A stretch of 63,843 bases of DNA, the filler included, from Deltaproteobacteria bacterium (GTDB lineage Bacteria > JAEEML01): the NCBI GenBank assembly GCA_016283195.1. It is 4 parts of 4 records of this genome, joined end to end, with 100 filler letters (N's around TTAATTAATTAA, not from the genome) between each part and the next. Parts side by side here need not be neighbours in the genome. Positions count along the whole stretch, not along the records: positions 53,434 to 63,843 come from JAEEML010000006.1; 3 more parts are not named here. The stretch is one strand, 5' to 3'. The translations under genes were made by a program, and so were the position numbers. The notes under the pieces are model-generated. The model ran no database searches. It was not told the DNA's origin and saw only the letters and a program-made list of their open reading frames with translations. Numbering within the stretch: position 1 is the first letter of the stretch; each line of letters starts with the position of its first letter. Of this stretch, positions 1 through 63,843 are shown piece after piece.

Positions 1-327
1 CCCTGCACCGCTCAGGGAAAGTGTAAAGCCGGACTTACCTGTATTGAGCAAATATGCCAAAAAGAGTGCACTCTCGATGAGGATTGCGGCGACCCGGCGC
101 TAATCTGCGACAAAAAAATCTGCGCCGATAAGCCGGATACCCCAATCGGGCCCAGCGGCCGCGAAGAGGCCAAAATGGGCCCGGGCGGCCTTTTGACTCC
201 CGTCTCCGGCCTGGTAACAGGCAGCCGCTTTAAAGTGCGCGTCATGGGCGGCGCCGTACAGGGACAAATAGCTAACGAGCAAAATAGCGCGCGTATTGAT
301 AGCGGCGCTTGGAAAAAAGAGGAGTAA
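1..327 (+). CDS. 3' part of a Cys-rich hypothetical protein (5'-truncated by window edge)
   Basis: Frame +1 is open from base 1 to TAA at 325-327: PCTAQGKCKAGLTCIEQICQKECTLDEDCGDPALICDKKIC...WKKEE*. It ends 3 nt before the next ATG, whose RBS (GAGGAG) lies inside it. Not in the ORF track. Confidence 0.75.
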   Translation, partial: PCTAQGKCKAGLTCIEQICQKECTLDEDCGDPALICDKKICADKPDTPIGPSGREEAKMGPGGLLTPVSGLVTGSRFKVRVMGGAVQGQIANEQNSARIDSGAWKKEE

Positions 328-330
328 AAA

Positions 331-2145
331 ATGAAAACGCAGCAAATGTTATTAACTTCGCTGGCTCTTATTCTGCTTGGCGCCATACCGGCAAGAGCCG
401 CTTCCGTGCCCATGACTTTCACTCATCACGGCATTATCTGGGACGGCGATGAGCTTTTAAACGACTCCCATGTCGATTTTGAAGCCCGCCTCTTGGATGT
501 CTCGCAGGATACGCCGGAAATTATTGCCTCTTTCCGCGATTATATCGAAGTACAAGATGGCTATTATGCCATTACCATTAAAGATATCGATAAAGAGAAA
601 TTCCTGGCGGCTTCCGGCCACTTGGAGCTGCAAATCATCATCAGCGGCGAAGCGCTCACTCCCAATTTGCCGGTGAGCTCCGTGCCTTTTGCTCTCGTAG
701 CCAATGAGGCCGACCATGCCCTTTCAGCTGATGCCGCGAGCGAGCTCACTTGCGAGGGCTGCATCAGAACAGAGCACCTCTCTGAAAACATCCAAAACGT
801 GGTTAATAGTGCCGACAGCACTGGCGCCATAAATAATATTGCCAATAATGCCGTAGGTGATGCTGAGATTAATTTTAACTATGCCGCATCAAATGCCAAA
901 GGCGGCCCGGCCACCAGTGCCGACAAATTAAATACTAATGCCGGTAGCTCCGCACAACCTGTATTTTTTGAAGGTGGTGTTCCTAAGCCTGTTACCATGG
1001 CCAATTTGAGTGTCGGTTCAGCCAATAGCGCCACACAATTAACTTCTTCAAATGGCTCTGAATCAACACCTGTTTATTTTAAAGATGGTAAACCGGTGGC
1101 TGTCACCGGCATTGATACTACTTTACTTGCCAGTGATATACGTGACGCCGCTACCAGATCTATTTTGGTATCAAGATCCAGGGGTGGCAGTAGCGATCCG
1201 CAATATCGTAAATTCGGTAATTTTAAAAATAGCGGTTCACAATTTAGCATATTAGCCGGCGTTGTTTTGCAATATGTATCAAGAGATCAAAATAATCATA
1301 ATACCTCCGGAACAATCCACATCAAATTCCGTGATGAACAAGTATATGGCAATGTAATTATCGATTCGCAATCAGGTGGTGGCAGTTATACCAATAAGCC
1401 AAAATTTCTCGTTGAACGTATTGCCGACGGTGATTTTAATCTTTGGGTAGATCTTCAATTATATTCTTTGGCTACTATTTCGGCCACCAATCTTGGTGGT
1501 TACATCTTCACCGCTAAAAATGATTCCAGCACTTCACAGCCTTCCGGAGCAATTGTGCTTGATATGCAATATGAAATTGGCCGTTCAACACCGGGAGCCG
1601 TGGGTTCAGATACCACTCCCGTTTATGTCGATCAAAATGGAGAAGTGAAACCTGTCAATAGTATTAATACAAATCTACTAAGTGATATTACGTTTGACAA
1701 ACTTGAACAAGTCCCAAGAATGGTTCTGTCATATAACTATGTTTCCAGCCCGGCTCTCTGGGGCCAAATTACCTATAGCAGCACTAACGGAGCAAAACTT
1801 CTACACTCAGCCGGGTGGGGGAATACTTTAACGGTAACTAGAGTTGACGCAGGGCATTACCAAGTTAGCGGTTTTACCTTCACAAGCGCCAATAATCTTA
1901 TGGTTATCACCAATCTTAAAACACCATATGATAAAGGTGGTGTTCCGTGTATTGTACGCGCATCCGCTAATCAAACAATAATCAATTTTTACACACGGAC
2001 ACTGGCTATAGAAAATGGTGCTCTTAAATACACCAACGCTGATTGTATAACCAGTACTAACAATGCCATCGTTCCTATAGACTTTGTTGTTTTTGATAAG
2101 GATAGGGAAGAACAAGTAAAACCCATTCTCGGCGATGTACTTTAA
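331..2145 (+). CDS. Secreted protein with tail-fibre-like repeats
   Basis: 604 aa. Signal peptide (..GAIPARA/ASVP), SVPFALVA motif, and three GS-x2-3-PV(Y/F)-type repeats. Confidence 0.75.
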   Translation: MKTQQMLLTSLALILLGAIPARAASVPMTFTHHGIIWDGDELLNDSHVDFEARLLDVSQDTPEIIASFRDYIEVQDGYYAITIKDIDKEKFLAASGHLELQIIISGEALTPNLPVSSVPFALVANEADHALSADAASELTCEGCIRTEHLSENIQNVVNSADSTGAINNIANNAVGDAEINFNYAASNAKGGPATSADKLNTNAGSSAQPVFFEGGVPKPVTMANLSVGSANSATQLTSSNGSESTPVYFKDGKPVAVTGIDTTLLASDIRDAATRSILVSRSRGGSSDPQYRKFGNFKNSGSQFSILAGVVLQYVSRDQNNHNTSGTIHIKFRDEQVYGNVIIDSQSGGGSYTNKPKFLVERIADGDFNLWVDLQLYSLATISATNLGGYIFTAKNDSSTSQPSGAIVLDMQYEIGRSTPGAVGSDTTPVYVDQNGEVKPVNSINTNLLSDITFDKLEQVPRMVLSYNYVSSPALWGQITYSSTNGAKLLHSAGWGNTLTVTRVDAGHYQVSGFTFTSANNLMVITNLKTPYDKGGVPCIVRASANQTIINFYTRTLAIENGALKYTNADCITSTNNAIVPIDFVVFDKDREEQVKPILGDVL

Positions 2146-2265
2146 CTAAAAGCCTTTGAAGCTCCGGCCTGCTGATTCCAGTTTGTTTTGACCACCTAAA
2201 ATTTAGAAAATATTGGCACCTTTTCCTGTTTTCGTAAGTTGCTTATGTCTTGTCATTTTGCGAGG

Positions 2266-2347
2266 CCCGTCGCCATTTGTAAAATGGAGAGAGCACGCTA
2301 CTATAATTTTCGCTACTCGTTTGGGTGCTGGAACAGGGAAACAGAGC
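2266..2347 (-). repeat. Degenerate REP/MITE-like palindromic element (copy 1)
   Basis: The minus strand reads ctctctccattttacaaatggcgacggg, matching 53761-53792 cctctccccatttttacaaatgcggcgagggg. It also carries ctctgtttccct, shared with ~34097. Confidence 0.45.
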
Positions 2348-2380
2348 TAGAAAGTGGCCTGTGGCGTGGGAGCTGCCAAC

Positions 2381-4966
2381 CTATTCATCATCAGGCAACA
2401 TATATGGCGCTTGTTCATTGCCACTCCCGCCGGCGCCATCTTCTTCATAAGGCTCATCATCGGCATAAATATCGCCGGTGCCGGCTGAGGCATATTCGGT
2501 GGGCACGGTGCCGGGCAAAAAGACTTCATCTATCCAGCGCTCGTTGCCGGCCACCGCCAGCTTGCCGCTTTCCGGGTCAATTTGGGCGGTTTCGATAGTT
2601 TCCGGGCGCACAAAAGTACTGGCCGGAATTTTGGGCAAAAGCGGCTTCATATATTCAATCCAAATGGGGAGCGGCACACTGCTGCCGCTCGCGCGCCCCA
2701 GTGTTTTATTATCATCATAGCCCACATAGATAACCGTAGCGAGATCCGGAATAAAGCCGCCAAACCAGACACTGCGCGAACCATTGGTGGTACCGGTTTT
2801 GCCGGCTATCTCGCGTTCCAATACCTTGGCGGCCCGCGCTGTGCCCTCTTCCACTACGCTCTGCATCATCGAAGTGATGATATAGGCCACTTCCGGCTCC
2901 AAAGCCGGCTCCAGCTCCACTTCTTCTTCAAAGAGCACTTTGCTCTCTTTATCTGTCACTTTGCGCACAAAAATGGGCTTGGGGCGGTTGCCCTGCGCGG
3001 CAATGGTGGAATAGGCGGTCACCAGCTCCAGAGGAGCAATCTCACCGGTACCGAGAGAAATAGTGAGATTTTCAGGAAGTTTTGAAGTAATACCCATAAG
3101 TTCGGCTGTCTCGATGACCTTTTCCGGCCCCACCTGCTCCACGAGTTTAACCGAGCAGATATTCTTTGATTTGGCAAGAGCCACCCGATAGCGAATATCG
3201 CCGTCGTATTTGCCATCTTCAAAATTCTCCGGGCGCCAGTCTTTGCCGGTGTATTTATCACGAAAGACCACCGGCGTATCGGGGCAAAGAGTGGCCGGAG
3301 TAATGAGGCGCTCTCTTAAAGCTGCCGTATAAACAATGGGTTTAAAGGTAGATCCGGGCTGGCGCTTGGCCTGAGTGGCCCGGTTAAAGCCGCTACCGCT
3401 AGCCGCATAGCCACCGACCATGGCTTTTACCCAGCCGCGCTGCGGCTCCATGGAAATGAGCGCTCCGTTGGCTTTGGGCCGGGGCACCAGTTCCAGTTCC
3501 AAGATTTCCACCTCTTTCAGCGCTTTGGCAGTAGTTGGCACCAAAGAGTCTTTTAAATTAAAAGCTTCCGGCTTTTCTTTGCGAAATTCATGCTTTAATA
3601 CTTTTACCTGCACCACATCGCCTTGCGAGAGAATCTGGCCGATACTTTTAGCGCCGTTTTTGGCCCATTCGAGCCCCTTCATGGCAATGGTGCCGGTGGC
3701 GCCGCCTAAATCAACCAAAGCTTTATTGGCTTTGGCATCAACAGTAGTAATAAGAGCGGCATAAGTGCTACCAACTCTCAGCGGTCTTAGGCCCATTTTG
3801 GCCCAAATATTGGCCGGCACAGCCACATCGGCAGCCGTAAGTTCGCTTAAATCCCACACCGGCTTATTAAGGCGCTCCGGCGGCGGTAAATAAAAGGTTT
3901 TCCAGCGGATGAGATGATTATTATAAACCTGATGCAAATTAGCCAGGCCTTTTTCATATTGATCTACTTCAATACGCCAGAGCGGGCCGGAAAAACCACG
4001 AGTTTTGGTAAATTTTTCCAAGCCCCCGCGAAAAGCGGCATCGGCCGAGCGCTGATATTCGCTATCCATCACCGTATAAATTTTTAAGCCGCCTTCATAA
4101 AGGGCTTCGGCCCCCAACTTGCTTTCTACCAGGCGGCGCGCCGTTTCCACATAATAAGCGCCGGGCACTTCTTCTTTAAAAGTGGGATAATTGCCCTCTG
4201 CTAAAAGCCCCTTGTGGCTTATCTTGGCCGCCCCCGCCTCTTCGGCTTCTTTAGCGGTAATAAAGCCGTTGGCAGCCATCTGCCCTAGCACCCATTTATG
4301 GCGCTTATCGGTAGCTTCGGCATCGGATAAAACATTATAGCGCGAAGGATGTTTGGGGATAGAAGCGAGAAGAGCCGCCTCTTTAATGGTTAAATCTTTG
4401 GCTTGGCAGTTAAAATAAAGGCGGCTGGCCTCTTCAATGCCGTAAGCGCCGTTGCCAAAATAAATCTGGTTTAAATAAAGGTGCAAAATATCATCTTTTT
4501 CCAGCATATCTTCCAGCCGTTTGGAGAGAATGGCTTCGCGGATTTTACGGCGCATGGAGCGCTCCGGACCCACCACCATGGTTTTAACCGTCTGCTGGGT
4601 GATGGTGGAAGCGCCCTGGTGGGAACCAAGCATATTTTTGATAAAAGCTCTGATAATGGCCGTATAATTAAGGCCTTCGTGCTCATAAAATTTGGCATCC
4701 TCAGCGGCCAAAAAGGCTTTAATAACATGGGGCGGCAATTCGCGGATATCAATAGCTGTGCGCCGCTCTGTGGCAAAAACAGCCATGATTTCGCCATCTT
4801 GGCTATAAACATAACTAGCCTCTTTGGGGTGATAATCGGCCAGTGTCTTCATCTCCGGCAAGTCATGGGCATAGTAAATAACAATGCCTAAAACTACCAG
4901 TAGCCCAAGGATACCGAGGGCCAAAACAGTAAAAATGCCACGTTTTAAAATGCGTTTAATTTTCAT
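2381..4966 (-). CDS. mrcA: Penicillin-binding protein 1A (class A PBP)
   Basis: N-terminal TM; transglycosylase motifs AAEDAKF, GASTITQQ, RKIRE, YLNQIYFG; transpeptidase motifs STFK, SKN, KTG. Confidence 0.93.
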   Translation of the reverse strand: MKIKRILKRGIFTVLALGILGLLVVLGIVIYYAHDLPEMKTLADYHPKEASYVYSQDGEIMAVFATERRTAIDIRELPPHVIKAFLAAEDAKFYEHEGLNYTAIIRAFIKNMLGSHQGASTITQQTVKTMVVGPERSMRRKIREAILSKRLEDMLEKDDILHLYLNQIYFGNGAYGIEEASRLYFNCQAKDLTIKEAALLASIPKHPSRYNVLSDAEATDKRHKWVLGQMAANGFITAKEAEEAGAAKISHKGLLAEGNYPTFKEEVPGAYYVETARRLVESKLGAEALYEGGLKIYTVMDSEYQRSADAAFRGGLEKFTKTRGFSGPLWRIEVDQYEKGLANLHQVYNNHLIRWKTFYLPPPERLNKPVWDLSELTAADVAVPANIWAKMGLRPLRVGSTYAALITTVDAKANKALVDLGGATGTIAMKGLEWAKNGAKSIGQILSQGDVVQVKVLKHEFRKEKPEAFNLKDSLVPTTAKALKEVEILELELVPRPKANGALISMEPQRGWVKAMVGGYAASGSGFNRATQAKRQPGSTFKPIVYTAALRERLITPATLCPDTPVVFRDKYTGKDWRPENFEDGKYDGDIRYRVALAKSKNICSVKLVEQVGPEKVIETAELMGITSKLPENLTISLGTGEIAPLELVTAYSTIAAQGNRPKPIFVRKVTDKESKVLFEEEVELEPALEPEVAYIITSMMQSVVEEGTARAAKVLEREIAGKTGTTNGSRSVWFGGFIPDLATVIYVGYDDNKTLGRASGSSVPLPIWIEYMKPLLPKIPASTFVRPETIETAQIDPESGKLAVAGNERWIDEVFLPGTVPTEYASAGTGDIYADDEPYEEDGAGGSGNEQAPYMLPDDE

Positions 4967-4984
4967 TATCTATCCAAAATATAA

Positions 4985-5380
4985 TTAACCGAAGAACCAA
5001 AAGCGCTTCTTCTTTTTGGGGGCTTCTTCTTTTTGCTTATCGCGCTCTTCCACTAACTGAGCTATTTTTTCCACTACTTCGGGGTTATATTCTCCCTTAA
5101 ACTGCGCTGCCCCATACTGAGTAAACTTATTGGGCTTAGCTTTTATTTTATCGCGCGACTCCAGCCATTCAAAGCCAAAAAAGCCAAACTGGCTAAAGAT
5201 GCGGGCAATGCGCGTGGTGAGCGAACCGGTAGTATATTCAAAAGGCTTTAGGAAGGGAGTGCCGGCGCGGGAAACGGCTTCATGAATGAGCTCGGAACTT
5301 CCACGCTGGTAATTTTTGCGCAGTTTGATCTCGTCTCTGTCTTTAAGTTCGTTTACTTTGGGAGAGAGCGGATCCTGCAT
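4985..5380 (-). CDS. Hypothetical protein
   Basis: 131-aa ORF tightly packed in the same-strand run with mrcA; no recognised motif. Confidence 0.6.
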   Translation of the reverse strand: MQDPLSPKVNELKDRDEIKLRKNYQRGSSELIHEAVSRAGTPFLKPFEYTTGSLTTRIARIFSQFGFFGFEWLESRDKIKAKPNKFTQYGAAQFKGEYNPEVVEKIAQLVEERDKQKEEAPKKKKRFWFFG

Positions 5381-5411
5381 AATGACCCCATGCGCTTATA
5401 ACGCTTAAAGG

Positions 5412-6581
5412 CTACTTTTTGGCCGCCTGTTTATTAAGAGCCCGTTCCAGCTGAATAGCCATCTCTTTAGCCCGCTTGGGCTCTTTGCCGCTGGCAGCAA
5501 AAAGAGATCTCTTTTTATCAAAAATAATGCCAAAATCAGCCACTAGGGGTTTCACCGTGGTGATGAAACGCTCGGCCGGCTCGCATTGTAAATCAATAAA
5601 TTCAGCCATATACTGATTAACAACTTTAGCAATAGCCGCCGGCAATTCTTCCATGGTTTTAACGCCGCTAAAGGCCACAACGGAATCGACCCATTTACCG
5701 GAAGCCATAGTGCCCGGGCAGAAATTGGTCAAAGTATCAGTCATAAGCTGATATTTTAGCTCTTCCGGCAAGCCACTCCTGGCTTCTTGATACTCTTTGA
5801 GCCAGGCCAGATAAGCAGCATCGGTGCGCGGCAAGGCATTGACAAAGGGCCCCAGCCAAGCCGGGCTAAAGTGCGAAGAAATTACAAAGAATTTCTCAGC
5901 AGATGAGATCTCCGCTTCACTGTAACCGGCTTTTTCAAATATTTCGCGGATTTCAAAAGAGAGGCCGCGCACCGCAGCCAAGACAAAAGATGAAGAGGGC
6001 ATATGCTGCGACTGAGCTACCATGCGCCAGAAAAGCTGCTCTTTTTTGGCAATACGAGCGCGGGGAAATGTAGCTTTAATCATAGCCCTGGCCGTCTCGG
6101 CCTGTTCGCTATCGCTATAAGCAATATTGGTATGGCAACAAAGCATCTTTTGCCCGGGGTTCAAAAAGAGCTCCCCGATATGGTGATAAATTTTGCCGTT
6201 ATTTTCCCCCTCGCGCACATCGCGAAGCGGCGGAATAAGCTCGGCATCTTCCGGCATGGGCACGATTTTAATGGAATCAGCCAAAAGCTGAGCTAAAGCC
6301 CGCAAAGGATCTTTGGTATCACGCAGTGTGTAAAAGAAAAGGTCGTGCACATTGCCGGTATTAGCCGGATTGCGCCCCCTCTCACCTAAACGCAGCACGT
6401 GGTTAAGCACAATATCTGCCTGTTTTTGGTTTAAGAGGCCCTCTTTAACCACCGCTTCGAGTTCCTTAGCAAAGCGCTTTGTCGGCTCCTGATGTTCGGG
6501 CTTTAAAGAGAGGATTCTTGCGTTGACATCTGCCCCGGCGGGCTTTTCTTCTTTGACCATGCTTTTTGTTTTTTTCACCAT
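5412..6581 (-). CDS. Hypothetical protein
   Basis: 389-aa ORF; no recognised motif. Confidence 0.7.
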   Translation of the reverse strand: MVKKTKSMVKEEKPAGADVNARILSLKPEHQEPTKRFAKELEAVVKEGLLNQKQADIVLNHVLRLGERGRNPANTGNVHDLFFYTLRDTKDPLRALAQLLADSIKIVPMPEDAELIPPLRDVREGENNGKIYHHIGELFLNPGQKMLCCHTNIAYSDSEQAETARAMIKATFPRARIAKKEQLFWRMVAQSQHMPSSSFVLAAVRGLSFEIREIFEKAGYSEAEISSAEKFFVISSHFSPAWLGPFVNALPRTDAAYLAWLKEYQEARSGLPEELKYQLMTDTLTNFCPGTMASGKWVDSVVAFSGVKTMEELPAAIAKVVNQYMAEFIDLQCEPAERFITTVKPLVADFGIIFDKKRSLFAASGKEPKRAKEMAIQLERALNKQAAKK

Positions 6582-6730
6582 ATGGCAACCCCATGAAAAA
6601 CAAACCGGGGGTATTATGCCACAACAATTTTAATTTGTAAAAAAGAGATGCTATTTTTATTCCGGTTGACTCTTTTAACAAAATGTCTAAAGTTCGCGGG
6701 AAGCCTTTTGGGGCTTTTACGGAGTCTTAG

Positions 6731-7684
6731 ATGGAACAACTCTCTTTTTCTAGCGAAAGCGCGGCCTTTTCGGCTCTGGCCGAGAGAATATCCCTACCGG
6801 TCTGCGCCAAACAGATTGAAACCCTGGTCTGCCATTTGGGCAGCATGACCAATCCCACCTTAACCGATGCCGTAAGAAGCAGTAACATAATGGACATTTC
6901 TATTATGATGCAGGCGGTTAAGCTCCTGGAATGTTACCCTATTCATAAAGCTCTCCTCATTGGAGAAAATGTTATTTTCAATTCTTTTTTTCACAGCATG
7001 CTCGATATGCTTTCCAAGAGAAATATAGATATTTCCCTCTATACCGAGCTGCCCATTTTAAAAGCCGCCGGCTATACCGATATCCCGGCCATGCTGGCCT
7101 CCTATAAAGTGCATGTGGTAGCCAGACTTCCGGCGCTTGATGAGCACGACACCGCCGGTTGGGGCGGCACCGAAGCCATGAAGCGCTCAATTGCCGCTTT
7201 GCAGCATTTAAACTCCTTAGGCTACGGCCTGGAGCCCGATCTCTCCATCACTTTGGTCTATTTTTACCCCAAGGAGACGGAAAACCCGCAAAAATATAAG
7301 CCGGAAGAGATAGCTTCCTGGGTGGAAGAGCGCCTGGCGGCTACGGTAAATAAAGTAAAAGTATTAAATACCCGCCCCGGCCTGGGCATGGGCGAACCCA
7401 GTGATGAAGCGGCCTATTTGGCCAAATTGTCGCGTTTTTACCATGCCCTAAACGAGGAAAATCTGGAAAAACTGCCCTGCCGCCACTCCCTCTGCCTCAC
7501 CTGGAACGGCATTTTTTACGATTGTGAAACCAACGCCATTTTGGAGCGCGGCCTTTCAGGCTCCGTACCGCGCCACATTCTCTCTTATGATGAAGTGCTG
7601 AATAAAAGAGAAATAAATTTAAGCGCCCATTGTCTCGCTTGCCTGGCCGGCAATGGTTCTTCTATTCTCGAAGAGCAGAATTAA
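6731..7684 (+). CDS. Divergent ArsS-like / DUF3641-domain protein lacking the radical-SAM CxxxCxxC motif
   Basis: C-terminal LPCRHSLCLTWNGIFYDC...HCLACLAGNGSS and central SIAALQHLNSLGYG match the ArsS/DUF3641 pattern. The N-terminal region has no CxxxCxxC. Confidence 0.65.
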   Translation: MEQLSFSSESAAFSALAERISLPVCAKQIETLVCHLGSMTNPTLTDAVRSSNIMDISIMMQAVKLLECYPIHKALLIGENVIFNSFFHSMLDMLSKRNIDISLYTELPILKAAGYTDIPAMLASYKVHVVARLPALDEHDTAGWGGTEAMKRSIAALQHLNSLGYGLEPDLSITLVYFYPKETENPQKYKPEEIASWVEERLAATVNKVKVLNTRPGLGMGEPSDEAAYLAKLSRFYHALNEENLEKLPCRHSLCLTWNGIFYDCETNAILERGLSGSVPRHILSYDEVLNKREINLSAHCLACLAGNGSSILEEQN

Positions 7685-7798
7685 AAGCTGTAACTGCCAC
7701 CTTTTTTTGCCTCCTCCATTCCTAGGCTCCCGGCCTAAAATTTGTCACTTTAAAAAAGTGGTTTTAACATAAGCCCCAGCCTACCTACGGAGGGAAAG

Positions 7799-8905
7799 AT
7801 GGTGGACACTAAAACTCATAATAAGCAAGTTTCCTTGAATGAATTCGGGCCTTTTTCCGCTGATGAGCTCAGTGTGCGCAAAGAGGTCAGCAAATTTCTC
7901 TTTAAAATGTGGGAAAACGAAAAATCACTCACTGCCGAGAGTTTTTCGCCTGAGGAACAGGCTAAATTGCCGCTTAACATAGTTCTCCTAGAATATAATC
8001 ACCTGGTGCGCACGCATGGGCTGATGAGCTTTTTAACTTCTTTAGGCCTCCCCGATCAGCTGTGGCAAGCCGGCTACTGTTTGTGGCTCAAAGCCGATAC
8101 CGCTATTCGCGCTTATATCGGTGCCAAAGAGGAACTGGCCGCCGAACTCGGGCAACATTCCGGCGGGAATAAACTCAGCGGCTATATGGTGGATATTTTG
8201 GTAAATATGAAAAATATTCATAAAGAGCTCATGGCCTTGCACGTTTTGCCGGAAGAGAGCGATTTTATTGATATTATGCGCTCTTTCAAAGAATTTTGCG
8301 AACCGGATATTTTGGCGCTTTTAATCGACCAGGAGCTGGCAATAGAGCATTACGGCGCTTTGCGCAAAGAACTCGTAGCGGCTTTAAAAGATAACGGCGC
8401 CGAGCTTTCCGCCGAGCAGGTTGAGCTCATTGACGAACTCATTCTTTCGCAAAAAGCCTTGGAAGCAAGCGGTCTTTCTATCAATAAAAGCCGCGATATC
8501 GGCGAGCTGGTGAGCCATTTAAAGAGTTCCTCACCGCTTATATCCGGCTTAAAAAGTCACCTTTTACTGGCCCATAATATTGATGAAATCGAGCTAAAAA
8601 GCTCTGATTTAGTGGAAGAAAAAAGCAAAAATATTTCCAGAGTTTCTTACTCTTTTCTAAACTTTGTCGAAGAGAGGAAAGAGCACAAAGTGGCCGGCGG
8701 CCCCCTGCGCATGATTGCCGCCATTGCCATCTTTGGCCTTTTGAGCCTTGGCGTCGGCTTGGCCATCAGCAACCATGGCGATAATACTTCCTTTAAACTC
8801 TCTACAGCCGCCGGTGTGGCTCAGCAAGAAGAAATGCCGGACTTTTCTGTGGAAATAGATTTAAATAATCTCAAAGTATTAGCTTATAGCGAAGAAGAAG
8901 AATAA
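7799..8905 (+). CDS. Hypothetical protein with one C-proximal transmembrane helix
   Basis: 368 aa, RBS GGAGGG, hydrophobic stretch MIAAIAIFGLLSLGVGLAI. Confidence 0.7.
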   Translation: MVDTKTHNKQVSLNEFGPFSADELSVRKEVSKFLFKMWENEKSLTAESFSPEEQAKLPLNIVLLEYNHLVRTHGLMSFLTSLGLPDQLWQAGYCLWLKADTAIRAYIGAKEELAAELGQHSGGNKLSGYMVDILVNMKNIHKELMALHVLPEESDFIDIMRSFKEFCEPDILALLIDQELAIEHYGALRKELVAALKDNGAELSAEQVELIDELILSQKALEASGLSINKSRDIGELVSHLKSSSPLISGLKSHLLLAHNIDEIELKSSDLVEEKSKNISRVSYSFLNFVEERKEHKVAGGPLRMIAAIAIFGLLSLGVGLAISNHGDNTSFKLSTAAGVAQQEEMPDFSVEIDLNNLKVLAYSEEEE

Positions 8906-8916
8906 AGTTCAGCTTA

Positions 8917-11070
8917 TCACTCGCTGGCCGCATCATTAAGCAGGCTGGTTTCCTCTGTCCACAGAGGGTTAATTATCGCCTTGCCATCTTTTAAGTAACT
9001 ATAGAAAAACTCACCGTACATGTGAGCGGCATCGCTCTTGTCAAAAACCACAAAGTGGCCGCACATATCCTCGCGCATACTACTACTGGCATACTGGCAG
9101 CCTTTTTCGTCATCTTCTTCGGCGTACTGGCGGCTGCCGCAAGTAAAGAGCCGGCCATCCGGAGTCTCACAGTTTTGGCTAACCATGCCGGTATCCGGAG
9201 TCATCTTCTTTAATTTGCGCCCCATAACCTCCCAGCGCTCCGGGCCTACCACCGGCAGGCCGGCGGCCACAGTTAAATAATTATTGGTTTGGTAGGGAGT
9301 ATCACTGTCATATTTGCCAATAGTGAAGAGGGTATTCAGCCCCTCCCCCGGCGCGGCCTTTAAAAGATAATACGGGGCGTAATTGATAGGATCGGTAACA
9401 TCGGCCGCTGTTTGTACAATCATCATAGCCGGGTGCAACAAAGTGAGCTCTTCGCCCTCTTCCAAATACATGAAAGATTCGGCTAGTGCTTTATAAGTGG
9501 GGCTATGGGCAATTGTTCCGATTAAGAGGCCGCCGGCACCGCTATGCAGTGCCGCTTTAACCCGGTGCTCAACACCCAAAGCAATAGCTCCGGAAATGCC
9601 GCCGTGACTATGGCCATGAAAGAGTAAGTTAGAAGTATCAAAGCGGGCTTCTACTCCGTTAGGCGCAATACTGGCCGGAATAACCGGCGGATTATCAATG
9701 AGCATTTTTACCAGTTGGAAGGTATCGGCCGCACTTTGCCTAAAACTGGTGCGCCCGGAAGAGGGATTCAGCACATTGAAAGCGGCCAGCTCGAGAGTGG
9801 TATCATCCAGGGCACATTTACTGATATCGGTGTCGGTATCGGCATCTTTACAGCCGCGCTCATAGTGCAAGGGCTGGCTGATGCCGATGGCGGCCATACC
9901 GTAAGTAGCCAAAATGCGCGGCCTGGTGAGCTCACCGTCCCATTCATAATTATTGTAACTACCACCGGTACCGTGAGCAATCATCACCAACGGCCAGCCC
10001 TTTTCCGGCATTTTACTGGCATCATTGGGCACCGAAAAACGCACCAGCATAAACTCATGCTCATCGGCGATAACTGGCTGGCCGCTTTCGTCAAAAGCAA
10101 AACCGCCGCCGCTGGCCATATAAGGTTTTGTCCCTTGCTGATAATTGGGAGCATAATAATAGGCATCAACTGTGTAATAATTAGTTTTATTGCGCAGAAA
10201 TTTGTAACCCTGAATAACCGGCGCCGGCCGCTCATTGATAAATTTATGTATGGCTATTAGTTCCTGCCGGGGATCCTGAGTAGTAAAAACTGTGGCCGCA
10301 GCTATATCATCAGTCAATAACTCCTTAGTATCTTTAATATATTTAGCAAGCGGAGCCATGGTTTTTATTATAATTTGCTCTTTGGCGTCAGTGGAAGCGG
10401 CGCCATTAAGAGCCTTTTTTAAAAGAGCCGGCACGCCCAAATCCTGCCCTTTGGCATCACCAAAGCTCCTGAGCACAATAAGAGCATAAGTTGTTTTGGC
10501 ATCCAGCGGAAAACCGGGATAAGGCATCGCGGCCAAAAGATTAGCCGGCATATAAGCAGCATTTTCATTAGTAAAAATAGTGCTCATCAGAGGAATTTGT
10601 TCGCCGTAATTTTCCGACTCCGGGTCGATATTAAGTAACCTGATAACCGAGGCCGGCTCCTGGCTCTGCTCAGGCGTGGGCAAAGAAGCGTTATTAAGCG
10701 GGCCGTCAAAGTGCATATAAATAGCGCCATTAGTGGAAAAGCCCTGCACCTCATTAGCAATCAAATTGGTATAATCACTTACCAAAGAGGCGATAGGCGG
10801 AAAATCGGTTAAATCCACATGGCCGTCTTCAGTGCGCCTATGGTCGGCCGGGAAGGGAAAATCGTAAAAATCCTCGCGCTCCGCTTTAAATATTACTTTT
10901 GTCCCGGCGGTATCAGCGTATTCAACCTCAGCTTCCTTATGGGTTTCATCCTCTCCTCTTCCGTCCGGCATTTCCGCTTCCTGGCGCTTCTCGCCGCTGC
11001 AAGCAGCGGCAAGAGGCAGCAGCAAAACCGCCATTAACAGGAATAACCGTGAAAATTTTAGCGCTTTCAT
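8917..11070 (-). CDS. Lipoprotein with alpha/beta-hydrolase (lipase/esterase-like) domain
   Basis: Lipobox LAAAC, FPFPAD N-terminal motif, WPLVMIAHGTGG, nucleophile elbow GHSHGG, late His (CGHFVVF). Confidence 0.75.
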   Translation of the reverse strand: MKALKFSRLFLLMAVLLLPLAAACSGEKRQEAEMPDGRGEDETHKEAEVEYADTAGTKVIFKAEREDFYDFPFPADHRRTEDGHVDLTDFPPIASLVSDYTNLIANEVQGFSTNGAIYMHFDGPLNNASLPTPEQSQEPASVIRLLNIDPESENYGEQIPLMSTIFTNENAAYMPANLLAAMPYPGFPLDAKTTYALIVLRSFGDAKGQDLGVPALLKKALNGAASTDAKEQIIIKTMAPLAKYIKDTKELLTDDIAAATVFTTQDPRQELIAIHKFINERPAPVIQGYKFLRNKTNYYTVDAYYYAPNYQQGTKPYMASGGGFAFDESGQPVIADEHEFMLVRFSVPNDASKMPEKGWPLVMIAHGTGGSYNNYEWDGELTRPRILATYGMAAIGISQPLHYERGCKDADTDTDISKCALDDTTLELAAFNVLNPSSGRTSFRQSAADTFQLVKMLIDNPPVIPASIAPNGVEARFDTSNLLFHGHSHGGISGAIALGVEHRVKAALHSGAGGLLIGTIAHSPTYKALAESFMYLEEGEELTLLHPAMMIVQTAADVTDPINYAPYYLLKAAPGEGLNTLFTIGKYDSDTPYQTNNYLTVAAGLPVVGPERWEVMGRKLKKMTPDTGMVSQNCETPDGRLFTCGSRQYAEEDDEKGCQYASSSMREDMCGHFVVFDKSDAAHMYGEFFYSYLKDGKAIINPLWTEETSLLNDAASE

Positions 11071-11182
11071 CTGGCTCCCCCATGAGTTAGTCGGCCCGCC
11101 AAACGGGCGTGGTAATTATATAAACCCAGGAGCTAAATATACCAGCGTTTTATGAGACAAAAGTTGTAAGAAGAACTTAAAA

Positions 11183-11971
11183 TTAAGGACACTCACCGGG
11201 ATTTAAGAGCAGATTATTGCGCAAATTATCACTGCCTGGTTTCACAGGGCGCTCTTCCGCTCCGCAGTAGAGCACCTGGCCGTTTTGGCTTAAAGCTTTA
11301 GCTAAAAGGCGATAATACACCACGGCCGGCGGCTTATGGGAATCAGCCGGAAGTTCTATAATATTAAGGCCATAAGCCACTTCATCAGGAGTATAGCGCT
11401 TAAAATAAGTGGGCTTTTCCGCAAAACCGCCCGCATCATTCTGGCGGTAGAGGAAAAGTTCCAAAGCCGTTACCTCCGGCGGCGGATCCAGCCGGCTGGA
11501 CGAGCCGAAAGCCAAACTAAAAGAGAGATTACCAGTGACAGCATGCAAATTCAGCGGCTCTTTAAGTGGCGTGCTAAAATCCAGCAAATGCTTATCATAG
11601 CGGTAGAGCGGGCGGCCATCGGCCCTTTGGGCTTCGATGCTCACAATAAAGGAGCTCTTATCAAAGCCGTAAAGAGCGATATTTTTCCCCAAACCCTCGG
11701 CGCAGCTGTAAGCAGCGTTATACGGCGCGGCGCGGTCCTCAGGATCGGCAATATTTACCACCACTTTATCTATAGGCGATGACGGCCAGTTAGGATTTTC
11801 GTTGGCACAGTCTCTATCTTTTAATTCCTCATTATCATTTAAATAATTGCCATATTTAAATTGCCAGGACAATAGATAGGCCCCGCCATCTTCGCTGTTA
11901 CCTCCGCAAGCGGCAAGAAAGGAGAGAGAGCCCAAAAAAAAGCAAGAAAAAGAGAGAATATTCCGCTTCAT
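11183..11971 (-). CDS. Hypothetical lipoprotein
   Basis: Lipobox FLAAC; start overlaps the cmk stop. Confidence 0.7.
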   Translation of the reverse strand: MKRNILSFSCFFLGSLSFLAACGGNSEDGGAYLLSWQFKYGNYLNDNEELKDRDCANENPNWPSSPIDKVVVNIADPEDRAAPYNAAYSCAEGLGKNIALYGFDKSSFIVSIEAQRADGRPLYRYDKHLLDFSTPLKEPLNLHAVTGNLSFSLAFGSSSRLDPPPEVTALELFLYRQNDAGGFAEKPTYFKRYTPDEVAYGLNIIELPADSHKPPAVVYYRLLAKALSQNGQVLYCGAEERPVKPGSDNLRNNLLLNPGECP

Positions 11972-12651
11972 CAGCCACCCATATTAATGGTAATGTGGCC
12001 AATCATCTTATTAAGCACTGTCGTTATATCCATGTGCGAAGTATCAATAATAATAGCATCTTCTGCCGCTTTTAAAGGGGCCACGGCACGCTCGCGATCG
12101 CGCTTGTCACGGGCTATAATATCGGCCAGGACATTATCGGCCGGGAGACCTTTGGCTTTTAGCTCTTTAATGCGCCGCTCGGCCCGCACCTCAGGCGAAG
12201 CTTCCAAAAAGAATTTAAATTCGGCATCAGGATAAACCACTGTACCGATATCGCGCCCTTCAAGGACCACACTGCCCTCTTCGGCCAAAGAGCGCTGGCG
12301 GGCCAAAAGAGCGCCGCGCACCATAGGGAGAGCGGCAAAACAAGAAGAGGCCGCCGAGATTTCCTCGGTGCGAATTTCCGCGCTCACATCTTCTTTATTC
12401 AAAAAAACTCTATTAATCTCGCCGTCCCAGGCAAAATCCACCTTGGCGCTTTCAGCCAGAGCCAAAAGTTCCGGACTCTCCTGCGGGGCCAGGCCGCGAC
12501 GCAAAGCCCAAAGAGCCAAAGAGCGGTAAATAGCCCCGGTATCCACCAGCTTAAAGCCAAAATGGCGGGCCAATAATTTGGATATTGTGCTCTTGCCGCT
12601 ACCGGCCGGGCCGTCGATAGCGATAGTCGGCCCATTTTTTTTACTAGCCAT
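11971..12651 (-). CDS. cmk: Cytidylate kinase
   Basis: IAIDGPAGSGKST, DTGAIYR, EGRDIGTVV, RDKRDRERAVAPL. Confidence 0.96.
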   Translation of the reverse strand: MASKKNGPTIAIDGPAGSGKSTISKLLARHFGFKLVDTGAIYRSLALWALRRGLAPQESPELLALAESAKVDFAWDGEINRVFLNKEDVSAEIRTEEISAASSCFAALPMVRGALLARQRSLAEEGSVVLEGRDIGTVVYPDAEFKFFLEASPEVRAERRIKELKAKGLPADNVLADIIARDKRDRERAVAPLKAAEDAIIIDTSHMDITTVLNKMIGHITINMGG

Positions 12652-13744
12652 TTAAAATCTCCTTAAGGGCGCGCATGAGGCGTTCATTTTGACTGTGCGT
12701 GCCAATGGTTATGCGGGCATAAGTGGGCAAATCACTGGCATCCAGCGGGCGGATAATAATGCCTTTTCTAAGCAGTATTTCAAAGAGCGGCTTAACCGGC
12801 CGGGCAAAATCCACCAAAATAAAATTGGTCTCCGAAGGCCAGGTTTTAAGGCCCATTTTTTGATATTCGGCAAGTAGCCACTCACGCTCGGTTTTATTTA
12901 GTTCGCGGCAGATTTTTACATATTCCTGATCGCTAAGCGCAATGCGGCCGGCCAGCTGGGCCAGAGAATTGACATTAAAAGGATCGCGGCAGCGATTCAT
13001 ATAATTAATGAGCGTAGCTTGGCCCAAAAGATACCCCAGGCGCAGAGCGGCGAGGCCATATATTTTGGAAAATGTGCGGCTCACCAAAAGCTGTGGATAA
13101 TCCTTTAAATAGGCGAGAGTATCGGGAAAATCCGGAGCAGCGCAATATTCCCTATAAGCTTCATCGCAAAAGACAAGTACGCCGCTGGGCAAATTTTTGA
13201 GCAGCTTTTCAAATTCATCTTTGCCCATATAAAGGCCACTGGGATTATTGGGATTAGCCAGAAAAATCAGCTTGGTCTTTTCATCAATCGCGCCTAAAAT
13301 ATCCTCGGCAGCAGCTTTTAGAGAATCAGGCAAAAAAACGCGCTTTTCTTCGCGATCGGCCGCTTTTAATTTGAGCGAGTAAGCCGGAAAAGTGGGCCAG
13401 AGGCTAACGGCATTTTCGCCGGGCAAAAGAAAGGTGCGAATAGCCATATTAATAAGCTCATCGGTGCCGTTGCCCACCACTATATGCTCCGGTTTAAGGC
13501 CGTAAATGCTGTATAACTCAGCTATTTTTTGCTTAAGCAAAACGGCCTGGCTATCGGGATAAAGGGCCAGCTCAGAAAGAGCATCTTTTAGCGCTTCCGG
13601 CACCGCCGGCACCGGCCCGTAACAATTTTCGTTGCTGGCCAGCTTGATAACATCGCTTATCCCCAGCTCGCGCTTTGTTTCTTCTATCGGTTTGCCGGCC
13701 TGATATGTGGCTAAGGTGCGAAAATTCTTACCAACCAGGGACAT
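12644..13744 (-). CDS. hisC: Histidinol-phosphate aminotransferase
   Basis: KLASNEN, GNGTDE, NPNNPSG, DEAY, RTFSKIYGLAALRLGY. Confidence 0.92.
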   Translation of the reverse strand: MSLVGKNFRTLATYQAGKPIEETKRELGISDVIKLASNENCYGPVPAVPEALKDALSELALYPDSQAVLLKQKIAELYSIYGLKPEHIVVGNGTDELINMAIRTFLLPGENAVSLWPTFPAYSLKLKAADREEKRVFLPDSLKAAAEDILGAIDEKTKLIFLANPNNPSGLYMGKDEFEKLLKNLPSGVLVFCDEAYREYCAAPDFPDTLAYLKDYPQLLVSRTFSKIYGLAALRLGYLLGQATLINYMNRCRDPFNVNSLAQLAGRIALSDQEYVKICRELNKTEREWLLAEYQKMGLKTWPSETNFILVDFARPVKPLFEILLRKGIIIRPLDASDLPTYARITIGTHSQNERLMRALKEILNG

Positions 13745-13745
13745 A

Positions 13746-14429
13746 TTAATGGCCCTGCTCTAAAACGGTTATGCCATCCGGGGGCACAAATTTAAACCAA
13801 GCGTCATTTAGGCCGGAATTAAGCTTATATGCGCTAAAAACATAGGTGGTTTCATTGCCCAGCGGGTCGTTTAAAAAAGCACCGTGCACCAAAAAGTTCT
13901 CTTTATCCACCATGAGCTCCATGCGCTCTACTTCCGGAATGGGCTCTTTGGGCTCTAAAAGCAGGCAGGAACACTGCCGCCCGGCAGGGCATATTTCCGG
14001 CTTTTTATTTTGGCAGGAGCCGGCCTTAAAATTGGCTAAAAGAGCACCTTCGCCCCACAAAAAACCCAGTGCCGAACTCAATTTGCTCTTTTCAAAATGG
14101 GCATCTTTTATCACCTGGGCATCTTCCACCACATAAAAATAAGCTGCCGTGCCGTCATAAACAAAAAACTTTTGCTTGGGGGAGAGATAATCCCAGCGCA
14201 GCTTTTTAGGCCGCGCCACATAGAGCTTGCCGCTCTCCGCTTGCAAACGACCGCGGGCTTTTTGCAAATAAATCTGGTTGAAATCAATGGTCACATCGGA
14301 AAAAGCGGCATAAGTGGCTTCCACTTTAAGAGCCAGTTCTTCCGCCGGTTTGGCAGCAGGCTTGGCGGCCGGCACATCGGCACTAAGCAGCGCGGCCATA
14401 AAAAGAAGTGTGTATATATAAGTTGCCAT
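13746..14429 (-). CDS. lolA: Outer-membrane lipoprotein carrier protein LolA family
   Basis: Signal peptide, SGKLYVARPKKLRWDY, DPLGNET, FKFVPPDG. Confidence 0.85.
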   Translation of the reverse strand: MATYIYTLLFMAALLSADVPAAKPAAKPAEELALKVEATYAAFSDVTIDFNQIYLQKARGRLQAESGKLYVARPKKLRWDYLSPKQKFFVYDGTAAYFYVVEDAQVIKDAHFEKSKLSSALGFLWGEGALLANFKAGSCQNKKPEICPAGRQCSCLLLEPKEPIPEVERMELMVDKENFLVHGAFLNDPLGNETTYVFSAYKLNSGLNDAWFKFVPPDGITVLEQGH

Positions 14430-14645
14430 TTTAACCTCCTCAGCAACATAGAAAGCCCCTTATAGCAAAGTTGCCACTTAAAAACGAGGGGCAAGTTGCT
14501 TTTTATAGCCGGGGAAGCAGCTAAAAGTGCTAAAACAGCCAGCAAGCGGCTTAAAAATATTAGAAAAAAATCAGCAGCAATTCCCTCTTGCTTTTTTCAC
14601 AGCTCTGGTATATTTCTCAGCAAAATTCCTGCTTTGGAGTGCAAA

Positions 14646-15644
14646 ATGCTAAAAGCAATTGGTGGTAGATATACCGTTTTACAACCTTTGGGGCGCGGCG
14701 GCATGGCCACGGTTTATTTAGCGCGCGATGAGCGCCTTTTACGGCCTGTTGCCATAAAACTCATTAAAAATTACGAAGATAGCGATGATATTTTTCTCTT
14801 TCACCGCGAGGCCAGAGCCATAGCCGCTTTAACTCACCATAATATTATAACTATCTTGGATTACAGCGGGCCGGAGGAGCATCCGGCTTATATTGTCATG
14901 GAATATGTGGCCGGTGACAGTTTACAAACCATCTTGCGGGCTATGCCGCGCTTTCCGGCCGCCGCTGTTATGGCCGTTATCCATGAGCTTGCCGCGGCGC
15001 TCATGGCGGCACATAAGGCCGGGATTGTCCACCGCGACATCAAACCGGCCAATATCATGTTAACTGCCGAGGGGCGGCTGGTCTTAACCGATTTTGGCCT
15101 GGCCAAAGCTTATAAGAAGCCGGAAATTCTGGGCAAAACCATGGTTGGCCACATTACACACCTGAGCGGCACACCGGAATTTTTGGCCCCAGAACAGGTT
15201 GTTGGCTTCCCGGCCAATGAAAAGGTAGATATTTTTGCTCTCGGCACCCTCACCTATCTCTTAACCAGCGGCAAATTGCCCTTTCACCGCAAAGACACAC
15301 TTTCTACAATGAAAGCCATTGCTTACCTGGACTATGTGCCGCTAAGTAAACTGTGCGGCGAAAGTACCGATGCCGAGCTCATGCGCATAGTCAGCGCCGC
15401 CATGCGCCCCGATGTCAATAAGCGGCCGGGAGCAGCCTGGCTCTGGCAAAAGAGCGATGAATGGCTCGCTGTCCGCGGCTGGAGTGCCGAGCGCGTATTG
15501 CGCGATTTTCAGCTCACCATGAAAGAGGCCGAGGATTACGAAGCGCCGCCGTCTGCCGACTATCTCTCCTCTTCGGAGATCACCATCAGCCGGGATATTG
15601 CCAGGCCCAGAGCCAAAAACCAGCGCAAAACGCTAAGATCCTAA
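14646..15644 (+). CDS. Hanks-type Ser/Thr protein kinase (soluble)
   Basis: LGRGGMATVY, VAIK, HRDIKPAN, DFG, GTPEFLAPE. Probable start ATG 14646; the ORF track starts at 14496. Confidence 0.92.
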   Translation: MLKAIGGRYTVLQPLGRGGMATVYLARDERLLRPVAIKLIKNYEDSDDIFLFHREARAIAALTHHNIITILDYSGPEEHPAYIVMEYVAGDSLQTILRAMPRFPAAAVMAVIHELAAALMAAHKAGIVHRDIKPANIMLTAEGRLVLTDFGLAKAYKKPEILGKTMVGHITHLSGTPEFLAPEQVVGFPANEKVDIFALGTLTYLLTSGKLPFHRKDTLSTMKAIAYLDYVPLSKLCGESTDAELMRIVSAAMRPDVNKRPGAAWLWQKSDEWLAVRGWSAERVLRDFQLTMKEAEDYEAPPSADYLSSSEITISRDIARPRAKNQRKTLRS

Positions 15645-15759
15645 AATGTATAAAAAATGCTCCCAACACCGGCCGGAACATTTTTTCGGCCTTAAAAGTC
15701 CTGTTGCCTAAGTCACTCAACTATACTATGTAGAGTAGTGCTGAACTTTGGGGTTTTGC

Positions 15760-17235
15760 ATGAGCGGATTAATTGGCAATCGTTATCAAATAGAAGAGGT
15801 ACTGGGTAAAGGCGGTATGGGTATGGTTTACCGGGCCAAAGATACCCGCCTCTCCCGCGATGTAGCTTTAAAAGTCATCCACACAAATAGTGATCAAAAA
15901 GACGATTCGGCGGCGATGCTTCACCGTGAAGCACAGGCCATTGCCCAGTTGCATCATCCTAATATTGTTACTATTTATGATTACTCCGGCCCTAATGAAA
16001 AGCCCATTTACATTGCTATGGAACTCATTGAGGGCATGACTCTCACCCAAATCATGCAAAAGACCAAAACTTTGCCTGATACAGTCATTATGTCGGTGCT
16101 CTATGCCGTCTCCTCGGCTCTCGCTCATGCGCACGAGCACATGATGGTGCACCGCGATATTAAACCTTCAAATATTATGATCGAGCGCACCGGGCGGGTG
16201 CTGCTCATGGATTTTGGGATTGCCAAATCACTGGCCCAGGGCTCGGCCCACACGCAAATGCGCGGCACACCTAATTTTATGGCCCCGGAGCAGATATTTG
16301 AGCAACCCATCGGCCCTTATACCGATATTTTTGCCCTGGGCACTCTTATTTATACCTGTGCCGCCGGCAAGCCGCCATTTTTGGCAGCCAGCACCATCGA
16401 AACCATGCAAAAAATTGCCGAAGTGCGCTTTACACCGCTCAAAGAGGCCTTTCCTAATGCCTCATCGGCTCTCGACCGCCTCTCGCGCCAATGCCTGCGC
16501 AAAGAGACAAATGTCCGGCCGGTAGCCTTGCAAATCAACCAGGCCTGCCGCCGCTTTTTGCAACAAAAAAAGATACTTAACCCAACTCACCACCTGGCTC
16601 TATACCTGGCTGATATTTTGGGTGTCCCCAGTAGCGAAGTGGCACCGCCCTCTTCGGCCGATGTCATAAGCGAGCTCGATGATGACCGCACCGTAAAAGC
16701 CTACGACACCGCCGGCCTGGCCGGTATGGACGAAGAGGATTCCATGGTTGGCCCCAGTGCCGAAAGCGTACCGGCCCACTTGAGGCTCTCTGTTAAAGAT
16801 ATTCAAGAGAAGAAAAAGAAGGAAGAGGAAGAAAAGCTAAATAAGCCCGAGGAAAATTCCGGCTCTTATCTCTCTTTTTTCATTGTTATTTTTGTTATTT
16901 TAGCCCTTCTCGGCGGCGGCTTTTATCTCTTTAAAAATCCCTCTATTTTGGGCCTTAAAGATCCGGCAGCGGCTAAAGCACCGCAAAGTGCTCCCAAAAC
17001 CATAGAACTGGCTCCGGATGAAGAAAAGGTCACAATTAAGGTCATTCCCAACGGTATGCTCATGGTTGATGGCATGGAAAAAGGCTTTGTTAAAGGGCAG
17101 ATGGATATTGGCCTGGCTCCGGGGTGGCACAAAGTGGAAATCCGCCGCCGCGGCCGGGAACCCATGAAACAGGAAATCCGCATCACCAAGGGGCAAGACC
17201 CCATGACTATTGTCTTTGATACTACTAGGCGCTAA
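15760..17235 (+). CDS. Membrane-anchored Hanks Ser/Thr kinase with C-terminal PEGA-like domain
   Basis: LGKGGMGMVY, HRDIKPSN, DFG, APE; TM FFIVIFVILALLGGGFYLF; C-terminal VDG...LAPGWHKVEI. Confidence 0.9.
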   Translation: MSGLIGNRYQIEEVLGKGGMGMVYRAKDTRLSRDVALKVIHTNSDQKDDSAAMLHREAQAIAQLHHPNIVTIYDYSGPNEKPIYIAMELIEGMTLTQIMQKTKTLPDTVIMSVLYAVSSALAHAHEHMMVHRDIKPSNIMIERTGRVLLMDFGIAKSLAQGSAHTQMRGTPNFMAPEQIFEQPIGPYTDIFALGTLIYTCAAGKPPFLAASTIETMQKIAEVRFTPLKEAFPNASSALDRLSRQCLRKETNVRPVALQINQACRRFLQQKKILNPTHHLALYLADILGVPSSEVAPPSSADVISELDDDRTVKAYDTAGLAGMDEEDSMVGPSAESVPAHLRLSVKDIQEKKKKEEEEKLNKPEENSGSYLSFFIVIFVILALLGGGFYLFKNPSILGLKDPAAAKAPQSAPKTIELAPDEEKVTIKVIPNGMLMVDGMEKGFVKGQMDIGLAPGWHKVEIRRRGREPMKQEIRITKGQDPMTIVFDTTRR

Positions 17236-17358
17236 CGAGCCGCTGCATTAAGTTCTAAACAAACGTAATTTGCCAAAAATTTTACAGGCTAGCCTGTATA
17301 TTAGGTCTTGAAAAGACCTAAGCGCGAAAATCGGTTCGCCTTACCAAAACGGAGCCTC

Positions 17359-18930
17359 ATGATGAAAAAGTATCTGAAATTATCGCTGGTTTTTTCCGCT
17401 CTCCTCTTTTCATCCTGTGGAGACAAGCAGGAAACTACCTACACTCGCCAACTTAATGAAAATTGCAATGAATTCGACCAATGTTTGGAAGGCCTTACCT
17501 GCGAAAACGGCAAATGCCGGGCTATATGCAAAAAAGATAACGACTGCAATGCCGACCAAGAATGCAAAAATAATCGCTGTGTTAATAAAGTCGGGCAAAA
17601 CCAAGATAATGACGAGCCCAAACCACAGAGTTGCGGTGCCGGTTTCACCGGCCCGGACTGCGGCACTTGTCTGCCAGGTTATTTTGGGACCAGCTGCACT
17701 CCTTGTCCTGGTTTGAGTTCGAGTGGCTCACCTTGCTCAGGCCACGGTGTTTGCAGCGATGGGCCTTGGGGTGAAGGTACCTGCGAATGTTTAAGCGGTT
17801 TTAGCGGCGCCGATTGCTCAGGTTGTGCCGCCGGTTTTGATCCTGCAAAAGAGTGTAAAGAGTGTCTCCCGGGCTATTATGGGCATAGTTGCCGCGATGT
17901 TTGCCCCGGCGGAATCGAAAATATTTGCTCAGGTAACGGAACTTGTGATGACGGCGCAAACGGCACCGGCGTATGCGATTGCAATGATGCGATAAGCGGC
18001 GATGACTGTTCCGGCTGTCCGGGTCACAAAACCAATCCACCGAATTGCGACAAATGTGTAGAAAATTACTTTGGCATAAACTGCGAAAATGAATGTCCAA
18101 AAACCGAAAACGGCTATTGCGACGGCCACGGAACCTGCAATGCCAGCGGCTTATGTGAATGCGATACCGGTTGGTCAGGTACTAAATGTAATGATTGCGC
18201 CAATGGCTATTACGGCGCTTCTTGCAAGCCATGTGAGTGTAACGGCCATGGAACCTGCAACCAGGGAATTCATGGCGAAGGCTGCATTTGTGACAGCTCC
18301 CTGCATTTTACCGGCGAAAAATGCAATCAATGCCAAAACGGCTGGCAAGGTAAAAACTGTGACACTTGCGAATATGGCGATGGCACAAATTGCAATAGCT
18401 GTATCAAAGATAATGGTTATGATGCCGGTATTTGCAAATTTAAAGACAACCGAAATGGTACAGTTTATCCGGTATATAAAATCGGTGGTAAATTCTGGTT
18501 TGGCCAAAATGTAGATTACAAAACCAGCGATTGTTTTGCTCCCAATAATGACAGCAATAATATAAAATCGTACGGTTGCCTCTACAAATGGGCGGCAGCC
18601 AAAACAATTTGCCCTGCACCATGGCGCTTGCCGACAGTAGATGACTTCACAGCTTTACATAAGGCTGTTGGCGGAGCCAATAGCACCGGCGCACAAAACC
18701 TTAGAGCCACCAACTGGAATAATGGAACAGATGCTTATGGCTTTAGAGTACTTCCGGCCGGTAATGTTTATGCCGGCGAATACAAAGTTTTTGGCGAAGC
18801 CGCTTACTTCTGGTCAATGTCCGGCTATGACGATGATGAAGCATATTATATAAATGTTAAAGCTAATAGCACTGCCTTAACCCACAATCATATTAATAAT
18901 GGTAACTCAGTCCGCTGCATTAAAGATTAA
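17359..18930 (+). CDS. Lipoprotein with EGF-like Cys repeats and a C-terminal FISUMP domain
   Basis: RBS GGAG then MMKKYLK..LFSSC lipobox; CSGHG/CSGNG/CDGHG/CNGHG EGF-like units; FKDNRNG..WFGQN..YGCLYKW..CPAPWRLPT..LPAG..AYFWS..SVRCIKD. Confidence 0.88.
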   Translation: MMKKYLKLSLVFSALLFSSCGDKQETTYTRQLNENCNEFDQCLEGLTCENGKCRAICKKDNDCNADQECKNNRCVNKVGQNQDNDEPKPQSCGAGFTGPDCGTCLPGYFGTSCTPCPGLSSSGSPCSGHGVCSDGPWGEGTCECLSGFSGADCSGCAAGFDPAKECKECLPGYYGHSCRDVCPGGIENICSGNGTCDDGANGTGVCDCNDAISGDDCSGCPGHKTNPPNCDKCVENYFGINCENECPKTENGYCDGHGTCNASGLCECDTGWSGTKCNDCANGYYGASCKPCECNGHGTCNQGIHGEGCICDSSLHFTGEKCNQCQNGWQGKNCDTCEYGDGTNCNSCIKDNGYDAGICKFKDNRNGTVYPVYKIGGKFWFGQNVDYKTSDCFAPNNDSNNIKSYGCLYKWAAAKTICPAPWRLPTVDDFTALHKAVGGANSTGAQNLRATNWNNGTDAYGFRVLPAGNVYAGEYKVFGEAAYFWSMSGYDDDEAYYINVKANSTALTHNHINNGNSVRCIKD

Positions 18931-18987
18931 TCTTTTCGCTAATTAACAGCTAAATATAAAAAGTGATTACCGGGTGCTGAAAAGGCC

Positions 18988-19509
18988 TCACACCGGCAGC
19001 ATTTTGAGCATGGCGTTTGCTTTACCCACCAGAGCTTTATCGGCACTGCCGGCCTTGCCGAGGGCACTTTCCAAATCTTCTTCGGCAGCCCGGAATTGCT
19101 TCATGGCAATATATATTTCGGCGCGGTTGATGTAAGAAACCATATCATTAGGCGCGAGGCGAATAGCATAATTAAACTGCTTTAAGGCTTTATCCAAATC
19201 TTTGAGTTGCAAATAAATAACGCCCAGGCCGCGGTAATAATAGGCATTGGTTGGATCTATAGCCACAAGGCCCTCAAAAATGGTTTTGGCCGGCTCGGTT
19301 TTACCTTGGAGAAAAAAGGTATAACCCTGAGAGGCGATGGCATAGAGCTCTTCATCAGTATAACCTTTAATATCTTTTAAGGTTATCTCACCTTTGGCCC
19401 ACTTTTCTATCATGGGTTGCAATTTGCTCTTTAGCTGGTCGGCCTTTATAGCTGCATTCTTGGCGGCGGCAATAGGGGCCGCTTTTCCTTCTTCGATTTG
19501 CTCTGCCAC
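18988..19509 (-). CDS. TPR protein, SycD/LcrH-like type III secretion chaperone
   Basis: TLKDIKGYTDEELYAIASQGYTFFLQGK...IFEGLVAIDP followed by TPRs; GTG start with an AGAGG RBS. Confidence 0.7.
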   Translation of the reverse strand: MAEQIEEGKAAPIAAAKNAAIKADQLKSKLQPMIEKWAKGEITLKDIKGYTDEELYAIASQGYTFFLQGKTEPAKTIFEGLVAIDPTNAYYYRGLGVIYLQLKDLDKALKQFNYAIRLAPNDMVSYINRAEIYIAMKQFRAAEEDLESALGKAGSADKALVGKANAMLKMLPV

Positions 19510-19602
19510 GATAAACCTCTAATAATTGCCGCAAAGGGCATTTTGTGTTATCATTACCACACTCTTGGCCTTACTGCCAGAGCAAAGCGGAGGAAAGAAA
19601 CC

Positions 19603-21594
19603 ATGCAGCAGCAAAAAATCATTTCGAACTGTCTGGCAGGCGCCTTCGTTTCCCTTTGGATTTTTTCCTGCTCCAATGTGCCGCCGGAAGTACAGAATAG
19701 CGCTGATGAACCGGAAAAAACGCTTCTCGGCTCCGGTAAATCCTGCCAAGATAATGCAGAATGTCTCTCCGGTTATTGCCTCGATATTTTAGGCAGCAGA
19801 CAATGCGCCATGACTTGTGCAAATAGTGGCGATTGCCCGGCCAAGCTCATCTGCGCCGCTGCCGATCCGCGCAGCAGCCAAAGCCCCAAAATTTGCATGC
19901 CCAAAGTCAAACTCCCTTGCATGAGCTGTGGTGAAGACAGTGATTGTCAGGAAGTGGGCGCCCTTTGCCACACTCTGGACGGTGCCAAAGTCTGCCTTGG
20001 CCCTTGCGACCCTAATAAGGCCGATAACTGTCCGGCCGGCTTTATCTGCCAGCAAGTTAATGATGAAATAAATAATGTGGAAAGCTCCCAATGTATGCCG
20101 GAAATCGGCACCTGTGCCTGTAGCTCAGGTTCCAGCGGGGCAGTGCGCAGCTGTTATAAAAATGTCCCTAATATCGGCACCTGTTACGGCCTTGAAACTT
20201 GCGACGGCGATGCCGGCGGCTGGCAGGCTTGCGATGCCCAGGAACCAAGTGCCGAAATTTGCGATGGTCTCGATAATGATTGTGATGGCCTGATTGATGA
20301 AGATACTAGCGGCGAGCTGCTCACCCAAGAGTGCTGGTATGGCTATAAAACTGGCGTCGCCCCGCCGGAATGCCGCGGCATAGCTACTTGTATTAACGGC
20401 AATTTCAATAATTGCTCTCTGCCGCCCCCGCCGGAGAGCGAAACTCTCTGTGATGGCCTCGATAACGACTGCGACGGCCAAATAGATGAAGATGAAAACG
20501 GCCTGCCCCTAAAAAGAGTCTGCCAATACGGCTATGAGGGCGAAGAAGCACCAGAAAATTGCCGCGGCTTTGAAACTTGCGAAAACGGCCAATACGGCGA
20601 GTGCAGCACTCCGCCCCCGCCGGCCGAAGAAACAATCTGCGACGGGCTTGACGACAACTGCGACGGCAAAACCGATGCCGATGCCGAGGGCCAGCCGCTA
20701 ACAGCTCCCTGTGGCTACGGCTATGAAAGTAACCCCACTGCCAGACCGGAAAACTGCCGCGGCCTGCGCTACTGCTCATCCGGCGTTTTTGGCGAATGTT
20801 CTCTTTCCGAACCCCTGCCGGGCGACAGCCGTTGCGACGGCATTGATGAAGATTGCGACGGCCTGATTGATGAAGATATTTTGGGCACCAACAGCCACTG
20901 TTCAAAGTGCGGCGATGTTTGCCCGCCGGGAAAATCATTCACTTCAGTTTATGACTGGGGCTGTAGCAATAAACAGTGCAAAACCTGGAAATGTAAGTAC
21001 CCCTATTTTGATGTAAATAACGACCCGGCCGACGGCTGCGAAATAACGGATACTTCATGGAATAATTACACTAAAGCGGCCGCTAAATACATTGGGGAAA
21101 TGGATGAAAACGGCAAGTATGAAATGCATTTGTGTAACGGCCGTCTGCCGCGGGACAGCCGGGCGAACATTTATAATAGCAGCGATATGAGTGCCGATGA
21201 AGGGGTAGATTATTTTTATTTTAAATATATCGGTAAGTTTTGGGGCATAAAGCAGGCCACGCTTAAAGTGGTAGCCAATCCTGTTGGGGCAAATAATTAT
21301 ACCGGTACCAATGTTACCAGCCCTTCAGGCACCATTCAGGTGTGCGTATCAGGAAATTATTCAAGCACCACTTCTTCGCCCACTATTGCAAATTGCCAAA
21401 ATATTAATCTTTCCGGATCTTCGGCAGGCCAAGTTGTTTTTGGTTCTGATTATTTTAAACATGACGGCGATAATTATTATTATATTATGGTAAAAGCCGT
21501 TGGTTCTTACAAATTTTCCGGTAAATTTCACATTCAGGTAATTGAAGAGTCTGCATCTAACGATATAACCGGCAGCAATTCTGCCTGCAACTAG
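19603..21594 (+). CDS. Cys-rich lipoprotein with four MopE-related (putative metal-binding) repeats
   Basis: RBS GGAGG, lipobox IFSC; repeats EICDGLDNDCDGLIDE, LCDGLDNDCDGQIDE, ICDGLDDNCDGKTD, RCDGIDEDCDGLIDE. Confidence 0.85.
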   Translation: MQQQKIISNCLAGAFVSLWIFSCSNVPPEVQNSADEPEKTLLGSGKSCQDNAECLSGYCLDILGSRQCAMTCANSGDCPAKLICAAADPRSSQSPKICMPKVKLPCMSCGEDSDCQEVGALCHTLDGAKVCLGPCDPNKADNCPAGFICQQVNDEINNVESSQCMPEIGTCACSSGSSGAVRSCYKNVPNIGTCYGLETCDGDAGGWQACDAQEPSAEICDGLDNDCDGLIDEDTSGELLTQECWYGYKTGVAPPECRGIATCINGNFNNCSLPPPPESETLCDGLDNDCDGQIDEDENGLPLKRVCQYGYEGEEAPENCRGFETCENGQYGECSTPPPPAEETICDGLDDNCDGKTDADAEGQPLTAPCGYGYESNPTARPENCRGLRYCSSGVFGECSLSEPLPGDSRCDGIDEDCDGLIDEDILGTNSHCSKCGDVCPPGKSFTSVYDWGCSNKQCKTWKCKYPYFDVNNDPADGCEITDTSWNNYTKAAAKYIGEMDENGKYEMHLCNGRLPRDSRANIYNSSDMSADEGVDYFYFKYIGKFWGIKQATLKVVANPVGANNYTGTNVTSPSGTIQVCVSGNYSSTTSSPTIANCQNINLSGSSAGQVVFGSDYFKHDGDNYYYIMVKAVGSYKFSGKFHIQVIEESASNDITGSNSACN

Positions 21595-21610
21595 AGAGAA
21601 TTTTTACAAA

Positions 21611-22642
21611 ATGCGAAAGAATAGTTTATTAATACCTTTAGCCGTTTTATTTTTAACTTCCTGCAGAAATGATCCCCCGGAGGATCAACAAAAAAATAAT
21701 CAGCAACCGGGAGTAGATCAAGCTGGAGAGCCTTATTGTTTAAATTCCAAAACTCTCTCTAACCCCGCCGCCGATGGCAGTATAAAATATGAGCCCTGCT
21801 CCGGCCTGTGCACTTTTGGCACTTGCGAAAACAGCGGAGAATATAATTTGCCTGCTACTTGTAAACTAAGTGATGCGCCATACTGCTTTGGCGATACTAT
21901 TGCCATCTCCTGTATGCAAGCTGTAACCGAAGAGAACTCCAAAAACACCCAGGTTGTTGTCACTCATTGCCAGGACGGGCGCGTTTGTAAAGATGGCTTT
22001 TGCCTGCCCCGCGATGAAAAAGTAGCGTGCCTTGCTGATTATTGTAAAGATCTTCACACCTTAGTTACCTGTAAGGCCGGCCAAGAGTCTATAGAAGCAT
22101 GTAAAAAAAATGAACTCTGCCTGGCCAATGCCTGTGTTGAAACCAGCGGTATAACCACCTGTAACGATAAAAATGATTGTAATAGCGACGAACTCTGCCG
22201 CGACGGCCTTTGTTACCTCGAAAGTAATTTTGCCATAAAAAAGGGCGCTCCCTGCGATGCCGGCACTTTTCAGGAATATTGCGAGGGCAATATCGAAGTG
22301 TGGTGCGGCTATGATGGCATCGTAGAATATAATGACTGCGCCCAATATAACGGCTGCGCCATGCTGGTGCAAAAAATATTTAGAAGCGGCCTTTCTATCC
22401 GCAACGCCATCTGCCGCGGCGAGAGCGCTTACCTTGAACAATGCCCAAAGGCCGGCGCCGTTTCCAAACACTGTTTAAATGCCGTTTATGAGGATATGCC
22501 CTTCTTAAACTTTTCATATTCCTTAACCGATTTCTGCGAAATAGCCTCCGATGGCACTATGGTAGCCCGCCCCGAGCGCATTGAGACCGATTGCGGCCAA
22601 AATAGCTGCGACGAAGAACGCGGTGTATGCGCGGAAAAGTAA
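21611..22642 (+). CDS. Cys-rich lipoprotein
   Basis: Lipobox FLTSC; its C-terminal Cys module is shared with 28316-28726 and 39761-40921. Confidence 0.8.
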   Translation: MRKNSLLIPLAVLFLTSCRNDPPEDQQKNNQQPGVDQAGEPYCLNSKTLSNPAADGSIKYEPCSGLCTFGTCENSGEYNLPATCKLSDAPYCFGDTIAISCMQAVTEENSKNTQVVVTHCQDGRVCKDGFCLPRDEKVACLADYCKDLHTLVTCKAGQESIEACKKNELCLANACVETSGITTCNDKNDCNSDELCRDGLCYLESNFAIKKGAPCDAGTFQEYCEGNIEVWCGYDGIVEYNDCAQYNGCAMLVQKIFRSGLSIRNAICRGESAYLEQCPKAGAVSKHCLNAVYEDMPFLNFSYSLTDFCEIASDGTMVARPERIETDCGQNSCDEERGVCAEK

Positions 22643-22692
22643 AATAATACTTTAAATAAACTTCCTGATTTACCCGAAAATACTATTTCCTC

Positions 22693-22721
22693 TTGACATT
22701 TTATCTAATTTAACATATAGG
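22693..22721 (+). promoter_or_regulatory. Putative sigma70 promoter of rpoZ-lepA
   Basis: TTGACA-17 nt-TATAGG, followed by the RBS AGGAGG. Confidence 0.55.
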
Positions 22722-22744
22722 CGCCTAGGCTAGGAGGTGTCTTA

Positions 22745-22981
22745 ATGGCCCGTGTAACAGTTGAAGATTGCTTAGACAATGTAGATAATCGTTTTGCTCT
22801 TGTTCTGCTGGCCGCCCAGCGCGCCCGCCAAATCACCAAAGGCGCCAGAGCAACAGTTGAACACCCCAAGAATAAAGCTCCAGTTTTAGCTCTCCGTGAA
22901 ATTGCTGCCGGCAATATTTATTTTGACCGCGATGTGCAGGAAGAGCTTTTAAACAGTATGAAACGGCTCCAAGAAGACTGA
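22745..22981 (+). CDS. rpoZ: RNA polymerase omega subunit
   Basis: [34 protein letters not shown]. Confidence 0.96.
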
Positions 22982-23036
22982 GCCATTTGTTCTCTTCCGC
23001 CAATTTTCCTTAAAATTTTTCACAAGATGGAACGAG

Positions 23037-24833
23037 ATGCAGTTTACAAGAAACTTTAGTATCATCGCCCATATCGACCACGGCAAATCCACCCTGGCCG
23101 ACCGCCTCATTCAAACTTGCAACGTGATATCCAACAGGGAGTTTCAGGATCAATTCCTCGATAATATGGATATCGAGCGCGAGCGCGGCATTACCATTAA
23201 AAGCCAGACCATCAACCTGCCCTATAAAGCAAAAGATGGCCATGAATACAGCTTAAACCTCATCGACACTCCCGGACACGTCGATTTTACTTATGAAGTC
23301 TCGCGGGCTCTCGCTTCCTGCGACGGCGTTTTGCTTTTGGTGGACGCCACGCAAGGGGTACAGGCGCAAACTGTGGCTAATCTCTATCTCGCTATGGAGC
23401 ATAATCTGGAAATTATTCCGGTTATCAACAAGATAGACCTGCCCTCCGCTGATGTGGAGTCGGCGCGCGAAGAGATAGACCACGACCTGGGGCTGGATGG
23501 TCTCGCCGCTCTGCCGGTGAGCGCCAAAACCGGAGAAGGCATAGATGCGCTTTTAGAGGCTATAGTAACGCAAATTCCGCCCCCCAAAGGCGAGGCGGCT
23601 GAGCCCTTAACTGCCCTTATTTTCGACGCTTTTTATGATCCATATCGCGGTGCTATCATTTCGGCGCGCATTTTTAACGGCTCTTTAAAAGCGGGCGATC
23701 AAATTCGTTTTATGTCAAACGGCGCCACCTATAAAGTGGAAGAAGTGGGCATTTATCGCCAAACGCGCACGCCCAAAGAGTGCTTAAGTGCCGGCGAAGT
23801 TGGCTATATTATTGCCGGTATTAAAACGGTTAGCGATATTTCCATCGGCGATACCATCACCCTGAATGAGCGGCCGGCCGCCGAGCCGGTGCCCGGTTTT
23901 GTGCAGGTGAAGCCTGTCGTTTTTTCCTCGGTTTATCCAATATCTTCAGACGATTACCCTTCCCTCTGCGACGCTCTCGAAAAATACAAATTAAACGATG
24001 CGGCCCTCGTTTACAGCAAAGATAATTCTACCGCTCTCGGCCAGGGTTTTCGTTGCGGCTTTTTGGGGCTTTTGCACCTGGAAATCTTTCAGGAACGCAT
24101 GGAGCGCGAATTTGACCAAGCTCTCCTCATGACAACCCCTTCGGTTGAATACACTTTCAAGCTGAAAACCGGCAAAGAAATTACCATAGATAACCCGCAC
24201 TATTACCCGGATCCGGCAGAAATTACCGAATCATTTGAACCATTTATCCGCGCTACTATCTTGATGCCGGAGCGCTATTTGGGCGCGGTAATGAAGCTGG
24301 TGCTCGACAGGCGCGGCACCAATACCGATTTTAATTACCCCTCCCCCGGGCGCATTGAGCTCAAAGCCGATATGCCGCTCGCTGAAGTGATTTTTGATTT
24401 TTATGACAAATTAAAATCCATCACGCAGGGCTACGGCTCTTTTGATTATGACTTTTTGGAAAAGCGCCCCAGCAAGCTGGTGAAAGTGGATATGTTGGTC
24501 AACGGCGAAAAGGTGGACGCTCTCTCCATTATTGTCCACGAAGACCGGGCCCGCCCCAGAGCCGTACAAATTTGCGATAAACTGGCCGAAGAAATTCCCC
24601 GCCAGCTCTTTAAAATTGCTATCCAAGGGGCCATCGGCGGCAAGATTATATCCAGATCCACCATCAACCCCTTTAGAAAAGATGTTTTGGCCAAGTGCTA
24701 CGGCGGCGATATCACCCGTAAGCGCAAACTTTTGGAAAAGCAGGCCAAAGGCAAAAAGCGCATGAAGATGGTGGGCAATGTGGAGATTCCGCAGGAAGCC
24801 TTTGTGGCCGTTTTAAAGACTAATGACGACTAG
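23037..24833 (+). CDS. lepA: Elongation factor 4 (LepA)
   Basis: NFSIIAHIDHGKSTLADR, ERGITIK, DTPGHVDF, GFRCGFLGLLH, KCYGGDITRKRKLLEKQ. Confidence 0.97.
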   Translation: MQFTRNFSIIAHIDHGKSTLADRLIQTCNVISNREFQDQFLDNMDIERERGITIKSQTINLPYKAKDGHEYSLNLIDTPGHVDFTYEVSRALASCDGVLLLVDATQGVQAQTVANLYLAMEHNLEIIPVINKIDLPSADVESAREEIDHDLGLDGLAALPVSAKTGEGIDALLEAIVTQIPPPKGEAAEPLTALIFDAFYDPYRGAIISARIFNGSLKAGDQIRFMSNGATYKVEEVGIYRQTRTPKECLSAGEVGYIIAGIKTVSDISIGDTITLNERPAAEPVPGFVQVKPVVFSSVYPISSDDYPSLCDALEKYKLNDAALVYSKDNSTALGQGFRCGFLGLLHLEIFQERMEREFDQALLMTTPSVEYTFKLKTGKEITIDNPHYYPDPAEITESFEPFIRATILMPERYLGAVMKLVLDRRGTNTDFNYPSPGRIELKADMPLAEVIFDFYDKLKSITQGYGSFDYDFLEKRPSKLVKVDMLVNGEKVDALSIIVHEDRARPRAVQICDKLAEEIPRQLFKIAIQGAIGGKIISRSTINPFRKDVLAKCYGGDITRKRKLLEKQAKGKKRMKMVGNVEIPQEAFVAVLKTNDD

Positions 24834-24841
24834 AGGCAAAA

Positions 24842-27800
24842 ATGAAAACAATTATTTGGCTTTTTGCGCTTATTTGTCTGGCTGCCGCGCCTGAAGGAAT
24901 AAACGAACCGCCGGCCAGTGAAGTCTATAAAGCGCAGTTAGCTCAGCTTACCTTGGCCAGTAGTCAGGGTGACAGCTCCTCCGACATGATAGCCGGCGAA
25001 ATTGCCACCATCCAAAAGCAGCTCGACACCTTAAAACAGCTGGAAAACCGCTCACAGGTTTTAAAAAATCGCCCCGAAGCACTGGAAGCCGAAAGCGCTG
25101 CCATTAAAGATCTTTTGGCTAAACCAGTAAGCCCGACTTCTATCAATACCCCCGCCCCTGATGAAAGCGACAGTGCGGCATTAAGCGCTAAACAACAAGA
25201 AATTCAGCTGGAGCTCAACCAAGTTGAGGCCACCTTAACCAAATTACATGATGAGCAAAAAAATATGGGCCAGCGCATCGGCAAACTCAGCAACGAACTG
25301 GCCGCCGCCCATTCTGCGCTGGAAGAGGCTATGTTAAAGCATAGCACTGCGCCTAACCCGCTGCAGGCTTTAAGCATCGAAATTTCCATGGCCAGCACCA
25401 AGCTGAATATTGCCAATATGGAAATTGAGCAACAGCTCTTTCCCAAAGAGATGCGCCTCTACCGCGATAAAATCAATCTGAATATTAATATGCGCAAAAC
25501 GTTATCAGCGCAAAATGCTAATATTATCAAGCAAATTGAAAATTTACGCCTTTTAGAAGCCGCCGCTTTTAACGAAGAAGTTAAAGAATTTGTAAGTCAG
25601 CTGCAACCTGCCAATAAGAACATAGAAACCGGCAGTAAACGCCTTTTGGCTCTGGCCGCCAGACGGCTGGAAGATAACAGTGTTTTGCGCAATTTTCTCG
25701 CTTTACAAAATAGGGAGCACCAAAGATCTGCCGAGCTCACTGCTTTAAGCGAAAAGCAGCAACGTATTATAAAACAGGTAGATGCCATGGGGCTCACACC
25801 GGCCATTGGTTTTGTCTTGCGCCAGGAGCGGCAAACCCTGCCGGATACCCGCGAGCTCAAAGACGAAATAAAGGCGCGCAACAAAGAGATGGCTGCCTTG
25901 CAACTAAAGCTGGTGGAACTGGAAGAAGAAAAGCACCAATTAAGTTACAACCTGCAGCTGGACGAGGGAGTGCCGCAGGAGGCCGAGCTAAAAGAAAAAC
26001 TGGAGCGCGCCATAAAATTATGTCGCCATGATTATTTTTCTTATTTTAGGGAAATTGCCAAACTCGAAGCTATAAACCGCCAACTTATTGAAAAAACAGT
26101 AGCTATCACAAAATATATAGATGAGCGCGTCTATTGGATTCCTAATTCCGGCCCCTTTACCAACATTAATAAAACGGCTATAAACGGCGCTTTTAATTTC
26201 TTTTTGTCACCGGGGCAATGGCTGCCGGTACTTAAAAACTACAAAAACTATCTGCCCTGGATTATTATCTGGCCGGCGGCCATTCTCCTGGCCCTCATCG
26301 GCTACTGGACTTTGGTACGCCGCCGCCTCAAAGCGGCCTGGCAAAAAAACATCACTAACTTAAAAGAGGCGGGCAAAAAGCCAACCACGCCGGAACAAAA
26401 CGAAAGCAATATTCACTTTATCCGCTCACTCTTAAAAGCCTTTCTTATGATGCCGGTTTTGGCGATACCTAAGCCGCTGATTTTCCTGACTATTGCCGCC
26501 GGCTGTTACTCCTTAAGCCGCGATTCGGCATTTTTCTTTGCTTTAACGCGCGGCTTCATCAATGCGGCTGTTGTTTTTTATATCTTTGGAATTATACATC
26601 TTTTTTTAGAATCGCATGGGCTTTATATTTTTGCTGTCCACTGGGCGGAAACAACTTGGCAAAAAGAGAGCCGCGCCGCCACCATCTTGCAATATGTCCT
26701 GGCTTTTTTAACCTTTATCTGTACTGGCCTCGCCTATCAACCAAGCGATGTTCTAATAAACAGCGTCGGCCGCTTCACCTTTATGCTTATCCTCCTCTCC
26801 TGCTTTATTTGGCTAATCGGCATGGGGAAAAAACCTTGGCAAACAGCCTATCGCGGCTGGCTGAAATTACTTTACAATATCATTTTAGCGGCCATTTACC
26901 TGATGCCGCCGGCACTCATTGTTTTTACCTTTATGGGCTATTATTTTACGGCAATTCCCCTAGCCATTAAATTTCTTTTTCAGCTTCTCACATTGGTATC
27001 TATTGTTATTTTGGCCAATATCACTAAGAAAACTATCAAGATACGCCTTGGCATGAAACAAAGCGCCAAAAACCGCGAAGCCATGCTCGTGCGCCTGGTA
27101 CATGCCATAAGCGCCATTTTGGCTCTGCTCTCGCTCTATCTTATTTGGAGTGATGTTTTACCGGCCTTAAATGCCGCCGGCAGTGTCACTCTCTGGACTA
27201 CCACCAGTGGTAACACTTTACACAATGTTTCGCTGGGCGATGGCTTAACAGCCCTGATAATTGCCATTTTAGTTATTCTCTTGGCCCGCAACCTAAGAAC
27301 CATTCTCTCTTTGGTGGGCTTTGACAAATTGCCTTTTGACGCCGGTATCCGCAATGCTTTGGCCACCCTCATTCGCTATGCCGTCATTTTAATCGGCGGC
27401 GGCAGTGCCTGCACCATTTTGGGCCTCTCATGGAATAATATTCAATGGCTGGTCGCCGCTATGAGCGTTGGTCTCGGCTTTGGCTTGCAGGAAATTTTTG
27501 CCAATTTTGTCTCCGGCATCATCATTCTCTTTGAGCGCCCGGTGCGCCCCGGCGACACTGTAACCATCGGCGATATCTCCGGCGAAGTCACTAAAATCAA
27601 TATCCGGGCCACCACCATTAAAGACTGGGATAACAAAGAAATGATTGTGCCCAATAAGGAATTTATCACCGGGCGCATTCTCAACTGGACAGGTAGCGAT
27701 TCCATACAGCGGGTGGTTATTTCCGTAGGAGTAGCCTATGGCAGCGATTTACAAAAAGTGCAGGAAATATTGCTGAAAATTGCCGCAGATTGCCCGCTGG

Positions 27801-28003
27801 TATTAAAGAAACCGGCACCAAGCGTCATTTTTAGTGATTTTGGCGATAGCGCTCTGGACTTTAAGTTGCGACTTTATACCGATATCAGCACTCTGGCCAA
27901 AGCGCAGCACGAAGTGCGCCTGGCCATAGATAAAGCCTTCAATGAAGCTGGTATTTCCATCCCCTTCCCGCAACGCGATGTGCACCTTATTCCGCAGGAA
28001 TAA
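24842..28003 (+). CDS. Large MscS-family mechanosensitive channel (MscK/MscM-like)
   Basis: Signal peptide, long coiled periplasmic region, multiple TMs, WLVAAMSVGLGFGLQEIFANFVSGIIILFERPVRPGD, IPFPQRDVH. Confidence 0.9.
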   Translation: MKTIIWLFALICLAAAPEGINEPPASEVYKAQLAQLTLASSQGDSSSDMIAGEIATIQKQLDTLKQLENRSQVLKNRPEALEAESAAIKDLLAKPVSPTSINTPAPDESDSAALSAKQQEIQLELNQVEATLTKLHDEQKNMGQRIGKLSNELAAAHSALEEAMLKHSTAPNPLQALSIEISMASTKLNIANMEIEQQLFPKEMRLYRDKINLNINMRKTLSAQNANIIKQIENLRLLEAAAFNEEVKEFVSQLQPANKNIETGSKRLLALAARRLEDNSVLRNFLALQNREHQRSAELTALSEKQQRIIKQVDAMGLTPAIGFVLRQERQTLPDTRELKDEIKARNKEMAALQLKLVELEEEKHQLSYNLQLDEGVPQEAELKEKLERAIKLCRHDYFSYFREIAKLEAINRQLIEKTVAITKYIDERVYWIPNSGPFTNINKTAINGAFNFFLSPGQWLPVLKNYKNYLPWIIIWPAAILLALIGYWTLVRRRLKAAWQKNITNLKEAGKKPTTPEQNESNIHFIRSLLKAFLMMPVLAIPKPLIFLTIAAGCYSLSRDSAFFFALTRGFINAAVVFYIFGIIHLFLESHGLYIFAVHWAETTWQKESRAATILQYVLAFLTFICTGLAYQPSDVLINSVGRFTFMLILLSCFIWLIGMGKKPWQTAYRGWLKLLYNIILAAIYLMPPALIVFTFMGYYFTAIPLAIKFLFQLLTLVSIVILANITKKTIKIRLGMKQSAKNREAMLVRLVHAISAILALLSLYLIWSDVLPALNAAGSVTLWTTTSGNTLHNVSLGDGLTALIIAILVILLARNLRTILSLVGFDKLPFDAGIRNALATLIRYAVILIGGGSACTILGLSWNNIQWLVAAMSVGLGFGLQEIFANFVSGIIILFERPVRPGDTVTIGDISGEVTKINIRATTIKDWDNKEMIVPNKEFITGRILNWTGSDSIQRVVISVGVAYGSDLQKVQEILLKIAADCPLVLKKPAPSVIFSDFGDSALDFKLRLYTDISTLAKAQHEVRLAIDKAFNEAGISIPFPQRDVHLIPQE

Positions 28004-28035
28004 GACCTGAAAACCTTTCAAAACTGTCTCACCAC

Positions 28036-28103
28036 TGTGTCACCTGACACACTTTGGCACACTTTTGACACACCTGACACACTTTTGACACACTTTGTCA
28101 AAA
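28036..28103. repeat. Phased TG(A/G)CACAC tandem array with palindromic ends (candidate enhancer-binding sites)
   Basis: Units start at 28045, 28055, 28066, 28075 and 28086. Palindromes: TGTGTCA-CC-TGACACA (28036-28051) and TTTTGACA-CACTT-TGTCAAAA (28083-28103). Confidence 0.7.
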
Positions 28104-28160
28104 CAGTGCGAAACACATTAAAGACTCATAATTACAACTTGTTATATGTCTTTTGAGCTT

Positions 28161-28176
28161 TGGCACGCAATTTGCA
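28161..28176 (+). promoter_or_regulatory. Sigma54 (-24/-12) promoter
   Basis: TGGCACGCAATTTGCA matches the TGGCACG-N4-TTGCW consensus. An RBS (AAGGAG) follows at ~28208, immediately before the gap. Confidence 0.75.
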
Positions 28177-28215
28177 TTCAGATGGGCCGGTCAGACTATC
28201 TGGCAAAAAGGAGCA

Positions 28216-28315
28216 NNNNNNNNNNNNNNNNNNNNNNNNNNNNNNNNNNNNNNNNNNNNTTAATTAATTAANNNNNNNNNNNNNNNNNNNNNNNNNNNNN
28301 NNNNNNNNNNNNNNN
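28216..28315. other. Artificial contig linker
   Basis: 100 nt: N-run with a central TTAATTAATTAA, which gives stops in all frames. Confidence 0.97.
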
Positions 28316-28726
28316 ACTTGTACTATCTCTGCCGCGGGCAAAGGAGAAGGAGTCGCTGTCGGTGCCGATTGTAATCCCAATCTTTTTGTGGAAAGGTGCA
28401 ATAGCCAAAAGACCGGCCTCTTTTGCGACAGCTATGGCCAGGTTGAAGAGCTCAACTGCGCGGCTTATGACCTAGACTGCGCCGTTCATCAATATAATGG
28501 CAGAGCCATGATAAATTGTTTTGATACCAAAGCGCCCTGTACAGGAGATACTTATAAATGTCTAAATCGCGATGACCCGGCTAATGAAGGCGAACTCCAA
28601 TGGTTTTCGGTGGATAACGCTTGCATAAATACCGACAAGGGCAATTTTTCCCTATACCTTGCATCTTATGATTATTATGTATTTTGCCAAAACGGCTGCG
28701 ACGAAACAAGCGGGCTGTGCAAATAA
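28316..28726 (+). CDS. 3' part of a Cys-rich protein (5' lost in gap)
   Basis: Frame open from 28316: TCTISAAGKGEGVAVGADCNPNLFVERCNSQKTGLFCDSYGQVEELNC...CQNGCDETSGLCK*. Confidence 0.75.
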   Translation, partial: TCTISAAGKGEGVAVGADCNPNLFVERCNSQKTGLFCDSYGQVEELNCAAYDLDCAVHQYNGRAMINCFDTKAPCTGDTYKCLNRDDPANEGELQWFSVDNACINTDKGNFSLYLASYDYYVFCQNGCDETSGLCK

Positions 28727-28729
28727 ACC

Positions 28730-29878
28730 CTACTCCTCCAGATACCCTGTTACTTCCCCGCTCTCCATATCCACCATAGCCACATTGCCACTGGCGGCGA
28801 GGCTCACATAAATAAGCTGCTTTTCGCTATCCATGGCGAGCTGCACCGGGTTGGAACTGGCCGGGAGCACGGCCCAGGAAGGAATAGTCTCTTTGGTTGG
28901 CAAGTAGCGGCGGGTGATGCTGCCGCCCATAGAGTTAACTGCATATAAATATTTACCATTTTTAACAACGGCATTAACTCCGGCACCAGCTTTGCCAATC
29001 TGGATAGTCTCAAAACTGGCGTGGTCGCGATCGTATTTTACAAAATAGAGCGCATTGGCAACGCTCATGCCCACAATGAGATCGTGTTCGTTATAATCGA
29101 GAGCAATATCAATGGGCCCTTCCAAAATATTTGGCTCTACGCCAATTACCTGGCAATCGGCCTCTTTTAAATGGTCCGAGACAGCATCGGCCACACAAAC
29201 AGCATCGTTGTTAAAAGCTGCTATATAGGCTTTATTATTAAATATTTTTATAGAACTCATGCCGTTGGCGCCCTCTGTATCCTGGAGAATCCACAAAGGA
29301 TCATCGGCACCGTGGACAATAGCCATCTGCGCTAAATCTATCTCAAAAATACCATTAGTAATGCCACTGCCCATATAGCCTGTTTTGCCGTCTTTGGTAA
29401 TAGCCAGGCGCCCAAAAGCGCCTTTGGTTTTATCGGCACTGGCCGGGAGAGGCAAACTGGCCGCCCACTTACTCACATCTTTTAGGTCAAGCACATCAAT
29501 TGCCCCATCGCTGGCCGCCGTTGCCAGATAAGTCTCCATATCAAAAGTCATAGCGCCGGAAGAGACCACATAAGCTTTATTGCCACTAACGGTAATCCAC
29601 TGGGGATTAAGAGCTGTGGTTTTTAAAATATGCTTTAATTTATGGGTAGTTCTGTCAATTACTGCCAGATACCCTTCCTTATATGGCAGGGGCGTTTCAT
29701 CGGCAGCATAAGCGCAATCGGCAACCAAAATATTATCGCCGAAAACAGCTACATCGGCAGGATAAGTAAGTTTTAAGGCCTCATGGCTGGGCTCTATTAC
29801 CTCTTTGCCGTCTGTCGTACAACCGGAAGCCAGAAAAATTAAAATCATTAGTACATTCAAATAGATATTTTTTTTCAT
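28730..29878 (-). CDS. Lipoprotein, YncE-like beta-propeller
   Basis: Lipobox LASGC; blade-like repeats NPQWITVSGNKAYVV, RLAITKDGKTGY, NPVQLAMD..IYVS. Confidence 0.7.
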   Translation of the reverse strand: MKKNIYLNVLMILIFLASGCTTDGKEVIEPSHEALKLTYPADVAVFGDNILVADCAYAADETPLPYKEGYLAVIDRTTHKLKHILKTTALNPQWITVSGNKAYVVSSGAMTFDMETYLATAASDGAIDVLDLKDVSKWAASLPLPASADKTKGAFGRLAITKDGKTGYMGSGITNGIFEIDLAQMAIVHGADDPLWILQDTEGANGMSSIKIFNNKAYIAAFNNDAVCVADAVSDHLKEADCQVIGVEPNILEGPIDIALDYNEHDLIVGMSVANALYFVKYDRDHASFETIQIGKAGAGVNAVVKNGKYLYAVNSMGGSITRRYLPTKETIPSWAVLPASSNPVQLAMDSEKQLIYVSLAASGNVAMVDMESGEVTGYLEE

Positions 29879-29904
29879 TTTTTACCTCCAAAAGATTTAT
29901 TTTA

Positions 29905-31104
29905 TTAACCGATGAATTCTTTATGTAAAAGTCTGACCGCCTCTTCCACTTTAGCGGCCGCCACCATAAAAGTAATGCGGTAATTGGTGGTGGTGATGCT
30001 GTCCCAACTGATATTAGCGCCCTTTAAAGCAGAGAGGGCGCGGCGCAAATTGGCTTTAGATTCGGTAATATTTTCGCCGATTAAGGAAACAGCGCCAATA
30101 TCATTCATTATTTGCAAATGGGGCACCTTTTGCCGCAGTTTTTCCAAAACTTCCGGTAATGTCGGGGCATCGGCGGTGGGCACTAAGAGCGAGGTCACCG
30201 CTTGGCCGTCAAAACTGCGGCTTAAGAGCTGACGGCTCACAATCTCGGCTTCATCCAGCATTTCAAGCAGAATTATCATCTCTTCTTCACCGCTGACCAC
30301 CAGCCTTAAGAGCGCTTTGGTAGAAGTCACGCCGGTTACTTCGCCGGACATCTTAGGGAGGCCGCCCTGGCGGACAACAGTCTCACGGCCGGTGTCGTCG
30401 GTAGCCCGGCAATAGATGACAATGCCGGCTTTTTTGGCAAATTCCACCGCCTGAGCATTTAATACTTTGGCTCCGGCCGCCGAAAGCTCCTGCATCTCGG
30501 CATAGCTTATCTCCGGCAAATGCTGCGCCGGCACCAGGCGGGGATCACCGGTATAAACGCCATCCACATCGGAATATATTTCACACACTTCGGCATTAAG
30601 AGCGGCGGCTAAAGCCACCGCCGTGGTATCGGAACCGCCGCGCCCCAAAGTAGTGACATCGCGCTGGTAGCTCACTCCTTGATAACCGGCCACTACCACC
30701 ACCTGGCCCTCTTCCAAGGCATCCTCAATGCGGAAGGGGCGCACCTCCACAATGCGGGCGTTGGAGTGGCTGGCTGTTGTCATTATGCCCGATTGCGAGC
30801 CGGTGAGCGAAATAGCCGGCACGCCAAGTTTTTGCAAAGCAATGCCCAAAAGACTCATGGAAATGCGCTCGCCGGCGGTTAAGAGCATATCAAGCTCGCG
30901 CTTGCCCGGAGCTTCTGAGAGCGTCTTGGCCATCGAGAGCAGTTCATTGGTAGTATTGCCCATGGCCGAAACCACCACCACCATGTTATTGCCGGCATGG
31001 TAGCGGGCAGCCACTTGGGCGGCCACTTTGTTAATTTTTTCCAGCGAGGAGAGCGACGAGCCCCCATATTTTTGCACAACTATCGGCTTATTATTTATTT
31101 GCAT
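29905..31104 (-). CDS. lysC: Aspartate kinase
   Basis: [49 protein letters not shown]-terminal ACT-like region. Confidence 0.93.
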
Positions 31105-31135
31105 TTAGGCATCCTCAAAAGAGCACTTATTAGCT

Positions 31136-32080
31136 CTAAAAATCATTACATAGCACTTCGCGGAAAAAATTGTCGAGCAAAAGAGCCACATAATCGGTGT
31201 GCGACATAGGGAAGAAATGGCCGCCGCCGGGAATTTCCTCCGCTTTGGCCAGTGGCCAAGCCCGCCGAAAAGCCCGCACCGAAAGTTTGCTGACAATATA
31301 AGAATATTCGCCGTAAAGCAGTATGGCCGGCGGCGGCTCCGCTATATGGCGCAAAGTGGGATAAATATAATGGGGTGTAGCCTCAAAAAGAGCGGCTTCA
31401 ACCATTTTGTCACAAGAAAGTTCGATACCGCCGGCCGGCGCATTCCTCGTGGCACTCAAAATATAGCTCATTAAAAACTCATCGCTAAAGGCGGCAAAAA
31501 CCTTTTTCCGCCGGTATTTGCGAAAAACTTCCTCATGATTATGCCAATTGGTGGTGCGGTGGATGGTATTTTGAATCAGCGGCAATTTTCGCCAAATTCC
31601 CAGCCACTTGAGTAAATTAAAATAATAATGATATTGCGGGCCAAACATGGTGGGGTCAAGCAGAGCCACGGAAGCCAGGTGCTTAGGCCCTTCTTCCGCC
31701 GCATAAATGGCCGCCAGCCCGCCCAGTGAATGGCCGATTAGGTGTAACGGCTCGCTAGCCGCATTTATAAGCGCGGCCAAATCGCAGCCAAAAGTGCGCC
31801 AACTGTGTTTTTCCGCTTTCCATTCCGCCTGAGTGCGCCCATGGCCGCGCTGGTCCAGAGCCATAACATTATAGCCCTTAGCTTGCAAAGCACGCGCCAG
31901 CGGTGCATAAGTGCCGCCAGAAAAGCCGTTGGCATGTAATAGTAAAAGCGCCGGCCCCGGCCCATCCCAGTGGAGCAATGAAAACTTTTCGCTATTTATT
32001 TCCACTAAATAGCGTTTCCCTCCTAAAGGCGTCTCGGCCACAAAAGAAAGCGAGTTGGCTATATGAAAAGGAAAACTCAT
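31136..32080 (-). CDS. Alpha/beta fold hydrolase
   Basis: LLLHANGF, DQRGHG, GHSLGG, GGHFFP. Probable start ATG 32080 with a GGAGG RBS. Confidence 0.85.
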   Translation of the reverse strand: MSFPFHIANSLSFVAETPLGGKRYLVEINSEKFSLLHWDGPGPALLLLHANGFSGGTYAPLARALQAKGYNVMALDQRGHGRTQAEWKAEKHSWRTFGCDLAALINAASEPLHLIGHSLGGLAAIYAAEEGPKHLASVALLDPTMFGPQYHYYFNLLKWLGIWRKLPLIQNTIHRTTNWHNHEEVFRKYRRKKVFAAFSDEFLMSYILSATRNAPAGGIELSCDKMVEAALFEATPHYIYPTLRHIAEPPPAILLYGEYSYIVSKLSVRAFRRAWPLAKAEEIPGGGHFFPMSHTDYVALLLDNFFREVLCNDF

Positions 32081-32287
32081 ATAAAACCTCCGCCATTCCC
32101 CTAGCACAATGCCGACTCTTTGACACCATCTTAGGTTTATAGTGAATATTTTTTTCAATTAATTAAGCCAGAAAAAGGATAATCCTTGTATGTAAGGCTG
32201 CTTCCGGCTATAGTCGGTAAGTCAAAAGTCTTATGATTTTTGTCATTATTAACGTTGGGGATTTCCCCATAAGTAAGGAGATAAAAA

Positions 32288-33094
32288 ATGGTTAATTCAA
32301 TTCATGGCAGTGGTAATGGCATTATCGGCATTCAACAACAACAGGATCTCCAACAAATTCAACAAGAAGCTCCGGTTTCTGCCAAACGAATTCAGGCTTT
32401 TAGCGATAGCGACAGCCTCTCTATGAGCGGCCCCAGCGCCAACTTTAAATCCCAGCTTTCTCCCGAGCTTATGGGCGGCATTGATGAAATGCTCTCCGGC
32501 CTTAATGCCGAAGATAAAAGCACTGTTTTAAGCGCTGGCAAAAATATTGCCAAAAGCTTAACCTCCGCCGCCGGTGCCGCTTCTTCCGAAGGCGAAATCA
32601 TTAACCTCATCGGCGGTGACATGGCTGATATCGCCAAAACTCTCGGCTCCGGCGATGGCAATATGCTCACCAACCAATCGGTTTTGGCTGCTTATGCCGG
32701 CGTTAATGACGATCTTATGGGCTTTGCCAACAAAGTGAATAACAACAATAATGCCAAATCCACTTTGCGCGAAAATGTCTCCATGTTGCAAGATGAAGTC
32801 ACCAACTGGCCGGAAGGTGTGGAAACCCAGGACATCACCTATACCGAGCTCACCCAAAATGCCGATGGTTCCTTCACTGAAAAAGAAGTTACCAAGCCGA
32901 TGACCAAAGCCGAAGTGCAAAATCTCATTGATTCTATGAACTCCCAAAAAGACACTATTTCCGAAATGTCCCAGATGGATATGCTCAATTTGCAAAATGC
33001 CATGAATCAGCAATCACAGCTCATGCAAACACTTTCCAATATCATGAAAGTTATGCATGACACCGCCAAGAGCATTATCCAGAATCTGCGTTAA
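32288..33094 (+). CDS. Putative T3SS filament/needle-associated protein (Bsp22/SctF-like C-terminus)
   Basis: RBS AAGGAG; no Sec signal; Ser/Gln/Asn-rich N-terminus; C-terminus SQMDMLNLQNAMNQQSQLMQTLSNIMKVMHDTAKSIIQNLR. Confidence 0.55.
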   Translation: MVNSIHGSGNGIIGIQQQQDLQQIQQEAPVSAKRIQAFSDSDSLSMSGPSANFKSQLSPELMGGIDEMLSGLNAEDKSTVLSAGKNIAKSLTSAAGAASSEGEIINLIGGDMADIAKTLGSGDGNMLTNQSVLAAYAGVNDDLMGFANKVNNNNNAKSTLRENVSMLQDEVTNWPEGVETQDITYTELTQNADGSFTEKEVTKPMTKAEVQNLIDSMNSQKDTISEMSQMDMLNLQNAMNQQSQLMQTLSNIMKVMHDTAKSIIQNLR

Positions 33095-33133
33095 TTTCTA
33101 AATTTTCTCACAAATATCAAAGGATTATTCAAA

Positions 33134-34087
33134 GTGATACGTCTTGCTGTTATTGGCGTAGGCCATTTAGGCCGCTTTCATGCCCAAAAGGCCAAAACAC
33201 TCACCAATGCCGAACTGACCTTATGTATTGAGCCAAATAGTGAGCAGCGGGAAAAAATGGCCAAAGAGCTTAATGTGCCCGTGCTGGCTTCTATTGATGA
33301 ACTGGAACCCGGTGCGGTAGATGGCTGTATTTTGGCGGCCCCCACTGTTTTACATGCCGATTTGGGCGAAAAGCTGCTTAAAAAAGGCTTTCACCTTTTG
33401 GTGGAAAAACCCATTGCTCACAGCACCCAGGCGGCAGAGCGCCTTTTAAAAGCGGCCAAAGAAAATAACCGCATTTTGCAAGTTGGCATGGTGGAGCGCT
33501 TTAATCCGGCTGTGGAAGCGGCGCTCTCTATTGCCGATAAGCCACGCTACATGGTGGCCGAGCGGCTGGGCCCCTTTTCAGCTCGCTCCATTGAAATAGA
33601 TGTAGTGCGCGACCTCATGATCCACGATTTGGACATCATGCTAAGCCTCTACAAGAGCCCCATCGCCGGCATGCAGGCGGTGGGCGTACCCATTATCAGC
33701 AATACTATTGATATGGCCAATGTACGTTTTGAGTTTACCGATGGCTCGGTAGCTCAGCTTACCGCCAGCCGCGCCTCGCTCACCAGGAGCCGCATCATCC
33801 GTGTTTTCACCGTCTCACGCTATCTTTCTATAGATTGCGAAGCGAAAACAGTAAAATCTGTTAAACGTATCCCGGCCGATAACGAGCATGAGTGGCCGGC
33901 TATTGTGCCGGAAGCCTTAAATGTGGACAGTAGCCAAGATCCGCTCACCGGCGAAATCAAAGATTTTGTGGCCGCCATAGCTACAGGCAGCGCGCCGCGC
34001 GTGGGTGGCGATAATGGTTACCGCGCTCTCAAAGTAGCGGAAGATATTCTAAAAGTGATTAAAGTGCCCCATAATGGGGAATTTTGA
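33134..34087 (+). CDS. Gfo/Idh/MocA family oxidoreductase (possibly GnnA-like)
   Basis: IGVGHLG, VEKPI, ERFNP, DLMIHDLD. Confidence 0.88.
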   Translation: MIRLAVIGVGHLGRFHAQKAKTLTNAELTLCIEPNSEQREKMAKELNVPVLASIDELEPGAVDGCILAAPTVLHADLGEKLLKKGFHLLVEKPIAHSTQAAERLLKAAKENNRILQVGMVERFNPAVEAALSIADKPRYMVAERLGPFSARSIEIDVVRDLMIHDLDIMLSLYKSPIAGMQAVGVPIISNTIDMANVRFEFTDGSVAQLTASRASLTRSRIIRVFTVSRYLSIDCEAKTVKSVKRIPADNEHEWPAIVPEALNVDSSQDPLTGEIKDFVAAIATGSAPRVGGDNGYRALKVAEDILKVIKVPHNGEF

Positions 34088-34096
34088 GCTCAGCCT

Positions 34097-34286
34097 CTCT
34101 GTTTCCCTCACCCCTGGTTTCATCTCTGACCTCTCTATTCTCCTCTGTCAGCTTCGCTGACATCTCCCCCTTCCTCTCCCATGGAGCGTGGAAGAGGGAG
34201 AATCCGCGCAAGATGCCCGTTATCCATCTACTGGGTGAAATACCTGTTTGCCTTTAAGCGGAGTCCCTCCCTCCATGGGGAGGGGC
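34097..34286 (+). repeat. REP/MITE-like hairpin cluster between convergent genes (copy 2)
   Basis: cctcacccctgg (shared with 53746), hairpin TGTCAGC-TTC-GCTGACA (34146-34162), ctcccccttcc...ggaagagggag, ccctccc..ggggagggg. Confidence 0.55.
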
Positions 34287-34411
34287 GATTTTCATAAAAA
34301 TACAATAAGTTATGAGGAGAGGTCTCCAAAAAAGCACAAGGTAGAAACGGGAGCGCTTTTAATTGGTAAATGAAAAATTTAGATATTAGGAATGAGGGGC
34401 CAGGTAAGAGA

Positions 34412-37174
34412 TTAATCAGTGGGGTAATCCATCACGCAGCGCACGGCACGATAGTCGGTTTTAGGATTTTCGTAATTTGATAACGATACTTGCGGAACCA
34501 TAAAAAAGATAGCGTTAGCGGTGGTTTGTTCCTTGCTACTCCAAAAATCAGCTCGCTCGCCAACATTATTAAGGTTCTCATTGTAGCCACTAACATAACC
34601 GCAAGGATAGGCACCAAAGCCAATAGTATCATATTCTGCACCAGAATGGTTGTTCCACAAATTACTGTCCGCCTTTAAGACATTTGCCAAATTAGCTTGC
34701 GAGGCATCAATCTGGGCACGATCAAAAATATAGCTCAGTTCATCGTATGTAGAAAGATGCCACCCTGGCGGACAAGCATTCAAAGCCGTTTCCCAGTTAT
34801 AGAGCCGCCCACATACACTAAATGTACTAGAGGGATAATTTGGCTCCACACTGCCGCTGATATAACGGCGTAAGTTCTCAATAAATATCCAACCAGTTAT
34901 ATCAGTGTTTGGTAATGGTATTGACGCAACATGGTAAAGAGTTCCATCACGATCATCTTCAAATACACAATCGTCTGGATCAGCGTCGATATACACTCCA
35001 TAAGCCATTTCACAATTGGCACAATTTGCACCGTAACCACCATCATTACACTCACAATTTCCATATTGATTACATGCACTCTTGCCGTTACAAGTATCAT
35101 CAGTGGCATTTTTAACAGCAGAGCAGGTACCTTTAGAGTTACTTAATTTACACGACATGCAACTTCCGGTACACTCGCTGTCGCAGCAAACACCGTCGGC
35201 ACATTTACCGGTTATGCACCTACCAGCTGTAGCGGCTGTGCAGGAATCACCTTTTTTCAGTTTTGGCATACACATGTGGCTGGATACATCACAGTAATAA
35301 GCTGAATCACACTGCTCATCAGCATAGCAATCTTTAATGCAACGCACAGATAATTTAGCATCTTTGCTGTCGTAATAAAAAAGCTGCGAATCTGATGGAT
35401 CCATTAGCATACGATCGGCACAGCCTGGTTGATAAGGACAGGAACTCGTTACTTCTGTTGTATCCCAAAAAAATTCTTTGTTTGGTTCAATGCATGGCAA
35501 AGCACTAAAACCAACAATATCCAAATCACCGGTATTATATGGAGAAGTCCACATATTATCTTTAGCTATAAGTGCTTTTTTACAATCCGTAGCATTCATC
35601 TCGCCACAAGTAGCCGTGAAAAGCATATAAAAATCCTGCTGTCTAGGCAAATGCCAGCCAGCCGGGCAGGCCTCCATAGCTTGTGGCCAAGGATAGCCAT
35701 AGCCGCAAGGTTCAGGGCTTCTAGCCTGCGCATATGGCCTACTAGTACGCAAATTCTCCCTAAACCAAATATTGCCATCTATATAAGCCACTTTATAAGT
35801 TTCACTGTCACGCGGATCGGTAAATTTACAATCTTCTTCATTGGCTTGGTCATAAGTTCCGCCTGGAGCCGTACAAATAGCGCAGTTTTTACCAAAACGG
35901 CCGCCCAGAGTACACTCACAAGCGCCGCTATGGCAAGCAACATCGCCGTTACAAGTACCATAAGGACCATCACTAACAGGAGAACAATGGCCTTTATTAC
36001 CACTTATATTACAAGCTTGGCACTCGCCGCAGGCTTCTTGATTACAGCAAACCCCGTCGGTGCAGTGGCCGGAATAACATTCTGCTTTATTAGAACAGCT
36101 TTCGCCGTCCATTTTTACACATGAACCAGAGCTATTACATTTACTATTGCCAATACACTTATCATCAGTTCCATTTCTAACCGTGGTGCAAATACCAACA
36201 GAGCCCCTTAAATTACAAGCCTCGCACGGCTCACCGCAGGCGCTGTCACAGCATACACCATCAGCACAGTGGCCGCTTATGCACTGGCTGTCATCATCAC
36301 ACTCTTTGCCATCGGCTTGGTAAAGTTCGCAGCTGCCGCCTTTGCAGGCATAGCCAGCAATGCAATCAGCGGAAGAGGCGCAATCGGTATTGCAATCGCT
36401 ACCATCAGCTTTGCAAGTATATATGCCGCAATCTTGCACATCGGCGCTACAATCTTGGCCCTGGTTCCGACAATCGCCATTGCCATATGCTTTACCATCG
36501 CGACAAAAACCGCCACAAAGCACATGGTTACCCTCTTTAGGAAGATATTGACACCGATTGCTAGCATCACATTCAGCATTAAAGCACTGGTACCACTGGG
36601 GGAAATTCTGGCAGTGCTCGGCAGTTACACATTCCACACATTCACCGTTTAAGCAGTGGCCACTAGCGCAGTGTTCATCAGAGGAGCAGTGGCGACAGAG
36701 ACCTTCAAGGCAGTAGCCATCGTTTTCGCCGGCCAGATTACAGGGCGTTCCGCTAGGTAAATTTTGCAAAGTACAAGGCGGGTCATTAGTAGAAGCCGGG
36801 TCGCATTGCGGCATAATACAAGTACCAGGATTACCGGCCGGGCAAGTGACATTTTCGCAAAAATCAAGGCAATTTTTGCTGCACTCGGCACAGGGAGTAT
36901 CGCTGTGTTCATAAACACAGCCCAGTGTTTCGCCCTCTGCATGGCAAGTACCAGCTGGGCTATAGGTGCGGTAAACAGTATCGTTTTCCACACATTCGGC
37001 CGCCGGCGGGGTATTACAAATAAGTTCCTCGGGATATTGGCACTTGCCGGCAACACACGAAGCTCCGCCGGCTGACTTACATGGCGGCGGATTTTTGCAA
37101 TTATCATCGGAGGCACATTCACTGGCATTGCCGCTTATGCAAATGGAATCAGCACACTTTTGCGTGGCATCGCA
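34412..37174 (-). CDS. Large Cys-rich protein with two FISUMP domains (5' lost in gap)
   Basis: The frame stays open from 37174 (CDATQKCADSICISG...) into the listed ORF. Three C(A/T)DGVCC repeats; two F(T/E)DxRD..ENLR..CPxGWHL..VRC domains. Confidence 0.85.
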   Translation of the reverse strand, partial: CDATQKCADSICISGNASECASDDNCKNPPPCKSAGGASCVAGKCQYPEELICNTPPAAECVENDTVYRTYSPAGTCHAEGETLGCVYEHSDTPCAECSKNCLDFCENVTCPAGNPGTCIMPQCDPASTNDPPCTLQNLPSGTPCNLAGENDGYCLEGLCRHCSSDEHCASGHCLNGECVECVTAEHCQNFPQWYQCFNAECDASNRCQYLPKEGNHVLCGGFCRDGKAYGNGDCRNQGQDCSADVQDCGIYTCKADGSDCNTDCASSADCIAGYACKGGSCELYQADGKECDDDSQCISGHCADGVCCDSACGEPCEACNLRGSVGICTTVRNGTDDKCIGNSKCNSSGSCVKMDGESCSNKAECYSGHCTDGVCCNQEACGECQACNISGNKGHCSPVSDGPYGTCNGDVACHSGACECTLGGRFGKNCAICTAPGGTYDQANEEDCKFTDPRDSETYKVAYIDGNIWFRENLRTSRPYAQARSPEPCGYGYPWPQAMEACPAGWHLPRQQDFYMLFTATCGEMNATDCKKALIAKDNMWTSPYNTGDLDIVGFSALPCIEPNKEFFWDTTEVTSSCPYQPGCADRMLMDPSDSQLFYYDSKDAKLSVRCIKDCYADEQCDSAYYCDVSSHMCMPKLKKGDSCTAATAGRCITGKCADGVCCDSECTGSCMSCKLSNSKGTCSAVKNATDDTCNGKSACNQYGNCECNDGGYGANCANCEMAYGVYIDADPDDCVFEDDRDGTLYHVASIPLPNTDITGWIFIENLRRYISGSVEPNYPSSTFSVCGRLYNWETALNACPPGWHLSTYDELSYIFDRAQIDASQANLANVLKADSNLWNNHSGAEYDTIGFGAYPCGYVSGYNENLNNVGERADFWSSKEQTTANAIFFMVPQVSLSNYENPKTDYRAVRCVMDYPTD

Positions 37175-37274
37175 NNNNNNNNNNNNNNNNNNNNNNNNNN
37201 NNNNNNNNNNNNNNNNNNTTAATTAATTAANNNNNNNNNNNNNNNNNNNNNNNNNNNNNNNNNNNNNNNNNNNN
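37175..37274. other. Artificial contig linker
   Basis: N-run with TTAATTAATTAA. Confidence 0.97.
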
Positions 37275-37279
37275 ACGGC

Positions 37280-37816
37280 GTGGCCGGTTTTGGCATTTTT
37301 AGCAGTGAGCCTTATACCCAGCCCAACTGGCGGCGCAAAGATAATACCAACCTCTTTTATGCCGATCTTTTGATAAAATGTCTATTGGACCGCAAAAGCA
37401 CCCAATGGCTAGCCGCCCGCGAAATGGAAGAGCGCTTTCCGCAGATTAACTGGCATAGCGGCCACTCCGGGGTATTGGTGCCGGCGGAAATCACCGAAGA
37501 CCTTTTACTTTACATAATGTCGCGCCTTTTGCCCTTAAAAAAGCCGGACAAAATCGTGAGCTTTTACCCTGTGACCGACCAATATGGTCTCATAGATTTT
37601 TTTGCCTATGTACTGGCAGGCCTCTGCCCTCAATTTAAGGCGAAGATTATAAAGGCCGCTATGGAAGGCCAATATATACGCTATGAGAATTTTGCCCCCG
37701 GCGAAGATATTGATAATTCTTTAGTGGAGTTAGATAGCGAGGAACATCGGCCGCTGGAACTTAGTAATCCGGCTACACCAGAGGAGCTGGTGCACTTTTT
37801 TATTCCTATAGCTTAG
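37280..37816 (+). CDS. Hypothetical protein, probably 5'-truncated by gap
   Basis: 178-aa ORF beginning at the contig edge, directly upstream of the vWA gene. Confidence 0.55.
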   Translation: MAGFGIFSSEPYTQPNWRRKDNTNLFYADLLIKCLLDRKSTQWLAAREMEERFPQINWHSGHSGVLVPAEITEDLLLYIMSRLLPLKKPDKIVSFYPVTDQYGLIDFFAYVLAGLCPQFKAKIIKAAMEGQYIRYENFAPGEDIDNSLVELDSEEHRPLELSNPATPEELVHFFIPIA

Positions 37817-37821
37817 GCTGA

Positions 37822-39741
37822 TTGGTTTCTTTTATGGCCGAGGCAAGGGAGCGCTTAAGCGCCAGAGAACAGCTGCTTTTGAATAAATTCCAAAGCGAGA
37901 AAAACCGCCGCTGCGAAGAAGCTTTTGTCCGCCTCTTTAGCGAAAAGAATACCCTGCGCCTCTTTTTTGTAAACGATGACGCCGCCCATACCGATGGCCA
38001 AAATATTATTCTCGACCCGGCTTACGGCTTTATCTTTTGCGATAAGAAATGCCTCCAAGAAACCCAAAAATTTTTGGGTTGGGAAGATACTCTTTCCTCG
38101 GCGCCTTGGAATGCCCTAAAAATGGTCACCCGCGGCCTGGCTTTGCACGAGTGTTTACATATTTTGTACACCGATTTTCCCGGCCGGGAATTTAAGGATG
38201 CCGATTTTTTTACGAGCGGCGGCCAGAGCCACCACAACGAGCGACTGACTGTCTCGCATATCTCCAATATAATAGAAGACGCCTATATCGAAGCGGTAGC
38301 CGCCACTATTTACCCTAATATTGCCGGCTATCTCCTTTTTATCACCGTGGCCCACCCCTTAAGCCACCGCCTAAGCCAGAGCACTGCCGAGCGCAAGCTG
38401 CAAAATATCGCCCCGGCAGAGAAAACAGCCACTCTCATAGATTATCTGGAGTATGTAACCTCTTTTCTGCTGTACCCCATGTTTGAGCCACCGCCTCTGA
38501 CGGCGGAAATTGCCAAGTATGTAAAAAAAACCAAAGATCTCTTTTTAAGAGCCTCCATGCTGCCAAGCCCCGCCGAGCGCTATAATTATGCTAAGGAGAT
38601 CTTTAAAATAATAAAACCGCTCATTCCCGAAGATAGCGATGAGCTTTTAGAGGAAAAACTTTTTAGCCGCTCTCTTCTCGGCAAAAACGCTTCCGGCGCC
38701 AATAATTTTCCCATGAGCTGCGCTGTGCGCTATGGACAAGCTCAGGAAGTTAAGCAGCCGATTTGGGCTCTTTTAGAGGGCCAAGAAGCGGAAAAGCTGG
38801 CCCGCTGGCGGAAAATCATTAGTCAGGAATTTCAAAGTGATTTAGACAACTTAAACGGACTTTGGGGCAAAAAAAAGGTCATCTGGCACGCGGCCAGCGC
38901 CTATGACACCGCGCCCATCCATAGAGGGATAAAAATAAAAGAAACGTGCCCAGCCATAAATATGAATATGCGCGCCGCTTACAATAATGTCTATGAGCGC
39001 TATCACCTGAGCATAAATACTTATAATACCCGCTTTTTGCAGCTCTTAAAGGCTAAAGTTACCGTGCGTGAGCGCCATTTTCTCTTTGGCGCCGGCCTGC
39101 GCTCCCAGGATTTCGGCGATGTCAAAAAGCGCTGGTGGTACCGCGACATCCCGGGGGTGGATATTCCCGATTTGGCAGTTCTTCTCCTCATCGACGGTAG
39201 CGGTTCCATGCAGGGGGCGCGGCGAAAATCAGCCATGGAAAGCGCGGTTATTTTGCATGAAGTCTTAAAGAAGCAAAAAATTCAGCATGCCATAGTCGAG
39301 CACCGCGCTGCTTTTGATAGGCCTGAGGTAGATATAAATATTCTGCTGGATTTTAGCGCTCGCGATGAGCAAAAATATAACCTCATGCTCCTTGATGCTG
39401 CTAATAACACCCGCGACGCCCTGGCCCTTTTTTGGGCCGAGCGCTATATTAGTCAAAAAACTTTTTGCGAGCACAAGCTCATAATTGTCCTCTCCGACGG
39501 TGAACCTTGTCATGATTACGACAATTACGTGCCGCCGATGAGCGTAAAAGATACTGCCGGCGCGGTAAAAAAGATTAGCGCCCGCGGCACGGATATTATC
39601 GCCGTGGCTTTAGATAATACCGACGAGTACGACACTTATGAAGATTTGCGGGAGATTTACCCCAGCCTGGTGGCCTGTAGCGATCTCTTTCGGCTCACCG
39701 GCCAGCTTTTAAAAATAATTTCCAGGAAGTTAACAATTTAA
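37822..39741 (+). CDS. vWA-domain protein (CobT/NorD-like) with N-terminal HExxH region
   Basis: AHTDG, LHECLH, NIIEDAYIE; MIDAS motif DGSGS; TRD; LSDGEP. Confidence 0.8.
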   Translation: MVSFMAEARERLSAREQLLLNKFQSEKNRRCEEAFVRLFSEKNTLRLFFVNDDAAHTDGQNIILDPAYGFIFCDKKCLQETQKFLGWEDTLSSAPWNALKMVTRGLALHECLHILYTDFPGREFKDADFFTSGGQSHHNERLTVSHISNIIEDAYIEAVAATIYPNIAGYLLFITVAHPLSHRLSQSTAERKLQNIAPAEKTATLIDYLEYVTSFLLYPMFEPPPLTAEIAKYVKKTKDLFLRASMLPSPAERYNYAKEIFKIIKPLIPEDSDELLEEKLFSRSLLGKNASGANNFPMSCAVRYGQAQEVKQPIWALLEGQEAEKLARWRKIISQEFQSDLDNLNGLWGKKKVIWHAASAYDTAPIHRGIKIKETCPAINMNMRAAYNNVYERYHLSINTYNTRFLQLLKAKVTVRERHFLFGAGLRSQDFGDVKKRWWYRDIPGVDIPDLAVLLLIDGSGSMQGARRKSAMESAVILHEVLKKQKIQHAIVEHRAAFDRPEVDINILLDFSARDEQKYNLMLLDAANNTRDALALFWAERYISQKTFCEHKLIIVLSDGEPCHDYDNYVPPMSVKDTAGAVKKISARGTDIIAVALDNTDEYDTYEDLREIYPSLVACSDLFRLTGQLLKIISRKLTI

Positions 39742-39760
39742 AGAAGAGAGTTTTGGGCTA

Positions 39761-40921
39761 TCAGGTAGCCGGCACGCATTTGCCGCCTTCACACATTTCT
39801 TCATCGCCACAGGAAGTTCTGTACTCTTCAAAGAACTGGTAGGATGTTGTATCTTCAAAGTATTCTGAGTTTTCAAAAGCCGCATACCAATCAGCATTAG
39901 TATCAATAAAGTGCTTGCCGTCTTTGGTATCGAAACAAGCTTTGGTGATAACAATATCGTCACCGGAGCAAGCATAAACATCATCGGCCGAGCTGCAGGG
40001 CTCTTCATTAGCAGCAATACAAACAACTTGATCTGCAAAAACATGGTGGCTAGCCGGGTTCCAATCATAGTCATGTTTGCCACCAATAGCAAAACCGCCT
40101 TCGGAAATAAGAGAGCAAGCGAAGCCGGCACCGCAATTAAGCTCTTTAACTACACTAATAAGCTCACCTTCTTCGTCAAGTTCATCACCGCAGTAAATAC
40201 CGGTAGCGCCATTGCAACGCGCCACAAAGAGGAAAGGATTACACTCCTCACCAACCTGAAGATTAAGGCCCTTATCTTCATCGCTAACCACACATTTTCC
40301 TGCCTCAGAACTAATAGTGGCATCAGAGCAGAACTCTGTTCTTTCAATATAAACAAATTCGCTGCCGCCGATATCGACACATTTCTTGGTACCACACTCT
40401 ACCACGCCATATTCGTTACTACACCAAAATTCTTCAGCTTCATCCATCTCATTATCGTTTTGACAGGCATTGACAGTACTATATGAAACAGCAATGGCAT
40501 CTTGTGCTACGCCTTCAATATTAATACTTTTACAAGCCATATTGGCATCAAGGTCTTCCATAACAACAATTTTCTTGGTATCAGGGTCACAAACCAAGGG
40601 GTCAAAACCGTCGCACACCAGTTTGTGGGTAAACGGATTACAAGGATCGCCGACTTTGATTTTGCCTTCATCCTTATCGCTAATATCACTACTGGCATCG
40701 CTACTGGCATCGCTTACAGCATCACTAGTGCTATCTGTCGGTTTGGCATCGCTTTGAGCATCGTTATCACCTGGCTTGGTATCGGTTTTGTTATCAGCCG
40801 GCTTTTGCTCACTGTTGTTATTGTTGCTGTTGATGTTCTCAGGCCCCACCACAATACAGCCAGAGACTGGGAGAGCCACTATGAGGCTCAAAAAGAGGGT
40901 TCTTAATGCAAATCTTTTCAT
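39761..40921 (-). CDS. Cys-rich acidic lipoprotein with two copies of a Cys module
   Basis: Lipobox VSGC, D/S/T/K linker, modules starting VGDPCNPF and VGEECNPF. Confidence 0.8.
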   Translation of the reverse strand: MKRFALRTLFLSLIVALPVSGCIVVGPENINSNNNNSEQKPADNKTDTKPGDNDAQSDAKPTDSTSDAVSDASSDASSDISDKDEGKIKVGDPCNPFTHKLVCDGFDPLVCDPDTKKIVVMEDLDANMACKSINIEGVAQDAIAVSYSTVNACQNDNEMDEAEEFWCSNEYGVVECGTKKCVDIGGSEFVYIERTEFCSDATISSEAGKCVVSDEDKGLNLQVGEECNPFLFVARCNGATGIYCGDELDEEGELISVVKELNCGAGFACSLISEGGFAIGGKHDYDWNPASHHVFADQVVCIAANEEPCSSADDVYACSGDDIVITKACFDTKDGKHFIDTNADWYAAFENSEYFEDTTSYQFFEEYRTSCGDEEMCEGGKCVPAT

Positions 40922-41137
40922 CTTTTTTTCCTTTCATACCGCTTGTAGCGGCTTAGGAGTTAGCTTTCTCTAATCCTGTTTATAAAGCGAGTTCTTGTCA
41001 ATTTTTTTTTTATAGCCTTCTAACTAGCGGTAATATATTTACTAAATTGCCAGCCGCTGTGTTATATAGCATAGGCGGGACAAGGGGCTAACGCGCTTTA
41101 TGCCGCTACCGGTTTTTGGATTTTATAGGCAATTAGC

Positions 41138-42604
41138 ATGGATATGGCGAAATATTTGGCTCTCTACCTCGATGAAAGCCGCAATCACCTAAAAAAGCTA
41201 AAAAATATTCTGGAGAGCACCCTCACGCCAAGCGTCGCTGAAGTGCAGGAAATATTTAGGCTTTTGCATACTTTAAAAGGCATGTCGGCCTCTATGGGCT
41301 ACCAGAGCATCGCCACTTTTGTCCACTCTCTCGAAAATAAGGTAATGCCGGTAAAAAACGGCGAACGCCCCTTTGATGAAAACTTACAAAAAGATCTTCT
41401 CCTGGGCTTAAGAGAGCTCTCCTGGAACTTTTCTCTGCTGGAGAAGGGGCGGCCGCTAACTCCGGCACTGCGCATTCGCAGCGATGTTTTGGACGATCTC
41501 ATAGATAACCTTGGCGAGCTCTTTGTTTCCAACCAAAGATTGCAAAATGCCCTCGCCCTGCGCGATTTAGATAAACTCGGCGAATATGCCGCTCTGCTCT
41601 CCAGCGAGCTCCGCTACTTGCACGAACATATTATTTCCCTAAGGCTAACTCCCCTCTCCTTCCTCACCGACCGCCTGCCGGAAACAGCGCAAACTCTGGC
41701 TAGGAAAACCGGCAAAGAAGTTAAATTAATTATCAAAGGCGACGAGCAGGAAGTTGACAGGTCCATTTTAGAAGCCCTCGATGCGCCGCTTATCCACCTT
41801 TTGCGCAACGCTATAGACCACGGCCTCGAAAGCCCGGAAGAGCGAAAGAAGGCCGGCAAGGAACCATGCGGCCAGATTACTATAAGCGCAAAAATAAATA
41901 ATAGCCGCCTAAGCCTCACTTTTAGCGACGACGGCCAAGGCATAGATGAGCAAAAAGTGCGCCAAAAAGCGCTGGCTGCCGGCCTAATCAGCGCCGGTGA
42001 GGCGGCGGAGATGAGTAAAGATAAGGCGCTCACGCTAATTTTTTCCTCCGGCCTCTCCACCAGCGAAAAAGTTAGCGATATTTCCGGCCGCGGTGTGGGG
42101 CTTGATGCGGTAAAAAAGCAGCTCGATTCTCTGGGCGGCCATTTGCAAGTGGCTTCGGAAGAGGGGCGCGGCACGGCTTTTACCATCGACTTGCCTTCAG
42201 CTTTAACCTTAACTTCCGCCTTTATTATCAAATGCGGCGCCCACACTATGGCTGTCCCCATGTGGCAGCTCATCGGCAGCGCGGTTGTTGAAGAATCGTT
42301 TGTCGGGCCGGAGGGGCATTATATTAACTTCCGCGGCGCCATTATCCCTCTTTATTCCTTAGCTAAAATTTTAAATATTCCTGCTCCTAAGCCCACCGCA
42401 ATTCCACCGTTTGCCCTGGTAACCAGCAGCAAAAATTCGCCAGTGGCTCTCGCCATTGATAAGGTTGTAGCCACGGAGGAACTGGTTATTAAGCCGCAAA
42501 ACCGCCTGCTGGCTGCCCTGCCCTGGTGCGACGGCGTGGCATTATGTGGCAACGGCAGACCGGTCTTGGTACTCGATTTAACAAATATTGTTTCCCTATT
42601 GTAA
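41138..42604 (+). CDS. cheA: Chemotaxis histidine kinase CheA (compact, DifE-like)
   Basis: Hpt FRLLHTLKGMS, HLLRNAIDHG, DDGQGID, ISGRGVGLD, C-terminal CheW-like domain. Confidence 0.9.
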   Translation: MDMAKYLALYLDESRNHLKKLKNILESTLTPSVAEVQEIFRLLHTLKGMSASMGYQSIATFVHSLENKVMPVKNGERPFDENLQKDLLLGLRELSWNFSLLEKGRPLTPALRIRSDVLDDLIDNLGELFVSNQRLQNALALRDLDKLGEYAALLSSELRYLHEHIISLRLTPLSFLTDRLPETAQTLARKTGKEVKLIIKGDEQEVDRSILEALDAPLIHLLRNAIDHGLESPEERKKAGKEPCGQITISAKINNSRLSLTFSDDGQGIDEQKVRQKALAAGLISAGEAAEMSKDKALTLIFSSGLSTSEKVSDISGRGVGLDAVKKQLDSLGGHLQVASEEGRGTAFTIDLPSALTLTSAFIIKCGAHTMAVPMWQLIGSAVVEESFVGPEGHYINFRGAIIPLYSLAKILNIPAPKPTAIPPFALVTSSKNSPVALAIDKVVATEELVIKPQNRLLAALPWCDGVALCGNGRPVLVLDLTNIVSLL

Positions 42605-42665
42605 TTTTTTTGTTGAAATAATAAAATAAATATCATAGCTTGCCGGTCGGTTAGGAGGTTCTGTA

Positions 42666-43364
42666 ATGCAAACGAAAATCAGTTCTTCATTGGAAGATTA
42701 TTTAGAAACTATTTACCTATTGCAGCGCGACCATGGTTTTGCCAGGGTCAAAGAGATTGCCGCTGCTCGTGATGTAAAAGCCGCTTCTGTCTCCGTAGCT
42801 TTAAGAAAGCTGGCTGAGGCTAAGCTGGTGCGCTATGAGCGGCGTGAATATATCAATCTTACGCCCGAGGGTGAAAAAACCGCCCGTTCGGTCTTTTCGC
42901 GCCATCGGCTTCTAAAGCGCTTTTTTTGCGAGGTGTTGCAAATGTCGCTGGACGGCGCCGATGAACAAGCCTGCGCTCTGGAGCACAGTTTAACCGATGA
43001 AGGCATGAACCGCCTGGTACGTTTTTTTGAATTTCTGGATAATTGCCCCTCAGTTGTTGAAGATTTTAAAAAATGCCTAGAGCAGGAAAAGTGCCCCAAT
43101 AAAGACAGCGCCGAGTGTAAAAATTGCAATTACACCAAAGAAAAGCACCGCTCGGTTGCCGGTCTTGATGCCGGCGAGCCGGCCATTGTCTCCAATATTA
43201 ATGCCAGTGGCACCATGCGCCAACATCTCCTGGATATCGGCGTGTTGCCCGGTTCGCTCCTGGAAGTGGAAAAACGCGGCAAAAACGGCAATATCACTAT
43301 AAGGATTCACAAAACTTCCCTTACCGTATCCGCCGAGGAAGCGGAAGCCATTATCATCCGCTAA
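42666..43364 (+). CDS. DtxR/MntR family metal-dependent regulator with FeoA domain
   Basis: SLEDYLETIY, ARVKEIA, RHRLL..F, ACALEH, C-terminal FeoA-like LLDIGVLPG. Confidence 0.9.
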   Translation: MQTKISSSLEDYLETIYLLQRDHGFARVKEIAAARDVKAASVSVALRKLAEAKLVRYERREYINLTPEGEKTARSVFSRHRLLKRFFCEVLQMSLDGADEQACALEHSLTDEGMNRLVRFFEFLDNCPSVVEDFKKCLEQEKCPNKDSAECKNCNYTKEKHRSVAGLDAGEPAIVSNINASGTMRQHLLDIGVLPGSLLEVEKRGKNGNITIRIHKTSLTVSAEEAEAIIIR

Positions 43365-43431
43365 TTAACAGTAGCCGACAAATCTACATCCCGGCCATTT
43401 CTGGCCATTCTGAAGAGGCACAAAATTTTGC

Positions 43432-43465
43432 ATTGTAGAGGCACAAAATTTTGCGCCTCTACAAT
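43432..43465. repeat. GTAG-type REP-like palindrome / bidirectional terminator
   Basis: ATTGTAGAGGCACAAAATTTTGCGCCTCTACAAT between convergent genes, preceded by a partial direct copy agaggcacaaaattttgc (43414-43431). Confidence 0.6.
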
Positions 43466-43499
43466 TGGAATATTTGCCTTTTCAATTAGGATATTTGCC

Positions 43500-44588
43500 T
43501 TACACCGCCACGGTAGAATGCAAACGACCTAAAAGATCAAGATATTCCACCTGTTTAGCATATATGCCAGGAGTTTTACTGAGGAGCACCAAACAGCCGC
43601 CATTGCTAAAGGGAATAATGGCTCTGGCTGCCACTACCATGGTAGTGAGTTCCAGGCGATCGGCCGGGCTGTCAAAAACTACTGTGCGCCGCGGATCGCC
43701 CTCGCGGGCTATGTGGGAATGTTCCTGTTTGGCCAGCTTTATACCTTGATGATGTGTCAAAAAGCGGAAGCGCCCGTCACCGGAGGGAATAGCAATGAAA
43801 GCGGCATCAAAAGGCACCACTTTGGGCAGCACTTTAAAGAGGATAGCCGCCGGGTTTTCATTGGGATCTCTAGTTAAATACCTAAGTGCCAAGTGAAAAA
43901 GAATAGCCAGTTGGCGGCGTTCCTGTTCAACTTTGGCCAATTTACCGGCTCTATCGGCACTCTCGGAGCTGTAATCAGGCGAGCTGAGATTCATATTAAC
44001 CAGCGTTGGCCGGCTGGCCAGAGGCTGCATATCACTGCCCTGCTCGGCCGGGGCAGCTTCACGCGGCACAGCTTCCATGCGGGTCTCCGGCAGAGACGAG
44101 GCCGGAGCCTGGGGGGCAGCCGCCGCAGCCGGTTCATCCTTGATAGCCAGAGTAAAACGCACCTGCGAAAAAAGGATGATATCCTGATTTTGCAAAGAAT
44201 AATGCTGCTCTGGAGTAAGGCGGGAGCCACCAAGCGAAGTACCGTTGGCACTACCTAAATCCCAAAGTTCCACACCGCCATCGGGCTTTATTTCAATAGC
44301 TGCATGCTGCCGGGAAATACCGCCGTAATTTATACAAATATCGGAATTTTTCCCTCTCCCGATGATGTTAACACCGGGTTTTAAGCGAAAACATTCACGG
44401 CAATGCTCTGAAGTACCGATGAGCTCCACCACGGCATTGCCGGCAGCAATAGCCGGATTAGAACCCGGATTAGAAGGAGGAGGAGGAGGCATATCACTCC
44501 AATTGCTCCAACCACTATTTGAATTACTGGGCGCCGCGCCCCAAGGGTCAGCACCGCTTCCATTCATTTCTATATTGTGATTCTCCAC
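43500..44588 (-). CDS. FHA-domain protein with C-terminal GAF-like region
   Basis: IIGRGKNSDI, ISRQHA, DLGSANGT. Probable GTG start 44588 with a GAGG RBS. Confidence 0.8.
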   Translation of the reverse strand: MENHNIEMNGSGADPWGAAPSNSNSGWSNWSDMPPPPPSNPGSNPAIAAGNAVVELIGTSEHCRECFRLKPGVNIIGRGKNSDICINYGGISRQHAAIEIKPDGGVELWDLGSANGTSLGGSRLTPEQHYSLQNQDIILFSQVRFTLAIKDEPAAAAAPQAPASSLPETRMEAVPREAAPAEQGSDMQPLASRPTLVNMNLSSPDYSSESADRAGKLAKVEQERRQLAILFHLALRYLTRDPNENPAAILFKVLPKVVPFDAAFIAIPSGDGRFRFLTHHQGIKLAKQEHSHIAREGDPRRTVVFDSPADRLELTTMVVAARAIIPFSNGGCLVLLSKTPGIYAKQVEYLDLLGRLHSTVAV

Positions 44589-44738
44589 ATTAACCTCACC
44601 AGAGTAGAACTCACACAATAGGGGAAGCTATCATATAGCTGCGCATTTGCCAACAGAGACGCGAATTTTTTTTTACCATTTTTTAAAAAAAGTTGTTGAC
44701 CTTAAGAAAGAGCTCTGCTAGTAAGTCCAAACCAGTGG

Positions 44739-44814
44739 GGCGTGATACCCAAGTGGCTAAGGGAACGGTCTGCAAAACCGTGACTCACCGGTTCGAGTCC
44801 GGTTCACGCCTCCA
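44739..44814 (+). tRNA. tRNA-Cys (GCA)
   Basis: Acceptor stem GGCGTGA/TCACGCC, anticodon arm ACGGT-CTGCAAA-ACCGT, T-arm ACCGG-TTCGAGT-CCGGT, discriminator T plus encoded CCA. TTGACC-17-TAGTAA lies upstream. Confidence 0.96.
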
Positions 44815-44856
44815 TTTTTTTATGTGCTGTAACACTAAGCTGTTGGGAGATATGCA

Positions 44857-45054
44857 ATGAAAGAAAATACTCATCCTGATTATCCGGTTTGTACAATTAA
44901 ATGCGCTTGCGGCAATGTCATTGAAACTCGCTCCACCAAGGGCGATTTCACCATTGATATTTGCGCTAAATGCCACCCCTTCTATACCGGCAAACAAAAG
45001 CTCGTTGACAGCGCCGGTCGCGTTGAGCGTTTCAACAAGAAATACGGCCGTTAG
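44857..45054 (+). CDS. rpmE: 50S ribosomal protein L31 (Zn-binding type)
   Basis: [31 protein letters not shown]. Confidence 0.96.
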
Positions 45055-45113
45055 TTTTCCTTATTATTCTCTTTAGTTTTTTCTTCCCCCACAATTAAAA
45101 AAAGGTTCGTCAG

Positions 45114-46205
<1,092 letters not shown>

Positions 46206-46316
46206 TGATGGGGCACCGGGGCGTAAAGGTGTTTTGGGAAAACCTGCCAATAGCGATAACCAAATAAAAACAAAAAGAATAACAACAGCATAAAATTAGT
46301 TAATATTTACGCTCAG

Positions 46317-47975
46317 TTACCAGTAAGTTTCTATCTTCTTTATGCAACGGACAGAATAGGCTTCATCCTTCTCGCCTCTCTGTATGTTGGCATAGTGGCT
46401 ATCCAGGTGCAAGTTGTACGCATGAGAATTATAGGTTTCCGTACTGGACCAAAAGTCGGCTTCGGAGTCGAAATTGTAGCACTTGCTACTCCCGCAGTGA
46501 CCGGCAGGGAGCGCGGAAAAACCCAAAGTATCTTTGCCGTTATTAAAACTAGCGATTCTTAAATTATTGCCGGCGTTAATAAGTCTCCGGGTTTTATCAC
46601 CGCCGCCGGCATAATCGATCAATTCATTAAAATCATCTTTTGATGGCAAACGCCAACCTGGTGGGCAAGCTCTTCTGGCCTTTTCCCACTCATAGAGATA
46701 GCCCCAAACAGCATCATTATTCTTATCATCATTAGGCCAATAATGTTCTACACCGGCGTAGCGCAGATTTTCGGCAAACCACAGCTTTTTATTTATCCTT
46801 ATCGTTTTGTATTCTTTTCCATCGCGCGGGTCGGTAAAAATTTGGCTATCTGTTGCCGGCTGCTTAATAAGAGAAGCTGAGTTCTTTATACAGCGAACAG
46901 ACAAATATCTATCATTTTTTCCATAAGATACCAGCGCTTTATTGACATCTACATAGAGGCCGTAAGCAATTATTTTATTTTGCTCCGTACTGGACCAGAA
47001 ATAGGCCTCAGTATCCAAAAATGAACAGCCTGTTCTTTCGCATTTACCGGCCGGGAGGGCGCCAAAACCAGATAAATTTTTACCCTTTTCCCAATTTTTG
47101 TGGCGCAAGTTTTCAGAATCTGTTCCTTCTGCATAAACATTGGCCAAAAGGCTGTCAAATTCTATTTTGCTGGGCAAGTGGAAGCCGGCAGGACACACTT
47201 TCTGTGCATCGGTAAATTTATATAACAGCCCATATTCACTGGGCTTTTTAGATGCTTTATAATCTATACTCTTGGAAACATAGCGCATATTCTCAGCCAT
47301 CCAGATTTGATTATTAATCTGCACTATTTTATATTTATGACCATCGCGCTGATCTATAAAGGTATTCAGTGCGTGACCATCTTCTAAGTCCTTAACACAA
47401 CGCACGGAAAGAAAATCTGTTTCCTGATTATTGCAGATCTTGGCCGAAACATTATTTTGAGATATCACCATAGAGTAAGCGTCATTATAGCCGTCTTGAG
47501 TGCACTCGGTAACCGACCAAAAGTAGGCAGCTGTTCCAAAAGAAATACAGCTTTCGGACTTATGAGCCCCAGCCGGCAGCGCCGAAAAGCCATAACTATT
47601 TTTGCCACCCTGCCAACTAGCGGCGCGCAAATTATCTGCCCCTTCCTGCCCGCTACCGACATGCACCAAGAGGCGCTCAAATTCCACTTTAGTGGGCAGG
47701 TGCCAGCCGGCAGGGCACACTTTTTGCGCATCAATCCAACTGTAAAGGCAGCCATAGTTTTTGAGGGAAGCACCGTATTTGGTATCATAGTTACAGGCTA
47801 TTTCCTCAGCAATGTATTTCATATTTTCGGCCATCCAGGTTTCGCGGCCGATTTTAACTACCTTATAAACATTGCCATCGCGCTCATCGGTAAATGAGTC
47901 GTATTCTTCTGCCTCTATAGCGGTTGTAAGTAGGGTTATTATACAAAAAGCCGTTATTTTGATTAAATTATTCAT
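46317..47975 (-). CDS. Secreted triple-FISUMP-domain protein (paralog A)
   Basis: Signal peptide; three FxDxRDG..W(M/F)AEN..CPxG(W/F)xLP..LPAG..FWS..SVRC domains. Probable start ATG 47975. Confidence 0.9.
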   Translation of the reverse strand: MNNLIKITAFCIITLLTTAIEAEEYDSFTDERDGNVYKVVKIGRETWMAENMKYIAEEIACNYDTKYGASLKNYGCLYSWIDAQKVCPAGWHLPTKVEFERLLVHVGSGQEGADNLRAASWQGGKNSYGFSALPAGAHKSESCISFGTAAYFWSVTECTQDGYNDAYSMVISQNNVSAKICNNQETDFLSVRCVKDLEDGHALNTFIDQRDGHKYKIVQINNQIWMAENMRYVSKSIDYKASKKPSEYGLLYKFTDAQKVCPAGFHLPSKIEFDSLLANVYAEGTDSENLRHKNWEKGKNLSGFGALPAGKCERTGCSFLDTEAYFWSSTEQNKIIAYGLYVDVNKALVSYGKNDRYLSVRCIKNSASLIKQPATDSQIFTDPRDGKEYKTIRINKKLWFAENLRYAGVEHYWPNDDKNNDAVWGYLYEWEKARRACPPGWRLPSKDDFNELIDYAGGGDKTRRLINAGNNLRIASFNNGKDTLGFSALPAGHCGSSKCYNFDSEADFWSSTETYNSHAYNLHLDSHYANIQRGEKDEAYSVRCIKKIETYW

Positions 47976-48047
47976 TATTATCCTCAAGTGTTGCTGCCTT
48001 AAACTGCCTGCACATCATCTCTCTTACCTAGAGTAAAGCCAACCTGG

Positions 48048-49751
48048 TTAATGTTTGCGTTCGCCCGGTATCTGAGCGCCTTTGTCTCTTACGCAACGTA
48101 CAGAATAGGCGTTTATTTTGTCGAGATGTTTCACACTGGTGCACCACACGTCAGCCGATTTTTCTTGACATGCCCGTAAATTCAAGATGTACGCATGGTG
48201 CCGAGAGTGCTCTGTACTGGACCAGAAATAGGCATCATAGCGCCCGAAATCATCGGAAAAACGGCGGCGCCAATACATACCGGCTGGTAAGGCGGAAAAG
48301 CCATAAGTATCTTTACCATTAAAAAAGCTCTTAGCTCTTAAATTAGCACTAGCAATTCTGCGGCTTTTAACAGCGCCATCGGCACTGGCATATTCCAGCA
48401 GGTCTTCAAACTCCTCCTTGGTTGGCAGGTGAAAGCCCGGTGGGCAAGCTTTTTTGGCCTTTTTCCATTCGTAAAGATAACCCCAAACAGCTTCAATATT
48501 CTTATCGTCATTAGGCCAATAATGCTTTATACCGGCATAGCGCAGATTTTCGGCAAACCAAAGTTTATTATCTATTTCTACTACTTTGTATTCTTTGCCA
48601 TCACGTGGGTCGGTAAAAATTTGGCTGTCTGCCGGCTTATTTACAGCATCGGCTGAGTCCTTTATACAGCGAACAGATAAATATCTATCGATTTTTCCAT
48701 AAGATACTAGCGCTTTGTTAATATCCACATAGAGGCCGTAAGCAATTATTTTATTTCGCTCCGTACTGGACCAGAAATAGGCCTCCGTATTCCAAAATGA
48801 GCAGCCGCTTTTTTCGCATTTACCGGCCGGGAGGGCGCCAAAACCGGATAAATTTTTACCCTTAGCCCAATTTTTGTGGCGCAAATTTTCAGAATCTGCT
48901 CCTTCGGTATAAACATTGGCCAAAAGGCGGTCAAATTCTATTTTGCTGGGCAAGTGGAAGCCGGCCGGGCACACTTTTTGTGCATCGGCGAATGTATATA
49001 AATATCCATATTCACCAGGCTTTTCAGATGCTTTATAATCTATATTCTTGGAAATATAGCGCATATTTTCAGCCATCCAGATTTGCTCATTAATCTTTAT
49101 TGTTTTATATTTATGACCATCACGCTGATCTATAAAGGTATTCAGTGCGTGACCATCTTCCAAGTCCATTACACAACGCACGGAAAGAAAATCTTCCTGG
49201 CTGTTACAGCTCTTTGCCGAAACACTATTTTGAGATATCACCATAGAGTATGCACCATTACTCCCCTCCTGAGTGCACTCTGTAACCGACCAAAAGTAGG
49301 CGTAAGAGCCCAAAGGGATACAGCTTTCGGACTTATGAGCCCCAACCGGCAGCGCAGAAAAGCCATAAGTATTTTTGCCATCCTGCCAACTAGCGGCGCG
49401 CAAATTATCTGACCCTTCCTGCCCGTTACCGATATGCCCTAAGAGGCGGTCAAATTCCACTTTGCTGGGCAAATGGAAGCCGGCCGGGCACACTTTTTGC
49501 GCATCAATCCAACTGTAAAGGCAACCATAATTCTTCACAGAATCGCCATGTTTAGCATCCGAGTGACAAACTATTTCCTCAGCAACGTATTTTACATTTT
49601 CGGCCAGCCAGGTTTCGCGGCCGATTTTAACTACCTTATAAACATTGCCATCGCGCTCATCGGTGAATGAGTCGTATTCTTCTGCCAAGGCGGTAGAGGC
49701 CATAAAAAAGGCCATGACAAAAAACACATTTTTTAAATGCCTACCATACAT
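48048..49751 (-). CDS. Secreted triple-FISUMP-domain protein (paralog B)
   Basis: Different signal peptide; domains 1-2 are highly similar to paralog A; domain 3 diverges after LPAG. Confidence 0.9.
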   Translation of the reverse strand: MYGRHLKNVFFVMAFFMASTALAEEYDSFTDERDGNVYKVVKIGRETWLAENVKYVAEEIVCHSDAKHGDSVKNYGCLYSWIDAQKVCPAGFHLPSKVEFDRLLGHIGNGQEGSDNLRAASWQDGKNTYGFSALPVGAHKSESCIPLGSYAYFWSVTECTQEGSNGAYSMVISQNSVSAKSCNSQEDFLSVRCVMDLEDGHALNTFIDQRDGHKYKTIKINEQIWMAENMRYISKNIDYKASEKPGEYGYLYTFADAQKVCPAGFHLPSKIEFDRLLANVYTEGADSENLRHKNWAKGKNLSGFGALPAGKCEKSGCSFWNTEAYFWSSTERNKIIAYGLYVDINKALVSYGKIDRYLSVRCIKDSADAVNKPADSQIFTDPRDGKEYKVVEIDNKLWFAENLRYAGIKHYWPNDDKNIEAVWGYLYEWKKAKKACPPGFHLPTKEEFEDLLEYASADGAVKSRRIASANLRAKSFFNGKDTYGFSALPAGMYWRRRFSDDFGRYDAYFWSSTEHSRHHAYILNLRACQEKSADVWCTSVKHLDKINAYSVRCVRDKGAQIPGERKH

Positions 49752-49759
49752 ATAAACCT

Positions 49760-49807
49760 CTAAAAGCGCCGAAAATTTTCGTTAACCAGATGCAGATAAA
49801 TACCCAT
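49760..49807 (-). pseudogene. Possible 5' remnant of an AAA-ATPase-like (PD-(D/E)XK-fused) gene
   Basis: RBS GGAGG plus MGIYLHLVNENFRRF*, which resembles the MGIYLNPGNExF start I recall for that family. Confidence 0.3.
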
Positions 49808-49833
49808 GAATACCTCCAGCCTGAGAGTGCGGG

Positions 49834-50982
49834 TTAATCTTTGATGCAACGTACAGAGAGCCAGTATTTCTTCTTCGCATCATCATGCGTATAGGCCTCC
49901 CTATGGTATTTGAATATGTTTTTGTCGTCCCTATACACTCTAATCGTGAAGGAAAATGCAGTATTTGCTGCAGCACTATATGACATACTGGACCAGAAGA
50001 GGGCATTAAAGCCGAACCCATCGTATCTGCTTCTTCTCCCCCATTTTTTACCGGCTGGTAAGGCCCCAAAGCCATAAGTGTCTTTGCCATTAAGAAAGCT
50101 GCTGGATCTTAAATTATCACTGGCTTTTTCATTAAAGCCACTTTTATGACCGTCACCGGCATATTTCAGCAAGTCATTAAACTCCTCCCTGGTTGGCAGG
50201 TGAAAGCCGGGCGGGCAAGCTGTCATGGCATCTTCCCATTTATAGAGGTAGCCATAAGCAGCATCGATATTCTTATCGCCATTAGGCCATCTATGCTTTA
50301 CACCAGCGTAGCGCAGATTTTCGGCAAACCAAATCTTGTTATTTATTTTTACCGTTTTGTATTCCTTTCCATCGCGCGGATCGGTAAAAATTTGGCTGTC
50401 AGTCGGCTGCTTTTCGGCTGATTCCTCTATACAGCGAACAGATAAATAGCTGGCACTGTTTCCATAAGATACCAGCGCTTTGTTAATATCCACATAGAGG
50501 CCATAAGCAGTTATTTTATTGCGAGCCGTACCGGACCAAAAATAGGCCTCAGCATCCAAAAATGAGCAGCCGCTTTTTTCGCATTTACCGGCCGGGAGGG
50601 CGCCAAAACCGGATAAATTTCTGCCTTTTGCCCAGGTTTTATGGCGCAAATTTTCAGATTCTGTGCCTCTGGTATAGGCTGTGGTGAGGAGACGGTCAAA
50701 TTCCACTTTTGTGGGCAGGCGAAAGCCAGCCGGGCACACTTTTTGCGCAGCGGCAAAACTATATAAATAGCCATATTCATGTGGCTTTTGGGACTCTTTG
50801 TAATCTATGTCATTATTAGTGTAGCGCATATTTTCGGCCAGCCAGGTTTCGCGGCCGATTTTAACTACTTTATAAACATTGCCATCGCGCTCATCAGTGA
50901 ATGCGTCGTATTCCCCTGCTGAGATAGCGGTTGTAATTAAGGTTATTATACAAAAAGTCACCGTTTTGATTAAATTATTCAT
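49834..50982 (-). CDS. Secreted double-FISUMP-domain protein (paralog C)
   Basis: Signal peptide like paralog A; first domain is a domain-1/domain-2 hybrid. Probable start ATG 50982. Confidence 0.9.
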   Translation of the reverse strand: MNNLIKTVTFCIITLITTAISAGEYDAFTDERDGNVYKVVKIGRETWLAENMRYTNNDIDYKESQKPHEYGYLYSFAAAQKVCPAGFRLPTKVEFDRLLTTAYTRGTESENLRHKTWAKGRNLSGFGALPAGKCEKSGCSFLDAEAYFWSGTARNKITAYGLYVDINKALVSYGNSASYLSVRCIEESAEKQPTDSQIFTDPRDGKEYKTVKINNKIWFAENLRYAGVKHRWPNGDKNIDAAYGYLYKWEDAMTACPPGFHLPTREEFNDLLKYAGDGHKSGFNEKASDNLRSSSFLNGKDTYGFGALPAGKKWGRRSRYDGFGFNALFWSSMSYSAAANTAFSFTIRVYRDDKNIFKYHREAYTHDDAKKKYWLSVRCIKD

Positions 50983-51015
50983 TACCTGCCTCAAGTCCTA
51001 GTACCTTAAACCTCA

Positions 51016-51060
51016 GGCTTTTTACCAGGCCGAAGCACTGAAAAACCAGGGTGGGGGTAA
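51016..51060 (+). repeat. Right direct repeat (diverged copy of prfA 3' end)
   Basis: ggctttttaccaggccgaagcactgaaaaaccagggtgggggtaa: 3 substitutions and 1 deletion relative to 46160-46205. Confidence 0.85.
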
Positions 51061-51072
51061 GATTTTACGCCG

Positions 51073-51882
51073 CTACTTGCTCAAAAATTCCAATACCCGC
51101 TGATTAAAATCCGGCGCCTCTTCATAAACACTGTGGCCATAATTTTCATACATGTAAAGCTTACTGCCCCTGATGCCGGCGGCCAGCTCCCGCGAGGCCC
51201 CTCCTCCCACAATTTTATCCTCTTCGCCGCCGATAACCAGGGTCGGCGCGCTAATAGCGGCCAGCTTTTCCGTGGCATCGTGAGCCAAAATAGCCTCTGC
51301 CTGGGTGATAAAGCGCTGGAAACTCTTGGGCTTTCCCATCAGCTTCATAAAGGGATATAACCAGCGGTTTTTCTTCAAATATTTTTCAGTATATGTCTTT
51401 TCGGCCGTGTCTATGACCAGCGATTTATAATCGCCTTCCCTGGCCCATTTGAGCCATTTGCCAACCACAGCCCGGCACTCAGCGCCCGGGCACGGCGCAG
51501 TAACCACTAAAAGCAGTTTTTCCACCATATCCGGGGCCATGGCCGCTATATGCTCACTAATCATGCCGCCCATGGAGACGCCCATAAGAGCGGTGCGTTT
51601 AATTCCCAATTCTTTAAGAGCCGCTATGGTATCACTAGCCATCTCGGCCGTGCTGTAACTTGTGGGGAGCTCATTTACGCGGCTAAAGAGATGCACGCGA
51701 TATTCCTTATTAAAGAGGCGATACGTAAAGGCGAGCGGAAGAGCTGCGGCATCAACCGTCTTTAAGGCATCACCAAGCCCGGGAATAATGACAAGCGGCT
51801 TTTTACCGTGGCCAAAAGCCACATAATTCATTGTTTTGCCGCTGGCGATTTTAAGTTTTTTATTTTGCAGAGCGTAAAACAT
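51073..51882 (-). CDS. Alpha/beta fold hydrolase
   Basis: IIPGLGD, GVSMGG, PTLVIGGEEDKIV, YGHSVYEE. Probable start ATG 51882. Confidence 0.85.
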   Translation of the reverse strand: MFYALQNKKLKIASGKTMNYVAFGHGKKPLVIIPGLGDALKTVDAAALPLAFTYRLFNKEYRVHLFSRVNELPTSYSTAEMASDTIAALKELGIKRTALMGVSMGGMISEHIAAMAPDMVEKLLLVVTAPCPGAECRAVVGKWLKWAREGDYKSLVIDTAEKTYTEKYLKKNRWLYPFMKLMGKPKSFQRFITQAEAILAHDATEKLAAISAPTLVIGGEEDKIVGGGASRELAAGIRGSKLYMYENYGHSVYEEAPDFNQRVLEFLSK

Positions 51883-52017
51883 TTTTCCTCCGCCCCAGTC
51901 CGGCACTAATTTTAAATACTTTATGAGCCCAAGCAACGGCAATACTTATTTTTTCTCTATTGACAAGTTAAATAGCCTCGTTAGAGTTACTTTGCCTTTA
52001 AGGCCCGGGAGGTTACC

Positions 52018-52314
52018 ATGTTTGGTTTTTATGATGAAGATAGCGAAAGCGAATATACCGAAGACATTTCTAAGCTCGATAAAGAGAGCGATCTCTATCA
52101 GCGGGTAAAAAAAGTCATCGACGACGAAATAGCCCCGGCTCTGGCTGCCGATGGCGGCAGCGTCGATCTTTTGGGCATGGATGGCACCACGGCCGTTGTC
52201 CACCTTTTAGGCGCCTGCGCCCACTGCCCCTCTGCCACCATCACTTTGCAATATGGTGTGCAAAGTATGCTGGAAGAAGCCATTCCGGAAATCACCGCCG
52301 TAAGAAGAGCTTAA
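52018..52314 (+). CDS. NifU C-terminal (Nfu) domain protein
   Basis: IAPALAADGG, LLGACAHCPSATITLQYGV. TTGACA-16-TAGAGT at 51960-51987. Confidence 0.9.
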   Translation: MFGFYDEDSESEYTEDISKLDKESDLYQRVKKVIDDEIAPALAADGGSVDLLGMDGTTAVVHLLGACAHCPSATITLQYGVQSMLEEAIPEITAVRRA

Positions 52315-52462
52315 CCGCCCTCCCCCTTTGCCACCAAGAGATAACATTTTACATTCATAAAAATAATTTTTTTTCACCTTGGGGCTTGCGCTCCCTAAAA
52401 AGCGCCCTATCTTCTCCTCCGTGGCAGGAAAGAGGCTGCCCAAATATTGTTGGAGGAATAGA

Positions 52463-52750
52463 ATGAACATCAGACCACTTAGCGATCGCCTCATTGTTAA
52501 ACGCATCGACGAAGAAACCACTACCAAAGGCGGCATCATCATCCCCGATACCGCTAAAGAAAAACCCTTAAAAGGTAATGTTGTGGCCGTGGGCCCCGGC
52601 AAACGGAGCGACGACGGCAAAGTTATCGCCATGTGCGTAAAAGAGGGCGATAATGTGCTCTTTGGCAAATATGCCGGCACCGAAATCAAAATCGACGGCG
52701 CCGATTACCTCATCATGCGCGAAGACGACATCTTGGGTATTATCGAATAA
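52463..52750 (+). CDS. groES: Co-chaperonin GroES
   Basis: [43 protein letters not shown]. Confidence 0.97.
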
Positions 52751-52775
52751 TTATAGCAGGTTAATCTTTTAATAA

Positions 52776-53333
<558 letters not shown>

Positions 53334-53433
53334 NNNNNNNNNNNNNNNNNNNNNNNNNNNNNNNNNNNNNNNNNNNNTTAATTAATTAANNNNNNNNNNN
53401 NNNNNNNNNNNNNNNNNNNNNNNNNNNNNNNNN
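53334..53433. other. Artificial contig linker
   Basis: N-run with TTAATTAATTAA. Confidence 0.97.
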
Positions 53434-53435
53434 AA

Positions 53436-53744
53436 GATGATTTTGAAGAGTTATTAAATATCGTAGATCTAGCCAAAACCAGTACTTCAGAGGCCCAGGC
53501 TCTTACAGCCACAAGCACAGATTGGACCAATTATAGTGAGCAAGGTGGTGATGATTTTGGCTTTGGCGCCCTGCCCGCCGGCTACTACAGCTCCGGGAGC
53601 TACAGCGGTTTCGGGTCGCTCGCCTACTTCTGGTCCAGTACGCAGTACGATAATTTCTATGCCTACAGCCTGCATGTAAACCTTGCGTACTTGTACTACT
53701 ACAGTAAGACGAACGCCCTCTCGGTGCGCTGCATTAGGAACTAG
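53436..53744 (+). CDS. 3' end of a FISUMP-domain gene (5' lost in gap); candidate DGR target
   Basis: Not in the ORF track. DDFEELLNIV...DDFGFGALPAGYYSSGSYSGFGSLAYFWSSTQYDNFYAYSLHVNLAYLYYYSKTNALSVRCIRN*. Confidence 0.88.
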   Translation, partial: DDFEELLNIVDLAKTSTSEAQALTATSTDWTNYSEQGGDDFGFGALPAGYYSSGSYSGFGSLAYFWSSTQYDNFYAYSLHVNLAYLYYYSKTNALSVRCIRN

Positions 53745-53745
53745 A

Positions 53746-53870
53746 CCTCACCCCTGGCCACCTCTCCCCATTTTTACAAATGCGGCGAGGGGGAATTATT
53801 GGAAAATACATGATAATTTACCCTCTCTACCGCTAAGGTGGAGCGGGTGGCACGTAAGCGCCGGGTGAGG
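53746..53870. repeat. REPIN/MITE-like element of about 125 bp (copy 3)
   Basis: Terminal inverted repeat CCTCACCC (53746)/GGGTGAGG (53863), with two inverted ccacc-ctctcc-type hairpin units inside. Confidence 0.65.
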
Positions 53871-53871
53871 A

Positions 53872-54010
53872 AGCACCCAGCTGGAAGAAGCCAGTGAAAA
53901 GAAGCGTAAGGAGATTATTCCGGTCATCACTCTGGTGATCTATTTTGGCACTATGACAAAGATTATAAAGCGTTAGCAGAAACTCTAAGCCATGTTCGCG
54001 GTGCAGTAAA
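53872..54010 (+). pseudogene. Possible remnant of an Rpn-family nuclease/putative transposase
   Basis: Reads QLEEASEKKRKEIIPVITLVIYFGT. PVITLVxYxG is typical of Rpn/PD-(D/E)XK proteins. No start codon and an early stop. Confidence 0.35.
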
Positions 54011-54026
54011 AAACTGGGCTTATTGT

Positions 54027-55478
54027 TTACCTAAAAACCCCGGCGGCGGGAGCCGGCATTTCAATGTGCAAAAAAGCACGGTGAAAAGAAGATAACATGG
54101 CTAGCGCTTCCTCTTTAGACATATTTCCGCTTATTTGCAAAAGCCAGGGAATACCCATGAGGCGATTTATGCCCGGCGGCGAATCGAGCCAGCCAAAGGG
54201 GTGCTCCGGCGCCACAAAAAGATGCCCCTCTTTTATGGCTTTTAACCCCTGCCACATCGGCTCAGAGCGCAGCTTTTCATAAAGAGCGTAATCATTGGTA
54301 ACAATATAGTCAGGCTGAATATTAAGTAGCTCTTCAAAGGAGATACGCACCAAACCGTGCTGAGTGGAACGAGGGATGGCATTTTTAAAACCCAGGAGGC
54401 GAAGAAGCGCCGCATGGATGGCCCCATCACCGGCACTCTCCAGCCCATCGCTCCCTTTGGCCAAATAAAAGACCGGCGGCCGCCCCTTGGCGCCAAAGGT
54501 TTCACGGAGGGCGGCCGCCCTGCTGAGTAACATTTGCGCCTGCTCTATTTGGCTCTCTGCCGCCGCTTCCCTGCCTAGAATCTGGGCCAAAAGAGCCAGT
54601 GTTTCCGGCGCTTTTTCCAAAGAGCCGTCCAGGAGCAGATATGGCAGGCCGGTCTGGGCCTGCACTCTATCGGCTAGGGATATATATGTGGGCCCGATAT
54701 CGCCATAATCAATGACAAGATCCACTCCATAGCGCAGGAACTGCTCATAACTGGCGGTGCCGCCGCGCCCCGAGAGCCGGCCGATAACCGGCAAGCCGCG
54801 CACATTTTCCGGTAAAAGTGCCAAAGATTCCGGCGCGAGTTTAGTGGACCAGCCGGCCATCTTTTCCGGCGCTATGGCATAGAGAAGCGCGGCGGCAACC
54901 GGCCCGGCCGCCGCAATTTTGCGGATATTAACCGAGACTGCCACGTTGCGTCCAGCGGAGTCGATTACTTGTCGCGTATTGGCCGCGCCTAAAAAAGGCG
55001 GCCGGGCCTCGCCGGCACTCGCCACCGCCGCCGCCATGGGGTGGCCCGCAGGCGGCGCTGCCCCCTGCCCCTCTTTAGCAGAACAAGCTGTAAGGGGCAG
55101 CACCGCCAAAATGAGCAACATAAGCAATGCTTTGGACTTTTGCACAATATTCCAAAAGAGGGCGGCTTCACGGTCGGTGGCCTGCTGCACTTTGGCGTAA
55201 AATTTCCGAAATTCTTCCAAAAAGAGCAGGCCGGCCGGGGTGAGTTCCGCTCCCCCGCGCGCTGCCCCACCCTTGGTGCGGGCCACCACCTGATAACCGA
55301 GATTATCTTCCAAATTCTTTAGCAATTTCAGTGCCTTGGGGTATGATAGTTCCATGGCGGCGGCGGCAGCTCTCACCGAGCCATAACTTTGGATATTCTC
55401 CAAAAGCCAGATAGAGCCGATTCCGCCAAAAGCGGCACCATTATCATCTTTGAGTTTAATTCTGATTTCACACTGCAC
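54027..55478 (-). CDS. ModE-type winged HTH fused via a lipoprotein-like signal to a class III ABC substrate-binding domain
   Basis: N-terminal GSIWLLENIQSYGSVRAAAAAMELSYPKA..RTKGGAARGGAELTPAG; then KSKALLMLLILAVLPLTAC; then VIDSAGRNV..AGPVA..PFGWLDSPPGINRLMG. Confidence 0.82.
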   Translation of the reverse strand: MQCEIRIKLKDDNGAAFGGIGSIWLLENIQSYGSVRAAAAAMELSYPKALKLLKNLEDNLGYQVVARTKGGAARGGAELTPAGLLFLEEFRKFYAKVQQATDREAALFWNIVQKSKALLMLLILAVLPLTACSAKEGQGAAPPAGHPMAAAVASAGEARPPFLGAANTRQVIDSAGRNVAVSVNIRKIAAAGPVAAALLYAIAPEKMAGWSTKLAPESLALLPENVRGLPVIGRLSGRGGTASYEQFLRYGVDLVIDYGDIGPTYISLADRVQAQTGLPYLLLDGSLEKAPETLALLAQILGREAAAESQIEQAQMLLSRAAALRETFGAKGRPPVFYLAKGSDGLESAGDGAIHAALLRLLGFKNAIPRSTQHGLVRISFEELLNIQPDYIVTNDYALYEKLRSEPMWQGLKAIKEGHLFVAPEHPFGWLDSPPGINRLMGIPWLLQISGNMSKEEALAMLSSFHRAFLHIEMPAPAAGVFR

Positions 55479-55521
55479 GAAACACCAACTGCTCGCTACA
55501 GGGAAAAATTAACATCTTGCC

Positions 55522-56190
55522 TCAGTTATCTGTAGCGGCATCAACAAGTTCTACCACACCATACGTGGTGGCATCATATTTTTCCATCATTTTTGCGCGC
55601 AGTTGATTGAGACTGGCCAAATCTTTGCCCATATTGGCCGGAACTTCGCTATCACCCGCCAAATCATAATCGACAATCAGCACTTTGCCTTCCATTTTTG
55701 GATAAAGCGGATCTTTACTGCCACCATTACCGACATAAACATAGCCCTTTTGGGAAAGCCATTTAAATTCAGGGAGTTTAGTGGCATCATTTTTTAATTT
55801 GGTGCGGTAAGCATCATAGCCATCGCGGCAGACAAAAGTCACCGGATTTTTATCATCGGCAGTAACTTTGGCCTTCGCAAAAATTTTATCAAAACGCACG
55901 CCGCGCCGCTTCACCACCTGAAATTCGCCGGCATCGTTTTTCTCGCCGCCGTTCATCTCTTCAACGGCGAGGCCGTTTAAATCTACTTCTACCTTGGTGC
56001 CATCCAGCTTTTTAATGGTGACAATGCTGTACTCAAGATCGGCCACATTGCCGCTCATGCCGGTGTGTTCGCCGGCCTTTTGCTCATTGTTATTTTGGGG
56101 TTTTTCTTCCTCTTCATTGCCGCAGGCGGCAAAAGAGAGAGCCAGCACGGGAAAAAGTACAAGAGCCAGATTTTTTACCAATTTGCGCAT
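55522..56190 (-). CDS. Lipoprotein, possibly with a molybdopterin-oxidoreductase-like fold
   Basis: RBS AGGAGG, lipobox FAAC; GVRFDKIF...VTFVCRDGY resembles the GV-L-L..V-F-A-DGY pattern. Confidence 0.65.
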   Translation of the reverse strand: MRKLVKNLALVLFPVLALSFAACGNEEEEKPQNNNEQKAGEHTGMSGNVADLEYSIVTIKKLDGTKVEVDLNGLAVEEMNGGEKNDAGEFQVVKRRGVRFDKIFAKAKVTADDKNPVTFVCRDGYDAYRTKLKNDATKLPEFKWLSQKGYVYVGNGGSKDPLYPKMEGKVLIVDYDLAGDSEVPANMGKDLASLNQLRAKMMEKYDATTYGVVELVDAATDN

Positions 56191-56207
56191 GTTTTTCCTC
56201 CTTTTAT

Positions 56208-58325
56208 TTAAAACGTTGCGCCCAGGCCGACAAAAATCTGCCGACCGGGTTGTGGCGAAAAGCCGCCAATTACATAATAAGTGTCAAAAGTATTGCGCAT
56301 ATCGCCAAAGATATAGAAGCTGCCGCGCCCGCCAAAGGTCTTCCAGGTCTGCCGGATATTGAGGCCCACCAAGGCATAAGGCGGCATCTCTTCCAGCACA
56401 TAGCTATTGGTGAAGGTATCGAGATAATAGGCTTCGGTGCGGCTGGCAAAGCGCAAATCAAGGGTAATATTCAGGCCAAAAAAGAGCATAAAGCGGGCGG
56501 CCGCCTGCAAATAGTGCGGCACCCGGTAATCGAGCGGCAAATTGGTGCTTTTATCGAGCGCGTAAAGATAGGTGTAGCCGAGGTCAAACTGGAACCAGCT
56601 CACCGGATTTATCATAAAACTGTTTTCCACTCCGGCAAGCAGCGCTTTATTCACATTGATATAAGTGGCACCCGGTTTATCAATAAGATCATCCACAAAT
56701 GAGACAAAGCCGCGCACTTTATAGGTAAGTTTAAAGGGTAGCACTTTGCCCAAAAAGAGATTGCCGCCAAAATCGAGCATCAGCGCCCGCTCCGGTTTTA
56801 GCTTGGAATTGCCGCCCACAAAGTTGGAAAAGAGCTCCTTCAAAGTGGGGAAGCGGGTCTTGCGCCCTACCCCAGCCACCAGTTGCAGAGGCTTAACCAC
56901 GTCATATTGCAGAGCAAAACGCCACTCCAAAGCCGGGATAGTGCGGTCGGTAACATCCCAAGATTCGCCTTGCAGCTCTTCAGCCAGCACCTTTTCTCCG
57001 GCTGCCGATATGCCGGCCAAGAGACTCACCGGCCCCAGTTTTTGTTGATCTTCAAGTGCAAAATGGAAAAGCATGGTTTCATATTTTTGCAAAGGCTTTT
57101 TGTAACTCTCTTTCAGCTCTGTGGGCACTGTCCACTCTTCCTGAGTGTTGTGATCGATTTTAAAGCCGTAATTGGTGCGCAGAGTGTTATTTTTCCACAG
57201 CACCACCGCCGGAGTGAAATTGAGGCCGGTTGTCCAGTTTTGGTAGCCGGAGGAGCGGAACCAGGCCAGCGGATTTCTCGTGAGTTCTTTATAAGTATTA
57301 TCCTGATAATCTTCGATTGTATCGTGGTGCAGCATTAAGAAGTAGTTGGCATCAAAGCTAAAATTGCCGGCGCCCATGCCGCTTTTGGGCTTCAAACTGG
57401 CCGAAAGGCCGATGAGGCCGGTGTTGTACTCGCTAAAGCGCCAATAGCGCACATAACCAGATGATTCAAAGGGGGGTACTCCACGCTCCACCCAGCTGTA
57501 ATTGGCGAGAGCCGAGAGGCGGAAGCGCCCGTGAGTATAAGCCAGGCGGGCTTGCAAAAGCTGCTTATCGCTATCGCTGCCTTCGCGCAGGCATTTGTCG
57601 TCGCCTTCGCAACTGGTTTCGTGAAAAGCGGCATCCCTTTCGCTGGCTTTGTAACTCCTGGGCAAGGGGAAGTAGCCCAGTTTTTGGCTTTGAAAGGCGA
57701 GTGATGCGCTAAAGCCGCGTAGAGAAACACCGGCAATGGCTTTTACCACATAGCCGGGCGCTTCGCCGGTGGTGAGGTCGCGCAGTTGCACTTCCACTTT
57801 GCCGCCGGCCGGGCCATACCAAGGGTCACTGTGAATATGAATAATGCCGCCCATGGCTCCGGGGCCATAGAGCAGGCTGGTAACCCCGCGCTCGATTTCT
57901 ATAGCCGAAACGCCGGTCAAAAGCAGAGTATTGGAGTCATAGCCGCCGGCATACACCTCGCTGATGGGAATGCCATCAAACATGAGCAGCGAAGCTCTTT
58001 GGTCAAAGCCGCGGATCATTATTTCCGAGCCCGCCTTGGCGTGCTCACTCACTTGCAATCCCGGCACTTCGTTAAGCACCTGGGCAATGGTGGTATTGCC
58101 CTCTTCTTGCAGTTTTTGGCCGGTAATAATAGTGCCGGAAATTGGCGCCATACGCTTTTGCCCGCGCACCACGGTGCGCATTTCGTCTTTTTCGGGAGCT
58201 TTGGGGCTCTCCGTCTGCCCGTCAGCTATGTCGGTAGCGGCATCTGTGGCACCATCATCAGCCAAGGCATAAACAGGCCGCATAGTCATAAAAAGTAAAA
58301 ACGTAAGTAGAGCTTTCTTCTTCAT
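56208..58325 (-). CDS. TonB-dependent outer membrane receptor
   Basis: Signal peptide; TonB-box-like TVVRG; plug VPGL..IRGFD..DGIP..IEIERG..LYGPGAMGGII; RFPTLKEL, LKPE; terminal GRQIFVGLGATF. Confidence 0.93.
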   Translation of the reverse strand: MKKKALLTFLLFMTMRPVYALADDGATDAATDIADGQTESPKAPEKDEMRTVVRGQKRMAPISGTIITGQKLQEEGNTTIAQVLNEVPGLQVSEHAKAGSEIMIRGFDQRASLLMFDGIPISEVYAGGYDSNTLLLTGVSAIEIERGVTSLLYGPGAMGGIIHIHSDPWYGPAGGKVEVQLRDLTTGEAPGYVVKAIAGVSLRGFSASLAFQSQKLGYFPLPRSYKASERDAAFHETSCEGDDKCLREGSDSDKQLLQARLAYTHGRFRLSALANYSWVERGVPPFESSGYVRYWRFSEYNTGLIGLSASLKPKSGMGAGNFSFDANYFLMLHHDTIEDYQDNTYKELTRNPLAWFRSSGYQNWTTGLNFTPAVVLWKNNTLRTNYGFKIDHNTQEEWTVPTELKESYKKPLQKYETMLFHFALEDQQKLGPVSLLAGISAAGEKVLAEELQGESWDVTDRTIPALEWRFALQYDVVKPLQLVAGVGRKTRFPTLKELFSNFVGGNSKLKPERALMLDFGGNLFLGKVLPFKLTYKVRGFVSFVDDLIDKPGATYINVNKALLAGVENSFMINPVSWFQFDLGYTYLYALDKSTNLPLDYRVPHYLQAAARFMLFFGLNITLDLRFASRTEAYYLDTFTNSYVLEEMPPYALVGLNIRQTWKTFGGRGSFYIFGDMRNTFDTYYVIGGFSPQPGRQIFVGLGATF

Positions 58326-58337
58326 CTGCTCCTCCGA

Positions 58338-58365
58338 GCCGATATAAATAGCTTTTTATATCGGC
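58338..58365. promoter_or_regulatory. ModE-box-like operator overlapping the receptor promoter
   Basis: Perfect 11-6-11 palindrome GCCGATATAAA-TAGCTT-TTTATATCGGC (ModE consensus ATCGNTATATA-N6-TATATANCGAT). Minus-strand TTGACA at 58369-58374 lies 3 nt away. Confidence 0.75.
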
Positions 58366-58405
58366 AAGTGTCAATATTTTTTTTCTACTAAATTTAACAA
58401 ATAAA

Positions 58406-58433
58406 TTGACAAGTTGTCTCTAACATATAGAAT
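58406..58433 (+). promoter_or_regulatory. Putative sigma70 promoter
   Basis: TTGACA-16 nt-TAGAAT upstream of 58481. Confidence 0.5.
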
Positions 58434-58480
58434 TAGCCCGGCATTAAAAAACAGTATGCCATGTTACTAAGGAGATTATT

Positions 58481-58879
58481 ATGGCTAAATTTACATTTGA
58501 TACTTCTCGTGCCCCGCTTGTCGTCTGCACCTTCCCGGAGGATGCTACTACTGAAGAGTGTCTGCAATACGGCCCCGAACTTGGCAAAATATGCCGCCAA
58601 TATAAAAATAAAGAGATGCTCTATGTTATAGATGCGCGCAAAATGGGGCCAACAGGTACTTCACGCGATAAAAGGGCGGCTATGGCCGAAGGTTTCAACA
58701 AAATCGAGGCCGATTTTGAAAAAGCGGTAGCCGCCAGAGCCCATGTCGTCGATGGCAAAATAGCCGAAGGCATTTTCACCGCCTTTTTCTGGCTCATAAA
58801 ATCTAATCTCACCTCGCCGCGCAAAGTATTCAGCGATTACGGTAAAGCCTTGGAATGGATCCAGCAGTATAAAAAATAA
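58481..58879 (+). CDS. STAS/SEC14 (SpoIIAA-like) domain protein
   Basis: RBS AAGGAG; YVIDAR, A-x-VV, RKVFSDYGKALEWI terminal pattern. Confidence 0.65.
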   Translation: MAKFTFDTSRAPLVVCTFPEDATTEECLQYGPELGKICRQYKNKEMLYVIDARKMGPTGTSRDKRAAMAEGFNKIEADFEKAVAARAHVVDGKIAEGIFTAFFWLIKSNLTSPRKVFSDYGKALEWIQQYKK

Positions 58880-59009
58880 CTTTTTTATTCTCCTCTCTAC
58901 CAAAAACACTCCCACAGCATAAAAATTAATTAACTAAACCATTTGCAATGAGCCCTTTTTTGTGCCACAAATAGGCCGTGTTTGTTTACTAACGTCTTGC
59001 GAGGGAATC

Positions 59010-62000
59010 ATGACAACATTCACAAACGGCAACCATGGGTTTTTACAGCAATTTCCTGAACGCGAATTTCACCTCTTAAAAAAATTCCGCGATTTTTTTG
59101 CTCTGCCGGATGCTCTTTACTCAATCAAAGGCACCGTCATTACCGTGCGCCCGTTTGCCGCTCGCACCTTGGCACAGGCTATCAATATTCATCGCGATGC
59201 CGCTCATAACCCTGGCAAGGCTGCCAGAGCCGGCCATTTAAATGCCATCGGTTTAACAGAAGAAATTTTTCATGCCATTGTCGATCTTTACCGCAAAGAA
59301 TGTCGCTATGATATTTGGAGCGGCCTTAACGGCCAGTTAGCTGCCAAATTGGGCACCGACGGTCTTAATGCCCTGCTCGCTTCTTTTGCCGACAATTACC
59401 CCACCAGCGCTGCTTACAAAGCCGGCATTCCCGGCAGTGAATATATTAAAGGCACCACCGACGGCGTGCCTAATAGCGAAATTGCCCTTGAAGAGCTCTT
59501 TATGGTGTGGCTCGCCAACCGCAATCGCGCTTATCATAATTACCGCGAGCTCTTTAGTGAAGAGCCGTTAAAAGCCAATAAATCTTATGATTTAGCCATA
59601 GAAATTCTGCGCAATTATTTTATGAATTTGCCAAAATTCGGCCCGGAAAATCAGGATTTGGTAGAATTTCTTTTGGCCCCTTCCAAAGCTCATCCGGAAA
59701 GCATTGAAGCGCAACTTGATTTTATGCGTGAGCGCTGGGGCGCCATGCTGGGCGACCTTTTAACCGCCATTTTAAGCGGCCTCGATATGATTAAAGAGGA
59801 AAACAAAATGCGTGGCGGCTTTGGCGGGCCGGATAGAGATTACCTCATCCGCACCGCTCTGGCCACCGGCCGCCGGGTGAATCTGGCCGCTATGTCGGCT
59901 GAAGAACGGGCCCGCTATCTGGCTGAGCATCCGGAAATAGCCGAAGAAGAAGTGGAAAATTTCAGCCCCGATACCGACTGGATGCCGCGCGTCATTCTTT
60001 TGGCCAAAAATGCCTTTGTCTGGCTCTATCAGCTTTCCAAAGATTATGGCCGTGAAATCAACACCTTAGACCAAATTCCCGATAGTGAGCTCGATACTCT
60101 GGCGCACCAGGGCATTACCGGCCTCTGGCTCATCGGCCTCTGGGAGCGCAGCACCGCTTCCAAACGCATCAAACAAATTTGCGGCAATCCGGAAGCCGAA
60201 GCTTCAGCCTATTCTCTTAAAGATTACGACATTGCAGAGGCTCTCGGCGGCTACCCGGCTTATGAAAACCTGCGCGACCGGGCAGCCATGCGCGGCATTC
60301 GTCTGGCGAGCGACATGGTGCCCAACCACACCGGCATCGATTCTAATTGGGTTTACGACCACCCCGACTGGTTCATTCAACTGGACCAGAAGCCCTACCC
60401 CAATTACACTTTTAATGGCGAAAATTATTCACAAAAACCAGGGGTTAGCATTCGTATTGAGGATCATTATTATGACCGCACCGATGCGGCTGTGGTCTTT
60501 GAATACCGCGAGGAAAATACTGGCCGCGTGCGCTATATTTACCATGGCAACGACGGCACTACCATGCCCTGGAACGACACTGCGCAGCTCAATTATATGT
60601 TGCCGGAAGTGCGCGAGGCGGTGCTGAATAATATTCTCAAAGTGGCCAGAATGTTCCCCATCATCCGCTTTGATGCCGCTATGACTCTAGCCAAGCGCCA
60701 CTATCAGCGCCTTTGGTTCCCCGAGCCGGGCAAAGGGGGCGACATCTCCACGCGGGCCGAACACGCCATGAGCAAAGAGGAATTTAACCGCGTCTTTCCG
60801 GTGGAATTCTGGCGCGAAGTGGTTGATCGCGTAGCCGAAGAAGTGCCGGATACCCTGCTTTTAGCTGAGGCTTTTTGGCTGATGGAGAGCTATTTTGTGC
60901 GCACTCTCGGTATGCACCGCGTCTATAACAGCGCTTTTATGAATATGCTCAAAATGGAAGAAAACGCCGCCTTCCGCACCACAGTGAAGAACACTTTGGA
61001 ATTCGATCCGCAAATTCTAAAGCGCTATGTCAACTTTATGAGCAACCCCGATGAAGACACCGCCGAAGCGCAATTTGGCAAAGGCGATAAATATTTTGGC
61101 GTCTGCACCGTGATGATTACCATGCCCGGCCTCCCCATGATCGGCCATGGTCAATTCCAGGGCTTTACCGAAAAATACGGCATGGAATACCGCCGCGCCT
61201 ACCGCGACGAGCACGTTGATACTGCCCTCATGGAGCGCCACGAGCGCCAAATCTTCCCGCTGATGAAAAAGCGCTACCTCTTTGCCGAGGTGGAAAACTT
61301 CCTCTTCTATGATTTCTTCACCCCGGAGGGCACAGTTAATGAACACGTTCTCGCCTACTCCAACCGCTTTGGTAGCGAACGGGCCCTGGTGGTTTACCAC
61401 AACCGCTTTGGTGAAACCCGCGGCTGGATTCGCTCTTCTGTGGGCTTTAGCGTAAAACAGGGCGACGATTCCCGCGCCATCATCCAAAAGAGTCTGTTTG
61501 ATGGTCTAGCTATTTTTGATAATCCAAATAATTTCACTATTATGTGTGAAGTTATCAGCGGCTTGGAATACCTCATGCCGAGCCGGCAATTGGCTGAATC
61601 CGGCCTCGAAGTGGAACTTAGCGGCTATACTTGCAAAGTTTTCCTTAATATCCGCGAAGTTAACGACACAAATGGTCTTTACCGCCGCCTCTATGAGCGC
61701 CTGGGCCAAAAAGGCGTAAAGAGCATTGATGAGGCCATCAGCGATATGACCTTTGAGCCGCTCTTTAATGCCGCTTTTGAGCTTTTAAATCCCGGCTGGA
61801 CCGACTATCTCTGGCGCAACCGCGGCACGGCTCTGGCCGAGATTCTCCACGATATTTCCGCACAATTACAAGATAAATTGGCCACATTTACCGGAGCGTT
61901 AAGTCGCTTTAGCGGCCAGGAAATATCGCCGCTCTTTGGGCAAAAAGTCCATAAATCCACTATGGATCTTTTGCAAAAAATGAGCTCACCGCTTGATCTG

Positions 62001-62729
62001 CACAGCAGCATACAAAAGAAAGACACAAGCCTTAATTTACTTGATAATCCGCAGAGTTTCACCATTGCCTCTTACCTTTTGGTATTGCAAAACCTGGATG
62101 AGCTTTGGGCCAAAAAGGAAGCTCACGGCGAATCAAGCCTGGATCTTTTCGAAAAATGGCACCTGGCTCACGTTCTGCGCGATTCCTTAAAAATGCAAGG
62201 CTATGATGATGGCAGCATCGAGCACATCATTGCCCTTATGCGCATTTTGATAAATGCCAAAGCACTCTTTACCGCCGATTGGACGGCAGCCACGCTTTTT
62301 GAGCATTTCATGAGCGACCAGGCCGTTCTCGCTTTGCTCCAAGTGCATGAATATAATAATATTATCTGGTTTAACCGCGAAGCTGCAGACGAATTATTTA
62401 ACTGGCTGGAAACCTTAAGCATTCTCTCCGGCGAAGAAATTGCTCAAAAAGCTAAAGCCATTATCGCCGACTGGCGAGTGGCTGCCGCTTCTTCCGGCTA
62501 CGAATTGCAAAAGTTTTTGGAAAATGTAAAAGCCCCGGTCGCCGGTAAAGCGGTAGAAGACAAAGCGGAAAAAATAGCGAAAAAGAGTCCCAAAAAGGAG
62601 ACAGTAGCCACACCGGCAAAGACCAAAGCGGAGCCCAAAAAGAGGGCGGCAAAGAGCGAAAAACCTGCCGAGAAAAAAGAAACCAAAGTTGCTAAGTCAG
62701 CAAAAACAAAGGCAACCAAAAGCAAATAA
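59010..62729 (+). CDS. Large GH13 alpha-amylase-family protein
   Basis: ASDMVPNH, WNDTAQLNY, IRFDAAM, LLAEAFW, FMSNPDE, MPGLPMIGHGQ; Lys/Ala-rich tail. Probable start ATG 59010. Confidence 0.87.
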   Translation: MTTFTNGNHGFLQQFPEREFHLLKKFRDFFALPDALYSIKGTVITVRPFAARTLAQAINIHRDAAHNPGKAARAGHLNAIGLTEEIFHAIVDLYRKECRYDIWSGLNGQLAAKLGTDGLNALLASFADNYPTSAAYKAGIPGSEYIKGTTDGVPNSEIALEELFMVWLANRNRAYHNYRELFSEEPLKANKSYDLAIEILRNYFMNLPKFGPENQDLVEFLLAPSKAHPESIEAQLDFMRERWGAMLGDLLTAILSGLDMIKEENKMRGGFGGPDRDYLIRTALATGRRVNLAAMSAEERARYLAEHPEIAEEEVENFSPDTDWMPRVILLAKNAFVWLYQLSKDYGREINTLDQIPDSELDTLAHQGITGLWLIGLWERSTASKRIKQICGNPEAEASAYSLKDYDIAEALGGYPAYENLRDRAAMRGIRLASDMVPNHTGIDSNWVYDHPDWFIQLDQKPYPNYTFNGENYSQKPGVSIRIEDHYYDRTDAAVVFEYREENTGRVRYIYHGNDGTTMPWNDTAQLNYMLPEVREAVLNNILKVARMFPIIRFDAAMTLAKRHYQRLWFPEPGKGGDISTRAEHAMSKEEFNRVFPVEFWREVVDRVAEEVPDTLLLAEAFWLMESYFVRTLGMHRVYNSAFMNMLKMEENAAFRTTVKNTLEFDPQILKRYVNFMSNPDEDTAEAQFGKGDKYFGVCTVMITMPGLPMIGHGQFQGFTEKYGMEYRRAYRDEHVDTALMERHERQIFPLMKKRYLFAEVENFLFYDFFTPEGTVNEHVLAYSNRFGSERALVVYHNRFGETRGWIRSSVGFSVKQGDDSRAIIQKSLFDGLAIFDNPNNFTIMCEVISGLEYLMPSRQLAESGLEVELSGYTCKVFLNIREVNDTNGLYRRLYERLGQKGVKSIDEAISDMTFEPLFNAAFELLNPGWTDYLWRNRGTALAEILHDISAQLQDKLATFTGALSRFSGQEISPLFGQKVHKSTMDLLQKMSSPLDLHSSIQKKDTSLNLLDNPQSFTIASYLLVLQNLDELWAKKEAHGESSLDLFEKWHLAHVLRDSLKMQGYDDGSIEHIIALMRILINAKALFTADWTAATLFEHFMSDQAVLALLQVHEYNNIIWFNREAADELFNWLETLSILSGEEIAQKAKAIIADWRVAAASSGYELQKFLENVKAPVAGKAVEDKAEKIAKKSPKKETVATPAKTKAEPKKRAAKSEKPAEKKETKVAKSAKTKATKSK

Positions 62730-62763
62730 ACAAATCTCTTCATAACAAATTACCGAGTTTCCC

Positions 62764-63843
62764 ATGAATTTTAATGAGTTTCCCTTTTCCGATGATATTT
62801 TACGCGGCATAGAAAATGCCGGTTTTACCGCCTGCCTGCCGGTACAGGAATTAACCTTCCCTATTACTTTGCAAGGCAGTGATATTTTTGTGAAATCACA
62901 AACAGGTAGCGGCAAAACAGCTACTTTTTTACTCTCGCTTTTCCACCTTCTCGCGGTAAAGCGTAACAGCCACCATCCCCAGGCGCTTATTGTCGCTCCA
63001 ACTCGCGAATTAGCCGTACAAATTTACGAGGAAGCCCAGACGCTAGGCAAATATTTACCCTTTAAAATCGGCTGTTTCTATGGCGGTGTGCCCTATGAGG
63101 AGCAGGAAAAATTATTGGCAGACGGCATTGATATTATCATTGGCACTCCGGGGCGCATTTTGGACCATGCACAAAATAAACGCATTTTGTTCTCCAAAAT
63201 AGGCTTTTTCATCATTGATGAGGCCGATCGTCTGCTGGATATGGGCTTTTTCCCCGATATCCGCCGCATGATCCGCCAGATGCCCCCGCCTAAGGAGCGC
63301 TTTACTATGCTCTTTAGCGCCACACTCAACTTTTCGGTGCAGGATCTGGCCCGCGATTATATGAATAACCCCAAGTTGGTCGAACTCCAGGGTGATCATG
63401 TCACTGTGGAATCCATAACCCAGGAGCTTTACCATGTCGGCTGCAAAGAAAAAATGAGCCTGCTTTTGGGCTTATTAAAAAAATATCAACCCAAAAATGC
63501 TCTTATTTTTACCAATACCAAACGCATGGCCGCCGAGGTAGCCTGGCGCCTCAGCGCCAACGGGTACCCTACAGAATACATCATGGGTGACCTCTCACAA
63601 GATAAGCGCCTGGCCTTAATAAACCGCATAAAAGCCGGTAAAATTAATTACTTAGCAGCGACAGATGTAGCTTCGCGCGGCATTCATATTGATGATCTGG
63701 CGATGGTCATTAATTACGATTTACCTAATCAAGCGGAAAATTATGTCCACCGGGTAGGTCGCACCGCCCGTGTTGGCCAGAGCGGCCTGACTATTTCGCT
63801 GGCCGGTGAAGAAGATGTGGAGCAGTTAGAGGAAATGAGGCAA
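62764..63843 (+). CDS. DEAD-box RNA helicase (RhlB-like; runs off the window end)
   Basis: Not in the ORF track. MNFNEFPF..., SQTGSGKT, APTRELA, GTPGR, DEADR, SAT, ASRG, YVHRVGRTAR. Confidence 0.93.
   Translation, partial: MNFNEFPFSDDILRGIENAGFTACLPVQELTFPITLQGSDIFVKSQTGSGKTATFLLSLFHLLAVKRNSHHPQALIVAPTRELAVQIYEEAQTLGKYLPFKIGCFYGGVPYEEQEKLLADGIDIIIGTPGRILDHAQNKRILFSKIGFFIIDEADRLLDMGFFPDIRRMIRQMPPPKERFTMLFSATLNFSVQDLARDYMNNPKLVELQGDHVTVESITQELYHVGCKEKMSLLLGLLKKYQPKNALIFTNTKRMAAEVAWRLSANGYPTEYIMGDLSQDKRLALINRIKAGKINYLAATDVASRGIHIDDLAMVINYDLPNQAENYVHRVGRTARVGQSGLTISLAGEEDVEQLEEMRQ

Follow-up and report, generated by a model that had tools for sequence, protein, structure and literature searches.

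The FISUMP gene end on contig C97

The window, that is, the whole stretch of 63,843 nucleotides analyzed here, consists of four contigs of the source genome (G000; 3.22 Mb in 190 contigs, completeness rating 100%) joined by linkers of N, and the finding lies within the first 311 bases of contig C97. An artificial N-linker (53334..53433) joins contigs C95 and C97, with groEL, unrelated to the finding, to its left. It is followed on the plus strand by the 3' fragment of a FISUMP (Fib_succ_major) gene encoding 102 aa (53436..53744), the open frame of which corresponds to the second half of the FISUMP profile (TIGR02145, E 1.4e-14). This match bears out the sequence-only reading of 53568-53744 as an in-frame FISUMP C-terminus; the gene itself is cut at the start of the contig (window position 53434), only its last 102 residues being present, and its 5' part was searched for in the source genome and not found. 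Within the fragment, a constant 5' anchor of ALPAG codons (53568..53582, plus strand), which falls within the template homology of related diversity-generating retroelements (DGRs), precedes a DGR-type variable region (VR) of 46 codons (53583..53720, plus strand), placed in template family B by the family-B alignment. A constant 3' anchor (SVRC) with the stop codon closes the gene (53721..53744, plus strand), the end of the VR being located 3 codons upstream of the stop. Downstream lie two inverted units of a dispersed palindromic repeat (53746..53880) and a 43-codon plus-strand fragment (53827..53955) with 58% identity to a YhgA/Rpn-like putative transposase (PF04754) from contig L064. The window also encodes a fusion of an HTH_1 regulator with a periplasmic binding protein, in the vicinity of a TonB-dependent receptor (54027-55478 and 56208-58325). 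In a kin comparison none of 40 putative relatives matched (0/40), all 40 being related at the domain level only, and a phylum search among the compared genomes returned the source genome alone, with no other member.

The shift in codon usage described in the sequence-only reading proved to be real. Positions 53568-53744 contain 10 TAC and 1 TAT codons, against a genome-wide TAC share of 0.28 (7,202/25,677), and third positions there were C33/G16/T9/A1 (n = 59 codons), compared with C9/G5/T19/A11 over the preceding 44 codons of the gene. Binomial p values were 2.5e-5 for TAC and 8e-5 for third-position A, and a Fisher test within the gene gave p = 2-3e-4. A synonymous codon model controlled for amino-acid composition and trained on seven real VRs from other organisms ranked the C97 end second among 2,590 gene ends (ORFs of at least 100 aa, spurious ORFs included), the top five all being FISUMP ends. 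The C97 VR (C3 0.57, A3 0.02, TAC/TAT 10/1) falls in the range of seven real FISUMP VRs (C3 0.49-0.70, A3 0-0.08, TAC/TAT 53/5). With an A3 count of 1/59, its fingerprint is as fresh as that of family A, and decay has barely started.

Variable-region-like ends across the genome

The source genome contains 114 Pfam matches to FISUMP, an expansion on the scale of Fibrobacter (90, 25 and 70 matches in genomes G041-G043). In all, 109 domain ends were located and 99 were scored, the remaining 10 being dropped as having no anchor. A fingerprint score of at least 0.44 was reached by 13 of the 67 C-terminal FISUMP domains and by none of the internal ones (0/32), while the eight FISUMP domains of three tandem genes in the window (46317-50994), used as a control, all scored 0.33 or less. 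About 20 FISUMP ends carry VR-like segments when fresh, eroded and unassigned ones are taken together, the eroded ends (11-19 non-A mismatches to template A) being tentative.

Alignment of the VR-like ends resolved two template families. Family A comprises C136, C126, C18, C187 and C96, together with the unbinned contigs L058 and L064. Its variable columns at codon positions 1, 2 and 3 numbered 27, 28 and 11 of 52, compared with 26/27/44 and 33/31/48 in control clades; pN exceeded pS in 21 of 21 pairs, and pS was 0.03-0.19 within the VR vs. 0.64-0.81 upstream. Family B, delineated by inference from six eroded members, consists of the C97 gene and C2, C72, C78, C28 and C86, and its signal is weaker, with pN close to pS (pN/pS of 0.28/0.20 for C97-C2, 0.27/0.38 for C97-C72 and 0.31/0.64 for C97-C28). 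In a leave-one-out comparison, the other five family-B members had a non-A base in common at 54 positions; the C97 VR departs from it at 3 of them and has a two-codon deletion with respect to the rest of the family. The corresponding counts were 0/52 for C2, 1/50 for C72, 5/57 for C78, 9/61 for C86 and 11/63 for C28. The short copies on C78 and C72 were rejected as templates, both being broken or truncated VR-bearing genes.

Nucleotide comparisons indicate that the lineage of a VR is uncoupled from that of the scaffold carrying it. The nearest scaffold to that of C97 was found in paralog C136 (84% nucleotide identity over the 129 nt upstream of the VR), the VR of which belongs to family A and agrees with that of C97 at 24 of 43 third positions. 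The nearest VR is that of C2 (37/46 third positions), on a scaffold 51% alike, and C136 and C126 agree at 49 of 50 VR third positions with scaffolds 39% alike. The stretch shared within family A starts and ends at points that differ by gene, inside the template homology, and no scaffold travels with it; C18 and C187 retain other anchor codons and C126 its own 3' end. The proteins of L058 and L065 have the same domain and the same terminal VR in two assemblies, and different N-termini.

In most whole members the N-terminus shows, as judged by eye, a lipoprotein-like signal as well as a Cys-rich stalk. A whole-domain model was obtained for C136, the closest paralog, and not for the C97 fragment (pLDDT 83); its best structural match was TvpA (Z 8.8, rmsd 4.0, 136 residues aligned), followed by Mtd (Z 7.1), and Foldseek returned a best E value of 5e-3, with none at or below 1e-3. 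Through this paralog, the C97 VR is predicted to lie at the 3' end of a C-type-lectin-fold domain. The VR-bearing FISUMP proteins are likely to be lipoproteins of the cell surface in which a Cys-rich stalk carries a C-type-lectin-fold tip, and each tip probably holds a predicted, once-randomised binding site, suggestive of a binding function.

The hairpins behind the stop codon, noted in the sequence-only reading, fold well (z -3.5) but were rejected as a DGR-specific signal: they belong to a palindromic repeat, which we take to be REP-like, dispersed over 62 genome sites, mostly behind other genes and 4-5 times after FISUMP ends. A 96% copy lies behind an unrelated gene on C177, and the repeat occurs at 4/17 VR-like ends vs. 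1/50 other ends (p = 0.013). Similarly, a GC hairpin behind the C108 and C126 VRs recurs at 11 non-VR places. A 13-nt motif right at the stop was found at five genome sites (C28, C92, C108, C126 and C142), all of them VR-bearing FISUMP ends, and is a candidate homing signal on the basis of this distribution; the C97 gene does not have it. YhgA/Rpn-like pieces lie within 1.5 kb of 4/17 VR-like ends and 3/50 other ends, compared with 1.8% of random positions. Including 53827-53955 in the window, such transposase pieces were observed at that site and 21 others, and near 7 of 67 FISUMP ends. A PD-(D/E)XK gene adjoins the Fibrobacter DGR L073.

Templates, reverse transcriptases and a probable remnant cassette

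The AAC-rich template copy of the C97 VR that the sequence-only reading led us to seek is absent from the assembly: ungapped, adenine-tolerant scans of the 190 contigs returned paralogs only, both for this VR and for 17 VR-like cores. In the metagenome collection, a pattern covering both VRs and either template matched 10 loci, all of them VR-bearing genes and none a template. Seven of these loci duplicate contigs of the source genome, and the other three are L058, L064 and L065; unbinned contigs of 1.4-6 kb were within reach of the pattern. L058 and L064 are further contigs from the record series of the source genome, with family-A VRs, and L065, from another record series, repeats the L058 VR. 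Pattern scans of the genome collection and of the viral collection gave no result. On viral contigs, a protein scan with the C126 paralog gave five candidates, none confirmed, and a scan with P0126 (described below) gave seven loci at 34-55% identity.

Among named genomes, a template-type pattern matched seven loci, five with a DGR reverse transcriptase (RT) and all (7/7) with template/VR pairs in the same register. Since the templates at these loci are in frame, or nearly so, with the RT, proteins were searched with the frame of L073, which yielded P0126, an intact DGR RT of 427 aa that opens with a translated template, encoded on a 3,766-bp contig and absent from the source genome. This template is almost identical to the family-A template earlier inferred from the paralogs. 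Six of the seven family-A VRs differ from it at 1-4 of 96-100 non-A sites and at 18-37 of 59-62 A sites, the exception being C96, with 11 non-A mismatches. The template is available at the protein level, with codons fitted jointly to the VRs, and 50 templates were fitted alike; the joint fit to family A cost 35 for P0126, 90 for the next template and 162 in the median (n = 50). On these fits, the P0126 template is cognate to family A. It was rejected as the template of the C97 VR (misfit 24/91, with four gap codons), for which the best protein-level fit was that of the Fibrobacter-like P0123 (cost 11, median 26); the P0123 type is a relative and not the cognate. The five best relatives of P0126 in the RT group share 57-63% identity with it, and none of the matches listed exceeds 65%.

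A genome-wide search for a DGR-clade RT and avd recovered neither an intact DGR RT nor Avd, and one relic. RT matches were a UG26 at C156:5233-6453 (PADLOC 1e-150), a UG26 copy at C108:3-572 that is cut by the contig end and 90% like the former, and an unclassified RT at C172:9812-11197, which adjoins a membrane-protein gene. The C156 and C172 RTs were rejected as the mutator, as the GxxxSQ motif present in three reference DGR RTs is missing from both. Besides these three, 117 DGR-RT queries detected only a core-deleted relic on C108. The Avd profile NF033474 had no match in the source genome, nor did two phage Avd proteins (best E 0.81) and three candidate Avd frames from FISUMP-DGR loci. As assembled, the C97 gene does not belong to an active DGR: template, intact RT and Avd are all absent.

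The relic (C108:4536-4744) consists of two fused pieces, corresponding approximately to residues 240-262 and 380-426, with the catalytic core missing. It is 72% identical to P0126 over 47 aa, compared with 38-40% for the next RTs, and adjoins tRNA-Thr(CGT). A 5'-truncated family-A VR (C108:3227-3306) and a Phd-like/PIN pair flanked by 35-bp direct repeats are located some 1.2 kb upstream of it. The whole array of VR, Phd-like/PIN pair, RT relic and tRNA-Thr(CGT) (C108:3227-4865, equivalent to L093:928-2566) is read here as the remnant of a deleted family-A cassette. The relic is of family A and bears no direct word on core B; as no other relic was found with the 117 RT queries, the bin holds no sign of core B.

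Variation in other runs was analyzed for four of the six runs listed, from contigs only and at a depth of 2-4, with loss of rare variants. Twelve of the 18 pieces from these runs touch the C97 gene. A contig of run X3, possibly not independent of the source, covers 53581-53731 with one difference (C>A) in 151 nt, which fits a frozen allele, bearing in mind that contigs drop rare variants. The remaining pieces were paralogous VRs or anchors, none of them template-like among the matches listed, and related VRs with other NNC codons were present in runs X1-X4. Two proteins from different sources, P0018 and P0021, are identical at 124 of 130 residues before the VR and at 38 of 56 within it; this concentration of differences in the VR speaks against a system that is altogether dead and shows strain-to-strain variation in family A.

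Origin of the C97 variable region and comparison with known systems

That the C97 segment is of DGR origin seems to us close to certain, given the FISUMP-VR fingerprint, the adenine-type divergence of its sisters, the cognate family-A template and RT, and the DGR-RT relic. The sequence-only reading, which had seen here a remote DGR target, thus stands with respect to DGR origin and to the lack of a core nearby, and is less likely to hold for a currently active target. We consider it fairly likely that the VR is orphaned, having been written in place by machinery since lost. An active target is less likely because of the missing template, intact RT and Avd, the single X3 difference and the failure of the hairpin argument.

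In DGRs, as described in PMC5758913, reverse transcription of a template RNA introduces errors at adenines, turning AAC/AAT into NNC/NNT codons, and the resulting cDNA takes the place of the VR, which can also happen in trans. Here, an AAC/AAT-rich template would have been copied, with adenine errors, by a family-B FISUMP-targeting DGR of a type now in gut Fibrobacter, and the cDNA would have been written in trans into the 3' end of the pre-existing C97 FISUMP paralog. A second DGR (family A, P0126 type) would have rewritten other paralogs likewise. Both cores would then have left the genome as assembled, the family-A RT relic beside tRNA-Thr on C108 remaining, and the rewritten tips would be frozen and drifting slowly towards genomic codon use.

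Scaffold/VR mosaicism fits equally well a DGR-made tip that was mutagenised elsewhere, in this or another gut bacterium, and then recombined or gene-converted between the anchors. The L058 and L065 proteins, alike in domain and VR but not in N-terminus, point to recombination in such genes, and the YhgA/Rpn-like fragments near VR-like ends, as well as the lack in the C97 gene of the post-stop motif common to five VR ends, also agree with such a transfer. We nevertheless regard it as unlikely, because the borders of the family-A stretch vary by gene with no co-travelling scaffold, as for template-derived cDNA, and because the DGR-RT relic demonstrates a once-resident core. Since contigs of the same organism lie outside the 190-contig bin (L058, L064), a core may be unbinned, and an intact family-B core on an unbinned or unassembled piece could still be rewriting the C97 gene. 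The fresh fingerprint, a bin incomplete for FISUMP genes, the existence of an intact sister cassette (P0126), the near-identical scaffolds of P0018 and P0021 and the other NNC codons in runs X1-X4 would all suit such ongoing activity. This seems improbable, however, as the metagenome pattern, which did recover unbinned contigs, matched 10 VR-bearing loci but no template, X3 differs at only 1/151 nt, the C97 VR has three non-A differences and a two-codon deletion with respect to family B, and the sole DGR-RT trace is broken.

An origin without any DGR, through high-expression codon bias or diversifying selection on a binding surface of paralogs, could draw on the fact that FISUMP C-termini are rich in Tyr, Ser and Asn family-wide, and that C-ending codons are often favoured in highly expressed bacterial genes. 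Yet the bias switches within a single gene, selection is unable to reduce pS to the values seen in family-A VRs where upstream pS is high, a real template fits that sister family, and the eight control domains of the window do not show the fingerprint. This explanation is largely refuted, and we give it very little credence.

With the orphaned VR as the preferred reading, the closest precedent is Treponema denticola, in which 8 of 17 strains have no RT or TR but still carry 2-6 targets and strain SP32 retains a leftover VR of another template type, according to the data of Nimkulrat et al. (2016; PMC4891356). As in the TvpA family described there, to which the best structural match of the C136 model belongs, several dispersed lipoprotein targets have C-terminal C-type-lectin VRs. 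In contrast to T. denticola, the source genome has FISUMP instead of an FGE-sulfatase domain, about 20 written tips vs. at most 7 in the published account, and two template families among 114 domain matches, and it is the sole genome of its phylum among those compared.

The VR register, anchors and codon fingerprint are the same as in the FISUMP-target DGRs L068-L073, which include a horse-gut Fibrobacter MAG and in which the template is in frame with the RT, as in P0126. Template, RT and a neighbouring target occur together there, whereas in the source genome the core is either absent or reduced to a relic. Of the 90 FISUMP domains in the Fibrobacter genome G041, three are adjacent matches and 1-2 are strong remote ones; its DGR L073 has a tandem array of three FISUMP VRs, plus one remote copy or more (79% to the template). 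The C97 gene behaves like a remote target of category 'd', defined as DUF1566/DUF823/Fib_succ_major in Wu et al. (2018; PMC5758913). Many DGR-touched C-type-lectin paralogs per genome are also reported for cyanobacteria (76 remote targets in 21 genomes; PMC7517822) and Thiohalocapsa PB-PSB1 (15 targets in 9 loci; 10.1101/2023.09.22.558884), there partly with remnant homology. According to these reports, RTs are resident in those organisms and targets mostly serve signalling or defence, while the source genome has predicted surface lipoproteins and no working core in the assembly. Remote-target counts given in PMC5758913 are at most 7, and 43 targets in print carry a FISUMP annotation. No literature linking FISUMP by name with the term diversity-generating was found, and comparable FISUMP examples may appear in the supplementary target tables that accompany Wu et al. 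and Roux et al.

Taken alone, the C97 gene is an ordinary stranded target, to which the T. denticola precedent is close. Stranded DGR targets are already known, and about 20 in one genome are rarely seen; less usual are the scale, the mosaic of two templates and the host. DGR products are recognisable, can be grouped by template and are able to predict a template without the element, as the template inferred from paralogs was later found fused to an RT in the public protein P0126. RT-anchored surveys overlook such targets, as stated in PMC8144416. The results also connect the FISUMP expansions, which are poorly understood, with episodic hypermutation, and do so in a bacterium without phylum-level kin among the compared genomes. 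A broader proposal, which we put forward as speculative, is that DGRs act as visiting mutators: successive cassettes from Fibrobacter-like gut donors, one of them at tRNA-Thr, would rewrite about 20 surface lectins in trans and then be deleted, any old FISUMP paralog with both anchors being recruited with no dedicated IMH or hairpin. If so, this genome would hold one of the largest single-genome remote-target repertoires reported, and past DGR rounds would be preserved layer upon layer in the huge FISUMP families of gut bacteria, where codon decay would allow them to be dated.
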